From: a virus
Direction: 5' to 3' (one strand)
IMG/VR virus record: IMGVR_UViG_3300029515_000010
Coordinates: 1-45,382 of that record
Length of the DNA: 45,382 nt
Shown: positions 1-45,382 of the stretch, one piece after another
Layout: every line of letters begins with the position of its first letter
Numbering within the stretch: position 1 is the first letter of the stretch
Notes under the pieces: model-generated
The model's input: the letters and a program-made list of their open reading frames with translations, nothing else
Databases searched by the model: none
What the model was told of the DNA's origin: nothing
Program-made: the position numbers and the translations under genes

Positions 1-498
1 GAAGAGATCAGCCACATGGACCGCATTTTCGCTGGTGTAGATTATGGATGGTACCCGGATGCCTTCTGCTATCTCCGAACTTATTATGATTCTGCCAGAG
101 AGAAGATATATCTGATTGACGAGCTGTATGTAAATAAATGGAGCAACTCTAAGACTGCTGATTGGATCAAGAAAAAAGGCTATGACGATTACACAATGAT
201 ATGTGATTCTGCGGAACCTAAGTCTGTGAATGACTTCCGGGATGCCGGACTTCCTGCAAGAGGAGCAATCAAAGGACCGGGAAGTATCGAGTATGGTTTC
301 AAATTCTTACAGACAAAGACTATAGTCATTGACCCGAAGCGAACACCGAACGCATATAAAGAAATCACAGAATATGAGTACGATCGGGACAAAGAGGGAA
401 ATGTAATCAGTGGTTATCCTGACGGAGATGATCATGCAATCTCGGCACTTAGATATGCTTATGAGCCGTTGTTTAACAGGAGAGGTTACAGTGCATAA
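1..498 (+). CDS. terL: Terminase large subunit, C-terminal part. It is the same ORF as 44216..45382 and is split only because the circular genome was opened inside it.
   Basis: The frame is open from base 1. Bases 1-99 repeat 45284-45382 in the same codon phase. A nuclease-domain-like DGDDHAISALRYA lies near the end. The stop overlaps the portal ATG (TAATG). Confidence 0.85.
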   Translation, partial: EEISHMDRIFAGVDYGWYPDAFCYLRTYYDSAREKIYLIDELYVNKWSNSKTADWIKKKGYDDYTMICDSAEPKSVNDFRDAGLPARGAIKGPGSIEYGFKFLQTKTIVIDPKRTPNAYKEITEYEYDRDKEGNVISGYPDGDDHAISALRYAYEPLFNRRGYSA

Positions 499-1943
499 TG
501 GGACTTATAACAACACTAAAAAGGTGGTTTAATATGATATTCAAAAAACAAGCCGAAGAGGACTTCAACATTCAGGCAGCAGAATTTCCAGAGATGGAAT
601 CGCTGATTAACCGGTGCGCGAACATTTACAGAGGTGCGCCGGAATGGCTGGATGATAAGAATAATATCAAGACGATCAATTTTGCTAAATCTGTCTGCTC
701 AGAAACAGCTCGGCTCGCAACGCTGGCGATCGGCATTCAGATAGACGGTTCTGCAAGGGCTACGTGGCTACAGGAACAGATCGACAAGGTATATTTTCAA
801 ATCCGTCACTGGGTAGAATATGGCTGTGCTTATGGAACAGTATTTATTAAGCCAAATGGTGAAAGCATTGACGTATTTACTCCGGCAGATGTGATGATCG
901 TGGACTATGATAATCAGGAAATTAAGGGAATCATATTCAAGGATTCTTATACTGTTGGACGGAAATACTATACACGGCTTGAATATCATAGATTTGTTGA
1001 GACTACCGTGGATGGCGTGACGACCTATCCGTACTACGTTTCTAATAGAGCCTATGTGTCAAAATCCCCTCAGTCAATCGGCGATAAGATTGACCTTAAA
1101 CAGACCAAATGGGCTGACCTAATGGCAGATACGCCGCCAATCCTCAAGGCGAACGGTGAGAAGTTGGACGGGCCTCTGTACGGAGTTCTACGGACGCCAC
1201 AGGCGAATAACGTGGATATTAATGCACCATTGGGTTTGCCAATATTTGCCGAAGCTATCGAGGAGTTAAAAGACCTCGACATTGCATACAGCCGTAATGC
1301 CGGAGAAATATTTAATTCTCAGAAGATTGTTCTGGCAGATGATAGACTGCTGATGCCAAGCGGTACGCCTGTATCAGCCATGTCACCACAGGGTATGGAA
1401 AACAGACGGAATGAGATGAACTTGCCGCACTTTGTAAAGAATGTATTCGGACAGGACGAAAAAGAGTTCTATCAAGAAATCAATCCACAACTCAACACAG
1501 ATACACGTATAAGCGGCATAAATGCCCTTTTAAGCCAGTTAGGGTACAAGATTGGATTTTCCAACGGGTACTTTGTTTTCAACGAATCTAGCGGCATTCA
1601 GACGGCTACGGGAGTGGAAGCAGAACAACAGAGGACAGTGCAGTTTATCAAGGATGTTCGAGACAAGCTGGAATCCTGTCTGGACGAAGTTATTTATGCA
1701 TTGAACGTTTATGCTGACCTGTACGGACTTGCACCTGTTGGAGTTTATGAAGTAAATTACGACTTTGGCGATATTCTGTATGTGCGTGAAAATGACCGTG
1801 CAAGATGGTGGCAGTATGTTACTACGAATAAAGTACCGGCTTGGATGTATTTCGTGAAATTCGAGGGAATGACAGAGGAAGAAGCTAAAGCAATGGTTGA
1901 AGAAGCACAGCCAAAAGAACCGACATTATTCGGAGAGGAGTAA
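498..1943 (+). CDS. Portal protein (SPP1 gp6-like)
   Basis: 481 aa, immediately downstream of terL. Size, position and sequence character are typical of siphovirus portals. Recognised by eye, no search. Confidence 0.8.
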   Translation: MGLITTLKRWFNMIFKKQAEEDFNIQAAEFPEMESLINRCANIYRGAPEWLDDKNNIKTINFAKSVCSETARLATLAIGIQIDGSARATWLQEQIDKVYFQIRHWVEYGCAYGTVFIKPNGESIDVFTPADVMIVDYDNQEIKGIIFKDSYTVGRKYYTRLEYHRFVETTVDGVTTYPYYVSNRAYVSKSPQSIGDKIDLKQTKWADLMADTPPILKANGEKLDGPLYGVLRTPQANNVDINAPLGLPIFAEAIEELKDLDIAYSRNAGEIFNSQKIVLADDRLLMPSGTPVSAMSPQGMENRRNEMNLPHFVKNVFGQDEKEFYQEINPQLNTDTRISGINALLSQLGYKIGFSNGYFVFNESSGIQTATGVEAEQQRTVQFIKDVRDKLESCLDEVIYALNVYADLYGLAPVGVYEVNYDFGDILYVRENDRARWWQYVTTNKVPAWMYFVKFEGMTEEEAKAMVEEAQPKEPTLFGEE

Positions 1944-2074
1944 AAAAGATGGCAGAATACATTAGTGGGTTTCTTGAATCTATACAGAGCATCAACTAAT
2001 TAACTAAAGAGGGCTATAATTAACTAAGTGTCTTATGAGCATTATTTATCTATAGCATTTTAGGGAATTAAGAT

Positions 2075-2110
2075 AAAAAAAGTGGAGCACATCATTTTTT
2101 GCTGTGCTCC
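2075..2110 (-). terminator. Rho-independent terminator of the reverse-strand Zn-ribbon gene
   Basis: GGAGCACA (2084-2091) pairs with TGTGCTCC (2103-2110). The A-run at 2075-2081 is a U-run on the minus strand after the hairpin. Confidence 0.6.
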
Positions 2111-2126
2111 CTGTAACAGAATTAAG

Positions 2127-2399
2127 TTATTTATTCTTCTTCCAAAAATCAGCTGCAGACGGAGGCACATAAGTATCGTTCTCAGATATTACAACTTCCG
2201 TCCGAATTTTTGAATTATGGGGCAAAACAGGATCGCCACCGTCATTAATCTCATCTGCTATTTTAAGCATTTTTATAGCTTTTTCTGAGAATGGATATTC
2301 AACACCGCAGTTCGGGCAGATAATTCTGTCTACAGCAATTTTTTCGCTGATGTAATAGCAGCATCCGCAAGTGCAATGGATTTTTAATTTTAGAAACAT
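2127..2399 (-). CDS. Small zinc-ribbon protein (moron between the portal and minor capsid genes)
   Basis: 90 aa with HCTCGCC ... CPNCG cysteine pairs. GGAGGTG RBS (revcomp of 2408-2414). It has its own promoter and terminator and lies opposite to the late operon. Confidence 0.65.
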   Translation of the reverse strand: MFLKLKIHCTCGCCYYISEKIAVDRIICPNCGVEYPFSEKAIKMLKIADEINDGGDPVLPHNSKIRTEVVISENDTYVPPSAADFWKKNK

Positions 2400-2425
2400 T
2401 TTTGCGACACCTCCTTAATAGGTTG

Positions 2426-2434
2426 ATTATAGCA
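2426..2434 (-). promoter_or_regulatory. Extended -10 promoter (TGCTATAAT) for the Zn-ribbon moron
   Basis: The reverse complement of 2426-2434 reads TGCTATAAT, about 10 nt upstream of the RBS. The -35 is weak (TGGTAC). Confidence 0.45.
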
Positions 2435-2482
2435 TATTTTCAAAACATGTACCACGACTTTTATCGAAAGAGGTGATATATT

Positions 2483-3712
2483 ATACTTAGTCCAGAATAT
2501 TTACGCCGGATAACAGAGGGCAGTGAACAGATTGCGGAAGAGCTGCATCAGTATATCATCTCTGAGATCGTGTCTCGAATGATGACAAGAATCGGCAGAG
2601 GTGAGGATTATATTCTAACCAATGCAGATGCGTGGAGAATCAGAACACTACAGGAATCTGGTGAACTGTTAGAAGACATTCTGGCAGAGCTGTCTAAATA
2701 TACCAAGCGGCAGCAGGAAGAACTAAAAGAGGCGTTTGAAGATGCCGGAATCACTGCCCTCGATTATGATGATAAGATATACAAGGCGGCAGGATTAAGC
2801 CCTGTGCCGCTCGAACAGTCTCCAGTTATGATAAGGCTCATGGAACGGAATATGCTTGCAACCATGGGCGAGTGGAAGAACTTCACGAGAACAACTGCAA
2901 GTGCTGCTCAGGCGTTGTATATCAACCAGTGTGACCTTGTATACAATCATGTGATGACTGGGGCAGTTGGATATACGCAAGCCATCAAAGAGGCGGTTAA
3001 TAACGTTGTGAGTGATGGCGTGACTGTCACATATCCATCTGGCAGAAAAGACACGATCGAAACAGCAGTCGCACGTTCTGTTAGAACTGGCGTGGCTCAG
3101 GCTACTGGAGATATATCCCTCAAACGCATGGAAGAAATGGGCTGGGATTTAGTTCTGGTCAGTGCTCACATGGGAGCCAGAACAGGTGATGGCGGCGAGA
3201 ATCCGGGAAATCACGCATGGTGGCAAGGAAAGATATACTCTCGTTCTGGCAAGAGTAAGAAATTTCCGCCGTTCTCATTAACCGGATATGGAACGGCAAG
3301 TGGACTGTCAGGGGTCAACTGTCGGCATAGTTTTGGGGCAAGTGACGGGGAATTTAACCCCTATGCAGAACTATCAGCACGGGATAAAGCCGACAAGGGA
3401 AAGCAGTACGAAAAGGAACAGCGGCAACGTACTTACGAGCGAAGAATCCGCAAAACAAAGCGCGAAGTCATAGGAATGCAAGCGGCGGTTGATAACTGCA
3501 AGGACGAACAGGCAAAATTCGCATTACAGCAAGACCTTGACCGGAAGTCTTATCTTTTGCAGAAACAAAATGCTGCATATAAGGACTACTGCAAGCAGAA
3601 CGACCTGAGGGAACTGCAAGACCGGCTCATGATCGCTAAGTGGAACCGCCAGAACGCCGCAAAAGCCAGAGGAGCGGCAAAGAGATATAAAACAGCAAAG
3701 GGGATTGACTGA
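2483..3712 (+). CDS. Minor capsid protein (Phage_min_cap2 / SPP1 gp7-like head morphogenesis protein). The start is probably non-canonical ATA.
   Basis: The frame is open from 2477. LSPEYLRRITEGSEQIAEEL matches the family N-terminus M-L-(T/S)-P-x-Y-L as remembered. GAGGTGA sits 7 nt before ATA 2483. The first canonical start is GTG 2570, which would delete about 29 conserved residues. Confidence 0.75.
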   Translation: MLSPEYLRRITEGSEQIAEELHQYIISEIVSRMMTRIGRGEDYILTNADAWRIRTLQESGELLEDILAELSKYTKRQQEELKEAFEDAGITALDYDDKIYKAAGLSPVPLEQSPVMIRLMERNMLATMGEWKNFTRTTASAAQALYINQCDLVYNHVMTGAVGYTQAIKEAVNNVVSDGVTVTYPSGRKDTIETAVARSVRTGVAQATGDISLKRMEEMGWDLVLVSAHMGARTGDGGENPGNHAWWQGKIYSRSGKSKKFPPFSLTGYGTASGLSGVNCRHSFGASDGEFNPYAELSARDKADKGKQYEKEQRQRTYERRIRKTKREVIGMQAAVDNCKDEQAKFALQQDLDRKSYLLQKQNAAYKDYCKQNDLRELQDRLMIAKWNRQNAAKARGAAKRYKTAKGID

Positions 3713-4092
3713 TGGATAGATGGGAGTATTACAACCCGAATCCTGCTGGGAATCGAGTCGGAGATTGTGCTGTCCGGGCAATATGCAAAGCAACCGGTTT
3801 TGATTGGGAAACGGTTTTTGCCGGATTAATGATACAGGCATGTGCCCTGTCAGATATGCCAAGCGCAAATTATGTCTGGGGAGCGTACCTCTATAAACGT
3901 GGGTACAGGCGAAAACTGATTGAGCAATCAGAACGATATATCTATACAGTCAATGATTTTTGCGCAGATCATCAGACAGGCACATACATTCTCTGCATAG
4001 ATGGTCATGTGGTGACAGTACAAGAGGGCAAATATTTCGATACATGGAATAGCGGTAATGAGATCCCGGTATATTACTGGGAAAAGGAGTAG
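3712..4092 (+). CDS. Hypothetical protein, possible papain-fold Cys/His peptidase-like
   Basis: 126 aa. It has GDCAVRAI (Cys) and CIDGHVVTV (His) motifs. Its ATG overlaps the upstream stop (TGATG). Confidence 0.3.
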   Translation: MDRWEYYNPNPAGNRVGDCAVRAICKATGFDWETVFAGLMIQACALSDMPSANYVWGAYLYKRGYRRKLIEQSERYIYTVNDFCADHQTGTYILCIDGHVVTVQEGKYFDTWNSGNEIPVYYWEKE

Positions 4093-4096
4093 CTAA

Positions 4097-4402
4097 ATGA
4101 GCATATCAGAATTTGTACAAGTATTCCTCTCAATCTGCGGAGGGGTGTCCATAGTCGGAGGGGCAGCGGCCGTAATCTTTAAATGGATTACCCCGGCATT
4201 CCGACTTAATAAGCGAGTAGAGACACTGGAAGAACATGATAGACGAGATTATGAAAGTCTTCGGAGAATCGCAGAACGAGATTCATTAATTCTGGAAGTG
4301 TTATCGACTATGCTGGATAGTCAGATCAGTGGAAATAATGTGGAAGAATTAAAAAAAACAAAACAGAAGCTTACAAATTATCTTGCACAGAATCAGCGTT
4401 AA
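4097..4402 (+). CDS. Membrane-anchored coiled-coil protein, function unknown
   Basis: 101 aa. N-terminal hydrophobic helix FLSICGGVSIVGGAAAVIF followed by a charged helical region. GGAG RBS. Confidence 0.5.
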   Translation: MSISEFVQVFLSICGGVSIVGGAAAVIFKWITPAFRLNKRVETLEEHDRRDYESLRRIAERDSLILEVLSTMLDSQISGNNVEELKKTKQKLTNYLAQNQR

Positions 4403-4425
4403 TTGCATTAATAAGGGGTATGCTC

Positions 4426-4626
4426 ATGAAATTATATGTGTTCACAAAGAAAGATATAGACAGATTCTTGATAGAGTGTAATTTCACACCGGACGAAGAA
4501 AGACTGTTCCGGCTGAGATGCAAGGAATATACGCTCGAATACTGTGCTGAGCAGATGAACGTGAGCATATCAACGGCAAAGCGGTTAAGCCGGAGGGTAA
4601 ATAATAAAATAATCAAAGTGTGTTAA
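4426..4626 (+). CDS. Small sigma-70 region-4 / LuxR-type HTH protein
   Basis: 66 aa from the second ATG (AAGGGG RBS 8 nt upstream). The pattern TPDEERLFRLRCKEYTLEYCAEQMNVSISTAKRLSRRV resembles region 4.2 HTH. Confidence 0.5.
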   Translation: MKLYVFTKKDIDRFLIECNFTPDEERLFRLRCKEYTLEYCAEQMNVSISTAKRLSRRVNNKIIKVC

Positions 4627-4637
4627 GACGACAACAA

Positions 4638-4674
4638 AAGCCCCCGGGATTATCTCTCAGGGGCTTATTTTTTT
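4638..4674. terminator. Bidirectional rho-independent terminator
   Basis: AAGCCCC (4638-4644) pairs with GGGGCTT (4660-4666). A T-run at 4668-4674 follows on the plus strand and an A-rich run precedes it. It sits between convergent gene blocks. Confidence 0.75.
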
Positions 4675-4756
4675 GCGTTTACGGAACTAAATTTACATCA
4701 TTCTCAAATATCACTCCCGTTTATGCGCTGTTTATATTTTATATCATTGTTCGTAA

Positions 4757-5032
4757 TTATGCAAGTTCTTCAATGTTTCCGGTACGGCAATTTTCAAAAA
4801 TTCCGTCACTTAACTGGCCATTAAATTCACGTTCACATAATTCGGTGCTATCTCTTGTTATCCTGATAATCGAATAAAGATTTGAGCCGGTCTTGTCGGC
4901 GTTCTCTATCTCGATAATTCTCACGCCGTCCTCTTTGCTGCTCCAATCGTATTTTCTTGACGGTGAGAAGCTTTCTTTTAACCGGTGACCGCCATAATTT
5001 CCGCATACTTTCCATGATCTCGTAACTGCCAT
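4757..5032 (-). CDS. Hypothetical small protein. The family is seen in Firmicutes mobile elements, from memory.
   Basis: 91 aa starting at MAVTRSWKV, with a GGGAGGA RBS. The longer track ORF (to 5077) overlaps the upstream gene and lacks an RBS. Confidence 0.6.
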   Translation of the reverse strand: MAVTRSWKVCGNYGGHRLKESFSPSRKYDWSSKEDGVRIIEIENADKTGSNLYSIIRITRDSTELCEREFNGQLSDGIFENCRTGNIEELA

Positions 5033-5034
5033 TT

Positions 5035-5478
5035 TTATTCCTCCCTTATCTGTTCTTCGTATTTTTTTATGAGCCATTCCGGGACCGGTTCGTCTCCGTC
5101 CTCGCCATTGTATTTGATCGGGTCAATGTTGTTTGTGAAGCACCATTCCCAACTGTTGTATTCGCCGTCGCTGTCTTTTGATACGATGTAAAATATATCA
5201 TATTCGCCGTCTACAAATGCCATTGTATCTGTTGCATTCATTGTGTACAACATGATATACATGTTTCTCCTGTATGCGTACGCCATTTCTAGCGGTGAAT
5301 CTTCACCGCCCAGAAATTCCATGAACATTTCAATGTCGGAAGATTCTTTCGACAATTTGTTATAATAATCGTAGACTTTTTCATCCCATCCGTCTGGGAA
5401 AGTTTTACATTCTTCTATTTTCTCGTTATCTTCTTTAGCCATTTTGTAAATGGTTTCAAGTTTTACTCTCTTAATCAT
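5035..5478 (-). CDS. Highly acidic hypothetical protein (candidate DNA-mimic / anti-restriction type)
   Basis: 147 aa with 35 D/E versus 17 K/R by hand count. GGAGGCG RBS. It ends 2 nt before the next gene. Confidence 0.55.
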   Translation of the reverse strand: MIKRVKLETIYKMAKEDNEKIEECKTFPDGWDEKVYDYYNKLSKESSDIEMFMEFLGGEDSPLEMAYAYRRNMYIMLYTMNATDTMAFVDGEYDIFYIVSKDSDGEYNSWEWCFTNNIDPIKYNGEDGDEPVPEWLIKKYEEQIREE

Positions 5479-5490
5479 TTTACACGCCTC

Positions 5491-5664
5491 CTATTTCACT
5501 TCGCAATCTTCCAAGACAGCTCGCTCTAACAGCTGTCTCACATAATCCGGACATTTGCTTTTTCCGGATTCCCAGTTTTCGAGCGTTCTAATCGGTATGT
5601 TGTACCTCCTTGAAAATTCTGCTCGAGATACTTTTAGTCGTTCACGCATTTCTGCTATGGTCAT
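5491..5664 (-). CDS. XRE-family helix-turn-helix protein (57 aa, below the ORF-track cutoff)
   Basis: Hand translation: MTIAEMRERLKVSRAEFSRRYNIPIRTLENWESGKSKCPDYVRQLLERAVLEDCEVK. AGGAGA RBS. It fills the 5479-5679 gap. Confidence 0.7.
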   Translation of the reverse strand: MTIAEMRERLKVSRAEFSRRYNIPIRTLENWESGKSKCPDYVRQLLERAVLEDCEVK

Positions 5665-5679
5665 AGTTTCTATGTCTCC

Positions 5680-5970
5680 TTAATCTTCTATTTTTACCAG
5701 AAAGGCTCTGTGCAACCTTCCTTCTCTGTCACAAGCCGAAAAACATGGCTTCTCGTTTCCACTCAATACGTCGTTAATGGTGTAATTCACTCCCCACGGA
5801 GTCGTTACCATCAACTCACTCATGTAGTTCTCATATAGTTCCCAACCTTCCGGAGTTTCCACCGTGATTTCATCCCAGCAGGTAGCTGTAGGGTTCGGGT
5901 TTCCATATGTGTATACGTTTCTTTTCTCTGCGGCTAATGCGCCGTAATTACAATAAATTTTAATTTTCAT
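5680..5970 (-). CDS. Hypothetical protein
   Basis: 96 aa (MKIKIYCNYGALAAEKRNVYTYG...), tightly packed in the reverse-strand cassette. Confidence 0.55.
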   Translation of the reverse strand: MKIKIYCNYGALAAEKRNVYTYGNPNPTATCWDEITVETPEGWELYENYMSELMVTTPWGVNYTINDVLSGNEKPCFSACDREGRLHRAFLVKIED

Positions 5971-5986
5971 TTTTTTCTCCTTTATT

Positions 5987-6391
5987 TTATTTATGATAAA
6001 CTTCTTTTTTGATTCTCATTGCCATTGCATCGGCATTAATTTTAACTGAAGCATATAATGATTTGTAATAATCAAAACCACTTTTTTTATTATCTTTTAA
6101 ATGATAAATAATATCACCTGCATAAGAATCATTCATAATTGCATTAATCTTTTCAAATGCATCACTAAATATTACTTTCTGATTCTCTGGCACCATACCT
6201 AAAACAATTGAAAACTCTTTATTCATTTTTCTCATAAGCTCTTTAGCCCATGTTACCTGCTTTTCTGTACCTTTCATTGTGCGTTTTGCCTCCTCCCATG
6301 CTTTTTTAAGACCAGAGGAAATTGTCATTGTAGATTTTTTAACCAGTTCCCATGCTCTTTTCATGATTTTTGATAAGTTGTATTTCTTCAT
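5987..6391 (-). CDS. Hypothetical protein, first gene of the reverse-strand cassette
   Basis: 134 aa from MKKYNLSKIMKRAWELVKK, with GGAGG 8 nt upstream. The track ORF's extra N-terminus (to 6544) runs through the promoter. Confidence 0.6.
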   Translation of the reverse strand: MKKYNLSKIMKRAWELVKKSTMTISSGLKKAWEEAKRTMKGTEKQVTWAKELMRKMNKEFSIVLGMVPENQKVIFSDAFEKINAIMNDSYAGDIIYHLKDNKKSGFDYYKSLYASVKINADAMAMRIKKEVYHK

Positions 6392-6421
6392 TTCTGTTTC
6401 CTCCGTTCCTTTGATGATTAT

Positions 6422-6450
6422 ATAATACCACCAAATTGGTGGTATGTCAA
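6422..6450 (-). promoter_or_regulatory. Near-consensus sigma-70-type promoter of the reverse-strand cassette
   Basis: The minus strand reads TTGACA (6450-6445), a 17-nt spacer, then TATTAT (6427-6422). The transcription start would fall about 20 nt before the RBS. Confidence 0.65.
6425..6445. promoter_or_regulatory. Perfect 10-1-10 palindrome (candidate operator) filling the promoter spacer
   Basis: ATACCACCAA-A-TTGGTGGTAT. Confidence 0.6.
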
Positions 6451-6471
6451 TACTTTTTCGATACTTTTTCG
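6450..6471. repeat. Tandem 11-bp direct repeat ATACTTTTTCG x2 abutting the -35 (UP-element-like on the minus strand)
   Basis: Exact copies at 6450-6460 and 6461-6471. Confidence 0.6.
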
Positions 6472-6527
6472 GTCTGTTTTTTAATTCTTTTTCATGCAAA
6501 AATATAATCAGAAAGGCGGTGTATAAG

Positions 6528-6998
6528 ATGGCACTATATAACAATCCTTATCAATATAGTTTTGGCGTTCCGGGGCAAATGAATCAGTTTCAGCAACAGC
6601 CTGTTCAGATGCCAGCTCAACCAGTGCAACAACCACAGCAGAATAACAATGGCATCCTGTGGGTATCTGGCGAAGTTGGCGCAAAATCCTATCTGGTAGC
6701 ACCCGGAACAAGCGTTTTACTGATGGATAGTGAAAGTGAAAAGTTCTACATAAAATCCACAGACGTTTCCGGTATGCCACAGCCATTACGGACGTTCGAG
6801 TATCACGAAATAGGCACTCAGATGCCGCCTAAACAGCCTGCTCAGAACATGGACAATAAATATGTCACCAGACAGGAATATGACGATTTAAATGGCAAAT
6901 ACGAAGCTATCATAAACCGATTAAATTCTTTTTCTGAACCTGTTAGGGCTAATACCGTGCAGGAATCAGCAGTCAAGGGAGGAAACGCAGATGAGTAA
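6528..6998 (+). CDS. Gln/Pro-rich protein P1, function unknown
   Basis: 156 aa from ATG 6528. The N-terminus is QFQQQPVQMPAQPVQQPQQNNN. A beta-rich core follows: GILWVSGEVGAKSYLVAPGTSVLLMDSESEKFYIKSTDVSGMP. Confidence 0.6.
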   Translation: MALYNNPYQYSFGVPGQMNQFQQQPVQMPAQPVQQPQQNNNGILWVSGEVGAKSYLVAPGTSVLLMDSESEKFYIKSTDVSGMPQPLRTFEYHEIGTQMPPKQPAQNMDNKYVTRQEYDDLNGKYEAIINRLNSFSEPVRANTVQESAVKGGNADE

Positions 6999-7212
6999 TC
7001 CATTATTTAACGCACTTGGCGGTGGGATGCCACAGGGAAATGGACCAATGCAGATGATACAACAGTTTATGCAGTTTAAACAGAATTTTAAGGGAGATCC
7101 GAAAGCAGAAGTCGAGAAAATGTTGCAGTCTGGAAAGATTTCTCAACAGCAGCTCAATCAAGTTCAACAGATGGCAGGACAATTCCAACACATGTTGAAA
7201 GGAATGAAATAG
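6991..7212 (+). CDS. Small Gln/Met-rich protein P2, function unknown
   Basis: 73 aa. GGGAGGA RBS lies inside the end of P1, and the genes overlap by 8 nt. Confidence 0.6.
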   Translation: MSNPLFNALGGGMPQGNGPMQMIQQFMQFKQNFKGDPKAEVEKMLQSGKISQQQLNQVQQMAGQFQHMLKGMK

Positions 7213-7264
7213 TACATTACAATCTGGCCAGATTGATGTAAATACACAAAAAGGAGATTATATT

Positions 7265-8041
7265 ATGGATGGAAATTTAACAGCATCAGACGTTGCTCTT
7301 TTGACCGGGAACAACAGGAATGATGGAATGTTTGGCGGAGATGGCGCATGGTGGCTTATCGTGCTTTTCTTGTTCGCATTTTGCGGATGGGGAAACAACG
7401 GCTGGGGCAATAATGGCAACGGCGGCGGATACGCAGCCACAGCAGCTACTCAGGCAGACATTCAGAGAGGATTCGACAATTCCGCTGTAATTAGCAAACT
7501 TGACGGAATCAACAACGGCCTCTGCGATGGATTCTATGCAGTGAACAACGGTATGCTTACCGGATTTAACGGAATCAACACGAACATCATGCAGACTGGT
7601 TTTGGCATTCAGCAGGCTATTAATGCTGACACCGTAGCTAATATGCAGAATACAAACGCATTGCAGTCTCAGTTAGCTCAGTGTTGCTGCGACAACAGAG
7701 CGGGACAGGCACAGATCAGATACGATATGGCCACTAACGCTTGTGCAATCCAGAACACCATGAACAGCAACACAAGAGACATTATTGACAGCCAGAACGC
7801 AGGAACAAGGGCGATTCTTGATTACCTGTGTAACGAGAAGATTTCTTCCTTACAGGCTGAAAACAATGATCTCAGACGTGCCGCTTCTCAGGATCGCCAG
7901 TCTGCACTTCTCACAACTGCAATGGCTTCACAGACACAGCAGCTCATTAATGCGATTAATCCGGCGCCGATTCCGGCATATCAGGTTCCTAATCCGAACA
8001 CATATTACGGATGCGGATGCAACACTGGATGTAATTGCTGA
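7265..8041 (+). CDS. Single-pass membrane protein P3, Asn/Gln-rich with a Cys-rich C-terminus
   Basis: 258 aa. FGGDGAWWLIVLFLFAFCGWGNNGWGNNGNGGG resembles YjcZ-type tiny sporulation proteins, from memory. It has 36 Asn by hand count, a CCC triplet, and ends YYGCGCNTGCNC. AAAGGAG RBS. Confidence 0.65.
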   Translation: MDGNLTASDVALLTGNNRNDGMFGGDGAWWLIVLFLFAFCGWGNNGWGNNGNGGGYAATAATQADIQRGFDNSAVISKLDGINNGLCDGFYAVNNGMLTGFNGINTNIMQTGFGIQQAINADTVANMQNTNALQSQLAQCCCDNRAGQAQIRYDMATNACAIQNTMNSNTRDIIDSQNAGTRAILDYLCNEKISSLQAENNDLRRAASQDRQSALLTTAMASQTQQLINAINPAPIPAYQVPNPNTYYGCGCNTGCNC

Positions 8042-8104
8042 TAACTTCATATTGAGAGTATCTTTCGATTGATTCGGATGTCGGCTTATGCCGTATTACA
8101 CAGA

Positions 8105-8130
8105 GGGGCAGGCTGAGACCTGTCCTTTTG
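8105..8130 (+). terminator. Rho-independent terminator or attenuator between P3 and P4
   Basis: GGGCAGG (8106-8112) pairs with CCTGTCC (8119-8125), including one G:U pair, then TTTTG. Confidence 0.5.
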
Positions 8131-8151
8131 TGATATGAAAGGAGCATTTTT

Positions 8152-8574
8152 ATGGCAGAATTTACAAATGTAGCTGCTCAGACCGTAGCAGCAAAAGGGA
8201 ATGTAGTATTTTCAAACACAGCAGTTAAAGGCTCTAACTGCATTCAGCACAGAGAGGGAAGTGGAATCATCACGCTGAGAGGACTTACTAACCAGTGCAA
8301 GGCTAGATTTTTCGTGGACTTCTCTGGCAATATCGCGATTCCAGCAGGCGGTACAGTTGAAGCTATCTCTTTGGCAATTGCAATCTCTGGAGAACCAGTA
8401 TTATCTTCTCAGATGATTTCCACACCGGCAGCAGTAGATCAGTATAATAATGTGTCTTCCGGAATTTACGTGGATGTACCTCGTGGATGTTGCGTTAATA
8501 TCGCAGTAGAGAACACAAGCGATCAGGCTATTTCTGTTGCGAATGCAAACATTGTTGTGACCAGAGAAGCGTAG
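8152..8574 (+). CDS. Beta-rich protein P4, possibly a C1q/TNF-like jelly roll as in exosporium BclA/BxpB C-terminal domains
   Basis: 140 aa with no TM and a CC pair. The alternating pattern IITLRG...RFFVDFSGNIAIPAGG...VSSGIYVDVPRGCCVNIAV...ANIVVTR gives only a weak resemblance, from memory. Confidence 0.55.
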   Translation: MAEFTNVAAQTVAAKGNVVFSNTAVKGSNCIQHREGSGIITLRGLTNQCKARFFVDFSGNIAIPAGGTVEAISLAIAISGEPVLSSQMISTPAAVDQYNNVSSGIYVDVPRGCCVNIAVENTSDQAISVANANIVVTREA

Positions 8575-8585
8575 GAGGTGTGATT

Positions 8586-9143
8586 ATGAGAGATATTAAA
8601 GACTTATGCGCAAGAATCGAAGATGAACTTTCCAAAATCGCTGATAATGGACTGACCACTGGAAATCTGGAAATGACATATAAGTTGATTGATATGTATA
8701 AAGATATCAAGAATACGCAGTACTGGGACAAGAAAGTGGAATATTACAACACTGTTCTTGATGAGATGCGTGGTGGCGGATACAATGACGATTACAGCGA
8801 ACGCGGAAGAAAGCGTGATAGCATGGGGAGATACAGCTCAAATGATGGCAGAATGATGCCGGATTACGACCGGGGCAATTCTTATGCCAGACGTGGCGAG
8901 CATTATGTCAGAGGGCATTACAGTCGTTCTGATGGACGAGACGCTTACGATGACTATATGACGCAGAAGCAAAGCTATCGTTCCGGTAAGTCCGAGGACT
9001 GCAAAAGGAAGATGCTTGCCGCTCTGGAAGAACATCTGGATGAACTCACAACAGAAATGAGCGATATGTCTAAAGATGCGGAGTGCCGGGAGGAACGCGA
9101 TCTTGTCAAGAGATATGTAGAAAAACTCCGGGATATGCTTTAA
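8586..9143 (+). CDS. Protein P5 with a central Arg/Ser/Tyr/Asp/Gly low-complexity region, function unknown
   Basis: 185 aa from ATG 8586 (GGAGG 7 nt upstream). Helical ends flank RGRKRDSMGRYSSNDGRMMPDYDRGNSYARRGEHYVRGHYSRSDGRDAYDDY. Confidence 0.6.
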   Translation: MRDIKDLCARIEDELSKIADNGLTTGNLEMTYKLIDMYKDIKNTQYWDKKVEYYNTVLDEMRGGGYNDDYSERGRKRDSMGRYSSNDGRMMPDYDRGNSYARRGEHYVRGHYSRSDGRDAYDDYMTQKQSYRSGKSEDCKRKMLAALEEHLDELTTEMSDMSKDAECREERDLVKRYVEKLRDML

Positions 9144-9149
9144 AAACAC

Positions 9150-9190
9150 AAAAAGTGGTAGAGAGGTAGTTAAAAGAAATCTGTTATAAT
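9150..9190 (+). promoter_or_regulatory. Candidate late promoter: shared box AAAAGTGGTAGAGAG plus extended -10 TGTTATAAT
   Basis: The box at 9151-9165 is identical to 44123-44137. TGTTATAAT lies at 9182-9190. A small hairpin (TTGTGC 9195-9200 / GCACAA 9209-9214) and a T-rich tract follow. Confidence 0.45.
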
Positions 9191-9263
9191 GTAATTGTGC
9201 AGCAGGAAGCACAACGGTTGTTTTAACATTTTCGTTTTATCCTCCTTTCTTAAAGTAGCTGGT

Positions 9264-9314
9264 ACACACGCTTTAGCGGAAAGTTTTAAACAGGTTCGAA
9301 TCCTGTCGTGTGTA
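9264..9314 (+). ncRNA. tRNA-like minihelix with an acceptor stem and T-arm but no anticodon arm. It may be a degenerate tRNA or a small RNA.
   Basis: ACACACG (9264-9270) pairs with CGUGUGU (9307-9313). The T-arm is ACAGG-UUCGAAU-CCUGU (9290-9306). Only 19 nt lie between the acceptor stem and the T-arm. Confidence 0.4.
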
Positions 9315-9348
9315 TTTGCCGTCTGGCATGCAAGATGGCTCACCTCCT

Positions 9349-9380
9349 TGAATAAAGTTTTTATTCACGTTTTTCTTTTG
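9349..9380 (+). terminator. AT-rich hairpin plus T-run (weak terminator candidate)
   Basis: TGAATAAA (9349-9356) pairs with TTTATTCA (9360-9367), then CGTTTTTCTTTT. Confidence 0.35.
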
Positions 9381-9457
9381 AAAAGAAAGAGCATTCGAAA
9401 CAACTCGTGGCAGGCATAACACGTTAAATACCTTGCTAACCCGGGAATCCGGGTTAA

Positions 9458-9530
9458 TGGAATATAGCTCAGTTGGTAGAGCATCTGACTGTTAATCAGA
9501 GTGTCACAGGTTCGATTCCTGTTATTCCAG
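9458..9530 (+). tRNA. tRNA-Asn (anticodon GUU)
   Basis: Hand-folded cloverleaf. Acceptor UGGAAUA/UAUUCCA. D-arm GCUC-AGUUGGUA-GAGC. Anticodon stem UCUGA/UCAGA with loop CUGUUAA (GUU at 9491-9493). T-arm ACAGG-UUCGAUU-CCUGU. Discriminator G. CCA is not encoded. Confidence 0.85.
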
Positions 9531-9607
9531 TTACCCTGCCAGTGGTCTAACTGGCTTAATCCATTTACCTGCGGCGGCAGGTCAATAAACACGACCAGGA
9601 GGATGTT

Positions 9608-10240
9608 ATGCAGAAACTTATTGACACATTAAAATCATTTGGAATTGAAATCCCGGAGGATAAGCAGGCAGATGTTAAAAAGGCACTCTCTGAGCATTAT
9701 AAGAATGCTAAGGAAGTTGCAAAAACCCTGTCGAAAGTCGAGGGAGAACGTGATAACTGGAAAGAACGTGCTGAGACAGCAGAAGAAACCTTAAAAGGGT
9801 TTGACGGTATCGATCCGGCGAACATTCAGACAGAGCTTGCTGAATGGAAGAAAAAAGCCGAGGATGCAGAAAAAGAGTTTAATGCAAAAATCTACGACCG
9901 TGATTTTTCAGATGCACTCAAAGCGGCACTCGATGATGTTAAGTTTTCCAGTGAAGCAGCTAAGAAGTCTGTTATGGCAGACATCAAGGAAGCAGGTCTT
10001 AAGCTGAAAGATGGTAAAATCCTTGGGCTGAACGACCTGATTGAACAGATGAAACAGTCTGACGCATCCGCTTTTGTGGATGAATCTCAGCAGCAGGCTC
10101 AGCAGAACCAGGCAAGATTTACCACTCGCGTTGGACAGCAGCAGACACCAGGAAGTATGACTAAGAAAGATATTGAAGCGATCAAAGACTCGTCCGAGAG
10201 ACAGGCTGCAATTGCTCAGAATATCCAGTTATTCCAGTGA
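9608..10240 (+). CDS. Capsid scaffolding protein
   Basis: 210 aa, highly charged and helical (KERAETAEETLK..., Q-rich tail), immediately upstream of the major capsid gene. AGGAGG RBS. Confidence 0.75.
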   Translation: MQKLIDTLKSFGIEIPEDKQADVKKALSEHYKNAKEVAKTLSKVEGERDNWKERAETAEETLKGFDGIDPANIQTELAEWKKKAEDAEKEFNAKIYDRDFSDALKAALDDVKFSSEAAKKSVMADIKEAGLKLKDGKILGLNDLIEQMKQSDASAFVDESQQQAQQNQARFTTRVGQQQTPGSMTKKDIEAIKDSSERQAAIAQNIQLFQ

Positions 10241-10318
10241 TTTTTTACACCGACTATACGCCAGAGTATAGCCGCTAACTCAATACCTTAACAATTATGG
10301 GTAGAAAGGATTTTTTAT

Positions 10319-11488
10319 ATGGCAGCAAAAGCTAATCTTATTATGACAAATGATATCCAGGTCACAGCACGTGAGATTGACTTCGTCACCAGATTTGAAA
10401 GAAACTGGCAGCACTTACGTGATATTCTGGGCATCATGAGACCTATCAAAAAACAGCCGGGTGCTGTACTCAAGTCCAAATACGCAGAGGGTACTTTGCA
10501 GAGCGGAAATGTTGGTGAGGGTGAGGAAATCCCTTACAGCAAGTTTACTGTAAAAGAAAAGACCTATGTGGAAATGACTATTGAAAAGTACGCAAAGGCT
10601 GTATCTATCGAAGCAATCAAGGATCACGGTTATGAGAACGCTGTTCAGATGACTGATGATGAATTCCTTTTCCAGCTTCAGACTGACGTTACCGGCAGAT
10701 TCTATGATTATCTGAAAACTGGTACGCTTACTTCCACAGAAACAACATTCCAGATGGCTCTGGCAATGGCTAAGGGTCGTGTTGAGAATAAATTCAAGCA
10801 GATGCACAGAAATGTGACTGGCGTCGCTGGATTTGTGAACATTCTGGACGTATATGAATATCTTGGCGCAGCTGAAATCACTATTCAGAACCAGTTCGGA
10901 TTCCAGTATATGAAGGACTTTATGGGATTCAACACAATCTTTTTACTGTCTGACAGCGAAATCCCGAGAGGACAGGTTATCGCCACCCCTGTCGAGAACA
11001 TCGTTATGTACTATGTTGACCCGAACGAATCTGACTTTGCGAGAGCTGGTCTTGTATACACTGTATCCGGCGAAACAAATCTGATCGGATTCCATACACA
11101 GGGCAACTACCACACAGCAGTGTCTGAAGCGTTTGCAGTAATGGGACTTACTCTTTTTGCGGAGTACATTGATGCAATCGCAGTAATCACCATTGATGAG
11201 ACGCCAACACTTGGCACTCTGACAGTAAATTCCGTGGCTGGAACAGCAAGTGGCGATACAAAAATCACTGTAAATCCGGCTAAAGAAAATACCAACAACG
11301 TATATAAATACAAAGTTGCAACAGACGCAGTAACTGTTGGATATGGACAGAATCTCAGAAACTGGACTACATGGGACGGAAAAGCTGATATTAAGGCAGC
11401 AACCGGACAGAAGATTACAGTGGTTGAGTGCGATGGAACATACAAGGCACTGAACGCCGGAAGTGCAAGCGTAACAGCGAAATCATAA
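10319..11488 (+). CDS. Major capsid protein with a C-terminal Ig-like domain
   Basis: 389 aa after the scaffold gene. The last ~95 aa (TLTVNSVAGTASGDTKITVNPAKE...KITVVECDGTYKALNAGSASVTA) look like a Big_2-type Ig fold. Confidence 0.8.
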   Translation: MAAKANLIMTNDIQVTAREIDFVTRFERNWQHLRDILGIMRPIKKQPGAVLKSKYAEGTLQSGNVGEGEEIPYSKFTVKEKTYVEMTIEKYAKAVSIEAIKDHGYENAVQMTDDEFLFQLQTDVTGRFYDYLKTGTLTSTETTFQMALAMAKGRVENKFKQMHRNVTGVAGFVNILDVYEYLGAAEITIQNQFGFQYMKDFMGFNTIFLLSDSEIPRGQVIATPVENIVMYYVDPNESDFARAGLVYTVSGETNLIGFHTQGNYHTAVSEAFAVMGLTLFAEYIDAIAVITIDETPTLGTLTVNSVAGTASGDTKITVNPAKENTNNVYKYKVATDAVTVGYGQNLRNWTTWDGKADIKAATGQKITVVECDGTYKALNAGSASVTAKS

Positions 11489-11506
11489 ATGTAGGAGGTA
11501 ACTGGC

Positions 11507-12004
11507 ATGGCTTATGCAGATTATGAATTTTACACAACTTCATATTTCGGTTCAGTTGTGCCAGAAGCCGACTTCCCACGACTGGCGGAAAGAGCCAGTG
11601 ATTTCGTGGACACAATGACATTTGACAGGTTGGTGGACGGACTGCCGACAAACGAACGCTCACAGAAGCGTATCAAAAAGGCGGTCTGTTCATTGGCTGA
11701 ATTAATGTATCAGATTGAGCTTGCTGAAAAGAATGCTACTAATGCCGCTGTGAGTGGTACATCAACCACAATCGGGTCCGGTGGTAGCACTACAGGCATT
11801 GTAACCTCTGTATCTTCCGGCAGTGAATCCATTTCCTACGCCACGCCTCAGCAGATTGGAGCGAGTGCAAAGGAATGGAGTGCAGTATACAGTGTTGCTG
11901 GAGATGTGCAGAAAACAAATGATTTACTTCTTAAGACAGCTTTACCGCTGTTGATGGGAGTGAGGACGGATGATGGGATACCGATTCTATATGCGGGGGT
12001 GTGA
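11507..12004 (+). CDS. Head-tail connector / adaptor (gp6-like)
   Basis: 165 aa. The N-terminus MAYADYEFYTTSYFGSVVPEADFPRLAERASDFVD is typical of phage head-tail adaptors. It sits right after the capsid gene. Confidence 0.65.
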   Translation: MAYADYEFYTTSYFGSVVPEADFPRLAERASDFVDTMTFDRLVDGLPTNERSQKRIKKAVCSLAELMYQIELAEKNATNAAVSGTSTTIGSGGSTTGIVTSVSSGSESISYATPQQIGASAKEWSAVYSVAGDVQKTNDLLLKTALPLLMGVRTDDGIPILYAGV

Positions 12005-12006
12005 AT

Positions 12007-12234
12007 ATGAAATGCAGACAATGCGGGAAAGAACTTAAACCACATTGGAGTACAGATATTTGTCTTGAGTGCTCAAGAGAAAATATGAAAAAGATATTTA
12101 GAGAAAACCCCGAAGTGAAACAGGCATTCCGTGAAACTATTGAAGAACTTAAAAAGCCTGAAAACATTGCGAAAATGGCTAAAAATACTGCCGGTTTTAT
12201 GAGTGCTATTCAGGCATTAAGGAGTGATAAATAA
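12007..12234 (+). CDS. Small zinc-ribbon protein
   Basis: 75 aa from ATG 12007, with CRQCG ... CLEC. GTG 12001 is an alternative start. Confidence 0.5.
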   Translation: MKCRQCGKELKPHWSTDICLECSRENMKKIFRENPEVKQAFRETIEELKKPENIAKMAKNTAGFMSAIQALRSDK

Positions 12235-12503
12235 TGGACATTTCAACATTAGGCTCATGCGTAGCAATCGTGATGATCTGTTACATCGTAGGAATGGGCT
12301 GTAAAGCATCAAAAAGGATATCTGATGAATGGATTCCGGTAACCATGGCGATTACTGGTGGGATTCTCGGAGCGGTCGGAATGGGAATTATCCCGGATTT
12401 CCCGGCAACAGACTATATCACGGCGGTTGCAGTCGGTATGTTTAACGGATTGTCGGCCACTGGTGTGAATCAGATTATTAAGCAGACAGTGCAGAAAGAA
12501 TAA
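12234..12503 (+). CDS. Holin (Hol44 / Phage_holin_5_2-like)
   Basis: 89 aa with hydrophobic helices. WIPVTMAITGGILGAVG...AVAVGMFNGLSATGVNQIIKQ matches the remembered family signature. Confidence 0.65.
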   Translation: MDISTLGSCVAIVMICYIVGMGCKASKRISDEWIPVTMAITGGILGAVGMGIIPDFPATDYITAVAVGMFNGLSATGVNQIIKQTVQKE

Positions 12504-12565
12504 TTAAGGAGGCGCATGTCGCGAGACAGTAGTAAGTCCTTTTCTTAAAAGGAGATGGATTTATT

Positions 12566-13192
12566 ATGCCAAGACCAACAAGAAATTTAACAAATCAAAG
12601 ATTTGGAAGACTTATAGCCATTGAGAAAGTTAATAAAACAGGACAATCTCAGTGGCTTTGTAAATGCGATTGTGGAAATAAAGTAATTGTAGCTTCAAAT
12701 AATCTGATTCGCAAGAATACACTTAGTTGCGGCTGCTATCAAAAAGATAGAGTGTCGGAAGCTAAGAAAATTCATGGAGATAGAAACACACGCTTATACA
12801 CTATATGGGTAGATATGCGCAGACGCTGTTCCTATATTGGAGATCCATCTTACAAAAACTATGGTGGCAGGGACATTTCTGTTTGTGAAGAATGGGAAAA
12901 GTCATTCCTTAATTTTAAGGAATGGGCATTAGGAAATGGATATGCTGAAAATCTTACTATAGATAGAGTAAACGTGGATAAAAATTATTGTCCTGAAAAT
13001 TGTAGATGGGCAACTTTGAAACAGCAAGCCAACAATAAAAGAGACAATGTTTACGTTACTGTAAATGGGGAAACGCATACATTAACAGAATGGAGTGAAA
13101 TAACCGGGATTTCCTATAACACTATAATCAAGAGAAGATATCGCGGTTGGAGCGATGTGGACGCAGTTTCAACTCCCGTAAATGTGAGGTGA
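12566..13192 (+). CDS. HNH-type homing-endonuclease-like protein (free-standing insertion)
   Basis: 208 aa. N-terminal Cys cluster WLCKCDCG...SCGC, then YKNYGGR and LTIDRVNVDKNYCPENCRWATLKQQANNKR. Confidence 0.65.
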   Translation: MPRPTRNLTNQRFGRLIAIEKVNKTGQSQWLCKCDCGNKVIVASNNLIRKNTLSCGCYQKDRVSEAKKIHGDRNTRLYTIWVDMRRRCSYIGDPSYKNYGGRDISVCEEWEKSFLNFKEWALGNGYAENLTIDRVNVDKNYCPENCRWATLKQQANNKRDNVYVTVNGETHTLTEWSEITGISYNTIIKRRYRGWSDVDAVSTPVNVR

Positions 13193-13659
13193 GATATATT
13201 TATAGCAAAATTATAACACTATTCAACTATTACGAATCAGCCACAACAGGAGATGCGTACTGGTATCCTCATGTTTTATCCGGCGTTGACCTCATTACCG
13301 ACAAAGGAGCAATCCTTAAAAAATACGGACCAGACGCAACAGACAACGCACAGTTACATATCCATTATACTGTCCAGAACGGCGATATAACCATTGCTGA
13401 TAAGGATGGCAAGATTCTCCCATATATACCGCCTAAGGAGTGGGAAAGACAGATTAACAACGCTCTGGAAGACACTATCACATTCTCAGATGAATCGTTC
13501 TTCTGGGAGGGTGAGTGGACTGGTGGAACAGTCACTGAAAGTGATTACCGAAATGGATTCTATCAGTACATGAATGAGAATAAGGATAACGTGTTTAAGA
13601 TTACCAGTGTTGGTGGTCCATATACACTGATTCCGCATTTTGAAATTTTGGGTAAGTAA
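13189..13659 (+). CDS. Head-tail joining / head-closure-type protein (start uncertain)
   Basis: The frame is open from 13147. GTG 13189 overlaps the HNH stop (GTGA). Alternatively ATT 13198 lies 6 nt after GAGGTG. Its position is between the connector and Minor_capsid_1-like genes. Confidence 0.5.
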   Translation: MRYIYSKIITLFNYYESATTGDAYWYPHVLSGVDLITDKGAILKKYGPDATDNAQLHIHYTVQNGDITIADKDGKILPYIPPKEWERQINNALEDTITFSDESFFWEGEWTGGTVTESDYRNGFYQYMNENKDNVFKITSVGGPYTLIPHFEILGK

Positions 13660-13660
13660 T

Positions 13661-14152
13661 ATGAGTAAAATTCATCATTTCAAAGGATTCTCCATAGTTG
13701 ATGGAGATATGAAAATCAAACTGAATATGGATAGATTCTCCAGACAGTATCAAGAAGCCCAGTATCTCCTTGATGGAATGGTTATGGACAGTATGGTTCC
13801 GTTCATGCCGATGATTACAGGGGACTTTATCAACCGAACAAGAGTTGAGAGTACATCCTTGCAAGGAACTGGGAAAGTATGCGCAGCGGCGGCACCTTAT
13901 GGACGTTTTTTGTATGAGGGAAAAGGAATGGTTGACGAAGCAACTGGAAGTCCCTACGCAAGACGTGGAGCAAAGAAAGTTCTTGTCAGTCAGTTCTCTG
14001 GTCGGACAGCTGCAAAGGAGAATCTTGAATACACCAGACAGGCTCACCCACAGGCACAAGCAAAATGGTTTGATGCCGCTAAACGACAATACGGAAACAC
14101 ATGGATTCGTAAAGTAAAAGCACAGGCAGGAGGTGGCAGACATGGCGGATAA
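13661..14152 (+). CDS. Minor capsid / head-tail joining protein (Minor_capsid_1-like)
   Basis: 163 aa from ATG 13661. PYGRFLYEGKGMVDEATGSPYARRGAKK...AKWFDAAK resembles the family, from memory. Confidence 0.6.
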   Translation: MSKIHHFKGFSIVDGDMKIKLNMDRFSRQYQEAQYLLDGMVMDSMVPFMPMITGDFINRTRVESTSLQGTGKVCAAAAPYGRFLYEGKGMVDEATGSPYARRGAKKVLVSQFSGRTAAKENLEYTRQAHPQAQAKWFDAAKRQYGNTWIRKVKAQAGGGRHGG

Positions 14153-14642
14153 GCCTATTGGAAAAGATGCAACTGGATATGAGATTCTGACAGATGCCAT
14201 GAAAGTACTTCTGAACCAGTATCCAGGACTATATGAAAATGAAACAATCAAATTTGAGGAACTCGGCAAAGAATCCGGAATTGCGTTCTCAGCAGATAAC
14301 GGAGCTTTAATCTATTCGGAAAAGGAAGATATATGCGGAACAATGCATCAGATATGCCAGTATCCATTTTATGTGGTTTACCGCACAGCATCCGATAAGG
14401 AACGGCAGAAACTATCTGTTCAGAAGTTCCTTGACAATCTCGGTAAATGGATATGCCGAGAGCCAGTTATTATAAATGGCTCTGAGACACGCTTAAATGC
14501 GTTTCCCGAGCTTTCACAGGGACGAGTGATAAAACGCATTACTCGCGATAACTCCTATAGTTTAGAGCCACAGGAGAGTGGCGTACAGGATTGGTTATTG
14601 CCATTGTCAGTACGCTACGAAAACACTTATGAAGTAATATAA
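14142..14642 (+). CDS. Tail-completion / minor capsid-type protein
   Basis: 166 aa from ATG 14142 (AGGAGGTGG 6 nt upstream). It is the last gene before the major tail protein. Confidence 0.5.
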   Translation: MADKPIGKDATGYEILTDAMKVLLNQYPGLYENETIKFEELGKESGIAFSADNGALIYSEKEDICGTMHQICQYPFYVVYRTASDKERQKLSVQKFLDNLGKWICREPVIINGSETRLNAFPELSQGRVIKRITRDNSYSLEPQESGVQDWLLPLSVRYENTYEVI

Positions 14643-14723
14643 CAAGTAACAACCGGCTATCAATTAGAGATAGTCGCTAACCTACACAGCCTTTTAAAAG
14701 TTATAGGCAGAAAGGACATTTCT

Positions 14724-15224
14724 ATGCCAGTTACAGGAAAAATTGACCGTAAATATATGGCTCATTACATTGATTCTGGTTCTCTTTGTGGAGGACTGAC
14801 ACCAAAATATGAGCGCCTTGGAAAAGATCTGGAAGAGTACAATATTGACCTCAATCCGGATACTGAAACATCTAAGAATATTCTTGGAGAATCCACATTT
14901 AAGCATAATGGCTACGAAGCTTCTTCTGATGCCGATCCATTCTATGCAGATACCACGTCTGATCTGTTCGAAAAGCTTCAGCAGATTGTGGACGAACGTC
15001 TTAAAGATGATAATCTGAAAACAAGTGCAGTTGAAGTACATCTCTGGAAAGAAGCAACAGCCGGTAAATACGAAGCATACAAGCAGGATTGCCATGTTGT
15101 GCCGACTTCCTACGGCGGTGATACATCCGGCTATCAGATTCCGTTCACAGTTAATTACGTTGGAGAGCGCGTCAAAGGTAAATTTGACATTACTTCCGGC
15201 TCATTTACAGCTGACAGCGAATAA
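14724..15224 (+). CDS. Major tail protein
   Basis: 166 aa, upstream of the two chaperone genes and the tape measure. AAAGGA RBS. Confidence 0.7.
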   Translation: MPVTGKIDRKYMAHYIDSGSLCGGLTPKYERLGKDLEEYNIDLNPDTETSKNILGESTFKHNGYEASSDADPFYADTTSDLFEKLQQIVDERLKDDNLKTSAVEVHLWKEATAGKYEAYKQDCHVVPTSYGGDTSGYQIPFTVNYVGERVKGKFDITSGSFTADSE

Positions 15225-15244
15225 TTTTTAGGAGGACGTAGAAA

Positions 15245-15670
15245 ATGGCAAAAACAATTAACACAAATATTGATGATGGATTTCTTCTTTTCACATTCAC
15301 AAACAAGCAGGGCGAAGTGTTCTCCTCATTCAAACTGAACCCTACCGACATTAACGTTGCAGCAAGAGCGGAAGAATTGGAAACTTTCTTTGAACAGGCT
15401 CAGGAATCTGTTAAAAATGTTTCTTCTAGCAAAGAGATGGCGGAGATTAATAGACAGATTGAGGACAAAATCAATTATATGCTCGGATACGAAGCAGCTA
15501 AGGATTTATTTAAAGAACCAATCACAGCAACAACTGTTTTTGGAAATGGTCAGGTGTTCGCCTATATCGTTCTGGACAAAATCAATGAAGCACTTACTCC
15601 GGAAATTGAAAAGAGAAAGAAAAAAATGCAGGAAGTGGTCAATAAGTATACGGAGAAGTATATAAAATGA
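15245..15670 (+). CDS. Tail assembly chaperone
   Basis: 141 aa, acidic, between the major tail protein and the Gp15-like and tape measure genes. Confidence 0.6.
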   Translation: MAKTINTNIDDGFLLFTFTNKQGEVFSSFKLNPTDINVAARAEELETFFEQAQESVKNVSSSKEMAEINRQIEDKINYMLGYEAAKDLFKEPITATTVFGNGQVFAYIVLDKINEALTPEIEKRKKKMQEVVNKYTEKYIK

Positions 15671-16239
15671 CCGCCTATGAGTTGCCCACCTCACTAAATA
15701 TCAGTGGGGTGGATTTTTCTATCAGAACAGATTTTCGTGCGATTATTGATATTCTCATTGCCATGAATGACCCGGAATTAGACGAGCAGGCAAAAGCAGT
15801 AGTCATGTTACAGATCTTGTTCGAGGATTGGCAGAATATACCGCCAGAGCACTTATCTGAAGCCTGTCAGAAAGCATGCGAATTTATTGACTGCGGACAG
15901 ACTGATGATAACTCAAACAAACCAAAACCCCGTTTGATGGACTGGGAACAGGACGGAGACATGATCGTTCCGGCAGTAAACAAGGTTGCCGGTAAAGAAA
16001 TCAGATCCATACCTTATATGCACTGGTGGACGTTCTTCGGGTACTTCATGGAATCTGGCGAATGTCTTTTTAATACCGTAGTTGGAATCCGTTCAAAAAA
16101 AGCAAAGGGCGAAAAGCTTGATAAATGGGAAAAGAAATTCTATCAAGAGAACAAGAACATTATTGATATAAAAACACGTCTCAGCGACGAGGAGCAAGCT
16201 TATAAAGATAAGCTAAATGAGATGCTTAACCTCAAATAG
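15667..16239 (+). CDS. Gp15-like tail assembly protein
   Basis: 190 aa. ELPTSLNISGVDFSIRTDFRAIIDILIAMNDPELDEQ resembles the Phage_Gp15 family, from memory. ATGA overlap with the upstream gene. Confidence 0.6.
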   Translation: MTAYELPTSLNISGVDFSIRTDFRAIIDILIAMNDPELDEQAKAVVMLQILFEDWQNIPPEHLSEACQKACEFIDCGQTDDNSNKPKPRLMDWEQDGDMIVPAVNKVAGKEIRSIPYMHWWTFFGYFMESGECLFNTVVGIRSKKAKGEKLDKWEKKFYQENKNIIDIKTRLSDEEQAYKDKLNEMLNLK

Positions 16240-16254
16240 TTAGGAGGTGGACAC

Positions 16255-19200
16255 ATGGCTGCTGATGGCTCAGTCATTATTGATACCAGAATAGACACGT
16301 CTGGCGTACAGAACGGCGTGTCTGCAATAAAAAAGTCATTTAACGGCCTTGGAAGTGCTGTAAAAAAAATCGGTCTGCTGATTGGTGGGGCTTTTGCGGT
16401 TGGCAAGTTGGTACAGTTTGGAAAAGAGTGCACAAAACTTGGTTCAGATTTAAACGAAGTTCAAAGTGTTGTGAATGTAGTTTTTCCAAATATGACTGAA
16501 AAAGTTGATGAGTTTTCAAAAAAAGCAGCAAAAACAGCAGGCTTGTCAGAAACAATGGCAAAAAAATACGTAGGCTTATTTGGATCAATGGCAAAACAGT
16601 TTAATTTTACGGAATCACAGGCCTACGATATGTCAACACAGCTTACCCAGCTAGCAGGAGATGTAGCTTCTTTTTACAATATTAGTCAGGATTTAGCATA
16701 TATCAAGTTAAAGTCTGTATTTTCTGGTGAAACAGAAACATTAAAAGATATCGGGGTTGTAATGACTCAAAATGCACTTGATGAATATGCGCTTGCAAAT
16801 GGCTACGGAAAAACCACATCTGCTATGACCGAACAGGAGAAAGTGGCTCTTCGTCTGGCTTTTGTGCAGAAACAGTTATCAGCCGCATCTGGAGACTTTA
16901 TCCGTACTTCTGATAGCTGGGCGAACCAAGTGCGAGTGATGCAGTTACAGCTGCAATCTCTCAAGGCAACAGTTGGACAGGGGTTAATCAACCTCTTTAC
17001 TCCTGTTCTGAAAGTTATCAATATCTTACTCGGTAAGTTAGCAACTCTGGCAAATGCCTTCAAGTCATTTACTGAGTTAATCACCGGGAAGAAATCATCT
17101 GGACAGACAGGTGCAAGCGGCGCAGGTCTTGCCGGAACAGATGCGATAGCTGATACGGCCGACCAATATGGAAATGCTGCCGACAATGCTGAAAAGCTGG
17201 CGGACGCAACAAATGACACAGCGGATGCAACTAAGAAAGCCACTAAGGCGGCAAAGGGATACCTTAGTCCCCTCGACGAAATAAATAATTACTCAACGGA
17301 TAAAAGCGCAGATTCATCGTCAAAAGTACCGGGTGCAACCGGCGGACTTGCAGATCAAATGAAAGATGCCGTACAAAATGTTGATTATGGAAAGATAGCA
17401 GAGGGTGAGACAGTTCTTGACAAAATGTCAAAACCACTAAAGAAGATAATTGACAGATTTAAACAGCTGGCTAAGTTAATCGCAAAAGGATTCTGGGATG
17501 GGTTAGGAGATTACGAGCCGATTTTTGACGGAATAAAAAAGGATCTTGATTCCATATGGAAATCTTTAAAGGATATCTTCACTGATCCGAAAGTTACCAA
17601 AGCAGCAAATAATTTTTTTGATTCATATGCATATGCAATTGGACAAATTGCCGGCTCGTTTGCCAGAATCGGATTAACAATTGCGCAAAACATTATAGGC
17701 GGAATTGAAAAGTTTTTAAAGCAGAACACGCAAAGAATAAAGAACTATCTGATAGATATGTTCAACATCGGTGCCGAAATTTCACAAATCGCAGGAAATC
17801 TTGCAGTTGCTTTCGCTGATGTTTTCTCAGTTTTTGGTGGAGAAACCGCACAGCAGATTACAGCGGATTTAATCGGAATCTTTGCTGAAATCGGAATGGT
17901 TCTTACAGAAACGGCTGCAAAACTTGGCAGAGATATCCTAAACATGATTGCGCAGCCTTTTATCGACAACAAGGACATTTTAAAGTCCGCAATCGAGGGT
18001 AGCCTCGGAGTAATAGAAACTGTAACAAGTGGGGTCTTAACAGTTGTTCAAAACCTTAGTGACGCAATATCGAGGTTATACGATGAACACGTAAAGCCGC
18101 TCTTTGATTCTATAGCAAATGGACTATCAAGCATATTTGGAACTCTGATAACTGGATATAACACGTACGTTCTTCCTGTTTTGCAAGGACTGGCAGAACA
18201 GTTCAAAGGGCTATTAGAGGGACCGTTAGGGGATGCGATTTTAAAGATAGAAACATTCCTCGGAAAACTCATTGATTCTCTGAAACTTCTGTGGGAGTCA
18301 GTGTTAGTGCCTTTGATTAACTGGATAATCGCAAATTTGCTTCCGGTTGTGGCAAAGATAATTGACGTTGTAGGAACCACAGCAATAAAAGTCTTGGAAT
18401 CATTAATTAAAATTATTGGTGATGTAACAGACACGCTGAGCGGAATCATTGATTTTCTTGTCGGCGTTTTCACGGGAGACTGGGAACTGGCTTGGCAGGG
18501 AATAAAAGAGATTGCGGATGGAGCATGGAGTTTTATCAAAGATGTTGTGTCAGGTGCGTGGGAGGTAATTAAAACCGTAACAAAAGGCGCGTTGAGTATA
18601 ATAAAGAGTATCATCAGCACTGCTTGGAATGCGATTAAAGCATTGACTTCAACAATCTGGAACGCAATCAAAAAGACACTTTCTGGCCTTTGGAACTCTC
18701 TTAAATCCACAGCCAGTACAGTATTTAATGCAATTAAAACAAAAGTTGCGAGCGTGTGGGATAGCGTAAAGAATAAAACATCTCAAGTATGGGAAAACGT
18801 AACTACATTTGTTTCTAATAAAGTAGAAGCGATAAAAAATGCTATCACTAATAAGTTTAATGCTGCCAGGGATGCGGTCAAATCTGCATTTGAAGGTATT
18901 GTTAATTTCATTAAAGCTCCGATTAATCAGGCAATCAGCATTGTTAATAATGCAGTTGGGATGATTAATAATGCAATTGGTGGAATTGAATCTGCATTTT
19001 CCTTTGGGCCTTGGACTGTTCCAACACCGTTTGGCTCAAAGACTATTGGATTTCATGCAACATTTCCACGTATCGGAACTATCCCATATCTGGCCAGTGG
19101 TGCAGTTATTCCACCAAGGTCAGAATTCCTTGCGGTATTAGGCGATCAGAAGAAAGGCAATAACCTGGAAGCACCGGAAAGCCTGTTGCGTCAGATCGTC

Positions 19201-19356
19201 CGGGAAGAGTCAGGGAAAGGGCAGGGAAATGGAAACACTTACAATGTTACAGTCAATGCATCTGGCAGAAAACTATTAGACATTATCATTGATGAAGCGG
19301 AACTTAGGAGACGCAGAAACGGCGGTCAGAATCCATTCTTGTTAGGAGGTGTGTAA
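16255..19356 (+). CDS. Tape measure protein
   Basis: 1033 aa. Ala/Gly/Ile/Lys-rich helical repeats with hydrophobic segments, in the canonical position. Confidence 0.9.
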   Translation: MAADGSVIIDTRIDTSGVQNGVSAIKKSFNGLGSAVKKIGLLIGGAFAVGKLVQFGKECTKLGSDLNEVQSVVNVVFPNMTEKVDEFSKKAAKTAGLSETMAKKYVGLFGSMAKQFNFTESQAYDMSTQLTQLAGDVASFYNISQDLAYIKLKSVFSGETETLKDIGVVMTQNALDEYALANGYGKTTSAMTEQEKVALRLAFVQKQLSAASGDFIRTSDSWANQVRVMQLQLQSLKATVGQGLINLFTPVLKVINILLGKLATLANAFKSFTELITGKKSSGQTGASGAGLAGTDAIADTADQYGNAADNAEKLADATNDTADATKKATKAAKGYLSPLDEINNYSTDKSADSSSKVPGATGGLADQMKDAVQNVDYGKIAEGETVLDKMSKPLKKIIDRFKQLAKLIAKGFWDGLGDYEPIFDGIKKDLDSIWKSLKDIFTDPKVTKAANNFFDSYAYAIGQIAGSFARIGLTIAQNIIGGIEKFLKQNTQRIKNYLIDMFNIGAEISQIAGNLAVAFADVFSVFGGETAQQITADLIGIFAEIGMVLTETAAKLGRDILNMIAQPFIDNKDILKSAIEGSLGVIETVTSGVLTVVQNLSDAISRLYDEHVKPLFDSIANGLSSIFGTLITGYNTYVLPVLQGLAEQFKGLLEGPLGDAILKIETFLGKLIDSLKLLWESVLVPLINWIIANLLPVVAKIIDVVGTTAIKVLESLIKIIGDVTDTLSGIIDFLVGVFTGDWELAWQGIKEIADGAWSFIKDVVSGAWEVIKTVTKGALSIIKSIISTAWNAIKALTSTIWNAIKKTLSGLWNSLKSTASTVFNAIKTKVASVWDSVKNKTSQVWENVTTFVSNKVEAIKNAITNKFNAARDAVKSAFEGIVNFIKAPINQAISIVNNAVGMINNAIGGIESAFSFGPWTVPTPFGSKTIGFHATFPRIGTIPYLASGAVIPPRSEFLAVLGDQKKGNNLEAPESLLRQIVREESGKGQGNGNTYNVTVNASGRKLLDIIIDEAELRRRRNGGQNPFLLGGV

Positions 19357-19734
19357 ATGGCACAGGAGCAGTTTAAAATTGACGGGGTCACTATAAAGGC
19401 CCCTGACACATACAAGCCGGTGTTCGCAACTACATCAACGGAAAGTTCTAAGAGGAGCCAGGATCTTGTTATGCACAACACTCCGATGGGAACTATTGCC
19501 GGATATGACATGGAATGGGGCGAACTTAAATGGGGAGAGATTGCAACGATTCTTAACTCTATGATTAACAAAAGTCAGTTCACATTTCATCACAAAGACC
19601 CTCGAACCCCCGGCAAATGGATTGACAAGACGTTCTATGCATCTAATTTCAACATGGCAGCGCAAACGCTCAAAGACAATGAAGAACGATGGACAGGATT
19701 AACTATTAATGTAAGGAGCATTCGACCGGTATGA
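19357..19734 (+). CDS. Tail component downstream of the tape measure (possibly distal-tail-protein-like)
   Basis: 125 aa. The call rests on position alone. Confidence 0.35.
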   Translation: MAQEQFKIDGVTIKAPDTYKPVFATTSTESSKRSQDLVMHNTPMGTIAGYDMEWGELKWGEIATILNSMINKSQFTFHHKDPRTPGKWIDKTFYASNFNMAAQTLKDNEERWTGLTINVRSIRPV

Positions 19735-22700
19735 TTAATGTTACAAATCAGTTAAAGACGGAATCTCTCTTAAATAGCAATTATTATGTTACGGCGAATG
19801 CGGTGCTGCGTGATGGGACAACTTTAAGCCTGGAAAAAGAAGATTTCTACCTTGACGGAAACGGCATTGTAGATTCTTCTGATTCCGGGGATTTCCCGGT
19901 AGGCGTAGCCATTGAAAAAACAGCAACATTGGCACTGGTCAATGATGATGATAGGTTCTCTGACTACAACTTTGCCGGAGCACAGTTCACTCTATTTTTA
20001 AATTTGCAGCTGTCTGATAGATTGGAGACTATTCGCCGCGGCACATTCATCGTATCAAAAAAACCCGCCACGTCCGATGAGATTAATCTCACTTTGCTGG
20101 ACTATATGAGTAAGGCAGAGACAGGATACAATACAAACCTTGTTTTCCCATGCTCTGTCAGAGAGGTTTTAGAAGATGTCTGTCAGCAGACCGGGATTGT
20201 GTTAGGTGACGCAACATTTAAAAACGCAGACTATCAGGTGCAGAAGAAACCGGAGAACACCACTTTTAGAGCAGTAATCGGTATGGTTGCAGCTTTGGCA
20301 GGCGGTAACGCTCGCATTGACGAGAACGATAATTTACGAATTATCACTTTTGACGATGGTGTTGATACCATAACCTTAGAAACAATTCCATGGTATGACA
20401 TTAACGGAAACACTATTCTTGACATTGATAGCAACGAGATTGAGACAGTTCTCGAACGAAAAGGATTTAAGCCAAATTTTATCAATAACCTTACCTATGA
20501 TGTTGACGATGTAGTTGTTACTGGGGTCAAGTATGTAGATAATGAAACCGAATATAAGTACGGAACGGACGGGTATGTCATCACGATTGACAACAAGCTT
20601 CTGAGTGGCAATGAACAGACGGGAATTGACCTGATCGGAAAAGAACTTGTCGGTATGAGATTAAGACCATTCTCTTGTGACAGCATAGCAATCGGATACG
20701 CCACATTTGGAGATAGAATTACATTTTCCGACATTAAAGGCAATATTTACTATTCATATCTGACAGATGTAGACTTCGCATTCTCTGGCAGTACAAGCTT
20801 CTCTTGTAATGCAAAGAGCATGGAAGACATCAATGCTGACTATCCAGACAGCATGCAGGTCGAGGTCGACAACATAAAGAAAGATTCTGAGAAAAAGATT
20901 ACTGCCTATGACGCAAAATTAAAGCAGATGAACGAACTGGCGGCTAACACCCTTGGATTCTACTATACGGAAGAAATTCAGGCAGACGGCTCGACGGTAT
21001 CATATCGTCACGACAAGCCTACGCTTGCTGATTCTAAAGTAATCTACAAGACGGGCGTTGATGGATTCTTCTTGTCAGTAGACGGAGGCCGGACTTGGAA
21101 AGCCGGATTTGACAGCAACGGTGACGCAGTGCTGAACATTCTGTATGCTATCGGCATTCAGTCTGACTGGATTAACACTAGGGGATTCACGGCAAAAGAC
21201 AATGATGGAAACATCACGTTCCGCATTGATGCAGAGACAGGGGCCGTCAATCTTAATGCCGCAGAGCTTACAATTAAGGGGAAAACACCTGAGAACGTGG
21301 CAAATGCTGAAGTTGAGAAATTCATTACAGAGGTGTATTCTCCACAGATTAAGGTTCTTCAGGAGCAGATTGACGGGCAGATAGAAGCATTCTTTGGAGA
21401 CTATGTTCCTGATGGTAATAATGAACCGGCGTCCACTTGGACAGATGATACAACTAAAGAAAAGCACTTAGGTGACCTGTTTTACATCGTAAACAATGAA
21501 GAATATGGCGGGCAGGCTTACAGATATGCAAAGATTAATGGCGAATACAAGTGGGACTACGTGAAGGATACTGCGGTGGTCAAAGCTCTGGCTGATGCGG
21601 CGCAGGCACAAAACACAGCAAACGCAAAGAAGAGAATATTCGGAGTAGAGCCGGTGCCACCTTACGATATTGACGATCTATGGGTTCAGGGAAAGGCAGG
21701 GGACATTCTTAAGTGTCAAAAGGCAAAGGCAGAGGGCGCAAGCTATGACGCCGATGACTGGGTGAGAGCATCTAAGTATACAGATGATTCAGCAGTTACA
21801 GCCTTTATCAAGGGCGTTTTTGCTGATACGATTGAAAGCCTCCAAGAGCAACTTGATGGCAAGATTCAGACCTGGAGCCAGGATACAGACCCGGCGCTTG
21901 AATGGACAGAAACAGAAGAGATTCCGTGGACAGATGTTGATGGCAATTCCATTCTGGACGTAGGCGGAAATGAGATTTTAATTGTTTGGGAAAAAGGTAA
22001 ATATATCCACAAAGGAGACCTTTGGCAGAATACCGCCAATAACGCTAACACGCGCTGGCGGTGGGACGGAAATGAATGGGTCGAACAGAAAGCCCCAGAT
22101 TATCTGTTTGATAAGATTGACGGGAAAGCGGCAGTCTATTTTGAACAGCCTAAGCCACCATACAACATGGGAGATTTTTGGATCACATCAAAAGCCGATG
22201 GCGAAGCTTCTATCAAAACAGCGGTTAGAAGTCGGTCGGATGGTGCATTTACTGACACTGACTGGATTGATTTCAAATATGTGGACAAAACTGACATTGA
22301 TAATGCAGTCAAAGAGTATGATACAAGCCTTGGACAGGATGAAGTATTTAATAAGCTTACTAATGGCGGTGAAGAGCAAGGCATATATATCAAGGACAAG
22401 AAGCTGTATATTAACGCAAATTACATCCTTGCAGGCGTTTTGGCAGGCAAATTTATCAATGCGAAAGGCATAAAGGTTATTGATAAGGACAACCAAACAA
22501 CCTTATACATTGATGATAACGGGAAAGTTCATATTCTTGCCACCGAATTTTCTTTGCAGGGCAAGAGCGTATCCGATATTGCCACGGATGCGGCTACGGA
22601 AGAAGCGAAGAAATATAAGACTCTAAATGTAACATTATCGAATGAGTATCAGGGTATTCCAACGGATGCGGAAGGTAATTACACAGCATTCCCTGAGTGC

Positions 22701-24500
22701 AAAACGACGGTGACGGCGTTGTATGGCGATGAGAATGTTACAAACAGCGCAACTATAACGTTTACTGCCGGAAGCGGGGTTACGGGTTCAAAATCAGGAG
22801 CAACATATACAGTAACGGCACTTTCATCTGATACAGGAATTATTACGGTGTCAGTTTCTTATAATAATCTCTCTGTTGAGAAGCAGTTTGCAATTGCAAA
22901 ACAGAAACAGGGTATTCAGGGATTACAGGGTATCCAGGGAATAAATGGAAAAGACGGAATAAGCGGAAAAGACGGTCAGGACGGAAAGACATCTTATTTT
23001 CATATCAAATATAGTTCTGTTGCAAACCCGACTTCTTCCAGTCAGATGAGTGAAACGCCAAGTACCTATATTGGCACTTATGTGGACTATACAGAAGCGG
23101 ATAGCAACGACCCTGGCAAATACACATGGAGTCGATTTGAAGGCAAGGACGGGGCACAAGGAATCCCTGGGACAAATGGAGATAACGGACAAACATCTTA
23201 TCTCCATATTGCTTATGCGACCAGTTCTGACGGAAAAACAGGTTTTTCAGTGTCTGATAGCGCAGGCAAGACTTACATCGGGCAGTATACCGATTTTAAA
23301 GAGAATGATTCTACAAATCCAAGTGATTACAGCTGGACAAAGATAAAAGGTGATACTGGAAACGGTGTATCTGTAATTGCACAACATTACCTTGCTTCTT
23401 CAAGTTCATCAGGTGTAACAACATCCACATCAGGTTGGACGGAATCCGTGCAGACACCAACATCATCTAAAAGATATTTGTGGAATTATCAGACAACCAC
23501 ATACACGGACGGAACGAGTGTGAACACTACTCCGCATGTTATCGGTGTATATGGAGAAAAAGGCGATGATGGCAAAGACGCGTCAGATATGACCCAGTTG
23601 GATATTTTTAATAAATTGACCAATAACGGTCAGACTCAAGGAATTTATTTATATAATCAAAAGTTATATATTAATGCCGATTATATTGATACAGGTTCCT
23701 TGGCTGGATGGGAAGTTGGATATAAAAAGCTTTCAGCAAATGGCACGTATGGAGAAGTAACGCTAGACGCTTCAGCTGGGGAAATCTATTCAGAGACGAA
23801 TACAGGAGTATATGTGCCAGGGTACGGCACATTGTATGGAACACGAATTAGAGGAATCAATCTTTATACAGGAACCGTACACGCAAGCTCAGTCTCGGTT
23901 AATACCAGTGTTTCGGCGGACAGCGTTTCAGCATCAAAAAAAGTTAAAGCGGGCACACACGTAGAAGCCAGTGGGCATTTCTATAGCGTCGGAACGGGCA
24001 CTGACCTTGCAGATTTGAGTGTGCGCGGAACAAAGAAAAGGATTCTTTCGACAAAGGACTATGGCACACAGGCATTTTATTGTTACGAAATGGCATCCCC
24101 CATGTTTGGAGACATCGGAGAAGCGTCCATATCGGAAGATGGCACATGTCTGATAGACATAGATGACATTTTTCAAGAATCTACCAATGTAGGGATTGAA
24201 TATTATGTTTTCTTGCAAAAGGAAGGAGATGGCGATTGTTGGGTAGATAAAAAGGAACAGACGTATTTTATTGTTAAAGGTACTCCGGGACTTAAATTTG
24301 CATTCGAAATTAAAGCACGACAAGCTGACTATGAGCATATGCGTTTTGCCGATGCGAGTGAAACAGCTTACGACAGGGCGATAGATACAGACATGCCAGA
24401 GCCAGACTACAGTAAAAGCTTTGAAGTATCAGAACCAGATTACGAAAAGGAACTCCTTAATGATAGGGAAAATATTATTGACGAAATGGGGAAAATATAA
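19731..24500 (+). CDS. Large tail-tip / host-recognition protein with collagen-like repeats
   Basis: 1589 aa. G-X-Y runs at 22911-22991 and 23142-23195. There are several internal duplicated modules and a conserved C-terminal block after ADLSVRGTKKRILSTKDYG. Confidence 0.7.
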   Translation: MINVTNQLKTESLLNSNYYVTANAVLRDGTTLSLEKEDFYLDGNGIVDSSDSGDFPVGVAIEKTATLALVNDDDRFSDYNFAGAQFTLFLNLQLSDRLETIRRGTFIVSKKPATSDEINLTLLDYMSKAETGYNTNLVFPCSVREVLEDVCQQTGIVLGDATFKNADYQVQKKPENTTFRAVIGMVAALAGGNARIDENDNLRIITFDDGVDTITLETIPWYDINGNTILDIDSNEIETVLERKGFKPNFINNLTYDVDDVVVTGVKYVDNETEYKYGTDGYVITIDNKLLSGNEQTGIDLIGKELVGMRLRPFSCDSIAIGYATFGDRITFSDIKGNIYYSYLTDVDFAFSGSTSFSCNAKSMEDINADYPDSMQVEVDNIKKDSEKKITAYDAKLKQMNELAANTLGFYYTEEIQADGSTVSYRHDKPTLADSKVIYKTGVDGFFLSVDGGRTWKAGFDSNGDAVLNILYAIGIQSDWINTRGFTAKDNDGNITFRIDAETGAVNLNAAELTIKGKTPENVANAEVEKFITEVYSPQIKVLQEQIDGQIEAFFGDYVPDGNNEPASTWTDDTTKEKHLGDLFYIVNNEEYGGQAYRYAKINGEYKWDYVKDTAVVKALADAAQAQNTANAKKRIFGVEPVPPYDIDDLWVQGKAGDILKCQKAKAEGASYDADDWVRASKYTDDSAVTAFIKGVFADTIESLQEQLDGKIQTWSQDTDPALEWTETEEIPWTDVDGNSILDVGGNEILIVWEKGKYIHKGDLWQNTANNANTRWRWDGNEWVEQKAPDYLFDKIDGKAAVYFEQPKPPYNMGDFWITSKADGEASIKTAVRSRSDGAFTDTDWIDFKYVDKTDIDNAVKEYDTSLGQDEVFNKLTNGGEEQGIYIKDKKLYINANYILAGVLAGKFINAKGIKVIDKDNQTTLYIDDNGKVHILATEFSLQGKSVSDIATDAATEEAKKYKTLNVTLSNEYQGIPTDAEGNYTAFPECKTTVTALYGDENVTNSATITFTAGSGVTGSKSGATYTVTALSSDTGIITVSVSYNNLSVEKQFAIAKQKQGIQGLQGIQGINGKDGISGKDGQDGKTSYFHIKYSSVANPTSSSQMSETPSTYIGTYVDYTEADSNDPGKYTWSRFEGKDGAQGIPGTNGDNGQTSYLHIAYATSSDGKTGFSVSDSAGKTYIGQYTDFKENDSTNPSDYSWTKIKGDTGNGVSVIAQHYLASSSSSGVTTSTSGWTESVQTPTSSKRYLWNYQTTTYTDGTSVNTTPHVIGVYGEKGDDGKDASDMTQLDIFNKLTNNGQTQGIYLYNQKLYINADYIDTGSLAGWEVGYKKLSANGTYGEVTLDASAGEIYSETNTGVYVPGYGTLYGTRIRGINLYTGTVHASSVSVNTSVSADSVSASKKVKAGTHVEASGHFYSVGTGTDLADLSVRGTKKRILSTKDYGTQAFYCYEMASPMFGDIGEASISEDGTCLIDIDDIFQESTNVGIEYYVFLQKEGDGDCWVDKKEQTYFIVKGTPGLKFAFEIKARQADYEHMRFADASETAYDRAIDTDMPEPDYSKSFEVSEPDYEKELLNDRENIIDEMGKI

Positions 24501-24700
24501 TGAAGAAAATTCTTACAAGTTTTATGAATCTTAGCACAGGAGAGGGAAGCCGTATTGCTTACACCTATTCCGAGGTAAACGAGGAAACAGGAGAGGTTGT
24601 CAGCCAGAATAATAAAGGCAATTTCCTTGTGATGAATGACGATGTGCAGGCTCATCTTGATGCAGTCAAGAAATATATCCGGGACAAATATTTAGCATAA
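24500..24700 (+). CDS. Hypothetical small protein
   Basis: 66 aa. TAATG overlap with the upstream gene. Confidence 0.45.
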   Translation: MKKILTSFMNLSTGEGSRIAYTYSEVNEETGEVVSQNNKGNFLVMNDDVQAHLDAVKKYIRDKYLA

Positions 24701-24713
24701 GGAGGAAGCAGTT

Positions 24714-25625
24714 ATGCCAAAGTGGACAGATTATACTATAAAAACTACAGTAGCTGATAATGATGAGATTATGACACTTGATACGGCAGGAAAGGCAAAT
24801 AAACGCCTTTCGCTGTCTACTCTTTCAGACTGGGTACTTGGAAAAATTGCCGACAAAGTATTTGAGAAGCTTCAAACGAACGACAAAACAATTCTGGGAG
24901 CGATTAATGAATTAAATATTATTATTGGCGCAAATAACGCCGCAGCTCATAATTCTATCTATCGTGGCAAAAAACTAGGAACACAATTTACTGCGGAAAT
25001 GTCTGCCAATATTAAGAATGGTACATTTAAGGATTTATATTGTGGCGACTACCTTGTAATCAATGGAACTACATATAGATTCATGGATTTCGATTATTTA
25101 TACAAAACTGGTGATACATCTTTAGATACTCATCACATCTTAGTAGTTCCTGATGCACCAATGTACAATCATGTGATGAATGATACAAATACCACAGAGG
25201 GTGGTTATGTGGGTTCCAAGATGTATAAGTCTGGACTCGATCAAGCTCTTGCAAAGATTAAGGTGGACTTCGGTGAAGCTCACATTGTTACTTATAGAAA
25301 TTTATTAGTTAATACTGTCTCTAATGGTACTCCTAGCAACTGGGTTTGGCGTTCAAGACAGATTGACCTCATGAATGAAGAGATGGTTTATGGAACAAGA
25401 GCTTGGTCACAGGCTTCTCAGAATGGTTATGACACTGGTACAAATAAGTCTCAATTGGCAGCATTCAAACACAACCACTCTCTCATCTCATCTTGCAGAT
25501 CACAGTATTGGCTCAGGGCGGTTCAGTTCTCTACGCTTTTCTGCTTTGTGGACAGCCATGGTCATGCGAACAGCAACGGTGCTTCTAATTCTGGCGGGGT
25601 GCGCCCTTGGTTCCTTATCAGTTAA
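24714..25625 (+). CDS. Tail fibre / receptor-binding protein candidate
   Basis: 303 aa. The N-terminus MPKWTDYTIKTTVADNDEIMTLDTAGKANKRLSLSTL is typical of fibre anchors. It lies between the tail-tip protein and the lysin. Confidence 0.5.
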   Translation: MPKWTDYTIKTTVADNDEIMTLDTAGKANKRLSLSTLSDWVLGKIADKVFEKLQTNDKTILGAINELNIIIGANNAAAHNSIYRGKKLGTQFTAEMSANIKNGTFKDLYCGDYLVINGTTYRFMDFDYLYKTGDTSLDTHHILVVPDAPMYNHVMNDTNTTEGGYVGSKMYKSGLDQALAKIKVDFGEAHIVTYRNLLVNTVSNGTPSNWVWRSRQIDLMNEEMVYGTRAWSQASQNGYDTGTNKSQLAAFKHNHSLISSCRSQYWLRAVQFSTLFCFVDSHGHANSNGASNSGGVRPWFLIS

Positions 25626-25707
25626 GTGTAGCGAAGCGAAACGCAGTCTTAACGCTAAATGCTATAATCAGAATTAGGTAAGAATCTTTGCGAGAGGAGC
25701 GGGCAAC

Positions 25708-27135
25708 ATGACAACTGAACAAAAAAACGTCCTGAGAAAGATTATTTATGCAGTCGAAACCGGTGGACAGGTTTACGGACAGCAGGATTATTCGGACTTC
25801 ACAGAAGCTTACACCAATTCTTCTGAAGAACACGCAATTACAATCGGTGCAGGAGCATGGTACGCAACCGAAGCGCAAACGCTTTTAAAGCGGATTCATG
25901 ATGCAGATACGGAAGCATGGAACCGACTGGATAATATCGGATTATGGGAGCAGGTGCAGGAGGCAGATTGGTCTTGTTTTAATATTTCCAGAAACAGCCA
26001 GTTTGCAAATTTAATCGTACGGCTCATATCGTCCAAAACAGGCGTTAAATGCCAAGACGGCCTTATGGATGAACAATTAGCCACTTATGCAGATGAAGCC
26101 CTTAAACAGGGCGTTGCTGACGCCAGAGCACAAGCTATGTGTGTGAACTTTAGGCACCAAGGTGGGCAGGGAGCAGTAACGAGGATTCTGGCAAAGACTA
26201 AGAAACCATATACGCTCGATAATCTCTATGTAGCCTGCCAGACCGATACGGGAAACCAAGTCGGGGCATATAAGAGCCGGCAGAGATTTGTTTATAACGC
26301 ATTAAAGACATATTTCCCAGAAAGTGAGAATAAGGGCATGAACGCAATTGACAAATTAATCCAGATTGCAAAGAATGAAATTGGATATCTCGAAAAGGCA
26401 AGCAATAGTCAGCTTGATAGCAAGACAGCAAATGCAGGTTCCAATAACTATACAAAATATTGGAGAGATGTAAAGTCATCTTATCAAGGGCAGCCATGGT
26501 GTGCCGGCTTTGTGAGTTGGTGCTTCATGAAAGCTTTTGGACAGGAGAAAGCAAAGGAACTCTTAAAACACTGGCCTTATGTGTACTGTCCGACAATGGC
26601 GGATTTATTTACTTTGAACAGCAATCCAAAAGTTGGGGATATTGTTATTTTTTATAGAAACGGTGTGTTCGCGCACACCGGAATTGTAATTAAGGTGTCA
26701 GGAAATCGGTTCTGGACAGTCGAAGGGAATACTTCTGGTGGCTCTACAATTATCGCAAATGGTGGTGGAGTATGTCAGAAAAGCTACTACAACAGCAACC
26801 TTCCCGGAACAAAATTCTGCACTCCAAATTACAGTTTAGTTAAAAATACAACGTCAGTTTCAGGCTCAGATACAGTAAAAAAGCAGAACACCAGAGCCTA
26901 CATTGCGCAGATTAAAAAAGATACAAAATGTTATGCAAAATCAAGCAAAAATAGCCCATCTAAACTGTTTCCAAAGCTGAAAAAAGGTGCAGTTGTAGAG
27001 GTAATGAAGTACACAGAAACAGACAGTTCGGGATTGAAATGGTACTTCATACGCATCCCTTATCCAAATGATGATGGGTTCGTATTTGAGTTTGTCCCGA
27101 AGGGCGTATTTACCAGAATTTCAGAAATTTCATAA
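25708..27135 (+). CDS. Endolysin: N-terminal domain of unclear type, a CHAP domain and a C-terminal SH3-like wall-binding domain
   Basis: 475 aa. CHAP signature QGQPWCAGFVSWCF ... GDIVIFYRNGVFAHTGIV...WTVEGNTS. The C-terminus KKGAVVEVMKYTETDSSGLKWYFIRIP is SH3b-like. Confidence 0.8.
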   Translation: MTTEQKNVLRKIIYAVETGGQVYGQQDYSDFTEAYTNSSEEHAITIGAGAWYATEAQTLLKRIHDADTEAWNRLDNIGLWEQVQEADWSCFNISRNSQFANLIVRLISSKTGVKCQDGLMDEQLATYADEALKQGVADARAQAMCVNFRHQGGQGAVTRILAKTKKPYTLDNLYVACQTDTGNQVGAYKSRQRFVYNALKTYFPESENKGMNAIDKLIQIAKNEIGYLEKASNSQLDSKTANAGSNNYTKYWRDVKSSYQGQPWCAGFVSWCFMKAFGQEKAKELLKHWPYVYCPTMADLFTLNSNPKVGDIVIFYRNGVFAHTGIVIKVSGNRFWTVEGNTSGGSTIIANGGGVCQKSYYNSNLPGTKFCTPNYSLVKNTTSVSGSDTVKKQNTRAYIAQIKKDTKCYAKSSKNSPSKLFPKLKKGAVVEVMKYTETDSSGLKWYFIRIPYPNDDGFVFEFVPKGVFTRISEIS

Positions 27136-27144
27136 ACAAAAAAC

Positions 27145-27166
27145 TCCCGGGGATAGCGCCCCGGGA
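27145..27166. terminator. GC-rich hairpin after the endolysin gene
   Basis: TCCCGGGG (27145-27152) pairs with CCCCGGGA (27159-27166). An A-run lies upstream and only a weak T-tract downstream. Confidence 0.5.
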
Positions 27167-27373
27167 ATCATGTTTCTTATAACATATTGTATCATTTCGT
27201 TTTGTAAATCCTATTAGTTCGTTGGACACACGTTAGTCACAAATAAAAAAAATCATTTCATAATTAAATATCCTCTAAAGTACTGTATTTAAAGGACTTT
27301 CTGACATTTGCATAGTTCTAATTAATATCCTGATTGAATACAATTAGAATAATGAAAATGAAATGAGTGAATT

Positions 27374-27409
27374 CCTTGTAAAATCGCTGAGAATGTTGAT
27401 TTTACAAGG
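27374..27409 (-). terminator. 12-bp perfect inverted repeat downstream of int (int terminator and/or recombination-site element)
   Basis: CCTTGTAAAATC (27374-27385) pairs with GATTTTACAAGG (27398-27409). A T-rich tract follows on the minus strand. Confidence 0.45.
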
Positions 27410-27468
27410 GTTTCACGCGTTTTTATGTTCTGAATTGTGATTAATAAAATTGATAAAATAAGATTCCG

Positions 27469-28650
27469 TTAGTCACAGTTAGTCACAAATGGGACTTTTA
27501 TCTTTTCAATCTCTGTACGGAGTTCTTCCAATGTCCGGTGACCATAAACGGCGTTTGTAACATCACCGCCGAATGAATGGCCGAGCATCCGTTTTCGGTC
27601 GTTCTCCCGGACGCCGTATTTTTCGCACAGCGCAGAAAAGGTGTGTCGACAATCGTGCGGCGTGTGCTTCGGATCACCGACTATTCCTAAGCGTTCCAGT
27701 GTAGGATAGAACAACGCTTTTCTGTGATGCTGCTGAGTATATACGCATAGTTTTCCATCTTGTGTCAGTACTTTCTGTTCGACAAAACGGTATATAGCGG
27801 GATGTATCGGAACAATTCTGTTTTTACCGGCTTTTGTTTTGATGCCGCCTTGAAAGTATCCTTCTTCTAAGTTGGTCGTAAGTTTTAGCACTTCACCGAT
27901 TCTCCAGCCGGAGTAACACATAATAAGAATGAGCTGCACTTCTGGATCGTCGGTATTATTCCACAGCACTTGCATTTCCTGATCAGAAAAGGGTGTTCCA
28001 TGTTCGGTGTCATTATCAGCATTGACATGGACATATAACGCCTTATTTTCCGTTACGATTTCTGAGTAAACAGCATATTTATACATCTGCTTGAACAGCG
28101 TAAGGATCGCCATAAGACTCTGACGTTTTAACGGGCAGTCATCAATGACTTTTTGCAGATCAGGTGCTTTTAAATCCTCGAATACACGATTATACAGAGC
28201 CGTGCAGTTTGAGTAAGCGGTCTGGTAAGCTATCTTTGAGCTATAAGAAAGTTTTGAACCCTCCGGAAACTTCCATGCGTAAAACTTCTCATATACCTCT
28301 GAAAACGTCAATTTCTTGATTTCCGGGTGTTTATCCTCGACACCCTTGATTGTATTGTAGTCAGCGATCAAACGAGTAACAAGGGTATCTACGTCCGTTG
28401 TAGGTGATATCTCAAGGTCTCGTTCCATCCCTGGCTGATATGTTCCTGCCTTGTATGCGGTCAGTACAGTAAATCCTTTAATCCAGTCGTCTACATAGCA
28501 GATTGCAGGCGGTCGGACGGGCTTTCCGGTCTTTTCATCCAGCACTGCCGGAGGATGGACCGCAAACGGATTTCTGCGATTGCCGCCCAGGTACCGTATT
28601 GTTCCGAAACTGTTAGGGAGTTTCGGGTATTTCTTTCTTTTCTTCGCCAT
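27469..28650 (-). CDS. int: Tyrosine integrase
   Basis: 393 aa. C-terminal catalytic region SGWRIGEV ... HDCRHTF ... MLGHS ... VYGHRT (R, HxxR, H and Y residues). Confidence 0.9.
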   Translation of the reverse strand: MAKKRKKYPKLPNSFGTIRYLGGNRRNPFAVHPPAVLDEKTGKPVRPPAICYVDDWIKGFTVLTAYKAGTYQPGMERDLEISPTTDVDTLVTRLIADYNTIKGVEDKHPEIKKLTFSEVYEKFYAWKFPEGSKLSYSSKIAYQTAYSNCTALYNRVFEDLKAPDLQKVIDDCPLKRQSLMAILTLFKQMYKYAVYSEIVTENKALYVHVNADNDTEHGTPFSDQEMQVLWNNTDDPEVQLILIMCYSGWRIGEVLKLTTNLEEGYFQGGIKTKAGKNRIVPIHPAIYRFVEQKVLTQDGKLCVYTQQHHRKALFYPTLERLGIVGDPKHTPHDCRHTFSALCEKYGVRENDRKRMLGHSFGGDVTNAVYGHRTLEELRTEIEKIKVPFVTNCD

Positions 28651-28820
28651 TTTTATTCCCTCTTTCTGTAGCTGTATTTAGGTATAAAAATAACAGCCGA
28701 ACAAACTTTCTGACTTGCCCGACTGCTCCGAAGATGATACAATATGTTTTGCCAGAATATTACATTTCTTCGGAGATGTATAAACGCCACCTCGGTACGC
28801 TAATGCCGGGGTGGTTTTTA

Positions 28821-29120
28821 TTAATTATGCGATTTCCAATTGACTCTCATTACAATTCCTACAATCCAATAAATTCCACCAGTGAAGATTCCTAAAATGA
28901 AAATCCAAAACCAACTTAAATACCATGGCATTTTCCGTCTTATATATGGCGTACCTGAACTTGCCGCTGAGGACGCAGAGGAAGACGCAGAATTGTTAAT
29001 GACGATGTCTCTGTTGTTAGAAGTCAACTGCTCTACTTGCTTTCCGCACTTAGGACACACTACGCAGTCGTCGTCGATAAGTTCTCCGCAGTGCTTACAA
29101 TATTTTTTCTTTTCATTCAT
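28821..29120 (-). CDS. Zinc-ribbon membrane protein (lysogeny-module moron)
   Basis: 99 aa from ATG 29120 (GGGAGGGTG 6 nt upstream). CKHCG...CPKCG, a Ser-rich linker, then a hydrophobic C-terminus WYLSWFWIFILGIFTGGIYWIVGIV. Confidence 0.6.
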   Translation of the reverse strand: MNEKKKYCKHCGELIDDDCVVCPKCGKQVEQLTSNNRDIVINNSASSSASSAASSGTPYIRRKMPWYLSWFWIFILGIFTGGIYWIVGIVMRVNWKSHN

Positions 29121-29171
29121 GATAAACACCCTCCCGATATGTTTTCACCACGTTTCGCACTTTCCATGCGG

Positions 29172-29201
29172 ATTATGTATTTTGTACCGCTGATTTTGCA
29201 A
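29172..29201 (-). promoter_or_regulatory. Candidate promoter for the Zn-ribbon membrane gene
   Basis: The minus strand reads TTGCAA (29201-29196), an 18-nt spacer, then CATAAT (29177-29172). Confidence 0.35.
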
Positions 29202-29349
29202 TATTATGTAAAGTACGGTTATTCGTGGTATTTTTATTTTATCATTTTAAGAGCATATTGTAAAGATTTAGAATGAAATAGAGTGATTTAGATGAAAAAG
29301 AAATGTTTTTTTCTATAAAATAGTGAAAGTTCATGTATATCATTGGCAG

Positions 29350-29378
29350 TTGCCAAGAGTCGGAATAGGTGGTATAAT
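29350..29378 (+). promoter_or_regulatory. Strong sigma-70-type promoter
   Basis: TTGCCA (29350-29355), a 17-nt spacer, then TATAAT (29373-29378). Confidence 0.7.
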
Positions 29379-29386
29379 AGCAAAAG

Positions 29387-29400
29387 CGAACTAATGTTCG
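29387..29400. promoter_or_regulatory. Perfect LexA (Cheo / SOS) box CGAACTAATGTTCG
   Basis: Exact match to the Gram-positive LexA consensus CGAAC-N4-GTTCG. It starts 9 nt after the -10, so it covers the predicted transcription start. Confidence 0.7.
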
Positions 29401-29466
29401 GTTCTATTTCCCACAGCCGAACATATACTGTAGTGTAGGTGGTAGTTGTGACAGGGAGGGTTATTT

Positions 29467-29565
29467 ATGGATTATAAGAAAGAAATTATTGAAATGATAC
29501 AAAAGATAGAAAACAGATGTTGGCTGAGGTCAATATACATTTTCATAAAAACATTAATCGGTTAA
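29467..29565 (+). CDS. 32-aa ORF downstream of the SOS-box promoter
   Basis: MDYKKEIIEMIQKIENRCWLRSIYIFIKTLIG. GGGAGGG RBS 7 nt upstream. A terminator follows. Confidence 0.5.
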   Translation: MDYKKEIIEMIQKIENRCWLRSIYIFIKTLIG

Positions 29566-29573
29566 AAAGAAAA

Positions 29574-29607
29574 GCCAAGGGTTTGCGCATTGCCCTTGGC
29601 TATTTTC
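29574..29607. terminator. Bidirectional terminator between the small ORF and the convergent repressor gene
   Basis: GCCAAGGG (29574-29581) pairs with CCCTTGGC (29593-29600). An A-run lies upstream and TATTTTCT downstream. Confidence 0.7.
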
Positions 29608-29979
29608 TCATTTCTTTTCGTAAATCGTGTCTAGGAGCTTTTCTAAGTTATCCCATCCAGAATCATCCAGCTTTGCTAGAGCATTGATGAGACGGTATTT
29701 AAAATCATCATCACTAGACTTTAGAACATTTCCGAACAACTTAGAAATTTCATCGTTTTTGTTCTCTGGTTGAAACGGTTCTCCAGTTCCATTCCTTAAC
29801 CATTCTTCGTTTACAGAACATTTCTCGCAGATTAATTGAATTACTGCGTCTGTAGGAGTTCTTCTTCCAGTTTCATAACTAGATAAATTTGCCTTTGGTA
29901 TTCCCAAAAAGCTTGCAAATAAATCTTGACTCTTCCAATTAGGATTAGAATTTCTTATTTGCTTTATTCTGTTTTTCAA
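29608..29979 (-). CDS. CI-like repressor (XRE HTH, no S24 peptidase domain)
   Basis: 123 aa from TTG 29979 (GGAGG 8 nt upstream; the track start GTG 29988 overlaps the RBS). HTH QDLFASFLGIPKANLSSYETGRRTPT. Divergent from the early operon. Confidence 0.8.
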   Translation of the reverse strand: MKNRIKQIRNSNPNWKSQDLFASFLGIPKANLSSYETGRRTPTDAVIQLICEKCSVNEEWLRNGTGEPFQPENKNDEISKLFGNVLKSSDDDFKYRLINALAKLDDSGWDNLEKLLDTIYEKK

Positions 29980-30003
29980 TTCGTACACCTCCTTTCAAAT
30001 AAG

Positions 30004-30032
30004 ATTATACACCACATAATTAAAAAAGTAAA
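30004..30032 (-). promoter_or_regulatory. Candidate repressor-maintenance promoter
   Basis: The minus strand reads TTTACT (30032-30027), a 17-nt spacer, then TATAAT (30009-30004). Confidence 0.35.
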
Positions 30033-30041
30033 TAATAAAAA

Positions 30042-30113
30042 TTGTACAATGTACAAAAATAGTGCTTGACAAAAGTTGTACATAGTATTATATTAAGAGT
30101 GTACAAAGTACAA
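30042..30113 (+). promoter_or_regulatory. Early rightward promoter with three TTGTACA-type operator sites
   Basis: O1 is a perfect palindrome TTGTACA-A-TGTACAA (30042-30056). TTGACA (30066-30071), 17 nt, TATATT (30089-30094). An O2 half-site TTGTACA (30076-30082) lies in the spacer. O3 is GTGTACAAAGTACAA (30099-30113). Confidence 0.65.
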
Positions 30114-30134
30114 CAAAGGAGGTGAAAAAAAACA

Positions 30135-30494
30135 GTGAAGCGCAAGAAAAAAGAAATCGACAAAACAATTTCTGACCTGTGGAATCGTATCTGGGATTTG
30201 CAAGACCAGACAAACAAAATCAAGAAAGCAGTTCTGACAGGTGAAAAAGGTGATTTAAAGATGCCAGAAAGAAGGATTGTTCCTCCAGATGAGCCTATTC
30301 CGTTTGGCGGGGCAGTAGATATGGACTGTATCTTTGAGAAAGAACCATGTGAACAGGTAGACGTTGAATTTACAGTGAAAGAAACTTTGCAAATGTATTC
30401 ACATTATGTAGATTCATTGTCTACCGATACACATGTATTGGGAGTTATTGCAATAGTTTCTCTAATAATTGCAATAGTGGCTCTGCTTGTATAG
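30135..30494 (+). CDS. Tail-anchored membrane protein, first gene of the early operon (not Cro-like)
   Basis: 119 aa. GTG start 10 nt after GGAGGTG. C-terminal hydrophobic VLGVIAIVSLIIAIVALLV. Confidence 0.55.
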   Translation: MKRKKKEIDKTISDLWNRIWDLQDQTNKIKKAVLTGEKGDLKMPERRIVPPDEPIPFGGAVDMDCIFEKEPCEQVDVEFTVKETLQMYSHYVDSLSTDTHVLGVIAIVSLIIAIVALLV

Positions 30495-30756
30495 AAATTG
30501 AGAAAAGACTGGTAATCAGCGCAATGATTGACAGAATAGTTGTTATCCAAAATCTGGATATATCTTGAAAATATGCTTTCATGGCGACTTCACCCGCTTG
30601 TGTGATTTCATATGCGTGGTCTTGCGACCTTGAACGCATAAAGCACTTTTTACTGAAAAGGTATCTGCAAGCATCTGCTTCACGCTGATTACTAGGAGTA
30701 AATCCACAATTTCTTAAAGCTTTTTTCAATATTTTATATTGATATCTTGTTATCAA
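30445..30756 (-). CDS. Reverse-strand membrane-anchored protein embedded in the early operon
   Basis: 103 aa. TTG start 5-6 nt after GGAGGTG. It contains the hydrophobic segment ITTILSIIALITSLFSI. The 3' end overlaps the convergent gene by 50 nt. Confidence 0.55.
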   Translation of the reverse strand: MITRYQYKILKKALRNCGFTPSNQREADACRYLFSKKCFMRSRSQDHAYEITQAGEVAMKAYFQDISRFWITTILSIIALITSLFSISIQAEPLLQLLEKLLQ

Positions 30757-30778
30757 ATGAACACCTCCTTTACAGGAG

Positions 30779-30787
30779 AGTATATCA
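30779..30787 (-). promoter_or_regulatory. Possible extended -10 (TGATATACT) for the reverse-strand membrane gene
   Basis: The reverse complement of 30779-30787 reads TGATATACT, just upstream of the RBS. Confidence 0.3.
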
Positions 30788-30806
30788 CAAGAAAAGAGGT
30801 GCGTAT

Positions 30807-30965
30807 ATGTCAGAAAAAGAAAAAAGAATCGTTGAAAAGCTGAAAGAAGCGATTCCTAATATGTCAGAATTTGACAAAGGATATATTCTCGGTAAGACGG
30901 AAAGCTTTTCCGAGAATAATCTGGAGAAAAAATCAGATAAGAAAGAAGTAGTTAATTCAAATTAG
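30807..30965 (+). CDS. Hypothetical small protein
   Basis: 52 aa from ATG 30807 (AAGAGGTG RBS). MSEKEKRIVEKLKEAIPNMSEFDKGYILGK. Confidence 0.5.
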   Translation: MSEKEKRIVEKLKEAIPNMSEFDKGYILGKTESFSENNLEKKSDKKEVVNSN

Positions 30966-30976
30966 AAAGGAGAAAC

Positions 30977-31669
30977 ATGAACGAATTACAGATTTTTAAT
31001 TCAGAAGAGTTCGGGGACATCCGAACAGCAGAAATTGACGGGAAACCGTATTTTGTTGGAGCTGACGTTGCGAAAGCTCTTGGCTACAAGGACACGGTTA
31101 ATGCACTTAAACAGCATTGCCGTGGGGTGGTAAAACACCACCTCACAGATTCTCTCGGCAGGAATCAGGAAGCGAGTTTCATAACAGAGGGAGATTTGTA
31201 CCGCTTGATTATGAAATCGAAACTTCCATCGGCAGAGAAATTCGAATCATGGGTTATGGATGAAGTTCTTCCAACAATCAGAAAGACAGGCTCATACCAG
31301 AAGCCACTGACGACAGTTGAACAGATACAGGTTATTGCGACAGGATTCTTAGATCACGAAGAGCGGCTTAACAGACTTGAAAATACTATGACTATTGACT
31401 ACGCACAGCAGGAATCTATTAGAGACTTAGTGTCAAGTGTCGTAATTGCTCACCTTGGTGGGAAAGAGTCAAATGCTTACAAGGAAATTGGCAAGAAAGT
31501 ATTTGCTGAATGCAACAGGGATATAAAGACTTACTTCGCAGTAAACGCCCGTAATAACATCCCTAAGCTGAGATTTGAAGAATCTATGGAATATGTCAGA
31601 AATTGGCATCCATGCACTAATACAGTAATGATGATACGTGACTGTAATGCTCAAATGAGTATCAGTTAG
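30977..31669 (+). CDS. Antirepressor (Bro-N domain plus ORF6C-like C-terminal domain)
   Basis: 230 aa. LQIFNSEEFGDIRTAEIDGKPYFVGADVAKALGYKDTVNALKQHC...SEKFESWVMDEVLPTIRKTGSY is a classic Bro-N / P22 Ant-like N-terminus. Confidence 0.85.
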   Translation: MNELQIFNSEEFGDIRTAEIDGKPYFVGADVAKALGYKDTVNALKQHCRGVVKHHLTDSLGRNQEASFITEGDLYRLIMKSKLPSAEKFESWVMDEVLPTIRKTGSYQKPLTTVEQIQVIATGFLDHEERLNRLENTMTIDYAQQESIRDLVSSVVIAHLGGKESNAYKEIGKKVFAECNRDIKTYFAVNARNNIPKLRFEESMEYVRNWHPCTNTVMMIRDCNAQMSIS

Positions 31670-31682
31670 AAAAGAGGTTTAT

Positions 31683-32012
31683 ATGAGTGCAGTTGATAAT
31701 TACATAGAGCAGAATGCACAGGTTCATCAATTTGCCGAAGAAGTCGCGAGAATCATTTCCGGCATTCCACAGATGCCAGAGTTCTCAAACGAACGCCTGA
31801 CAGTATCAGATGTGAGTAAAATGACAGGCATTCCTACACCATCTGTCAGAGCAGGAATCATCTATGGATGGTTGCCTATCGGTACGGCGTATCGTGGGAA
31901 TAAAGTGATTCACGACAGAAAAGGTTCTGGAAGAATAGAATTTGTTATCTCTCCAAGAAAACTCTGGGAAGAAACAGGATATGTCTGGAGAGGGAAAGAA
32001 GCATTAAAGTGA
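31683..32012 (+). CDS. Putative DNA-binding protein (excisionase / HTH_17-like)
   Basis: 109 aa. LTVSDVSKMTGIPTPSVRAGIIYGWLPIG resembles excisionase-type HTH, a weak match. Confidence 0.35.
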   Translation: MSAVDNYIEQNAQVHQFAEEVARIISGIPQMPEFSNERLTVSDVSKMTGIPTPSVRAGIIYGWLPIGTAYRGNKVIHDRKGSGRIEFVISPRKLWEETGYVWRGKEALK

Positions 32013-32144
32013 TAGTGCCCCGGAGGGAGCTGATACCTCCACCCCGGAGCGTTGCACCAACTAAACCACACTTAGTAGGTACAGGTTAATTATAACTTCG
32101 TATCTGCTAATTGTAAATACCAAAAAAGGAGAAATTAGCACGAT

Positions 32145-32330
32145 ATGAGCAGAAATAGCACAAATAAATGTGAAAATGTTCCGACATGGGACGAACTTGA
32201 GTTCATTCTTGCGACAGAAATTGTCGAAGAAAGTAGAAAAAAAGCAAGAAAATGGTTTATTGCATGGTTGGTCGCAACTGCCGCACTGGTAGCAAGCAAT
32301 CTGGCGTGGATTATGGGAGAAATGAAATGA
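32145..32330 (+). CDS. Small membrane protein
   Basis: 61 aa with C-terminal hydrophobic WFIAWLVATAALVASNLAWI. Confidence 0.45.
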   Translation: MSRNSTNKCENVPTWDELEFILATEIVEESRKKARKWFIAWLVATAALVASNLAWIMGEMK

Positions 32331-32458
32331 AAGAGTATACGCTAATTGCTGTCTGTATGCTTGCCGGGAAATATGTGGATATACCTATCTGGCTGAACAT
32401 CTTTTTTGGCATCTCGGCAGCATGGGCGGTTCACCAGATGAAAGCAGACTGGCAGTAG
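32327..32458 (+). CDS. Small membrane protein
   Basis: 43 aa from the ATG in an ATGA overlap with the upstream stop. Two hydrophobic stretches. Confidence 0.4.
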   Translation: MKEYTLIAVCMLAGKYVDIPIWLNIFFGISAAWAVHQMKADWQ

Positions 32459-32478
32459 AGAATAAGGAGGATAAGAAG

Positions 32479-32760
32479 ATGTTCGAGAAAGAGATTGATG
32501 AAATTTATGGACTCTGTAAAAGAGTTGTGAATGAAGTTCCGACAGCAAATGTCACATTCGATTTTTCAGGCTACGGCTTGGAGGTAAGAGGGCTTAAAAG
32601 AAAAGAAGACATTGAGCTTCCTAAAGGTGTGTTTAAGTGGGACTTATATCGGAATGTATCCTTTAGTTCTTTTTTTGAGAAAGAAAGCCGTGAAAGTCTC
32701 AAAGTAATCAAAACTTTCTTGCTGGAACTTCTGATAGATGGGAAGTGTCCAAATGAGTAA
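32479..32760 (+). CDS. Hypothetical protein
   Basis: 93 aa from ATG 32479 (AAGGAGG RBS). Confidence 0.5.
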   Translation: MFEKEIDEIYGLCKRVVNEVPTANVTFDFSGYGLEVRGLKRKEDIELPKGVFKWDLYRNVSFSSFFEKESRESLKVIKTFLLELLIDGKCPNE

Positions 32761-32977
32761 GCAGATAGCAATTATGAAGCTTCTTCCTAGTCTGGAGATA
32801 GCAGGATGTATTAACGAATTGCTCAGAGAGCTTCAGTCCAGAGGGGATCACATTTTGGATTATGAGAACTGCGACATGTCTCTGGACCATGTGGAATACC
32901 ACAAAGCCGAAGATATCGATGGAGAGAAGTTCGGAGATGCATCAGATAACCTTTATTGTTTCTTTAAGGCGGTGTAA
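32753..32977 (+). CDS. Hypothetical protein
   Basis: 74 aa from ATG 32753 (GGAAGTG 6 nt upstream). Confidence 0.45.
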   Translation: MSKQIAIMKLLPSLEIAGCINELLRELQSRGDHILDYENCDMSLDHVEYHKAEDIDGEKFGDASDNLYCFFKAV

Positions 32978-32979
32978 GT

Positions 32980-33150
32980 ATGGACGAACGCATTCAAGAA
33001 GTATTGAGATTAATCGACATACAACTTGCCACAGTCCCGGATAACCCTATCGAAGAATCATACAAGGCAAGAACGTTAGCGAGCTACGTACAGGCTCTGA
33101 ACGGGCTTTTAACGGCTCAGAAATCATATAAGGAGGAAAGCAATGAGTGA
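32980..33150 (+). CDS. Hypothetical small protein (below the track cutoff)
   Basis: 56 aa by hand translation, MDERIQEVLRLIDIQLATVPDNPIEESYKARTLASYVQALNGLLTAQKSYKEESNE. It fills the gap and overlaps the next start. Confidence 0.45.
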   Translation: MDERIQEVLRLIDIQLATVPDNPIEESYKARTLASYVQALNGLLTAQKSYKEESNE

Positions 33151-33343
33151 ATTTGAAATCCGTATTCCGGCAAGGAAGAAACAGCCTGTAACCGATAAGG
33201 ATAACCCAGTTGTGAAAGTATCAGCAGGTGCATACAACGCACTGGTTGAAATCTATAACGAATCAACCTTATCAATGAAAGATATTGCGAGTTTGCTGAT
33301 TATCGAGAGCAGTAAGCATGTGATTTATGACAAGGAGGAATAG
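33143..33343 (+). CDS. Hypothetical protein
   Basis: 66 aa. AAGGAGG RBS. Confidence 0.5.
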   Translation: MSEFEIRIPARKKQPVTDKDNPVVKVSAGAYNALVEIYNESTLSMKDIASLLIIESSKHVIYDKEE

Positions 33344-33345
33344 AA

Positions 33346-33975
33346 GTGAATATATATGAGAAGTTAGGTATTATTCAGTCAAAGTTGAAAGCCCCTAAAG
33401 GACAGTACAATTCCTTCGGGAAATACAAATACAGGAGCTGTGAGGATATTCTGGAGGCTGTAAAACCGCTTCTGGCAGAAACAAAGACTGTGTTAAGCGT
33501 CACAGATCGGATGGAAGTTGTCGGGGATAGAATATACGTCAGGGCAGAAGCTCATCTGAACGACTGTGAAGATACCGGCGAGATTACAACCGTTGCTTAT
33601 GCAAGGGAAGAAGAGTCAAAAAAAGGCATGGATTCTTCCCAGGTTACAGGCGCAGCGTCATCTTATGCAAGAAAGTATGCGCTGAATGGTTTGTTCTGCA
33701 TTGATGACAACAAAGACAGTGATTCTACTAATGCAGGTAGCAGCGGAAAAACATCAGCTAAAAAGCCAGAATCAAAAGAACCTGTTGAGATGATTACTTC
33801 AGAAAATGTAATGAGCATCCAGAACATCATTGACAAATATCCGAATTCTAACTTGTTTGAACAGATTAAAACTCGTTTCAAGGTAGACGATGTGAAAGGA
33901 CTCACAAAAGAAAAAGGGCAAAAATGTCTCAAAATGTTGATTGAGTACGATAAACAGCATAGTGGAAAGGAATAA
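33346..33975 (+). CDS. ERF-family single-strand annealing recombinase
   Basis: 209 aa. NSFGKYKYRSCEDILEAVKPLL ... VTGAASSYARKYALNGLFCIDD is typical of ERF proteins. Confidence 0.8.
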   Translation: MNIYEKLGIIQSKLKAPKGQYNSFGKYKYRSCEDILEAVKPLLAETKTVLSVTDRMEVVGDRIYVRAEAHLNDCEDTGEITTVAYAREEESKKGMDSSQVTGAASSYARKYALNGLFCIDDNKDSDSTNAGSSGKTSAKKPESKEPVEMITSENVMSIQNIIDKYPNSNLFEQIKTRFKVDDVKGLTKEKGQKCLKMLIEYDKQHSGKE

Positions 33976-33978
33976 AAA

Positions 33979-34401
33979 ATGAACAAAGTTATTCTTACAG
34001 GACGATTTACAAGAGATCCAGAAGTCAGATATACAAATGATGGAGCATCAATCGCAAGATTTTCCATTGCAGTCAATAGAAGATTTGTAAAAGAGGGTTC
34101 TAATCAGAAAGCGGACTTCCTTAATTGTGTTGCATTTGGAAAATCTGCGGAATTTATCGAAAAATATTTCACAAAAGGAATGAAAGCAGATTTATCTGGA
34201 AGAATCCAGACAGGATCCTATACGAATAAAGACAGCGTGAAGATATATACAACAGATATTGTTGTCGAGGAAATCGAATTCGGCGAAAGCAAAGGTTCTT
34301 CACAGGCACAGACAGCATTGCCTACACCGAATCCAGAAGCCGACCCGGACGGCTTTATGAGCATTCCTGATGGTATCGACGAGGAGATGCCATTTAATTG
34401 A
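33979..34401 (+). CDS. ssb: Single-stranded DNA-binding protein
   Basis: 140 aa. OB-fold N-terminus MNKVILTGRFTRDPEVRYTNDGASIARFSIAVNR and an acidic tail DEEMPFN. Confidence 0.9.
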   Translation: MNKVILTGRFTRDPEVRYTNDGASIARFSIAVNRRFVKEGSNQKADFLNCVAFGKSAEFIEKYFTKGMKADLSGRIQTGSYTNKDSVKIYTTDIVVEEIEFGESKGSSQAQTALPTPNPEADPDGFMSIPDGIDEEMPFN

Positions 34402-34898
34402 TACAGATTGATAGCAGAGAACATCAGAAAGTTATTGATGGCATTAAAAAGGCATTTGACGAGGCAGGGGAAAAATGGTTCGTGTCAAAGCTGTATGTGG
34501 GTGATTACATGAATTATGATAACCCGCGTTTAGTAGTTGATAGAAAACAGAACCTTGCAGAGTTATGCGGAAATGTATGTCAGCAGCATGAAAGATTCCG
34601 ATCTGAAATTATCCGGGCAAATGAAGCAGGAATAAAACTTGTCTTCTTATGCGAACACGGGAAAGGAATCGAAAAGCTGGACGATGTTCTCTGGTGGGAG
34701 AATCCCAGGGCGAAGAAGCGGGTTAAGAAAAATGGTATCTGGATTGAGCAAGAACAGAAAGTTATGCACGGCGATACGCTGTACAAAATTCTATGCACAA
34801 TGCAGAGAAAATATGGCGTTGAGTTCCTATTTTGTGACAAGAAAAATACTGGAAAACGAATAATGGAGATTCTGTCGGATGGACAAAGAAAAAATTAA
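34398..34898 (+). CDS. ERCC4-type nuclease (structure-specific or resolvase-like)
   Basis: 166 aa. IDSREH ... VGDY ... VVDRKQNLAELCGNV matches the ERCC4 GDxn(E/D)RKx3D motif. Confidence 0.65.
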   Translation: MIQIDSREHQKVIDGIKKAFDEAGEKWFVSKLYVGDYMNYDNPRLVVDRKQNLAELCGNVCQQHERFRSEIIRANEAGIKLVFLCEHGKGIEKLDDVLWWENPRAKKRVKKNGIWIEQEQKVMHGDTLYKILCTMQRKYGVEFLFCDKKNTGKRIMEILSDGQRKN

Positions 34899-35370
34899 AC
34901 AGCAGAACAGTATGAGAGATGTTCTTGCCAGATACGGAATGATTCCGAACAGAGCTGGCTTTATCAGTTGCCCATTTCATTCTGGTGACCGTACTGCTTC
35001 AATGAAAATTTACAAAGACAGCTACTATTGCTTCGGATGTGGTGCGACTGGTGACATTTTTACATTCGTCCAGAACATGGATAATTGCGATTTTAAGACA
35101 GCCTTTCAGATTCTTGGCGGAACATACCATAAACCTGATTTTTCGTCCAGAATGGCAATATATCACGCTCAGAAGCAAAAAGAAATGAGAGAGAAAGCAG
35201 AACAGAAGAAAAAGGTTGAGCTTCAAGAATGCTTGTCGGATATAGATTTCTACAGAGCTATCCTTGTCAGAGTGAAACCATTATCTGACGGATGGTGTGA
35301 AGCATGGAACAGGTTGCAACTTGCGCTATATCACCATGGATTCATAACAGGACTGGAAGAAGGTGATTGA
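34879..35370 (+). CDS. CHC2 zinc-finger protein (DnaG-primase zinc-binding domain)
   Basis: 163 aa. CPFHSGDRTASMKIYKDSYYCFGCGATGDIFTFV. Confidence 0.8.
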   Translation: MDKEKIKQQNSMRDVLARYGMIPNRAGFISCPFHSGDRTASMKIYKDSYYCFGCGATGDIFTFVQNMDNCDFKTAFQILGGTYHKPDFSSRMAIYHAQKQKEMREKAEQKKKVELQECLSDIDFYRAILVRVKPLSDGWCEAWNRLQLALYHHGFITGLEEGD

Positions 35371-37274
35371 AAGTGGAAATGATAAACAAGCTCACGAAGG
35401 ATTCTATTCTGGACGAAGAAGTGTTTGACGAGATATTCAGCCAGGAAGACGAGATATACAAGGCACGTCTTACGCTGACCCTTCTGGACAGAGCCAAGGA
35501 GCTTGGTGTAAAGAAAAAATTCGAAGATTTGCTGAAGGCTTACACAAAAGTACAGAAGCAGATGATCGAGAAAGAGAAAAGTAATAGGACGTTGTCTATG
35601 CTGGACCAGTGGACTAATTTCTCTGATTGTGAATATGACAGAATGAAATGTCTTAACTGGATAGCAGATGATGACGGAATCAGAATATCAAACACAAATC
35701 CAGGATCGCCGGATATTATAGCTTGCTATCACCCTATTCTTCCAATCGAACGAATGAAGAATCTGGAGACCGGGGAAGAGCAGATAAAGTTAATCTATAA
35801 GAGGAATAATAAGTGGTCAGAGGTTATTGTTCCAAAAACCATGGTTGCATCAGCCAGTAAAATTGTTGGTTTATCCGCGCTTGGTATTTCAGTGACTTCT
35901 GAGAATGCGAAGTTCCTTGTCCGGTATCTGTCAGACGTAGAAAATGCCAATGATGATTATATCAACATCCAATATTCCTCTAGTAAAATCGGGTGGATTC
36001 GAGATTATTTTCTGCCTTACGACAAGGATATCGTATTTGATGGTGATATGAGATTCCGGCAGTTATACGAAAGTATCAGCGTAGGTGGCAGCAGAGCAGA
36101 ATGGTATGAACATGTAAAAAAGGTTCGTGCTACTGGAAGAATCGAACCAAAAATCATGTTGGCTGCAAGTTTTGCAAGCATTCTAATTAAACTGGTCGGT
36201 GCTCTTCCGTTCTTTGTGGATTTATGGGGCGAAACCGAGGGCGGTAAGACTGTAACACTTATGCTAGGAGCTTCTGTCTGGGCGAACCCTGGCGAATCTA
36301 GATACATAGGAGATTTTAAAACAACCGATGTGGCCCTGGAAGCAAAATCCGATATGCTAAACAATCTTCCACTAATTCTGGATGATACTTCCAAGGTATC
36401 TGCCAAGATCAGGGACAACTTCGAGGGAATTGTGTATGACTTGTGTTCCGGCAAAGGGAAAAGTCGTTCTAACAAAGAACTGGGTGTGAACCGGGAGAAC
36501 CGCTGGCAGAACTGCATTCTAACCAATGGTGAGCGTCCACTTGCTGGCTATGTCAGCCAGGGCGGAGCGATTAACCGAATCATCGAGGTTGAGTGTTCTG
36601 AGAAAATATTTGATGATCCGCAGCTTACCGCAGATACGCTTAAAAAGAACTACGGGTACGCAGGAATTGATTTTGTGAATGTAGTTAAGGAAATGTCCAT
36701 TGACGATATAAAAGCCATGCAGAAGCATTTTCAGAGTCTTATACAGGATGATGATAAAATGCAGAAGCAGAGTATATCAATGAGTATTATCCTGGCAGCA
36801 GATAAAATCGCAACAGATCAGCTGTTCCATGATGGCCAGTACATTGACATTGAGACGGCTAAGAATCTTCTGACAGAGAAAGAAATGGTATCTGAAAACG
36901 AACGCGCTTACTGGTTCGTGCTTGATAAGATTGCCATGAACGGAATTAAATTCGATGATAACCCGGATATAAAAACAGAAAGGTGGGGAATTATCGACAA
37001 TGATCCGGTAGAAAAAACGTCAACCGCAATAATTTATAGCGCAGCGTTTGATGATCTGTGCAAAATTGGAAGATTCTCCAGAAAGGCATTCTTGTCATGG
37101 GCTGTTAAGAAGGGGCTTGTGGAAACCGACAGCAGAGGATATCCGACCAAAGCAAAAAAACTTGACGGAATTGTCACCAAATGTGTGTTCTTGAAAATTG
37201 TAGATGAAATTCCAAAAGGTTTTGTTAATTGCAATGATGATTTTGAGATTACAGACGATATTGTGTTTGATTAA
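35367..37274 (+). CDS. DUF927-type P-loop replicative helicase (SF3-like)
   Basis: 635 aa. Walker A GETEGGKT and Walker B LILDD. The iteron origin lies immediately downstream. Confidence 0.7.
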   Translation: MKVEMINKLTKDSILDEEVFDEIFSQEDEIYKARLTLTLLDRAKELGVKKKFEDLLKAYTKVQKQMIEKEKSNRTLSMLDQWTNFSDCEYDRMKCLNWIADDDGIRISNTNPGSPDIIACYHPILPIERMKNLETGEEQIKLIYKRNNKWSEVIVPKTMVASASKIVGLSALGISVTSENAKFLVRYLSDVENANDDYINIQYSSSKIGWIRDYFLPYDKDIVFDGDMRFRQLYESISVGGSRAEWYEHVKKVRATGRIEPKIMLAASFASILIKLVGALPFFVDLWGETEGGKTVTLMLGASVWANPGESRYIGDFKTTDVALEAKSDMLNNLPLILDDTSKVSAKIRDNFEGIVYDLCSGKGKSRSNKELGVNRENRWQNCILTNGERPLAGYVSQGGAINRIIEVECSEKIFDDPQLTADTLKKNYGYAGIDFVNVVKEMSIDDIKAMQKHFQSLIQDDDKMQKQSISMSIILAADKIATDQLFHDGQYIDIETAKNLLTEKEMVSENERAYWFVLDKIAMNGIKFDDNPDIKTERWGIIDNDPVEKTSTAIIYSAAFDDLCKIGRFSRKAFLSWAVKKGLVETDSRGYPTKAKKLDGIVTKCVFLKIVDEIPKGFVNCNDDFEITDDIVFD

Positions 37275-37292
37275 CAAACAATTCGTCCAAAA

Positions 37293-37478
37293 GGTAACCG
37301 GGTAACCTAGGTAACCTTTGATTCTGCATATATATATATGAGTATTTATATGTGCATATTGAGTATAAAAGTTTCCCTATATGAGAAAGTCAGGGTTACT
37401 CGGTTACTCGGTTACCTACCTGTAAAATCAATGGTTTACACGAATTAGTACGGTTACATCTCGGTTACTGTGGGTTAC
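37293..37478. repeat. Origin-of-replication-like iteron field
   Basis: GGTAACC x3 at 37293, 37301 and 37310. An AT-rich core contains (TA)n. GGTTAC x6 in the opposite orientation at 37394, 37402, 37410, 37452, 37463 and 37473. A ~65-nt block with almost no G or C lies at 37479-37545. Confidence 0.7.
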
Positions 37479-37617
37479 TTATATTAAAATAATATAAATA
37501 TATTATATTTATAAAATAAAATTAAATAGAGCGTATACAGTATATTGTATACAATATTCAAAGGAGACGGTAAAAATAAAAGTAGAAGCAAAGGATATTC
37601 CGTATATTCAAAAATTC

Positions 37618-37845
37618 ATGACTGAATTCTGGAAAGCTATAAAAGATTTCTATTTAGTTGAACTTACAGACGAATATTCCAGGCAGGCCACTGATCGTCT
37701 GATAGAACTTGGAGAGTATGCGGAAATGTGCCCTGATAATAATGATAAACAGTTTATTAAGAATTGTCTAGTTGCTTTTAATAAGCTATTAGATTCTAAA
37801 CAGAGAGGATTGATAAAGAATGCACAACACAAAGAACAGATATGA
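37618..37845 (+). CDS. Hypothetical protein. The start may be ATA 37576.
   Basis: 75 aa from an ATG with no RBS. The frame is open upstream, with AAGGAGA 9 nt before an in-frame ATA at 37576. Confidence 0.5.
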   Translation: MTEFWKAIKDFYLVELTDEYSRQATDRLIELGEYAEMCPDNNDKQFIKNCLVAFNKLLDSKQRGLIKNAQHKEQI

Positions 37846-38086
37846 GCAGGGACAGGCTCTCAGAAAAGAAATTTATATGTATATCATCAGTTATATCAAA
37901 CTGGTTGGATATGCACCGTCAATTACAGAGATTTCTGAAAGGGTGGATGCCGGGAGAGCTACGGTCTGGAAACATATCAATAATCTGGTTGATGATGGTT
38001 TGCTCAAGACGAACCATCCCAGTACCGACAGGGCATATACTCCGGTTGGGTACGGAATAAGAAAGATAAGTAAGGAGACAAGATGA
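37820..38086 (+). CDS. LexA N-terminal DNA-binding-domain-like winged-helix protein (no cleavage or peptidase domain)
   Basis: 88 aa. IISYIKLVGYAPSITEISERVDAGRATVWKHINNLVDDGLL parallels LexA FIKxxxxxGYPPSVREIGEAVGLxSSSTVHGHLxxLExKGLI, from memory. Confidence 0.6.
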   Translation: MHNTKNRYEQGQALRKEIYMYIISYIKLVGYAPSITEISERVDAGRATVWKHINNLVDDGLLKTNHPSTDRAYTPVGYGIRKISKETR

Positions 38087-38340
38087 AACTTTATGACATT
38101 GTTGCAGCAGATGGTACATTCGTCGACAGTATGAGCAGAATAGAGATTTTGGAACGGTTCGGGATTTCTAAAGGAGTCTTTCAAAGATATCTGGATAATG
38201 GCGATCTGTTAGAAGGGAAATATCAGATAAATGATTATGACTGTGATATAAAAGCAAGAAAATGTAAGGACAGGGAATTATTCTTACAGTTTGACATTCT
38301 GGCTCAGAAGATAAGGAGGGCTGTCGGATGGGAAAGTTAA
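38083..38340 (+). CDS. Hypothetical protein
   Basis: 85 aa. ATGA overlap with the upstream gene. Confidence 0.45.
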   Translation: MKLYDIVAADGTFVDSMSRIEILERFGISKGVFQRYLDNGDLLEGKYQINDYDCDIKARKCKDRELFLQFDILAQKIRRAVGWES

Positions 38341-38708
38341 AAATCAAGCAGAAAAAGAAAGTATTCATTCCGTATACGAATCAGCAGGCTAATATGTTTG
38401 CGCAGTCTATCCAGAACTGCCAGAAAGAGCTTAAGGAAATGGAAAAGAAAGCCTATGAAGATGGTTTTACCGTTGGCGAGGATTGGAGCAATACGATTAA
38501 CACCGTCACAACCATGATGGCTCTGAGACGTTTATATGGCTTTTCTACGAAACGATTGCTGGATGTGGTAAGAACTGCCAATGGGTATGTTGAAATGGCA
38601 AACAGGGGCGAAATGAGCGTTCTGAGCATGATGCATGACATTGAAGAGAACACAGATGTAAGATTCGATGAGATGAATAAAAATCTGGTTAAGAAGATGG
38701 GAGTATAG
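38328..38708 (+). CDS. Hypothetical protein
   Basis: 126 aa. GGAGGG RBS. Confidence 0.5.
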   Translation: MGKLKIKQKKKVFIPYTNQQANMFAQSIQNCQKELKEMEKKAYEDGFTVGEDWSNTINTVTTMMALRRLYGFSTKRLLDVVRTANGYVEMANRGEMSVLSMMHDIEENTDVRFDEMNKNLVKKMGV

Positions 38709-38709
38709 G

Positions 38710-39591
38710 ATGGATTTAGAACAAAAAGCAATTGAGAGAATTCGACTTGCATCTGATCTTTCGTTGAAACATTATGAAAAGCCACTTGTGTGCACATATT
38801 CCGGAGGAAAAGACTCCGATGTGATGCTAGAACTCTTTCGCAGGAGCGGCATACCATTTGAAGTACACAATAGTCACACCACGGCAGATGCACCGCAAAC
38901 TGTACGGCACATACGAAAGGTATTTAAAAGTCTGGAAGAAAAAGGAATTAAATGCGAAATAGAAATGCCGAAGTATAAAGGCGAACATATCACGATGTGG
39001 AAACTGATTCCATTAAAATTGATGCCACCAACAAGACAAGTTCGCTACTGCTGTCAAGTCCTTAAAGAAACAGGGTGTGCAAATAGATATATTGCTACTG
39101 GCGTGAGATGGGCCGAAAGCAGGCAGAGAAAAGAAAGAGAAGAATTTGAAAAAATTAGTGCGACAAAGGCAACTAAAGAAAAATTCACATCAATTATGCT
39201 AATAAACGACAATGACGCCAATCGCAGAATGAACGAACTTTGTATGCAGAAAAACAAAATGGTTGTCAATCCCATCATTGACTGGAAAAATTCTGATATA
39301 TGGGAGTTTATTAATTCAGAACATATAGAAACTTGCGAGCTGTACAAATGTGGATATGACAGAGTTGGTTGTATTGGCTGTCCAATGGCTGGAAGTAGGA
39401 GATATAAAGAATTTGCAGATTTTCCCAAATACAAGCAGTCTTATATTAGGGCGTTTGGGAGAATGCTAGATGTTCGAAAAGAAAAGGGACTAGAAGCCCA
39501 ATGGGAGACAGGCGAAGAAGTTTATCTATGGTGGATGCAAGACAACAACGTAGTTGGTCAGATGGAATTATCTGATTTTATTAAATATTGA
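38710..39591 (+). CDS. PAPS-reductase-family PP-loop ATP pyrophosphatase
   Basis: 293 aa. PP-loop YSGGKDSDV near the N-terminus and a C-terminal Cys cluster CELYKCGYDRVGCIGCPMA. Confidence 0.75.
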   Translation: MDLEQKAIERIRLASDLSLKHYEKPLVCTYSGGKDSDVMLELFRRSGIPFEVHNSHTTADAPQTVRHIRKVFKSLEEKGIKCEIEMPKYKGEHITMWKLIPLKLMPPTRQVRYCCQVLKETGCANRYIATGVRWAESRQRKEREEFEKISATKATKEKFTSIMLINDNDANRRMNELCMQKNKMVVNPIIDWKNSDIWEFINSEHIETCELYKCGYDRVGCIGCPMAGSRRYKEFADFPKYKQSYIRAFGRMLDVRKEKGLEAQWETGEEVYLWWMQDNNVVGQMELSDFIKY

Positions 39592-39668
39592 GGAAACATA
39601 AATACAGAAATCATGGAGGACTGCACAATAGCGTGTCAGTTGCTTACATGGGGAAAGTGAGGATGGAA

Positions 39669-40115
39669 ATGGGAAGTTATACAATAAATCTTCCAAGAGG
39701 ACTGGAAGTGGATATTTTTGACCTGCCGGAGGATTTTAAAGAACAGGTTGAGCAGGCATTCAAAGAGTATACATCTGGAACAGCAAAAGCGTATATGTAC
39801 GTTGACAAGTTGGGATTCATTGACCGTTGTGTAAGACATATTAACGGAGACAAAAACAGCTACGATGTAGTGGATGAAAAAGTAGAAGATTTTATTACCA
39901 CTCAGTGGAGAGAATATGGACAGCTTGATAATAAAGACGATGTATACAGTGCTGATTTTATGGCAGATTGTTATTCTGCGGGCGTACAGAATGCAGTATT
40001 GTGCTCTCATTTCGGAACTGACGATCATCACATTTACGATCAGATTCAGAAAGTTCTGGTGCAGGTAATTACAATTGTAATGAATTATGAAGATAAGGAG
40101 GACGCAAAATGTTAA
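39669..40115 (+). CDS. Hypothetical protein (start uncertain)
   Basis: The frame is open from 39588. ATG 39669 lies 6 nt after GTGAGG. Confidence 0.45.
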   Translation: MGSYTINLPRGLEVDIFDLPEDFKEQVEQAFKEYTSGTAKAYMYVDKLGFIDRCVRHINGDKNSYDVVDEKVEDFITTQWREYGQLDNKDDVYSADFMADCYSAGVQNAVLCSHFGTDDHHIYDQIQKVLVQVITIVMNYEDKEDAKC

Positions 40116-40456
40116 TCAGAAGTCAGGATAAAACAATAATAGTAAATATTGATAATGCTTTCAGTATTGCAATTCGAGATATTAATGGAGCGGCATCAAT
40201 ATATGTCGGAAGTCAAGGCAGTTGTTGCATTATCGCTGAATATTCCACCAAAGCAAAAGCCATGAAAGTACTGGATATGGTTCAGGAAGCCTATGCAGAC
40301 ACAGAGTTGATTCCAATGACAGTTCCAAATATTGGAAAGATGTTCGCAGAAGCAACAGCATCGAAAGAAAATGAACTTTTGGCTGAAACTATTGGAAAAG
40401 CACTTATGAATAAAATGGTCTTTCAGATGCCAGAAGATAGCGAGGTGGAAGCATGA
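40109..40456 (+). CDS. Hypothetical protein
   Basis: 115 aa. AAGGAGG RBS. Confidence 0.5.
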   Translation: MLIRSQDKTIIVNIDNAFSIAIRDINGAASIYVGSQGSCCIIAEYSTKAKAMKVLDMVQEAYADTELIPMTVPNIGKMFAEATASKENELLAETIGKALMNKMVFQMPEDSEVEA

Positions 40457-40806
40457 GCCATATCAAAGACAGATTAACCGATTATCACAATCAGATGAAG
40501 AAGCTGGCAGAACAGCACGAAATGATTACCGCCAGAGACGTTCTGGACATGATAGAACAGCTTCAAGATGACTTAGAACTGGATGAAAATGAAAACGATT
40601 GGATTCCAGTCGAAAAGAAACTGCCAGAGCCGGACAAGGATGTTGCTGTACTGCTTAAAGGCTTTATCCCGGCAATTGGTAGATATGAAGTAATAAGAGA
40701 CGGCATTGGAGCCTTTGTAGTTCCAGGGCAAATTGAGACTCCTGTAGAATTCAGATTGCCTGTAACTGCATGGACATCGTTGCCAGAACCATACAAGGAG
40801 GGCTAA
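40453..40806 (+). CDS. DUF551-like protein
   Basis: 117 aa. DWIPVEKKLPEPDKDVAVLL is the DUF551-type motif, from memory. Confidence 0.5.
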   Translation: MSHIKDRLTDYHNQMKKLAEQHEMITARDVLDMIEQLQDDLELDENENDWIPVEKKLPEPDKDVAVLLKGFIPAIGRYEVIRDGIGAFVVPGQIETPVEFRLPVTAWTSLPEPYKEG

Positions 40807-40959
40807 ATGGGAAGATGTAAATTAGAGTGTCCGGACGGCGAAACAGAATGCTGTATCTGCTGTGAAAAACAAGACGGTTGCGATAACCGGTGCGACATGA
40901 TGGACAGCTACGAATACGCAGAAGAGTGCGAAGATTATGTAAAGGAGGAAGAAACATGA
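40807..40959 (+). CDS. Small Cys-rich protein (below the track cutoff)
   Basis: 50 aa by hand translation, MGRCKLECPDGETECCICCEKQDGCDNRCDMMDSYEYAEECEDYVKEEET. The reverse ORF 40751..41080 over it is a shadow. Confidence 0.45.
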   Translation: MGRCKLECPDGETECCICCEKQDGCDNRCDMMDSYEYAEECEDYVKEEET

Positions 40960-41057
40960 TTACATTCATATTAGTATTCATCCTTGGAACCATATTTGGA
41001 GTAGTTGGTCTTGTATGCGTGGCGATTATGTATGATAAGTACCACCCAGACGAATAG
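40956..41057 (+). CDS. 33-aa hydrophobic peptide
   Basis: MITFILVFILGTIFGVVGLVCVAIMYDKYHPDE. ATGA overlap and AAGGAGG RBS. Confidence 0.4.
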   Translation: MITFILVFILGTIFGVVGLVCVAIMYDKYHPDE

Positions 41058-41070
41058 AAAGGAGAACAGT

Positions 41071-41385
41071 ATGCTGACAAGGAATAAAAAGCTGAAAGAC
41101 TACGGTATTCCGGCTGAGGACATAGAAAAACTGAACGCGATGCTGAAAGACTTTCCGGCAGAGTACAGATACCTGCTTTCCGGTGCTGCCTTGTCAGCTT
41201 GCCCGAAAAACACGGTGATAGCGGATATGATTACTGAGAATATCCTACACCGGAAGAGTTATAGGAAAATCAGCAGAGAAAGATATATCCCGATGAACCC
41301 GAAGGACTTTTATGGATACAGGCGCAAGACCGTCGCTGTACTGTATGAGAGGATACGGTTGTTGGGAGTGTGGGAGGATGAATAA
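41071..41385 (+). CDS. Putative transcription regulator, paralog A (RinA / sigma-region-4-like C-terminus)
   Basis: 104 aa from ATG 41071 (AAAGGAGA RBS). Homologous along its length to 43809..44105 (LKDYGIPAEDI / LIDYGVPPDDI; DFYGYRRK / DFYGYKRK). Confidence 0.5.
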   Translation: MLTRNKKLKDYGIPAEDIEKLNAMLKDFPAEYRYLLSGAALSACPKNTVIADMITENILHRKSYRKISRERYIPMNPKDFYGYRRKTVAVLYERIRLLGVWEDE

Positions 41386-41622
41386 ATGCGGTTAATTGAT
41401 GCAGACGAAATAATTGATTCTCTTGGAGGCTCAGATATGGATTTTGCAATAGGTGCAGTTATTGACGAGCAGCCGACAGTTTTTGATGTGGACAAGGTCA
41501 TTAGTGAATTGAAAAGAGATAAATTCATTGAATCAGAATGTATCTTGTCTGACGTACATCAAGGATATAATGCTGGGCTGAACAGAGCAATAGAAATTGT
41601 GAAAGGTGGTGGAGTTGAATGA
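41386..41622 (+). CDS. Hypothetical protein, RLIDAD-family paralog 1
   Basis: 78 aa. RLIDADEII ... EQPTVFDVDKV ... AIEIVKGG. Confidence 0.5.
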   Translation: MRLIDADEIIDSLGGSDMDFAIGAVIDEQPTVFDVDKVISELKRDKFIESECILSDVHQGYNAGLNRAIEIVKGGGVE

Positions 41623-41912
41623 GCAGATTAATTGACGCTGATAAATTAATCCAAGAAATGAGCGAATGGTATTGGGATAAAGAAAAGCAGAAAGCTGCGG
41701 AAAATGATGTTTCTCCGATGGATTTATTTACACATCTTGCAATTACAACTGTTCAAGAACAGCCGACAGCTTTTGATGTAGACAAGGTTGTAGAGCAGTT
41801 GAAAACAAAAAAGACAAGAACTGCTGCATTACAGAAAGCATCGGAGTATTTCGAGGGTGAAACTGATGCGTTTGAAGTTGCAATCAAAATCGTGAAGGAT
41901 GGGGAGAGTTGA
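41619..41912 (+). CDS. Hypothetical protein, RLIDAD-family paralog 2
   Basis: 97 aa. RLIDADKLI ... EQPTAFDVDKV ... AIKIVKDG. Confidence 0.5.
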   Translation: MSRLIDADKLIQEMSEWYWDKEKQKAAENDVSPMDLFTHLAITTVQEQPTAFDVDKVVEQLKTKKTRTAALQKASEYFEGETDAFEVAIKIVKDGES

Positions 41913-42155
41913 ATGAGTAGTGCAAGTGTAAGATTCGGAACAAAAGCATATGTATGCGCAAGATACTTTCTCAGACCGGGTAAATGTTTCAAATACATCG
42001 ACCAGCGTGGCGAGGACACCACAGAACACGTCTATGAGGTCATGACATTATATCCGTACTGTGTCCTGTTAAGAGATACTAGAAACGGGGTCAGGACTTG
42101 CCCGGGGTATAATACTTTGAACCTGATGCTGAGAGGAAGTGAAGTAGGTGAGTAA
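41913..42155 (+). CDS. Hypothetical protein
   Basis: 80 aa, packed in the operon. Confidence 0.4.
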   Translation: MSSASVRFGTKAYVCARYFLRPGKCFKYIDQRGEDTTEHVYEVMTLYPYCVLLRDTRNGVRTCPGYNTLNLMLRGSEVGE

Positions 42156-42456
42156 ATCAGTATTAGTAATAGATACACCAGAGAATTGCTATGATTGCCC
42201 GTTCGGAACTTCATACTGCGGCGAACTTGAATATGAGGGATACTGTGAATTAGCCGATTGTTTAGATTATGATGTAATTCTGATGACAGAAGAACATTAT
42301 GATTACGAAAGCAAATCAAGACCTGATTGGTGTCCGCTTATGGACTTGCCAGAGAAAGACAATGGAAATTATCCGGCTAATACATTTGATGCAGGATTTG
42401 TGGAGGGTTGGAATCAGTGCATTGATGAGATTGCAGGAGGTGAAGTAGATGATTGA
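42148..42456 (+). CDS. Cys-rich hypothetical protein
   Basis: 102 aa. PENCYDCPF ... RPDWCPLMDLPE ... GWNQCIDEIAGG. Confidence 0.5.
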   Translation: MSKSVLVIDTPENCYDCPFGTSYCGELEYEGYCELADCLDYDVILMTEEHYDYESKSRPDWCPLMDLPEKDNGNYPANTFDAGFVEGWNQCIDEIAGGEVDD

Positions 42457-42826
42457 TTTAGCGAATAAATGCGTATTAATCAGAACGTATGAAGAGTATG
42501 AAAATATTCTGAAAGTAGCAAAGAAACAGGGATATAGATGGTACGGCGGAAAAGAAGCGTATCCATATCCCTTTGAAGAGCAGCAGATCCCGGATATATT
42601 AAAGTTCTATGGCAATAAAGAACTAACAAGAAATGCCGACCTTGCACCGGGATATGAATTAGTAAAAGCATCAGACGTAATTGAATATGAGAAGGAGCTC
42701 AAAGAGGCTATAAGACTTGCTAGAATATTTGTTAAAAACCCAGACAGAACATTGATTGACTCGCTTATTAAGTCCTTAAAGTTGCTTGCAGATACTGTAG
42801 AAAGTCAGATGAAAGAGGTGAAGTAG
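42449..42826 (+). CDS. Hypothetical protein
   Basis: 125 aa. Confidence 0.45.
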   Translation: MIDLANKCVLIRTYEEYENILKVAKKQGYRWYGGKEAYPYPFEEQQIPDILKFYGNKELTRNADLAPGYELVKASDVIEYEKELKEAIRLARIFVKNPDRTLIDSLIKSLKLLADTVESQMKEVK

Positions 42827-43159
42827 ATGGAGAGATTAACAGAAAGAGAAAGAAATGTTGATGGTACAGGAGTTGCAAAAGAAGAAATTACGGATGGATT
42901 ATTAAAACCGTTTGCGGATAAAATTCTTACGAAACTTGCTGTTTATGAAGACTTAGAAGAACAGGGATTGCTTGTGAGATTGCCGTGTAAGGTTGGAACA
43001 GAAGTATATTACATCTTAGGTATTCCAAATAAGACACCATGTACAATCGACAAGTGCGTATTTGAGTTGTCGGATATAGATAAAATCGGTGAATCATTAT
43101 TTCTCACCCGTGAAGAAGCTGAGAAGAAGTTGGAGGAGATGAAGAATGACAAGGCCTGA
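42827..43159 (+). CDS. Hypothetical protein (MERLTER-type)
   Basis: 110 aa. MERLTERE...LAVYEDLEEQGLLVRLPCKVGTEVYY is common in Firmicutes phages, from memory. Confidence 0.5.
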   Translation: MERLTERERNVDGTGVAKEEITDGLLKPFADKILTKLAVYEDLEEQGLLVRLPCKVGTEVYYILGIPNKTPCTIDKCVFELSDIDKIGESLFLTREEAEKKLEEMKNDKA

Positions 43160-43631
43160 GATTACGGCAGAATTATCAACCATGATTGAAAAGAAAATCA
43201 ATCCGAACAACGATCCTCGTATCTACTGGGCAAAAGAGGTGACGTTTGATTATTCTACAAACCATGCAGTTAGAGTGGACTATATGAAATTTGTTCCAGT
43301 GAACAATAGTGTTTCCGGGATAGAAAAAGGTGATTGCTATTGCTATGAAATCAAGTCATCTATTGAAGATTTCAAATCTGGCCATGGATTGAATTTCATT
43401 GGAGATTACAATTATTTGGTTATGCCAGGGGAATTAGCTGCAACAGTATTTTTGAAAATCCCGTATCATGTAGGAATATATGTCCCAGAAGGAAACGAAC
43501 TTATATGTGCCAAGAAAGCCAAACGAGCCAACAGAGCGAGGCCTGTATCTGAAATACTTCTGATGATGTTTCGGTCTGCAAACAGAGATTACAGGAAAAC
43601 GGTAAAGAAACTGGAGGAGATGAAGAAATGA
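43146..43631 (+). CDS. PD-(D/E)xK nuclease-fold protein (MmcB-like)
   Basis: 161 aa. VDYMKF ... CYCYEIKSSIEDF fits a D...E-x-K pattern. Confidence 0.45.
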   Translation: MTRPEITAELSTMIEKKINPNNDPRIYWAKEVTFDYSTNHAVRVDYMKFVPVNNSVSGIEKGDCYCYEIKSSIEDFKSGHGLNFIGDYNYLVMPGELAATVFLKIPYHVGIYVPEGNELICAKKAKRANRARPVSEILLMMFRSANRDYRKTVKKLEEMKK

Positions 43632-43837
43632 ATAACAAACCTACACCAGACATAACGCCAAACCTTGCTATATCAGCATACCACGTACTACAGCAATATT
43701 GTACTGGACAGCCAGCGGATTGCAAAGGCTGCGGATTCTACGAATACTGTCCAGAATGTTTTCAAGGCATACCATGTGACTGGAGCTTGAATGAAGAAGG
43801 TGAAATAAATGAAACTGAGAAAGGCAACACTGATTGA
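43628..43837 (+). CDS. Small Cys-rich protein
   Basis: 69 aa. CTGQPADCKGCGFYEYCPECFQGIPC. Confidence 0.45.
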   Translation: MNNKPTPDITPNLAISAYHVLQQYCTGQPADCKGCGFYEYCPECFQGIPCDWSLNEEGEINETEKGNTD

Positions 43838-44105
43838 CTACGGAGTGCCGCCGGATGATATACCGACATTACAAAGTCACTTGCGGAATCTTAGTGAGAG
43901 CGATAAATATAATCTGTTACAGGTATCTATCAAATATGCGCCCGGCATCGAATCACAAATCTATGACAGCATTGTGAACAGTATCGGCTATCGAACGATG
44001 GAGAAGATCAGAACGGTTCCTGCAACGGAGAATGACTTTTATGGCTACAAACGCAAGGTCATGGCGGAATACTATCATCTGGCCAAATTGATTGGCAGAC
44101 TTTAA
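43809..44105 (+). CDS. Putative late transcription regulator, paralog B (RinA / sigma-region-4-like C-terminus)
   Basis: 98 aa. It is the last gene before the terminase, the position occupied by late activators in many Firmicutes phages. Paralog of 41071..41385. Confidence 0.5.
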   Translation: MKLRKATLIDYGVPPDDIPTLQSHLRNLSESDKYNLLQVSIKYAPGIESQIYDSIVNSIGYRTMEKIRTVPATENDFYGYKRKVMAEYYHLAKLIGRL

Positions 44106-44122
44106 AAAACTTAAAAATTTAT

Positions 44123-44137
44123 AAAAGTGGTAGAGAG
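44123..44137 (+). promoter_or_regulatory. Second copy of the box AAAAGTGGTAGAGAG
   Basis: Identical 15-mer to 9151-9165. A TATTAT hexamer at 44158-44163 lies 20 nt downstream. Confidence 0.45.
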
Positions 44138-44143
44138 CTATGT

Positions 44144-44201
44144 ACGCCCTAGTATGGTATTATAGTATATATAACTATAACTATGCTAGGGCGTTTTAAT
44201 T
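44144..44201 (+). terminator. Long hairpin plus T-run immediately upstream of terL
   Basis: ACGCCCTAG (44144-44152) pairs with CTAGGGCGT (44186-44194). The stem is extendable by five more pairs, including two G:U. TTTTAATT follows. Confidence 0.55.
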
Positions 44202-44215
44202 CAGAAAGGATATGA

Positions 44216-45382
44216 TTGGATGTTAATAGGATGGCAAACGAGGAAAATTTAAAACCTTTTAAACCTGGTCGAAGCAGTGAGGAAGCAGCGAAAAACGGCC
44301 AAAAAGGCGGCATTGCTTCTGGTCAGTCTCGCCGTCAAAAGAAAACCCTTTCTGAATTAGCAAAAATGATAGCTGAGAACCCTGCTCCGACTGCTGCAAA
44401 GAAGAAACTCACAAAAATGGGAATATCTGATGAGGATGCAAATAACAATGCCTGTATTGTAGCTGCCGTATATAATAAAGCCATCAAAGGAAATATGCAG
44501 GCAGTGGACAAATGGGAACAGTTGGTAGCCGTATCAAAATCAGACGAAAGCAAATATGAGCTTCCTGCCAGAGTACTTGGTAAGGCATTCGTGGATATTA
44601 ACCGGCAAATCAAGCCTAATATCGAATATGTATTCGAGGGTGGTCGAGGCAGTCTGAAATCTTCATTCGTAGCTTTTAAGATTGTTGAACTTATTAAGAA
44701 CAATCCTCAGATGCACGCCTGCATTACAAGACAGGTGGCCGGTACTCTGAAAGATTCCGTATATGCTAACATGAAATGGGCTATCAACGAACTTGGACTG
44801 ATGGAAGAATTTGAATGTAAGGTGTCGCCGCTTGAAATCAAATATATTAAGACGGGGCAGACAATATACTTCCGTGGTCTGGACGATGAAACCAAGCTGA
44901 AATCCATTAAGCCGGAATTTGGCTACATTGGAATCCTCTGGAAAGAGGAAAAAGATCAAATGAAGGGAGATGCTCAGGAACGTTCTGTTAATCAGTCAGT
45001 GCTTCGTGGTGGTGACGAGTCCTATGATTTTTCATCGTATAACCCACCAAAATCAAAAACAAACTGGGTAAACAGGATTAAGCTCATGCCTAACCCAAAA
45101 AGAGTTATCCATCATTCGAGTTATCTGGAAGCTCCGGCGGAGTGGCTCGGACAGAAGTTTATTGACGATGCAGCACATCTGAAAGAAATCAATCCAGAAG
45201 CCTATGAACATGAATACCTGGGTGTCCCGAATGGTGACGGCGGAAACGTATTTGAGTATCTGGAAATCAGAGATATTACAGACGAAGAGATCAGCCACAT
45301 GGACCGCATTTTCGCTGGTGTAGATTATGGATGGTACCCGGATGCCTTCTGCTATCTCCGAACTTATTATGATTCTGCCAGA
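44216..45382 (+). CDS. terL: Terminase large subunit, N-terminal part, with a TerS-like N-terminal extension. It continues at 1..498.
   Basis: Hand translation is open to the window end. TTG 44216 lies 5 nt after AAAGGA; ATG 44231 is the alternative start. Walker A FEGGRGSLKS at about residue 137 and Walker B GILWKEE. The first ~100 aa read NLKPFKPGRSSEEAAKNGQKGGIASGQSRRQKK. Confidence 0.85.
   Translation, partial: MDVNRMANEENLKPFKPGRSSEEAAKNGQKGGIASGQSRRQKKTLSELAKMIAENPAPTAAKKKLTKMGISDEDANNNACIVAAVYNKAIKGNMQAVDKWEQLVAVSKSDESKYELPARVLGKAFVDINRQIKPNIEYVFEGGRGSLKSSFVAFKIVELIKNNPQMHACITRQVAGTLKDSVYANMKWAINELGLMEEFECKVSPLEIKYIKTGQTIYFRGLDDETKLKSIKPEFGYIGILWKEEKDQMKGDAQERSVNQSVLRGGDESYDFSSYNPPKSKTNWVNRIKLMPNPKRVIHHSSYLEAPAEWLGQKFIDDAAHLKEINPEAYEHEYLGVPNGDGGNVFEYLEIRDITDEEISHMDRIFAGVDYGWYPDAFCYLRTYYDSAR
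45284..45382. repeat. 99-bp exact duplicate of bases 1-99 (circular-assembly overlap or terminal redundancy)
   Basis: Base-by-base identity was read directly. It lies inside terL and is in phase. Confidence 0.9.

What the first reader, a model, noticed from the sequence alone, without database searches (positions are those of the whole stretch)
6528..9143. Five-gene cassette of Asn/Gln-rich, Cys-rich, low-complexity proteins inside the head module, with no recognisable phage function
Five co-oriented genes with strong RBSs sit between the minor-capsid and scaffold genes, where related gene orders have nothing.
- P1 has a Gln/Pro-rich N-terminus and a beta-rich core.
- P2 is a 73-aa Gln/Met-rich protein.
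- P3 is a single-pass membrane protein. Its GGxG-hydrophobic-GWGNNGWGNNGNGGG start resembles YjcZ-type tiny sporulation proteins. It has 36 Asn of 258 by hand count, a CCC triplet, and the tail YYGCGCNTGCNC.
- P4 is a beta-rich 140-aa protein with a CC pair. Its strand pattern recalls the C1q/TNF-like jelly rolls of exosporium proteins BclA and BxpB.
- P5 has helical ends around an Arg/Ser/Tyr/Asp/Gly-rich core.

I recognise none of them as a capsid, decoration or lysis family. The composition (Cys cross-linking motifs, Tyr/Arg/Ser-rich region, C1q-like fold) is what one sees in spore-coat or exosporium layers. A phage-borne spore-surface or envelope-assembly cargo is one hypothesis. Internal virion or ejection proteins, or condensate-forming proteins, are alternatives.
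Basis: partly seen in the sequence, partly recalled or inferred. Interest (0 to 1): 0.8.

Follow-up and report, generated by a model that had tools for sequence, protein, structure and literature searches.

The report
Widespread gut-phage membrane stalk-and-head gene cassette
Five real, strongly conserved phage genes of unknown function form a mobile cassette, common in gut viruses, that encodes a membrane-anchored helical stalk protein, a C1q/TNF-like "head" protein shaped like spore-surface proteins, and three low-complexity proteins.

Summary
Five co-oriented ORFs with ribosome-binding sites lie at 6528-9143, and the hand counts are exact (P3 has 36 Asn of 258, a CCC triplet and a Cys-rich tail). 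They evolve under purifying selection as strong as the scaffold and capsid genes (dN/dS 0.02-0.11).

None matches Pfam, NCBIfam, PADLOC or PDB sequences. Each has its own "unknown function" PHROG.

- **P4:** its model is confident (pLDDT 90.7) and is a C1q/TNF jelly roll.
- **P3:** it has an acidic N-tail, one Trp-flanked membrane helix, a Gly/Asn linker, a helix of more than 100 residues and a Cys-rich tail. Its family has about 2,250 clusters at 50% identity.
- **Synteny:** the order P1-P2-P3-(P4 or an unrelated Cys-rich beta protein)-P5 recurs in about 90 diverse loci, at varying genome positions. It often follows a small LuxR/GerE-type regulator.

P3-based cassettes also occur in Bacteroides and crAss-like phages and in viruses assigned to Methanomassiliicoccales. 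The full block occurs in a Butyrivibrio phage. A spore-specific role is therefore unlikely.

My best reading is a regulator-driven late module that builds a membrane-anchored stalk-and-head assembly. Its function is still unproven.

The parts
3712..4092 (+). 126-aa protein of phrog_3754 with conserved DCxxRA ... GH ... DTW motifs (Cys/His peptidase-like by eye). A recurrent co-oriented neighbour of the cassette.
   Evidence: PHROG hit at E 4e-34, no Pfam hit. The same family flanks the cassette in 32 of 92 diverse loci. Present in 75 close relatives.
4097..4402 (+). 101-aa protein with an N-terminal membrane helix and a charged, probably coiled-coil C-terminal part. Belongs to the extended module in this lineage.
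   Evidence: Hydrophobic segment at residues 9-27. Conserved at a median 97% identity and dN/dS 0.03 in relatives. An analogous 77-aa TM plus coiled-coil family (phrog_1863) lies upstream of cassettes in 7 other loci.
4420..4626 (+). 68-aa stand-alone HTH regulator of the sigma-70 region 4 / LuxR-GerE type. Probable regulator of the cassette.
   Evidence: phrog_1190 'RNA polymerase sigma factor' at E 2e-6. Sigma70_r4 hit below cut-off. A homologue in L132 passes the Pfam GerE cut-off (28.3 bits against 23.5). An HTH gene of this kind lies upstream of P1 in 26 diverse loci, and 92-148 nt upstream of P1 in 51 of 77 close relatives.
6488..6508 (+). Promoter-like motif TTTTTCATGCAAAAATATAAT just upstream of the P1 ribosome-binding site.
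   Evidence: The same motif, T-run / TGCnAAAATAT(N)A directly after a terminator hairpin, precedes P1 in the divergent loci L001, L118, L154 and L171. There is no sigma-70 -35 element and the consensus scan did not call it. Function is inferred only.
6528..6998 (+). P1: Gln/Pro/Asn/Tyr-rich N-terminal low-complexity region, a conserved core of about 55 aa, and a C-terminal amphipathic helix region.
   Evidence: phrog_21718 at E 1e-38. Family found in 76 of 92 loci, almost always two genes before P3. dN/dS 0.07. No Pfam or PDB hit.
6991..7212 (+). P2: 73-aa Gln/Met-rich small protein.
   Evidence: phrog_22984 at E 5e-27. P2 or its divergent form P2alt lies immediately before P3 in 67 loci. dN/dS 0.03.
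7265..8041 (+). P3: anchor of the cassette. An acidic N-tail of about 28 aa, one Trp-flanked hydrophobic helix (29-42), a Gly/Asn/Trp linker, helices at 73-107 and 123-231, the QCCC motif, the SQxxQ and PxPAY motifs, and a Cys-rich C-terminal tail.
   Evidence: phrog_16490 at E 6e-57. More than 8,000 clusters at 90% identity and 2,252 clusters at 50% identity. Motifs seen in alignment A5. CCC in 91 of 99 family members and at least 2 Cys in the last 15 residues in 81 of 99; N-tail K+R 0.55 against D+E 2.9. AF2 model of low confidence (pLDDT 54), but with the helix at 150-200 at 78-87.
8152..8574 (+). P4: free-standing C1q/TNF-type beta jelly roll with conserved C30, H33, C49 and C113-C114.
   Evidence: AF2 pLDDT 90.7, pTM 0.82. 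Foldseek against PDB: 9h38 F-BclA C-terminal domain at E 1e-7 and TM 0.77, then BclA, BxpB, ExsFA, EDA and C1q. In BFVD there are many stand-alone gut-phage proteins of 130-143 aa with TM up to 0.89. phrog_20016. dN/dS 0.04.
8580..9143 (+). Probable true start at the ATG at 8586.
   Evidence: phrog_28802 at E 1e-64. Family found in 71 of 92 loci, 2-3 genes after P3. dN/dS 0.02. No significant Pfam or PDB hit.
9195..9224 (+). Weak terminator-like hairpin and T-run downstream of P5.
   Evidence: Consensus scan only. Not more frequent than in shuffled sequence.
9458..9530 (+). tRNA-Asn(GTT) between the cassette and the scaffold gene. It fits the Asn- and AAC-rich P3 but is not a conserved part of the cassette.
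   Evidence: ARAGORN and Rfam, 75.7 bits. P3 uses AAC for 23 of 36 Asn codons, against 39% AAC in 21 reference genes. Most other cassette loci have no adjacent tRNA, or a different one.

Best explanation
**What is shown**
- P1-P5 are five real, strongly constrained genes. They form the core of a self-contained, horizontally mobile accessory module of gut phages.
- In this lineage the module also includes a Cys/His peptidase-like gene, a membrane plus coiled-coil gene and a small LuxR/GerE/sigma-region-4-type regulator upstream (3712-4626).
- P4 has a C1q/TNF jelly-roll fold.
- P3 is a single-hydrophobic-segment protein with a very long helix and conserved Cys motifs.
- The position after P3 is filled by either P4 or a second, unrelated Cys-rich beta protein.

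**What is inferred**
- P3 inserts in the host cytoplasmic membrane with its short acidic N-tail outside and its helical stalk inside. None of the partners has a signal peptide, which fits this orientation.
- P3 stalks carry P4 (a fold that normally trimerises) or the alternative beta protein at their Cys-rich ends. The link would be through cysteines or bound metal.
- P1, P2 and P5 (Gln/Met-rich and Arg/Tyr/Asp/Gly-rich) act as matrix or assembly factors.
- The small regulator, expressed from the late operon, switches the cassette on from a non-canonical promoter in front of P1. The assembly would then form very late in infection, on the inner face of the membrane.

This is a membrane-anchored stalk-and-head lattice. 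In composition and fold it resembles spore-coat and exosporium material, but it is not tied to sporulation. It is not a capsid, scaffold, holin or endolysin component.

Its biological role is not established. My ranking is an envelope- or egress-stage role in the infected cell first, a virion fibre second, and spore modification third.
For: - **Real and constrained genes:**
- **No known family:**
- **Conserved synteny:** P1-P2-P3-(P4|P4alt)-P5 in about 90 diverse loci, with P3 as the constant element.
- **Mobility between genome positions:** head module in the window and Dulem virus 35; near lysis genes in Ceridwen, bajarodcaudo virus 5, Dulem 33 and Dulem 40; after the receptor-binding protein in Dulem 36; next to a recombinase or attP; beside anti-repressor and recombination genes in C. 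perfringens phage HMD-PC1.
- **P4 fold:**
- **P3 architecture and charge bias:**
- **Regulator upstream, and a shared terminator-plus-motif in front of P1 in divergent loci:**
- **Separate lysis genes:** a holin candidate at 12234-12503 and a CHAP endolysin at 25708-27135 show that the phage has its own lysis genes.
- **Hosts with three different envelope types:** this points to the cytoplasmic membrane as the common site of action.
Against: - No experiment or expression data supports any of this.
- The P3 model is poor (pLDDT 54) and its structure search returned nothing.
- The topology rests on a weak charge bias only.
- No P3-P4 complex could be modelled, and trimerisation was not tested.
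- The partner genes of the Bacteroides and crAss-like cassettes are not detectably homologous to P1, P4 or P5, so only P3 links them.
- C1q/TNF heads on helical stalks are typical of virion fibres.
- In this lineage the cassette lies among head genes and is as constrained as they are. That fits a structural role equally well.
- The promoter motif is a by-eye observation on five loci.
Confidence: 0.4

Rival explanations
1. **Virion fibre or decoration.** P3 would be a trimeric coiled-coil shaft whose hydrophobic N-terminus is buried in the capsid or neck. P4 or the alternative beta protein would be the exchangeable distal knob. P1, P2 and P5 would be assembly chaperones or minor parts.
For: - The cassette lies between the minor-capsid and scaffold genes here and in Dulem virus 35, and next to capsid genes in crAss-like cr116_1.
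- dN/dS equals that of the capsid genes.
- The P4 fold also matches phage fibre tips and knobs (8ke9, 9eul, fibritin-like and collagen/C1q proteins of viruses).
- Other annotators labelled P3 homologues 'outer capsid protein/viral fiber' or 'spike protein'.
- Swapping of the tip gene resembles swapping of receptor-binding modules.
Against: - P3 has a conserved Trp-flanked hydrophobic segment of 14-15 residues after an acidic tail. This looks like a membrane helix, which is unusual for fibres of tailed phages.
- The cassette moves to non-structural positions, such as next to a recombinase or beside anti-repressor and recombination genes.
- It brings its own regulator and, apparently, its own promoter and terminator.
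- No PHROG structural annotation exists for any of the five.
Confidence: 0.2
2. **Sporulation-linked cargo.** In spore-forming Clostridia the cassette would be expressed in the mother cell. It would add coat- or exosporium-like material to the spore, or interfere with its assembly.
For: - P4 is closest in structure to F-BclA, BclA, BxpB and ExsFA.
- The regulator is a stand-alone HTH of about 70 aa of the GerE/LuxR type, like the B. subtilis coat-gene regulator GerE (the GerE comparison is from my own knowledge).
- The proteins lack signal peptides, as coat proteins do.
- Most prophage hosts are Lachnospiraceae, Oscillospiraceae and Ruminococcaceae.
- In a Lachnospira relative, the cassette abuts a prophage junction inside a truncated sigF/sigG-like sigma gene.
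Against: - The full block is in a phage of Butyrivibrio fibrisolvens.
- P3 cassettes are in Bacteroides and crAss-like phages and in archaeal viruses.
- No sequence homology to any coat or exosporium family was found.
- Here the cassette is embedded in the late head-gene cluster.
- A survey of sporulation genes in gut phages lists no coat or exosporium genes (PMC10294663). That survey was homology-based and could not have seen these proteins.
Confidence: 0.12
3. **Membrane-level defence or egress device.** The assembly would act at the cytoplasmic membrane either to block DNA entry of other phages (superinfection exclusion) or to assist the last step of release, for example through membrane remodelling or control of lysis timing.
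For: - P3 is membrane-anchored, and a second membrane plus coiled-coil gene lies in the module.
- The cassette is often placed right after holin and endolysin genes, or at the prophage end where conversion genes sit.
- Its layout (terminator, promoter, genes) is moron-like.
- It occurs in hosts that share only a cytoplasmic membrane.
Against: - Known exclusion proteins are single small proteins, not five-gene sets with abundant low-complexity proteins.
- There is no hit in PADLOC.
- The phage already has a holin candidate and an endolysin.
- No o-spanin-like lipoprotein partner is present, and most hosts have a single membrane.
Confidence: 0.15

Closest known systems
BclA / F-BclA C-terminal domains and BxpB/ExsFA of the Bacillus exosporium and F-type endospore appendages
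   Same: P4's predicted structure is the same C1q/TNF jelly roll (Foldseek E 1e-7 to 1e-5, TM 0.67-0.77). Like BxpB/ExsFA it is a free-standing domain of about 140 aa without a signal peptide.
   Different: Sequence identity is 11-14%, with no Pfam or profile hit. P4 has no collagen-like stalk and no exosporium-targeting leader. It is encoded by phages, including phages of non-sporulating hosts. Its conserved Cys/His pattern (C30, H33, C49, CC113-114) is its own.
TNF-superfamily ligands (type II membrane proteins: N-terminal anchor, stalk, C-terminal TNF homology trimer). Own knowledge.
   Same: The overall parts list matches: an N-terminal membrane anchor, an extended stalk and a TNF-like head.
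   Different: Here the anchor plus stalk (P3) and the head (P4) are separate, adjacent genes. The orientation is probably the reverse (stalk in the cytoplasm). The head can be replaced by an unrelated Cys-rich beta protein. No homology was detected.
Phage 'morons' such as HK97 gp15 and lambda bor/lom (autonomous promoter-gene-terminator units inside late operons). Own knowledge.
   Same: The cassette is an insertion at variable places in otherwise collinear phage genomes. A terminator and a promoter-like motif lie in front of P1, and a weak terminator follows P5.
   Different: It has five to eight genes rather than one. It has a dedicated regulator. Its purifying selection equals that of the capsid genes. 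It also occurs in crAss-like phages, which are generally regarded as virulent.
Spanins (Rz-type i-spanin: N-terminal membrane helix, coiled-coil domain with Cys that forms intermolecular disulfides). Own knowledge.
   Same: P3 has an N-terminal membrane helix, long helices separated by a linker, conserved cysteines and a Pro-rich C-terminal region.
   Different: Most hosts have one membrane. There is no lipoprotein partner. P3 is about twice as long. Its partners are cytoplasmic-type proteins. No homology was found.
B. subtilis late coat regulon (GerE regulator; the Gln-rich substrate GerQ cross-linked by the small Cys-protease-fold transglutaminase Tgl; Cys-rich CotY/ExsY). Own knowledge; see also PMC6490927.
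   Same: There is an analogy of parts: a stand-alone GerE/LuxR-type HTH, Gln-rich proteins (P1, P2), a small Cys/His enzyme-like protein (3712-4092), Cys-rich proteins and a C1q-like protein.
   Different: No sequence homology to GerQ, Tgl, CotY or ExsY was detected. The transglutaminase idea is a lead from memory and was not tested.

Membership tests
C1q/TNF-like jelly-roll proteins (BclA C-terminal domain, BxpB/ExsFA, C1q, TNF) | Ten-stranded beta jelly roll of C1q/TNF topology | tested here: met
   AF2 model with pLDDT 90.7. Foldseek probability 1.0 and TM up to 0.77 to 9h38, 1wck, 8d02, 7r1m, 1rj7 and 1pk6.
C1q/TNF-like jelly-roll proteins (BclA C-terminal domain, BxpB/ExsFA, C1q, TNF) | Sequence-profile membership (Pfam or NCBIfam models, or PDB sequence profiles) | tested here: not met
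   No Pfam or NCBIfam hit at E <= 1. phmmer and hmmsearch against PDB sequences found nothing relevant. Identity in the structural alignments is 11-14%.
C1q/TNF-like jelly-roll proteins (BclA C-terminal domain, BxpB/ExsFA, C1q, TNF) | Homotrimer | not testable with these tools
   Only monomer prediction was available.
BclA-type exosporium glycoproteins | N-terminal exosporium-targeting leader and collagen-like GXX repeats before the C-terminal domain | tested here: not met
   The P4 sequence starts directly with the jelly roll (strand at residues 2-6) and has no GXX repeats.
YjcZ family sporulation proteins (for the P3 N-terminus) | Match to the NCBIfam/TIGRFAM model, and a tiny protein of about 40-50 aa | tested here: not met
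   No NCBIfam hit at E <= 1. P3 is 258 aa. The resemblance is limited to a Gly-flanked hydrophobic segment.
Holins | Small membrane protein encoded with the endolysin, and the only candidate pore former | tested here: not met
   P3 is 258 aa with one hydrophobic segment and lies 17 kb from the CHAP endolysin. A two-TM, 89-aa holin candidate exists at 12234-12503. Other cassette-bearing phages have separately annotated holins.
Spanins | Inner-membrane coiled-coil subunit paired with an outer-membrane lipoprotein, in hosts with two membranes | tested here: not met
   I saw no signal-peptide or lipobox-like N-terminus in the P1, P2, P4 or P5 sequences (read by eye). Most hosts are Bacillota.
Phage head decoration, scaffold or ejection protein families | Profile hit to a family annotated as such | tested here: not met
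   All five hit only PHROGs of unknown function, and Pfam gave none. In contrast, the neighbours hit Phage_min_cap2, Phage_scaffold and major-head PHROGs in the same calls.
Anti-phage defence systems (PADLOC) | Profile hit to a component of a known or candidate defence system | tested here: not met
   No hit at E <= 1 for any of the five.
Morons (autonomous transcription units in late operons) | Own promoter upstream and terminator downstream | tested here: inconclusive
   A terminator hairpin followed by the shared TGCnAAAATAT motif lies upstream of P1 in five divergent loci. There is only a weak terminator-like site after P5, and no canonical sigma-70 promoter.
Spore-coat / exosporium cargo of spore-forming hosts | Restriction to phages of sporulating hosts | tested here: not met
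   The full block is in Butyrivibrio virus Ceridwen. P3 cassettes are in Bacteroides phage C3_41T2LP, crAss-like phages and Methanomassiliicoccales viruses.

The most novel reading that the evidence does not exclude
Phages of gut anaerobes, in bacteria and archaea alike, carry a portable 'coat kit'. It would be a regulator-driven set of self-assembling proteins: a membrane anchor with stalk, a C1q-like head, and Gln-, Cys- and Arg/Tyr-rich matrix proteins. Late in infection these would build a spore-coat/exosporium-like layer on the host membrane, cross-linkable through cysteines. Oxidation on leaving the anoxic gut might trigger the cross-linking. The layer could protect, aggregate or target progeny virions, much like an occlusion body. 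In sporulating hosts it could re-tool the spore surface.
Probability: 0.1. Interest if true: 0.9.

Novelty: categorically new. Interest (0 to 1): 0.66.

Why it matters
The P3 family alone has about 2,250 clusters at 50% identity and more than 8,000 at 90% identity. It occurs in sipho-like prophages of the dominant gut Clostridia, in crAss-like and Bacteroides phages, and in viruses of gut methanogens. Even so, none of its genes has a name, a Pfam family or a described function.

A module this common, this mobile and as constrained as capsid genes must matter for phage fitness in the gut. It brings a spore-surface fold (C1q/TNF, BclA/ExsFA-like) and coat-like chemistry into phage biology.

It also comes with cultured phage-host pairs in which it can be deleted: Butyrivibrio virus Ceridwen, several C. 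perfringens phages and Bacteroides phage C3_41T2LP. Whatever the answer (a membrane assembly, a virion fibre or a dormancy-linked function), it would annotate thousands of 'hypothetical' genes in gut viromes.

Tried and rejected
- **Profile and sequence searches with no usable hit.** I ran Pfam, NCBIfam, PADLOC and PDB-sequence searches on all five proteins, on the alternative partner proteins and on family profiles.
- **Homology between cassette variants.** Profile-profile comparison (hhalign) of P4 against the alternative Cys-rich beta protein and the crAss-type partner found nothing. The same was true for P1, P2 and P5 against their positional counterparts in crAss-like and Bacteroides cassettes. 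Only P3 links those cassettes, together with P1 within Bacillota phages.
- **P3 structure.** Only homologues of 74% identity or more were allowed into the alignment. The resulting model was poor and its Foldseek search returned nothing.
- **P3 as the holin.** Rejected, because a two-TM holin candidate exists elsewhere in the window and other cassette phages carry their own holins.
- **tRNA-Asn as part of the cassette.** Rejected, because other lineages have no adjacent tRNA or a different one.
- **Ferritin-like reading of long P5-position proteins.** This was a by-eye impression that Pfam did not support. One alternative occupant of the P5 position carries DUF7841.
- **Domain fusions in the P3 family.** None is informative. 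The 399-aa outlier looks like an assembly chimera.
- **Literature.** Searches for the crAss 'spike/fibre' annotation, YjcZ, phage BclA/C1q proteins, C. perfringens phage proteomes and Bacteroides phage C3_41T2LP found nothing on these genes.

Full report
**1. The observation**

The window is a temperate siphovirus-type genome. It carries the end of the large terminase gene, the portal (498-1943) and an SPP1 gp7-like minor capsid protein (2570-3712, PF06152). Further on are the scaffold (9608-10240, PF06810), the major capsid protein (10319-11488), tail genes, a CHAP endolysin (25708-27135) and a tyrosine integrase (27469-28650, minus strand).

The hand counts are exact. P3 has 36 Asn of 258 residues, 11 Cys, the CCC triplet and the tail YYGCGCNTGCNC. 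P2 has 15 Gln and 9 Met of 73. P5 has 24 Asp, 20 Arg and 16 Tyr of 187.

Against about 80 close relatives from viral metagenomes, the five genes show dN/dS of 0.02-0.11. The scaffold (0.05) and the major capsid protein (0.06) fall in the same range. These are real protein-coding genes under strong purifying selection, not chance ORFs.

**2. What else lies in the interval**

The interval between the minor capsid and scaffold genes holds more than the five genes.

- Three further + strand genes follow the minor capsid gene:
  - a phrog_3754 protein with Cys/His motifs (3712-4092);
  - a 101-aa protein with an N-terminal membrane helix and a charged tail (4097-4402);
  - a 68-aa sigma-region-4 / LuxR-type HTH protein (4420-4626).
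- A minus-strand block (4757-6391) follows. It is driven by a near-consensus promoter at 6450-6422.
- In 51 of 77 close relatives that block is absent, and the HTH gene ends 92-148 nt before P1. The block is therefore a lineage-specific insertion at a hot spot.
- Downstream of P5 lie a weak terminator-like hairpin, a truncated tRNA-like element (9264-9314) and tRNA-Asn(GTT) (9458-9530).

**3. No known family by sequence**

None of the five proteins matches Pfam, NCBIfam, PADLOC or any PDB sequence at meaningful E-values. Each matches its own PHROG of unknown function: 21718, 22984, 16490, 20016 and 28802. The neighbouring genes hit the expected head families in the same searches, so the lack of hits is not a technical failure.

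**4. P4 is a C1q/TNF jelly roll**

With an alignment of 71 homologues, AlphaFold2 gave a confident all-beta model (pLDDT 90.7, pTM 0.82).

Foldseek against the PDB ranks these matches first:
- the C-terminal domain of F-BclA, the tip fibrillum of F-type endospore appendages of B. thuringiensis (9h38, E 1e-7, TM 0.77);
- BclA (1wck), BxpB (8d02) and ExsFA (7r1m);
- TNF-family EDA and C1q heads;
- at slightly weaker scores, phage fibre tips and knobs (8ke9, 9eul).

Against predicted viral structures, the best matches are stand-alone uncharacterised proteins of 130-143 aa from gut sipho-, myo- and podoviruses.

At the level of sequence family it is not met, because identity is 11-14% and no profile hit exists. 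P4 also lacks the collagen-like stalk and leader of BclA.

**5. P3 is the constant element**

P3 has the following layout:
- an N-tail of about 28 aa;
- one hydrophobic segment flanked by Trp and Gly (WWLIVLFLFAFCGW);
- a Gly/Asn/Trp linker;
- predicted helices at 73-107 and 123-231;
- the invariant motifs QxCCC and SQxxQ;
- a Pro-rich PxPAY motif;
- a terminal Cys-rich tail.

The model as a whole is poor (pLDDT 54), and its structure search returned nothing. I use it only for secondary structure.

Across 99 representatives, the N-tail averages 0.55 Lys+Arg against 2.9 Asp+Glu. CCC is present in 91, and at least two Cys lie in the last 15 residues in 81.

The family is very large. More than 8,000 clusters at 90% identity shared words with the query. 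An exhaustive profile search found 2,252 clusters at 50% identity with E <= 1e-3, of which 300 have E <= 1e-30. Almost all are 230-300 aa and none has an informative fusion.

**6. The cassette is conserved, modular and mobile**

I collected 92 diverse loci: annotated phages, and prophages in species-representative genomes. I classified their ORFs with iterated profiles.

- The dominant order is P1, P2 (or its divergent form P2alt), P3, then P4 or an unrelated beta protein with an N-terminal Cys cluster (P4alt, consensus MACKxVCxLC...), then P5.
- P4 occupies the slot after P3 in 46 loci and P4alt in 34. The two are not detectably homologous (P4alt alignment).
- Recurrent co-oriented neighbours are:
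  - the phrog_3754 protein (32 loci);
  - a small LuxR/GerE/sigma-r4 HTH protein (26 loci; one member passes the Pfam GerE cut-off);
  - a small HExxH metallopeptidase-like protein (23 loci);
  - a helical protein of about 110 aa (18 loci);
  - a DUF7841 protein with an Arg/Gly/Tyr-rich N-terminal half, sometimes in place of P5.
- The position of the cassette in the phage genome varies:
  - inside the head module (this window and Dulem virus 35);
  - downstream of, though not always adjacent to, lysis genes (Ceridwen, bajarodcaudo virus 5, Dulem 33 and 40);
  - after the receptor-binding protein (Dulem 36);
  - next to an integrase or serine recombinase (about 20 loci);
  - beside anti-repressor and recombination genes in C. 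perfringens phage HMD-PC1.
- In several divergent loci the HTH gene is followed by a terminator hairpin and then a shared motif (T-run, TGCnAAAATAT) just before the P1 ribosome-binding site. The window has the same motif at 6488-6508.

This layout suggests a regulator-controlled transcription unit. It is an inference from sequence only.

**7. Hosts**

The closest cellular match is a prophage of Lachnospira intestinalis (75% identity for P3). Other prophage hosts are mostly Lachnospiraceae, Oscillospiraceae, Ruminococcaceae, Acutalibacteraceae and Erysipelotrichaceae-type Bacilli.

The complete P1-P5 block is present in Butyrivibrio virus Ceridwen, isolated on B. fibrisolvens. The P4alt variant is in six C. 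perfringens phages.

P3 homologues also head a differently composed cassette in three other groups. That cassette is P3, a Cys-containing beta protein, a beta plus coiled-coil protein, and a short Arg/Asp/Tyr/Glu-rich protein. The groups are:
- Bacteroides phage C3_41T2LP, plaque-isolated on B. uniformis;
- many crAss-like phages;
- Caudoviricetes assigned to Methanomassiliicoccales.

These partners resemble P4, P1 and P5 in type but not in detectable sequence.

**8. Interpretation**

The common denominator of hosts with one membrane, two membranes and archaeal envelopes is the cytoplasmic membrane. P3 has a membrane-helix-like segment after a short, acidic, almost Lys/Arg-free tail. Such tails are typically translocated, which would leave the long helical domain in the cytoplasm. 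None of P1, P2, P4 or P5 has a signal peptide.

I therefore think the products assemble on the cytoplasmic face of the membrane. P3 would act as anchor and stalk. P4 (a fold that normally forms trimers) or the alternative beta protein would sit at or near its Cys-rich end. The Gln/Met-rich (P1, P2) and Arg/Tyr/Asp/Gly-rich (P5) proteins would serve as matrix or assembly factors.

Cysteine chemistry, either metal binding in the reducing cytoplasm or disulfides after release, is a plausible cross-linker.

The parts list is strikingly like that of spore coats and exosporia: a stand-alone GerE-type regulator, Gln-rich and Cys-rich proteins, a small Cys/His enzyme-like protein and a BclA/ExsFA-like fold. 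The analogy is compositional and structural, not homologous. The host range argues against a function restricted to sporulation.

The phage has its own holin candidate (12234-12503, two membrane helices) and its own endolysin, so the cassette is not the basic lysis system.

**9. Rivals**

- **Virion fibre.** The position among head genes in this lineage, the capsid-like constraint, the fibre-like stalk-and-knob logic and the exchangeable tip all fit. The membrane-type segment, the dedicated regulator and the frequent non-structural positions argue against it.
- **Sporulation-linked role.** This remains possible for Bacillota lineages. In the Lachnospira relative, the cassette lies directly at the prophage junction, next to an ORF that begins in the middle of a sigF/sigG-like sigma factor (AIPMIIGEIKRYLRD...). 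This suggests insertion into a sporulation sigma gene.
- **Membrane-level exclusion or egress.** This would fit the frequent placement after lysis genes or at prophage ends.

None of these can be decided without experiments.

**10. Novelty**

I found no description of these genes in the literature. Annotators of crAss-like genomes labelled P3 homologues 'spike protein/glycoprotein' or 'outer capsid protein/viral fiber', presumably from coiled-coil similarity. A survey of sporulation genes in gut phages lists regulators, partition genes and hydrolases but no coat or exosporium genes (PMC10294663).

As a system the cassette matches nothing described. As parts, it contains one known fold and one common type of regulator.

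Noticed in passing
window 9264-9314 (+): A truncated tRNA-like element lies 144 nt upstream of tRNA-Asn. It has a 7-bp acceptor stem (ACACACG/CGTGTGT) and a canonical T-arm (GGTTCGAATCC) but no anticodon arm. The Rfam tRNA score is 19.9 bits, below the gathering score. The fold z-score is -2.1.
   Followed up: partly
window 9458-9530 and 7265-8041: tRNA-Asn(GTT) sits next to the Asn-rich P3. P3 uses AAC for 23 of its 36 Asn codons (64%), against 39% AAC in 21 other genes of the window. The adjacency is not conserved in other cassette lineages. Two of those instead have tRNA-Cys, and two have tRNA-Ile(TAT), after P5.
   Followed up: yes
window 4757-6450 (minus strand): A minus-strand block includes an XRE-type HTH gene (5491-5664) and is driven by a near-consensus extended -10 promoter (6450-6422). 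It interrupts the + strand gene run. It is absent, or replaced by other cargo, in most close relatives. The HTH/P1 junction is therefore an insertion hot spot.
   Followed up: partly
window 12234-12503 (+): A holin candidate of 89 aa with two membrane helices lies just after the head-tail connector gene, 13 kb from the CHAP endolysin (25708-27135). No holin lies next to the endolysin. Dulem virus 35 has an annotated holin at the equivalent place.
   Followed up: partly
window 10319-11488 (+): The major capsid protein carries a C-terminal domain of about 85 aa that matches the Ig-like S-layer SbsC C-terminal domain (PF18316, E 5e-15).
   Followed up: no
L174 7398-8030 (relative from the Lachnospira intestinalis group); L175, L176: In a relative that uses a large serine recombinase, the cassette lies directly beside attP. 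In the integrated form it abuts an ORF that starts in the middle of a sigF/sigG-like sigma factor (AIPMIIGEIKRYLRD...; only regions 3 and 4 remain). This suggests a prophage inserted into a sporulation sigma gene. The other junction was not examined.
   Followed up: partly
L089 6178-6729 (Dulem virus 33); L126, L154, L158, L170, L171: In several loci an extra gene or a 1-2 kb insert sits inside the cassette. It lies between P2 and P3 in Dulem virus 33 (an annotated endonuclease on the opposite strand) and between P3 and P4 in the other loci. An HNH/GIY-like 220-aa family recurs there. This looks like homing-endonuclease traffic within the cassette.
   Followed up: no
L173 3152-4186 (Caudoviricetes sp. 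vir215, Methanomassiliicoccales): In the archaeal virus, three genes upstream of the P3 homologue is a reverse transcriptase gene (phrog_1423). It may belong to a diversity-generating retroelement.
   Followed up: no

What the first reader, a model, noticed from the sequence alone, without database searches (positions are those of the whole stretch)
29350..29607. Perfect LexA (Cheo) box on a consensus promoter driving a 32-codon ORF that converges on the CI-like repressor
TTGCCA-17 nt-TATAAT (29350-29378) is followed 9 nt later by CGAACTAATGTTCG (29387-29400). That is an exact match to the Gram-positive LexA operator consensus CGAAC-N4-GTTCG, and it covers the predicted transcription start. 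The transcript has a ~80-nt leader. In it, GUUCGG can pair with either the upstream CGAAC or the downstream CCGAAC (29417-29422). A GGGAGGG RBS and a 32-aa ORF (MDYKKEIIEMIQKIENRCWLRSIYIFIKTLIG) follow. The unit ends at a bidirectional terminator shared with the convergent repressor gene.

The repressor (123 aa) has no S24 autocleavage domain, so it cannot sense RecA directly. This SOS-controlled micro-gene, or its read-through antisense RNA into the repressor gene, is a good candidate for the induction trigger. It is separate from the Bro-N antirepressor at 30977. I found no other perfect Cheo box in the window.
Basis: partly seen in the sequence, partly recalled or inferred. Interest (0 to 1): 0.75.

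Follow-up and report, generated by a model that had tools for sequence, protein, structure and literature searches.

The report
SOS-controlled micro-protein antirepressor candidate
A strong promoter covered by a perfect LexA (DNA-damage) operator drives a conserved 32-codon gene that ends tail-to-tail with a gut-phage repressor that has no self-cleavage domain; it is most likely the small protein that switches this prophage on after DNA damage, a known kind of switch carried here by an undescribed protein family.

Summary
It shows TTGCCA-17-TGgTATAAT, the window's only perfect Cheo box at predicted +2..+15, an 82-nt leader, GGGAGGG, a 32-aa ORF and a bidirectional terminator. The convergent 123-aa repressor has an HTH domain and no S24 domain.

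Comparative data make this more than chance. The micro-ORF is a real protein family of 32-38 aa. At least 469 IMG/VR loci encode a relative, and pN/pS is 0.32 in the unbiased codons. Of 108 distinct loci, 79 keep a perfect GAAC-N4-GTTC, in four or more promoter/leader contexts with no evident sequence similarity.

The variable C-terminal half of the peptide tracks the repressor's small helical C-terminal domain one-to-one. It does not track the repressor's HTH domain.

The closest published system is AimX/AimC of Bacillus phage phi106. There a 29-aa ORF behind a LexA site converges on the repressor gene and blocks repressor oligomerisation. The window has the same architecture, but no arbitrium genes and no detectable sequence homology.

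Best reading (0.6): a LexA-derepressed micro-antirepressor that binds the repressor's C-terminal domain. An antisense mechanism is less likely.

Verdict: new member of a known kind; nothing was tested experimentally. In passing, small integrase-bearing elements carry tandem arrays of 3-4 paralogues of different classes.

The parts
29350..29378 (+). Sigma-A type promoter: -35 TTGCCA (29350-29355), 17-nt spacer, extended -10 TGgTATAAT (29370-29378)
   Evidence: 11/12 match, TG present. It is conserved in most related loci. In relatives the -35 lies inside the codons W-Q-L-P-R at the 3' end of an upstream membrane-protein ORF.
29387..29400 (.). LexA operator (Cheo box) CGAACTAATGTTCG, at predicted +2..+15
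   Evidence: It is the only perfect match in the window. The core GAAC-N4-GTTC is perfect in 79/108 distinct loci, and the 14-mer is perfect in 49. Other promoter contexts also carry a box. One of them, AGAACAAATGTTTG, is identical to the C. difficile recA operator core bound by LexA in vitro (PMC4234289).
29385..29466 (+). Predicted 82-nt 5' leader. A possible hairpin forms between 29394-29403 (AUGUUCGGUU) and 29415-29424 (AGCCGAACAU).
   Evidence: It is no more stable than shuffles (z -0.11). The hairpin pairs in 99% of cells, with only one-sided changes. Single-nucleotide indels among relatives show the leader is not coding. There is no Rfam family.
29454..29460 (+). Shine-Dalgarno GGGAGGG, 6 nt before the ATG
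   Evidence: A GGAGG-type SD at the same distance is kept in all leader types, although the leaders differ.
29467..29565 (+). Micro-ORF of 32 aa: MDYKKEIIEMIQKIENRCWLRSIYIFIKTLIG
   Evidence: Thirty peptide variants were found in 112 distinct loci. At least 469 IMG/VR loci encode a relative. This exact peptide is listed in 809 blocks of the gene index. The 1.84-billion-protein library holds 24 clusters at 50% identity, including members without the MDYKK start. pN/pS is 0.32 for codons 12-32 at pS 0.50. AF2 predicts one amphipathic helix, pLDDT 92. There is no Pfam, PHROG or PDB match.
29574..29600 (.). Bidirectional intrinsic terminator hairpin shared by the micro-ORF and the repressor gene
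   Evidence: An equivalent GC hairpin with an A-run and a T-run is present at the junction in every phage-context peptide/repressor class. In one class it is built from the overlapping stop codons.
29608..29979 (-). Repressor of 123 aa (probable TTG start at 29979; a GTG at 29988 abuts the SD). It has an XRE-type HTH, a linker and a three-helix C-terminal domain.
   Evidence: Pfam finds HTH_3 only. PHROG transcriptional repressor/regulator families match. AF2 gives pLDDT 84: HTH 1-63, then helices 74-87, 91-102 and 106-122. The best full-length Foldseek PDB hits include AimC 9iaq, SinR/SinI 1b0n and the phi106 repressor+AimX 9sf2, but they are weak (E about 6e-3 to 9e-3, TM about 0.5).
30004..30032 (-). 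Predicted promoter of the repressor gene (TTTACT-17-TATAAT)
30042..30114 (.). Three repressor operator-like sites: TTGTACAATGTACAA (30042-30056), TTGTACATAGTA (30076-30087) and GTGTACAAAGTACAAC (30099-30114)
   Evidence: The sites flank and overlap the early promoter. Several sites imply cooperative, oligomerisation-dependent binding; that step is inference.
30066..30094 (+). Early (lytic) promoter TTGACA-17-TATATT. It leads to the 119-aa ORF and then the Bro-N/ORF6C gene at 30977.
29292..29318 (+). Remnant (MKKKCFFL*) of an upstream membrane-protein gene. About 234 bp are deleted in the window relative to L079, L076 and L007.
   Evidence: Context only. In relatives this gene runs into the micro-ORF promoter with no terminator between them.

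Best explanation
The unit is a LexA-repressed micro-gene that encodes a 32-aa helical antirepressor for the convergent prophage repressor.

In the lysogen, host LexA sits on the perfect Cheo box at +2..+15 of a near-consensus promoter and keeps it shut. The host is Blautia-like, in the Lachnospiraceae.

Proposed sequence after strong DNA damage:
1. RecA-stimulated LexA cleavage frees the promoter.
2. A transcript of about 215 nt (about 29385 to 29600) is made and stops at the shared terminator.
3. The peptide is translated from a strong SD.
4. The peptide binds the repressor's small three-helix C-terminal domain.
5. This prevents the oligomerisation needed to occupy the three TGTACA operators.
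6. The early promoter at 30066 fires.

What is shown: the sequence features, their conservation, selection on the protein, and the peptide-class to C-terminal-domain-class correspondence.

What is inferred: LexA binding in this host, damage inducibility, the peptide-repressor contact, and the oligomerisation block. The last two steps are taken by analogy with phi106 AimX/AimC and SinI/SinR.
For: 1. Regulatory signal. The Cheo box is perfect and unique, and it lies over the predicted start of an 11/12 promoter. The core box is perfect in 79/108 distinct loci. It also recurs in contexts with no evident sequence similarity:
- after the -10 with a different short leader (L007)
- as AGAACAAATGTTTG (L050/L061), identical to the LexA-bound C. 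difficile recA operator core
- inside the spacer of a different promoter, TTGACA-AATACGAACATATGTTC-TATAAT, in a locus found through a 69%-identical repressor (L172).

2. The product is a protein.
- The SD is kept in all leader types.
- pN/pS is 0.32 at pS 0.50 in codons 12-32.
- 24 clusters at 50% identity share Y[KR]xxIIEM[IV]xxIENxxWLRSIY.FIKTL, even with different N-termini.

3. The partner.
- In phage lysogeny modules the ORF converges on an HTH repressor of about 114-132 aa.
- Sampling by repressor first recovered the ORF in 4/4 near-identical and 2/2 diverged lineages.
- About 9 peptide C-terminal classes match the repressor C-terminal-domain classes one-to-one. The same C-terminal domain occurs with 2-3 different HTH domains, and the peptide follows the C-terminal domain.

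4. The repressor needs an outside trigger. It has no S24 domain and no ImmA neighbour.

5. Precedent. The 29-aa AimX of phi106 lies just downstream of a LexA site and converges on aimC. [quoted passage not shown] AimC, SinR and the phi106 repressor are among the top full-length structural neighbours of the repressor model.

6. Action in trans is plausible. Small elements carry arrays of 3-4 paralogues of different classes and have no C-terminal-domain-bearing repressor beside them.
Against: - There is no experimental datum for this family.
- The class correspondence could be pure physical linkage. The 3' ends of the two genes abut, and the classes are too diverged to recombine internally.
- Sequence mimicry of the repressor's C-terminal domain is not statistically supported. 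The window pair gives z 3.7 (3/500 shuffles), the other classes are not significant, and hhalign probability is 2.8%.
- Foldseek hits are weak and largely driven by the HTH domain.
- Sixteen of 108 loci have 2 or more mismatches to the core box.
- In many relatives an upstream membrane-protein ORF, with its own promoter-like sequences and no LexA box, runs into the micro-ORF with no terminator. The gene may therefore also be transcribed independently of SOS.
- The LexA motif of the actual host was not determined here.
- AF2 of the complex could not be run.
Confidence: 0.6

Rival explanations
1. The RNA is the effector. SOS-induced convergent transcription, or a read-through antisense RNA, interferes with expression of the repressor gene. 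The ORF is incidental or only a helper.
For: The arrangement is convergent, with only 42 nt between the stop codons. In some classes the two ORFs overlap by 4 nt. Antisense regulation was originally proposed for aimX.
Against: A GC hairpin with flanking A and T runs sits at the junction in every phage-context class. The ORF is under purifying selection and has a conserved SD. In phi106, recoded and stop-codon alleles showed that the protein is required, not the RNA. The repressor already present in the cell would still have to be removed.
Confidence: 0.1
2. The peptide is SOS-induced but has another target. Candidates are a host factor (a LexA/RecA modulator like GIL01 gp7, or a cell-division inhibitor like YneA/SosA) or a toxic, membrane-active peptide of the type I toxin sort. 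On this reading it does not act on the phage repressor.
For: The peptide is a small amphipathic helix. The N-terminal half is nearly invariant across classes, which could reflect a conserved partner outside the phage. SOS-induced small proteins with such roles exist; this last point is from my own knowledge.
Against: There is no hydrophobic stretch long enough for a transmembrane helix, and several classes end in charged tails such as KYLKSKKQGD. The C-terminal half is class-specific and follows the repressor's C-terminal domain, which is hard to explain with a conserved host target. No antisense sRNA gene or Rfam match was found. In phage lysogeny modules it is placed against the repressor gene whatever the integrase type, tyrosine or serine.
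Confidence: 0.15
3. The micro-ORF is the distal gene of a lysogen-expressed moron operon with the upstream membrane protein, for example for exclusion or immunity. The LexA box only modulates it, and it is not the induction trigger.
For: In many relatives a 86-150-aa membrane-anchored ORF with its own promoter-like sequence precedes the micro-ORF. No terminator lies between them and no LexA box lies upstream. Some leader types (L002, L017, L177) lack a good box.
Against: The window and L170 have lost that gene but kept the promoter, box, leader and ORF intact. L172 has an independent LexA-box promoter and no membrane ORF upstream. Constitutive expression would not explain a perfect high-affinity LexA site over a near-consensus promoter.
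Confidence: 0.1

Closest known systems
AimX/AimC of the 'extended arbitrium' module of Bacillus phage phi106 and relatives (bioRxiv 10.1101/2025.11.23.689978; PDB 9sf2, 9iaq)
   Same: Both have a micro-ORF (29 aa in phi106, 29-80 aa in the family) just downstream of a LexA site. It converges on, or overlaps, the 3' end of an XRE-type repressor gene. The repressor has an HTH domain, a linker and a small helical C-terminal oligomerisation domain, with no S24 domain. The small proteins are highly divergent, helical and presumed specific for their repressor. AimC and the phi106 repressor appear among the top full-length structural neighbours of the window's repressor model.
   Different: No aimR/aimP genes lie upstream: between the integrase and the micro-ORF there is only a Zn-ribbon gene and a gene remnant. 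LexA would therefore be the only evident input. Neither the peptide nor the C-terminal domain shows detectable sequence similarity to any PDB chain. The host is a gut Lachnospiraceae, not Bacillus. Here the peptide has a near-invariant N-terminal half and a class-variable C-terminal half.
SinI/SinR of Bacillus subtilis (PDB 1b0n)
   Same: A small helical antagonist binds the C-terminal helical multimerisation domain of an XRE-type HTH repressor and blocks the oligomerisation needed for DNA binding. SinR is among the structural neighbours.
   Different: SinI is homologous to the SinR C-terminus. Here peptide/C-terminal-domain similarity is at most marginal. SinI/SinR is a chromosomal biofilm switch, is not LexA-controlled and is not convergent.
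LexA-controlled phage antirepressors: Tum of coliphage 186, Gifsy/Fels antirepressors of Salmonella (PMC3121763), Sar of phi3T/SPbeta (bioRxiv 10.1101/2025.11.27.690993)
   Same: The logic is the same. The repressor cannot be cleaved, host LexA represses a small antirepressor gene, and DNA damage induces the prophage through it. The pairs are specific, and action in trans between co-resident elements is documented.
   Different: These are different protein families and larger proteins. The repressor types differ (Sar targets an integrase-fold repressor by DNA mimicry). The gene positions differ, and several have Gram-negative hosts.
TF-smORF modules of linear plasmid-like vibriophages (PMC10432266)
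   Same: A very small protein inactivates the master repressor and sets prophage fate.
   Different: Those modules are driven by a phage-encoded transcription factor next to the smORF and act independently of DNA damage. Here no adjacent transcription factor exists, and the only evident operator is for host LexA.

Membership tests
Firmicutes SOS (LexA/Cheo-box) regulon member | Operator matching CGAAC-N4-GTTCG (core GAAC-N4-GTTC) | tested here: met
   Perfect 14-mer at 29387-29400, the only one in the window. Consensus as cited in PMC4234289.
Firmicutes SOS (LexA/Cheo-box) regulon member | Operator overlaps the promoter or transcription start | tested here: met
   The box starts 9 nt after the -10, at predicted +2..+15. 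In L172 it lies inside the -35/-10 spacer. The transcription start is predicted, not mapped.
Firmicutes SOS (LexA/Cheo-box) regulon member | Operator conserved in orthologous loci | tested here: met
   79/108 loci have a perfect core and 13 more have one mismatch. The box is present in four or more promoter/leader contexts. The loci are related by descent, so these counts are not independent.
Firmicutes SOS (LexA/Cheo-box) regulon member | LexA binding and DNA-damage inducibility in the host | not testable with these tools
   The host is only inferred as Blautia-like. Its lexA/recA operators could not be retrieved.
AimX/AimC-type small antirepressor module | Micro-ORF convergent on or overlapping the 3' end of an HTH repressor gene | tested here: met
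   29467-29565(+) against 29608-29979(-), with a shared terminator.
AimX/AimC-type small antirepressor module | Repressor built as HTH + linker + small helical C-terminal oligomerisation domain, with no S24 domain | tested here: met
   Pfam finds HTH_3 only. The AF2 model has a three-helix C-terminal domain. Oligomerisation through it is inferred.
AimX/AimC-type small antirepressor module | Embedded downstream of aimR-aimP (arbitrium signalling) | tested here: not met
   Between the integrase (27469-28650) and the micro-ORF there is only a 102-aa Zn-ribbon membrane ORF and a gene remnant.
AimX/AimC-type small antirepressor module | Sequence homology to AimX or AimC | tested here: not met
   No PDB chain matches the peptide at E<=10, and none matches the C-terminal domain; only the HTH domain matches, best to PezA. 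9sf2 and 9iaq are in the Foldseek PDB library. I assumed, but did not verify, that the PDB sequence set also holds them. Structural similarity is weak.
AimX/AimC-type small antirepressor module | Direct binding of the peptide to the repressor's C-terminal domain, blocking oligomerisation and DNA binding | not testable with these tools
The only indirect support is the peptide-class to C-terminal-domain-class correspondence.
SinI/SinR-type antagonist | Antagonist homologous to the repressor's own multimerisation helices | tested here: inconclusive
   In the window pair, DYKKEIIEMIQKIENRCW aligns with DFKYRLINALAKLDDSGW at z 3.7 (3/500 shuffles); other classes are not significant. hhalign probability is 2.8%.
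SOS-induced type I toxin (TisB-like) | Hydrophobic transmembrane peptide with a cis or trans antisense sRNA | tested here: not met
   There is no uninterrupted hydrophobic stretch long enough for a transmembrane helix, and some classes have charged tails. No sRNA or Rfam match was found.
TF-smORF induction modules | Adjacent phage-encoded transcription factor that activates the smORF | tested here: not met
   No transcription-factor gene is adjacent on the promoter side.

The most novel reading that the evidence does not exclude
The MDYKK micro-proteins may form a modular 'key' family. A near-invariant N-terminal half would provide a common function, and a class-variable C-terminal half would pick out one repressor C-terminal-domain class.

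Phages would carry the one key for their own repressor under LexA control. Small integrase-bearing, satellite-like elements carry tandem arrays of 3-4 keys of different classes in their own early operon. These could act as master keys that induce, or break the immunity of, several resident Lachnospiraceae prophage types in trans.

At least three of the four array members closely resemble peptides paired with distinct repressor lineages in phages: two with distinct C-terminal-domain classes, and one with the P0113-type repressor of L177.
Probability: 0.3. Interest if true: 0.8.

Novelty: new member of a known kind. Interest (0 to 1): 0.55.

Why it matters
Most temperate phages of abundant gut Clostridia have short XRE-type repressors with no cleavage domain. 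How DNA damage, antibiotics or inflammation induce them is largely unknown.

If this reading is right, one unannotated 32-38-aa gene family would explain SOS induction for a very widespread group of Blautia/Lachnospiraceae prophages. The exact peptide is listed in 809 blocks of the gene index, and at least 469 IMG/VR loci encode a relative.

It would also give a simple annotation rule: a LexA box followed by a micro-ORF that converges on the repressor gene. And it would extend the AimX/SinI-type mechanism beyond Bacillus arbitrium phages.

The class-specific C-terminal halves and the multi-paralogue arrays offer a tractable system for studying cross-induction and immunity-breaking among co-resident gut mobile elements.

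Tried and rejected
1. The search for related loci with the repressor, and an exact-DNA scan of the ORF 5' end, both in GTDB genome contigs. Both returned nothing. The host had to be inferred from flanks of integrated copies instead.

4. Peptide as a mimic of the repressor's C-terminal domain. Pairwise alignments with shuffles were significant only for the window's class, and profile-profile comparison was negative. This is kept as a lead, not a finding.

5. Leader as a structured RNA or riboswitch.
- There is no excess folding energy, no Rfam hit beyond the terminator hairpin and no compensatory changes.
- Leader diversity (0.19) is only moderately below that of ORF third positions (0.33).
- Rejected as an established element.

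6. The long upstream ORF called through the promoter and leader in some contigs. It is rejected as coding there, because single-nucleotide indels shift the frame among relatives.

7. Excisionase/RDF idea, raised by the proximity to the integrase. Rejected, because the same peptide occurs with tyrosine and with serine recombinases.

8. tblastn of the peptide against GenBank phages gave no match. A full-text search for MDYKKEII gave no paper.

9. Pfam, PHROGs and PDB gave nothing for the peptide.
Full report
**1. The observation**

- The promoter is TTGCCA (29350-29355), a 17-nt spacer and TGgTATAAT (-10 at 29373-29378). The consensus scan gives it 11/12 with an extended -10, tied for the best score in 28600-30300.
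- CGAACTAATGTTCG lies at 29387-29400. It is the only perfect CGAAC-N4-GTTCG in the 45-kb window.
- GGGAGGG lies at 29454-29460, six nt before the ATG at 29467.
- The ORF ends at 29565 and encodes MDYKKEIIEMIQKIENRCWLRSIYIFIKTLIG.
- The hairpin GCCAAGGG/CCCTTGGC (29574-29600) has an A-run on one side and a T-run on the other.
- The convergent gene at 29608-29979(-) has only an HTH_3 domain.

Taken alone, the box is weak evidence. Sites with up to 1 mismatch are expected 0.69 times per window. The case rests on its position and its conservation.

**2. Setting**

The locus is the lysogeny module of a temperate phage. In order it holds:
- the endolysin gene, then the integrase (27469-28650, -)
- a Zn-ribbon membrane ORF (28821-29129, -)
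- the micro-gene (+), meeting the repressor gene (-)
- three TGTACA-type operator-like sites (30042-30114) around a TTGACA-17-TATATT early promoter (30066-30094)
- early genes, including the Bro-N/ORF6C gene at 30977.

Integrated copies of essentially the same phage sit beside a host spoIIIAA-AF operon. The flanking SpoIIIAE is 88% identical to a protein named 'uncultured Blautia sp.'. The host is therefore a spore-forming, Blautia-like member of the Lachnospiraceae.

**3. The micro-ORF is a real, widespread protein family**

- An exact-DNA scan of IMG/VR with the first 26 nt found 69 loci.
- A peptide-pattern scan (MDYKKEI) found at least 469 loci that encode a relative.
- The exact 32-aa product is listed in 809 blocks of the gene index.
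- An exhaustive HMMER search of 1.84 billion representatives gave 24 clusters at 50% identity with E<=1e-3. Some members have other N-termini, for example MEEKEFYREQIIDMVQKIENAYWLRSIYIFIKTLIE.
- Among 28 distinct ORF sequences of the window's class, pN/pS is 0.32 for codons 12-32 at pS 0.50. The value of 0.05 for codons 1-11 is partly an ascertainment artefact, because residues 1-7 were part of the search pattern.
- A GGAGG-type SD is kept at the same distance in every leader type.
- AF2 predicts a single amphipathic helix, pLDDT 92.
- Pfam, PHROGs, PDB sequences, GenBank phages and the paper library hold nothing for it.

**4. The LexA box is conserved**

Of 108 distinct loci with at least 130 nt of upstream sequence:
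- 79 have a perfect GAAC-N4-GTTC core
- 13 have one mismatch
- 49 have the perfect 14-mer.

These loci share ancestry, so the counts are not independent. The box also appears in contexts that show no evident sequence similarity:
- after the -10 of a promoter with a different, shorter leader (L007: CGAACAAACGTTCG)
- as AGAACAAATGTTTG directly after a TATAAT in the L050/L061 type. This is the same sequence as the C. difficile recA operator core shown to bind LexA (PMC4234289).
- inside the spacer of a different promoter, TTGACA-AATACGAACATATGTTC-TATAAT. This locus was reached through a 69%-identical repressor rather than through the peptide (L172).

Sixteen loci have 2 or more mismatches, including the L002, L017 and L177 types.

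**5. Link to the repressor**

In every phage-context class the ORF ends tail-to-tail with an HTH repressor of about 114-132 aa. A GC hairpin sits at the junction. In one class the hairpin is made from the overlapping stop codons.

About nine peptide C-terminal classes correspond one-to-one with classes of the repressor's C-terminal ~50 residues. They do not correspond with classes of its HTH domain:
- C-terminal-domain class 0 occurs with two HTH types, class 1 with three, and class 4 with two.
- HTH type 0 occurs with C-terminal-domain classes 0 and 1.
- The peptide always follows the C-terminal domain.

So the block [variable half of the peptide + terminator + C-terminal domain] is inherited as a unit, while the DNA-binding domain is exchanged. 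That is what a cognate antirepressor/target pair would look like. It is also what tight linkage without internal homology would produce. I cannot separate the two explanations.

The AF2 model of the repressor (18-sequence alignment, pLDDT 84) shows an HTH domain (1-63), a linker and three helices (74-87, 91-102, 106-122). Its best full-length PDB neighbours include AimC (9iaq), SinR in the SinR/SinI complex (1b0n) and the phi106 repressor bound to AimX (9sf2). The scores are weak (E about 6e-3 to 9e-3, TM about 0.5) and largely carried by the HTH domain. The repressor has no S24 domain, and no ImmA-type protease gene lies beside it.

**6. Mechanism and rivals**

The best-supported reading is an SOS-derepressed micro-antirepressor that binds the repressor's C-terminal domain and prevents cooperative occupation of the three operators. 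I put this at 0.6.

The antisense alternative is disfavoured for three reasons:
- the junction terminator is present in every phage-context class
- selection acts on the protein
- recoded and stop alleles in phi106 showed that the RNA is dispensable.

A host target or a toxin role fits poorly with the class-specific C-terminal half and with the lack of a transmembrane-length hydrophobic stretch.

A real caveat is the upstream membrane-protein ORF (86-150 aa) found in many relatives. It ends in ...VYHWQLPR, and the -35 TTGCCA lies within those last codons. It has its own promoter-like sequences and no LexA box, and no terminator separates it from the micro-ORF. Some SOS-independent transcription is therefore possible. 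In the window about 234 bp of that gene are deleted, yet the promoter, box, leader and ORF are intact.

The leader is not detectably structured:
- its folding energy gives z -0.11
- the hairpin 29394-29403/29415-29424 is kept only through A/G changes opposite U
- single-nucleotide indels rule out coding through it.

**7. Comparison with known systems**

The closest system is AimX/AimC. In phi106 a 29-aa ORF just downstream of a LexA site converges on aimC and overlaps it. [quoted passage not shown] The authors themselves compare it to SinI/SinR.

The window shares the architecture and the LexA input. It fails two membership features: no aimR/aimP genes are present, and no sequence homology is detectable. 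So it works like AimX but is not a member of that family.

The broader kind is long established: LexA-controlled antirepressors for repressors that cannot be cleaved. Examples are Tum of phage 186, the Gifsy antirepressors (PMC3121763) and Sar of phi3T/SPbeta.

I therefore rate it a new member of a known kind. It is a new, unannotated protein family in a new host clade.

**8. Seen in passing**

Small (14-20 kb) integrase-bearing, phage-related contigs carry tandem arrays of 2-4 paralogues of different C-terminal classes.
- The arrays lie at the end of the element's own early operon.
- That operon sits next to a 70-aa HTH_26 repressor that has no C-terminal domain.
- There is no convergent repressor with a C-terminal domain.
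- At least three of the four array members closely resemble peptides that pair with distinct repressor lineages in phages: two with distinct C-terminal-domain classes, and one with the P0113-type repressor of L177.

This suggests action in trans on other elements' repressors. It is the most novel reading that the data allow.

Noticed in passing
L133-L138, L161-L167 (e.g. L165 12404-12845); L131 2389-2600: Small (14-20 kb) integrase-bearing, phage-related contigs carry tandem arrays of 2-4 MDYKK micro-ORFs of different C-terminal classes. Each ORF has its own SD. The array lies at the 3' end of an operon next to a 70-aa HTH_26 repressor and is followed by a terminator and the integrase gene. 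No LexA box lies directly upstream, and there is no convergent repressor with a C-terminal domain. This may be a multi-specificity antirepressor set that acts in trans.
   Followed up: partly
window 28750-28822 (+), promoter-like 28715-28743: A noncoding stretch between the integrase and the Zn-ribbon gene is 70-80% conserved in Ruminococcus gnavus phages. It has a TTGCCC-17-TACAAT promoter. It folds into two hairpins, the second a terminator, with z -5.0 against shuffles. It may be a small RNA of about 70 nt.
   Followed up: partly
window 29292-29318 and 29309/29314 junction: This is the remnant (MKKKCFFL*) of a membrane-protein gene that precedes the micro-ORF in many relatives. About 234 bp are deleted in the window and in L170. 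In relatives the gene ends ...VYHWQLPR, so the micro-ORF's -35 hexamer (TTGCCA) lies inside its last codons.
   Followed up: yes
L170 12615-18617, L171 12796-18872: Integrated copies of this phage lie directly beside the host spoIIIAA-AF sporulation operon. A 105-aa ORF sits next to the integrase. The phage may have inserted in or next to a late spoIIIA gene. The host SpoIIIAE is 88% identical to a protein named 'uncultured Blautia sp.'.
   Followed up: partly
L010/L012/L039/L011/L015 repressor genes (homologues of window 29608-29979): The repressors are mosaics. The same C-terminal domain is joined to 2-3 different HTH domains, and the reverse also occurs. The exchange point is near the conserved NEEWLR.G.G linker.
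   Followed up: yes
window 29979 vs 29988: The longest ORF of the repressor starts at a GTG that abuts the AGGAGG SD. The TTG at 29979 has an 8-nt spacer and gives the 123-aa product. Most public gene calls use that product.
   Followed up: partly
window 32192-32205: A one-mismatch Cheo-like site, CGAACTTGAGTTCA, lies inside the 61-aa ORF at 32145-32330. It is most likely chance, since 0.69 such sites are expected per window.
   Followed up: no
L177 1918-2016(-) and upstream: One diverged lineage has the micro-ORF without any Cheo box. It sits directly behind a 111-aa signal-anchored ORF, and a CTGTTAAAACAG palindrome lies upstream. This may be a different regulatory input.
   Followed up: no
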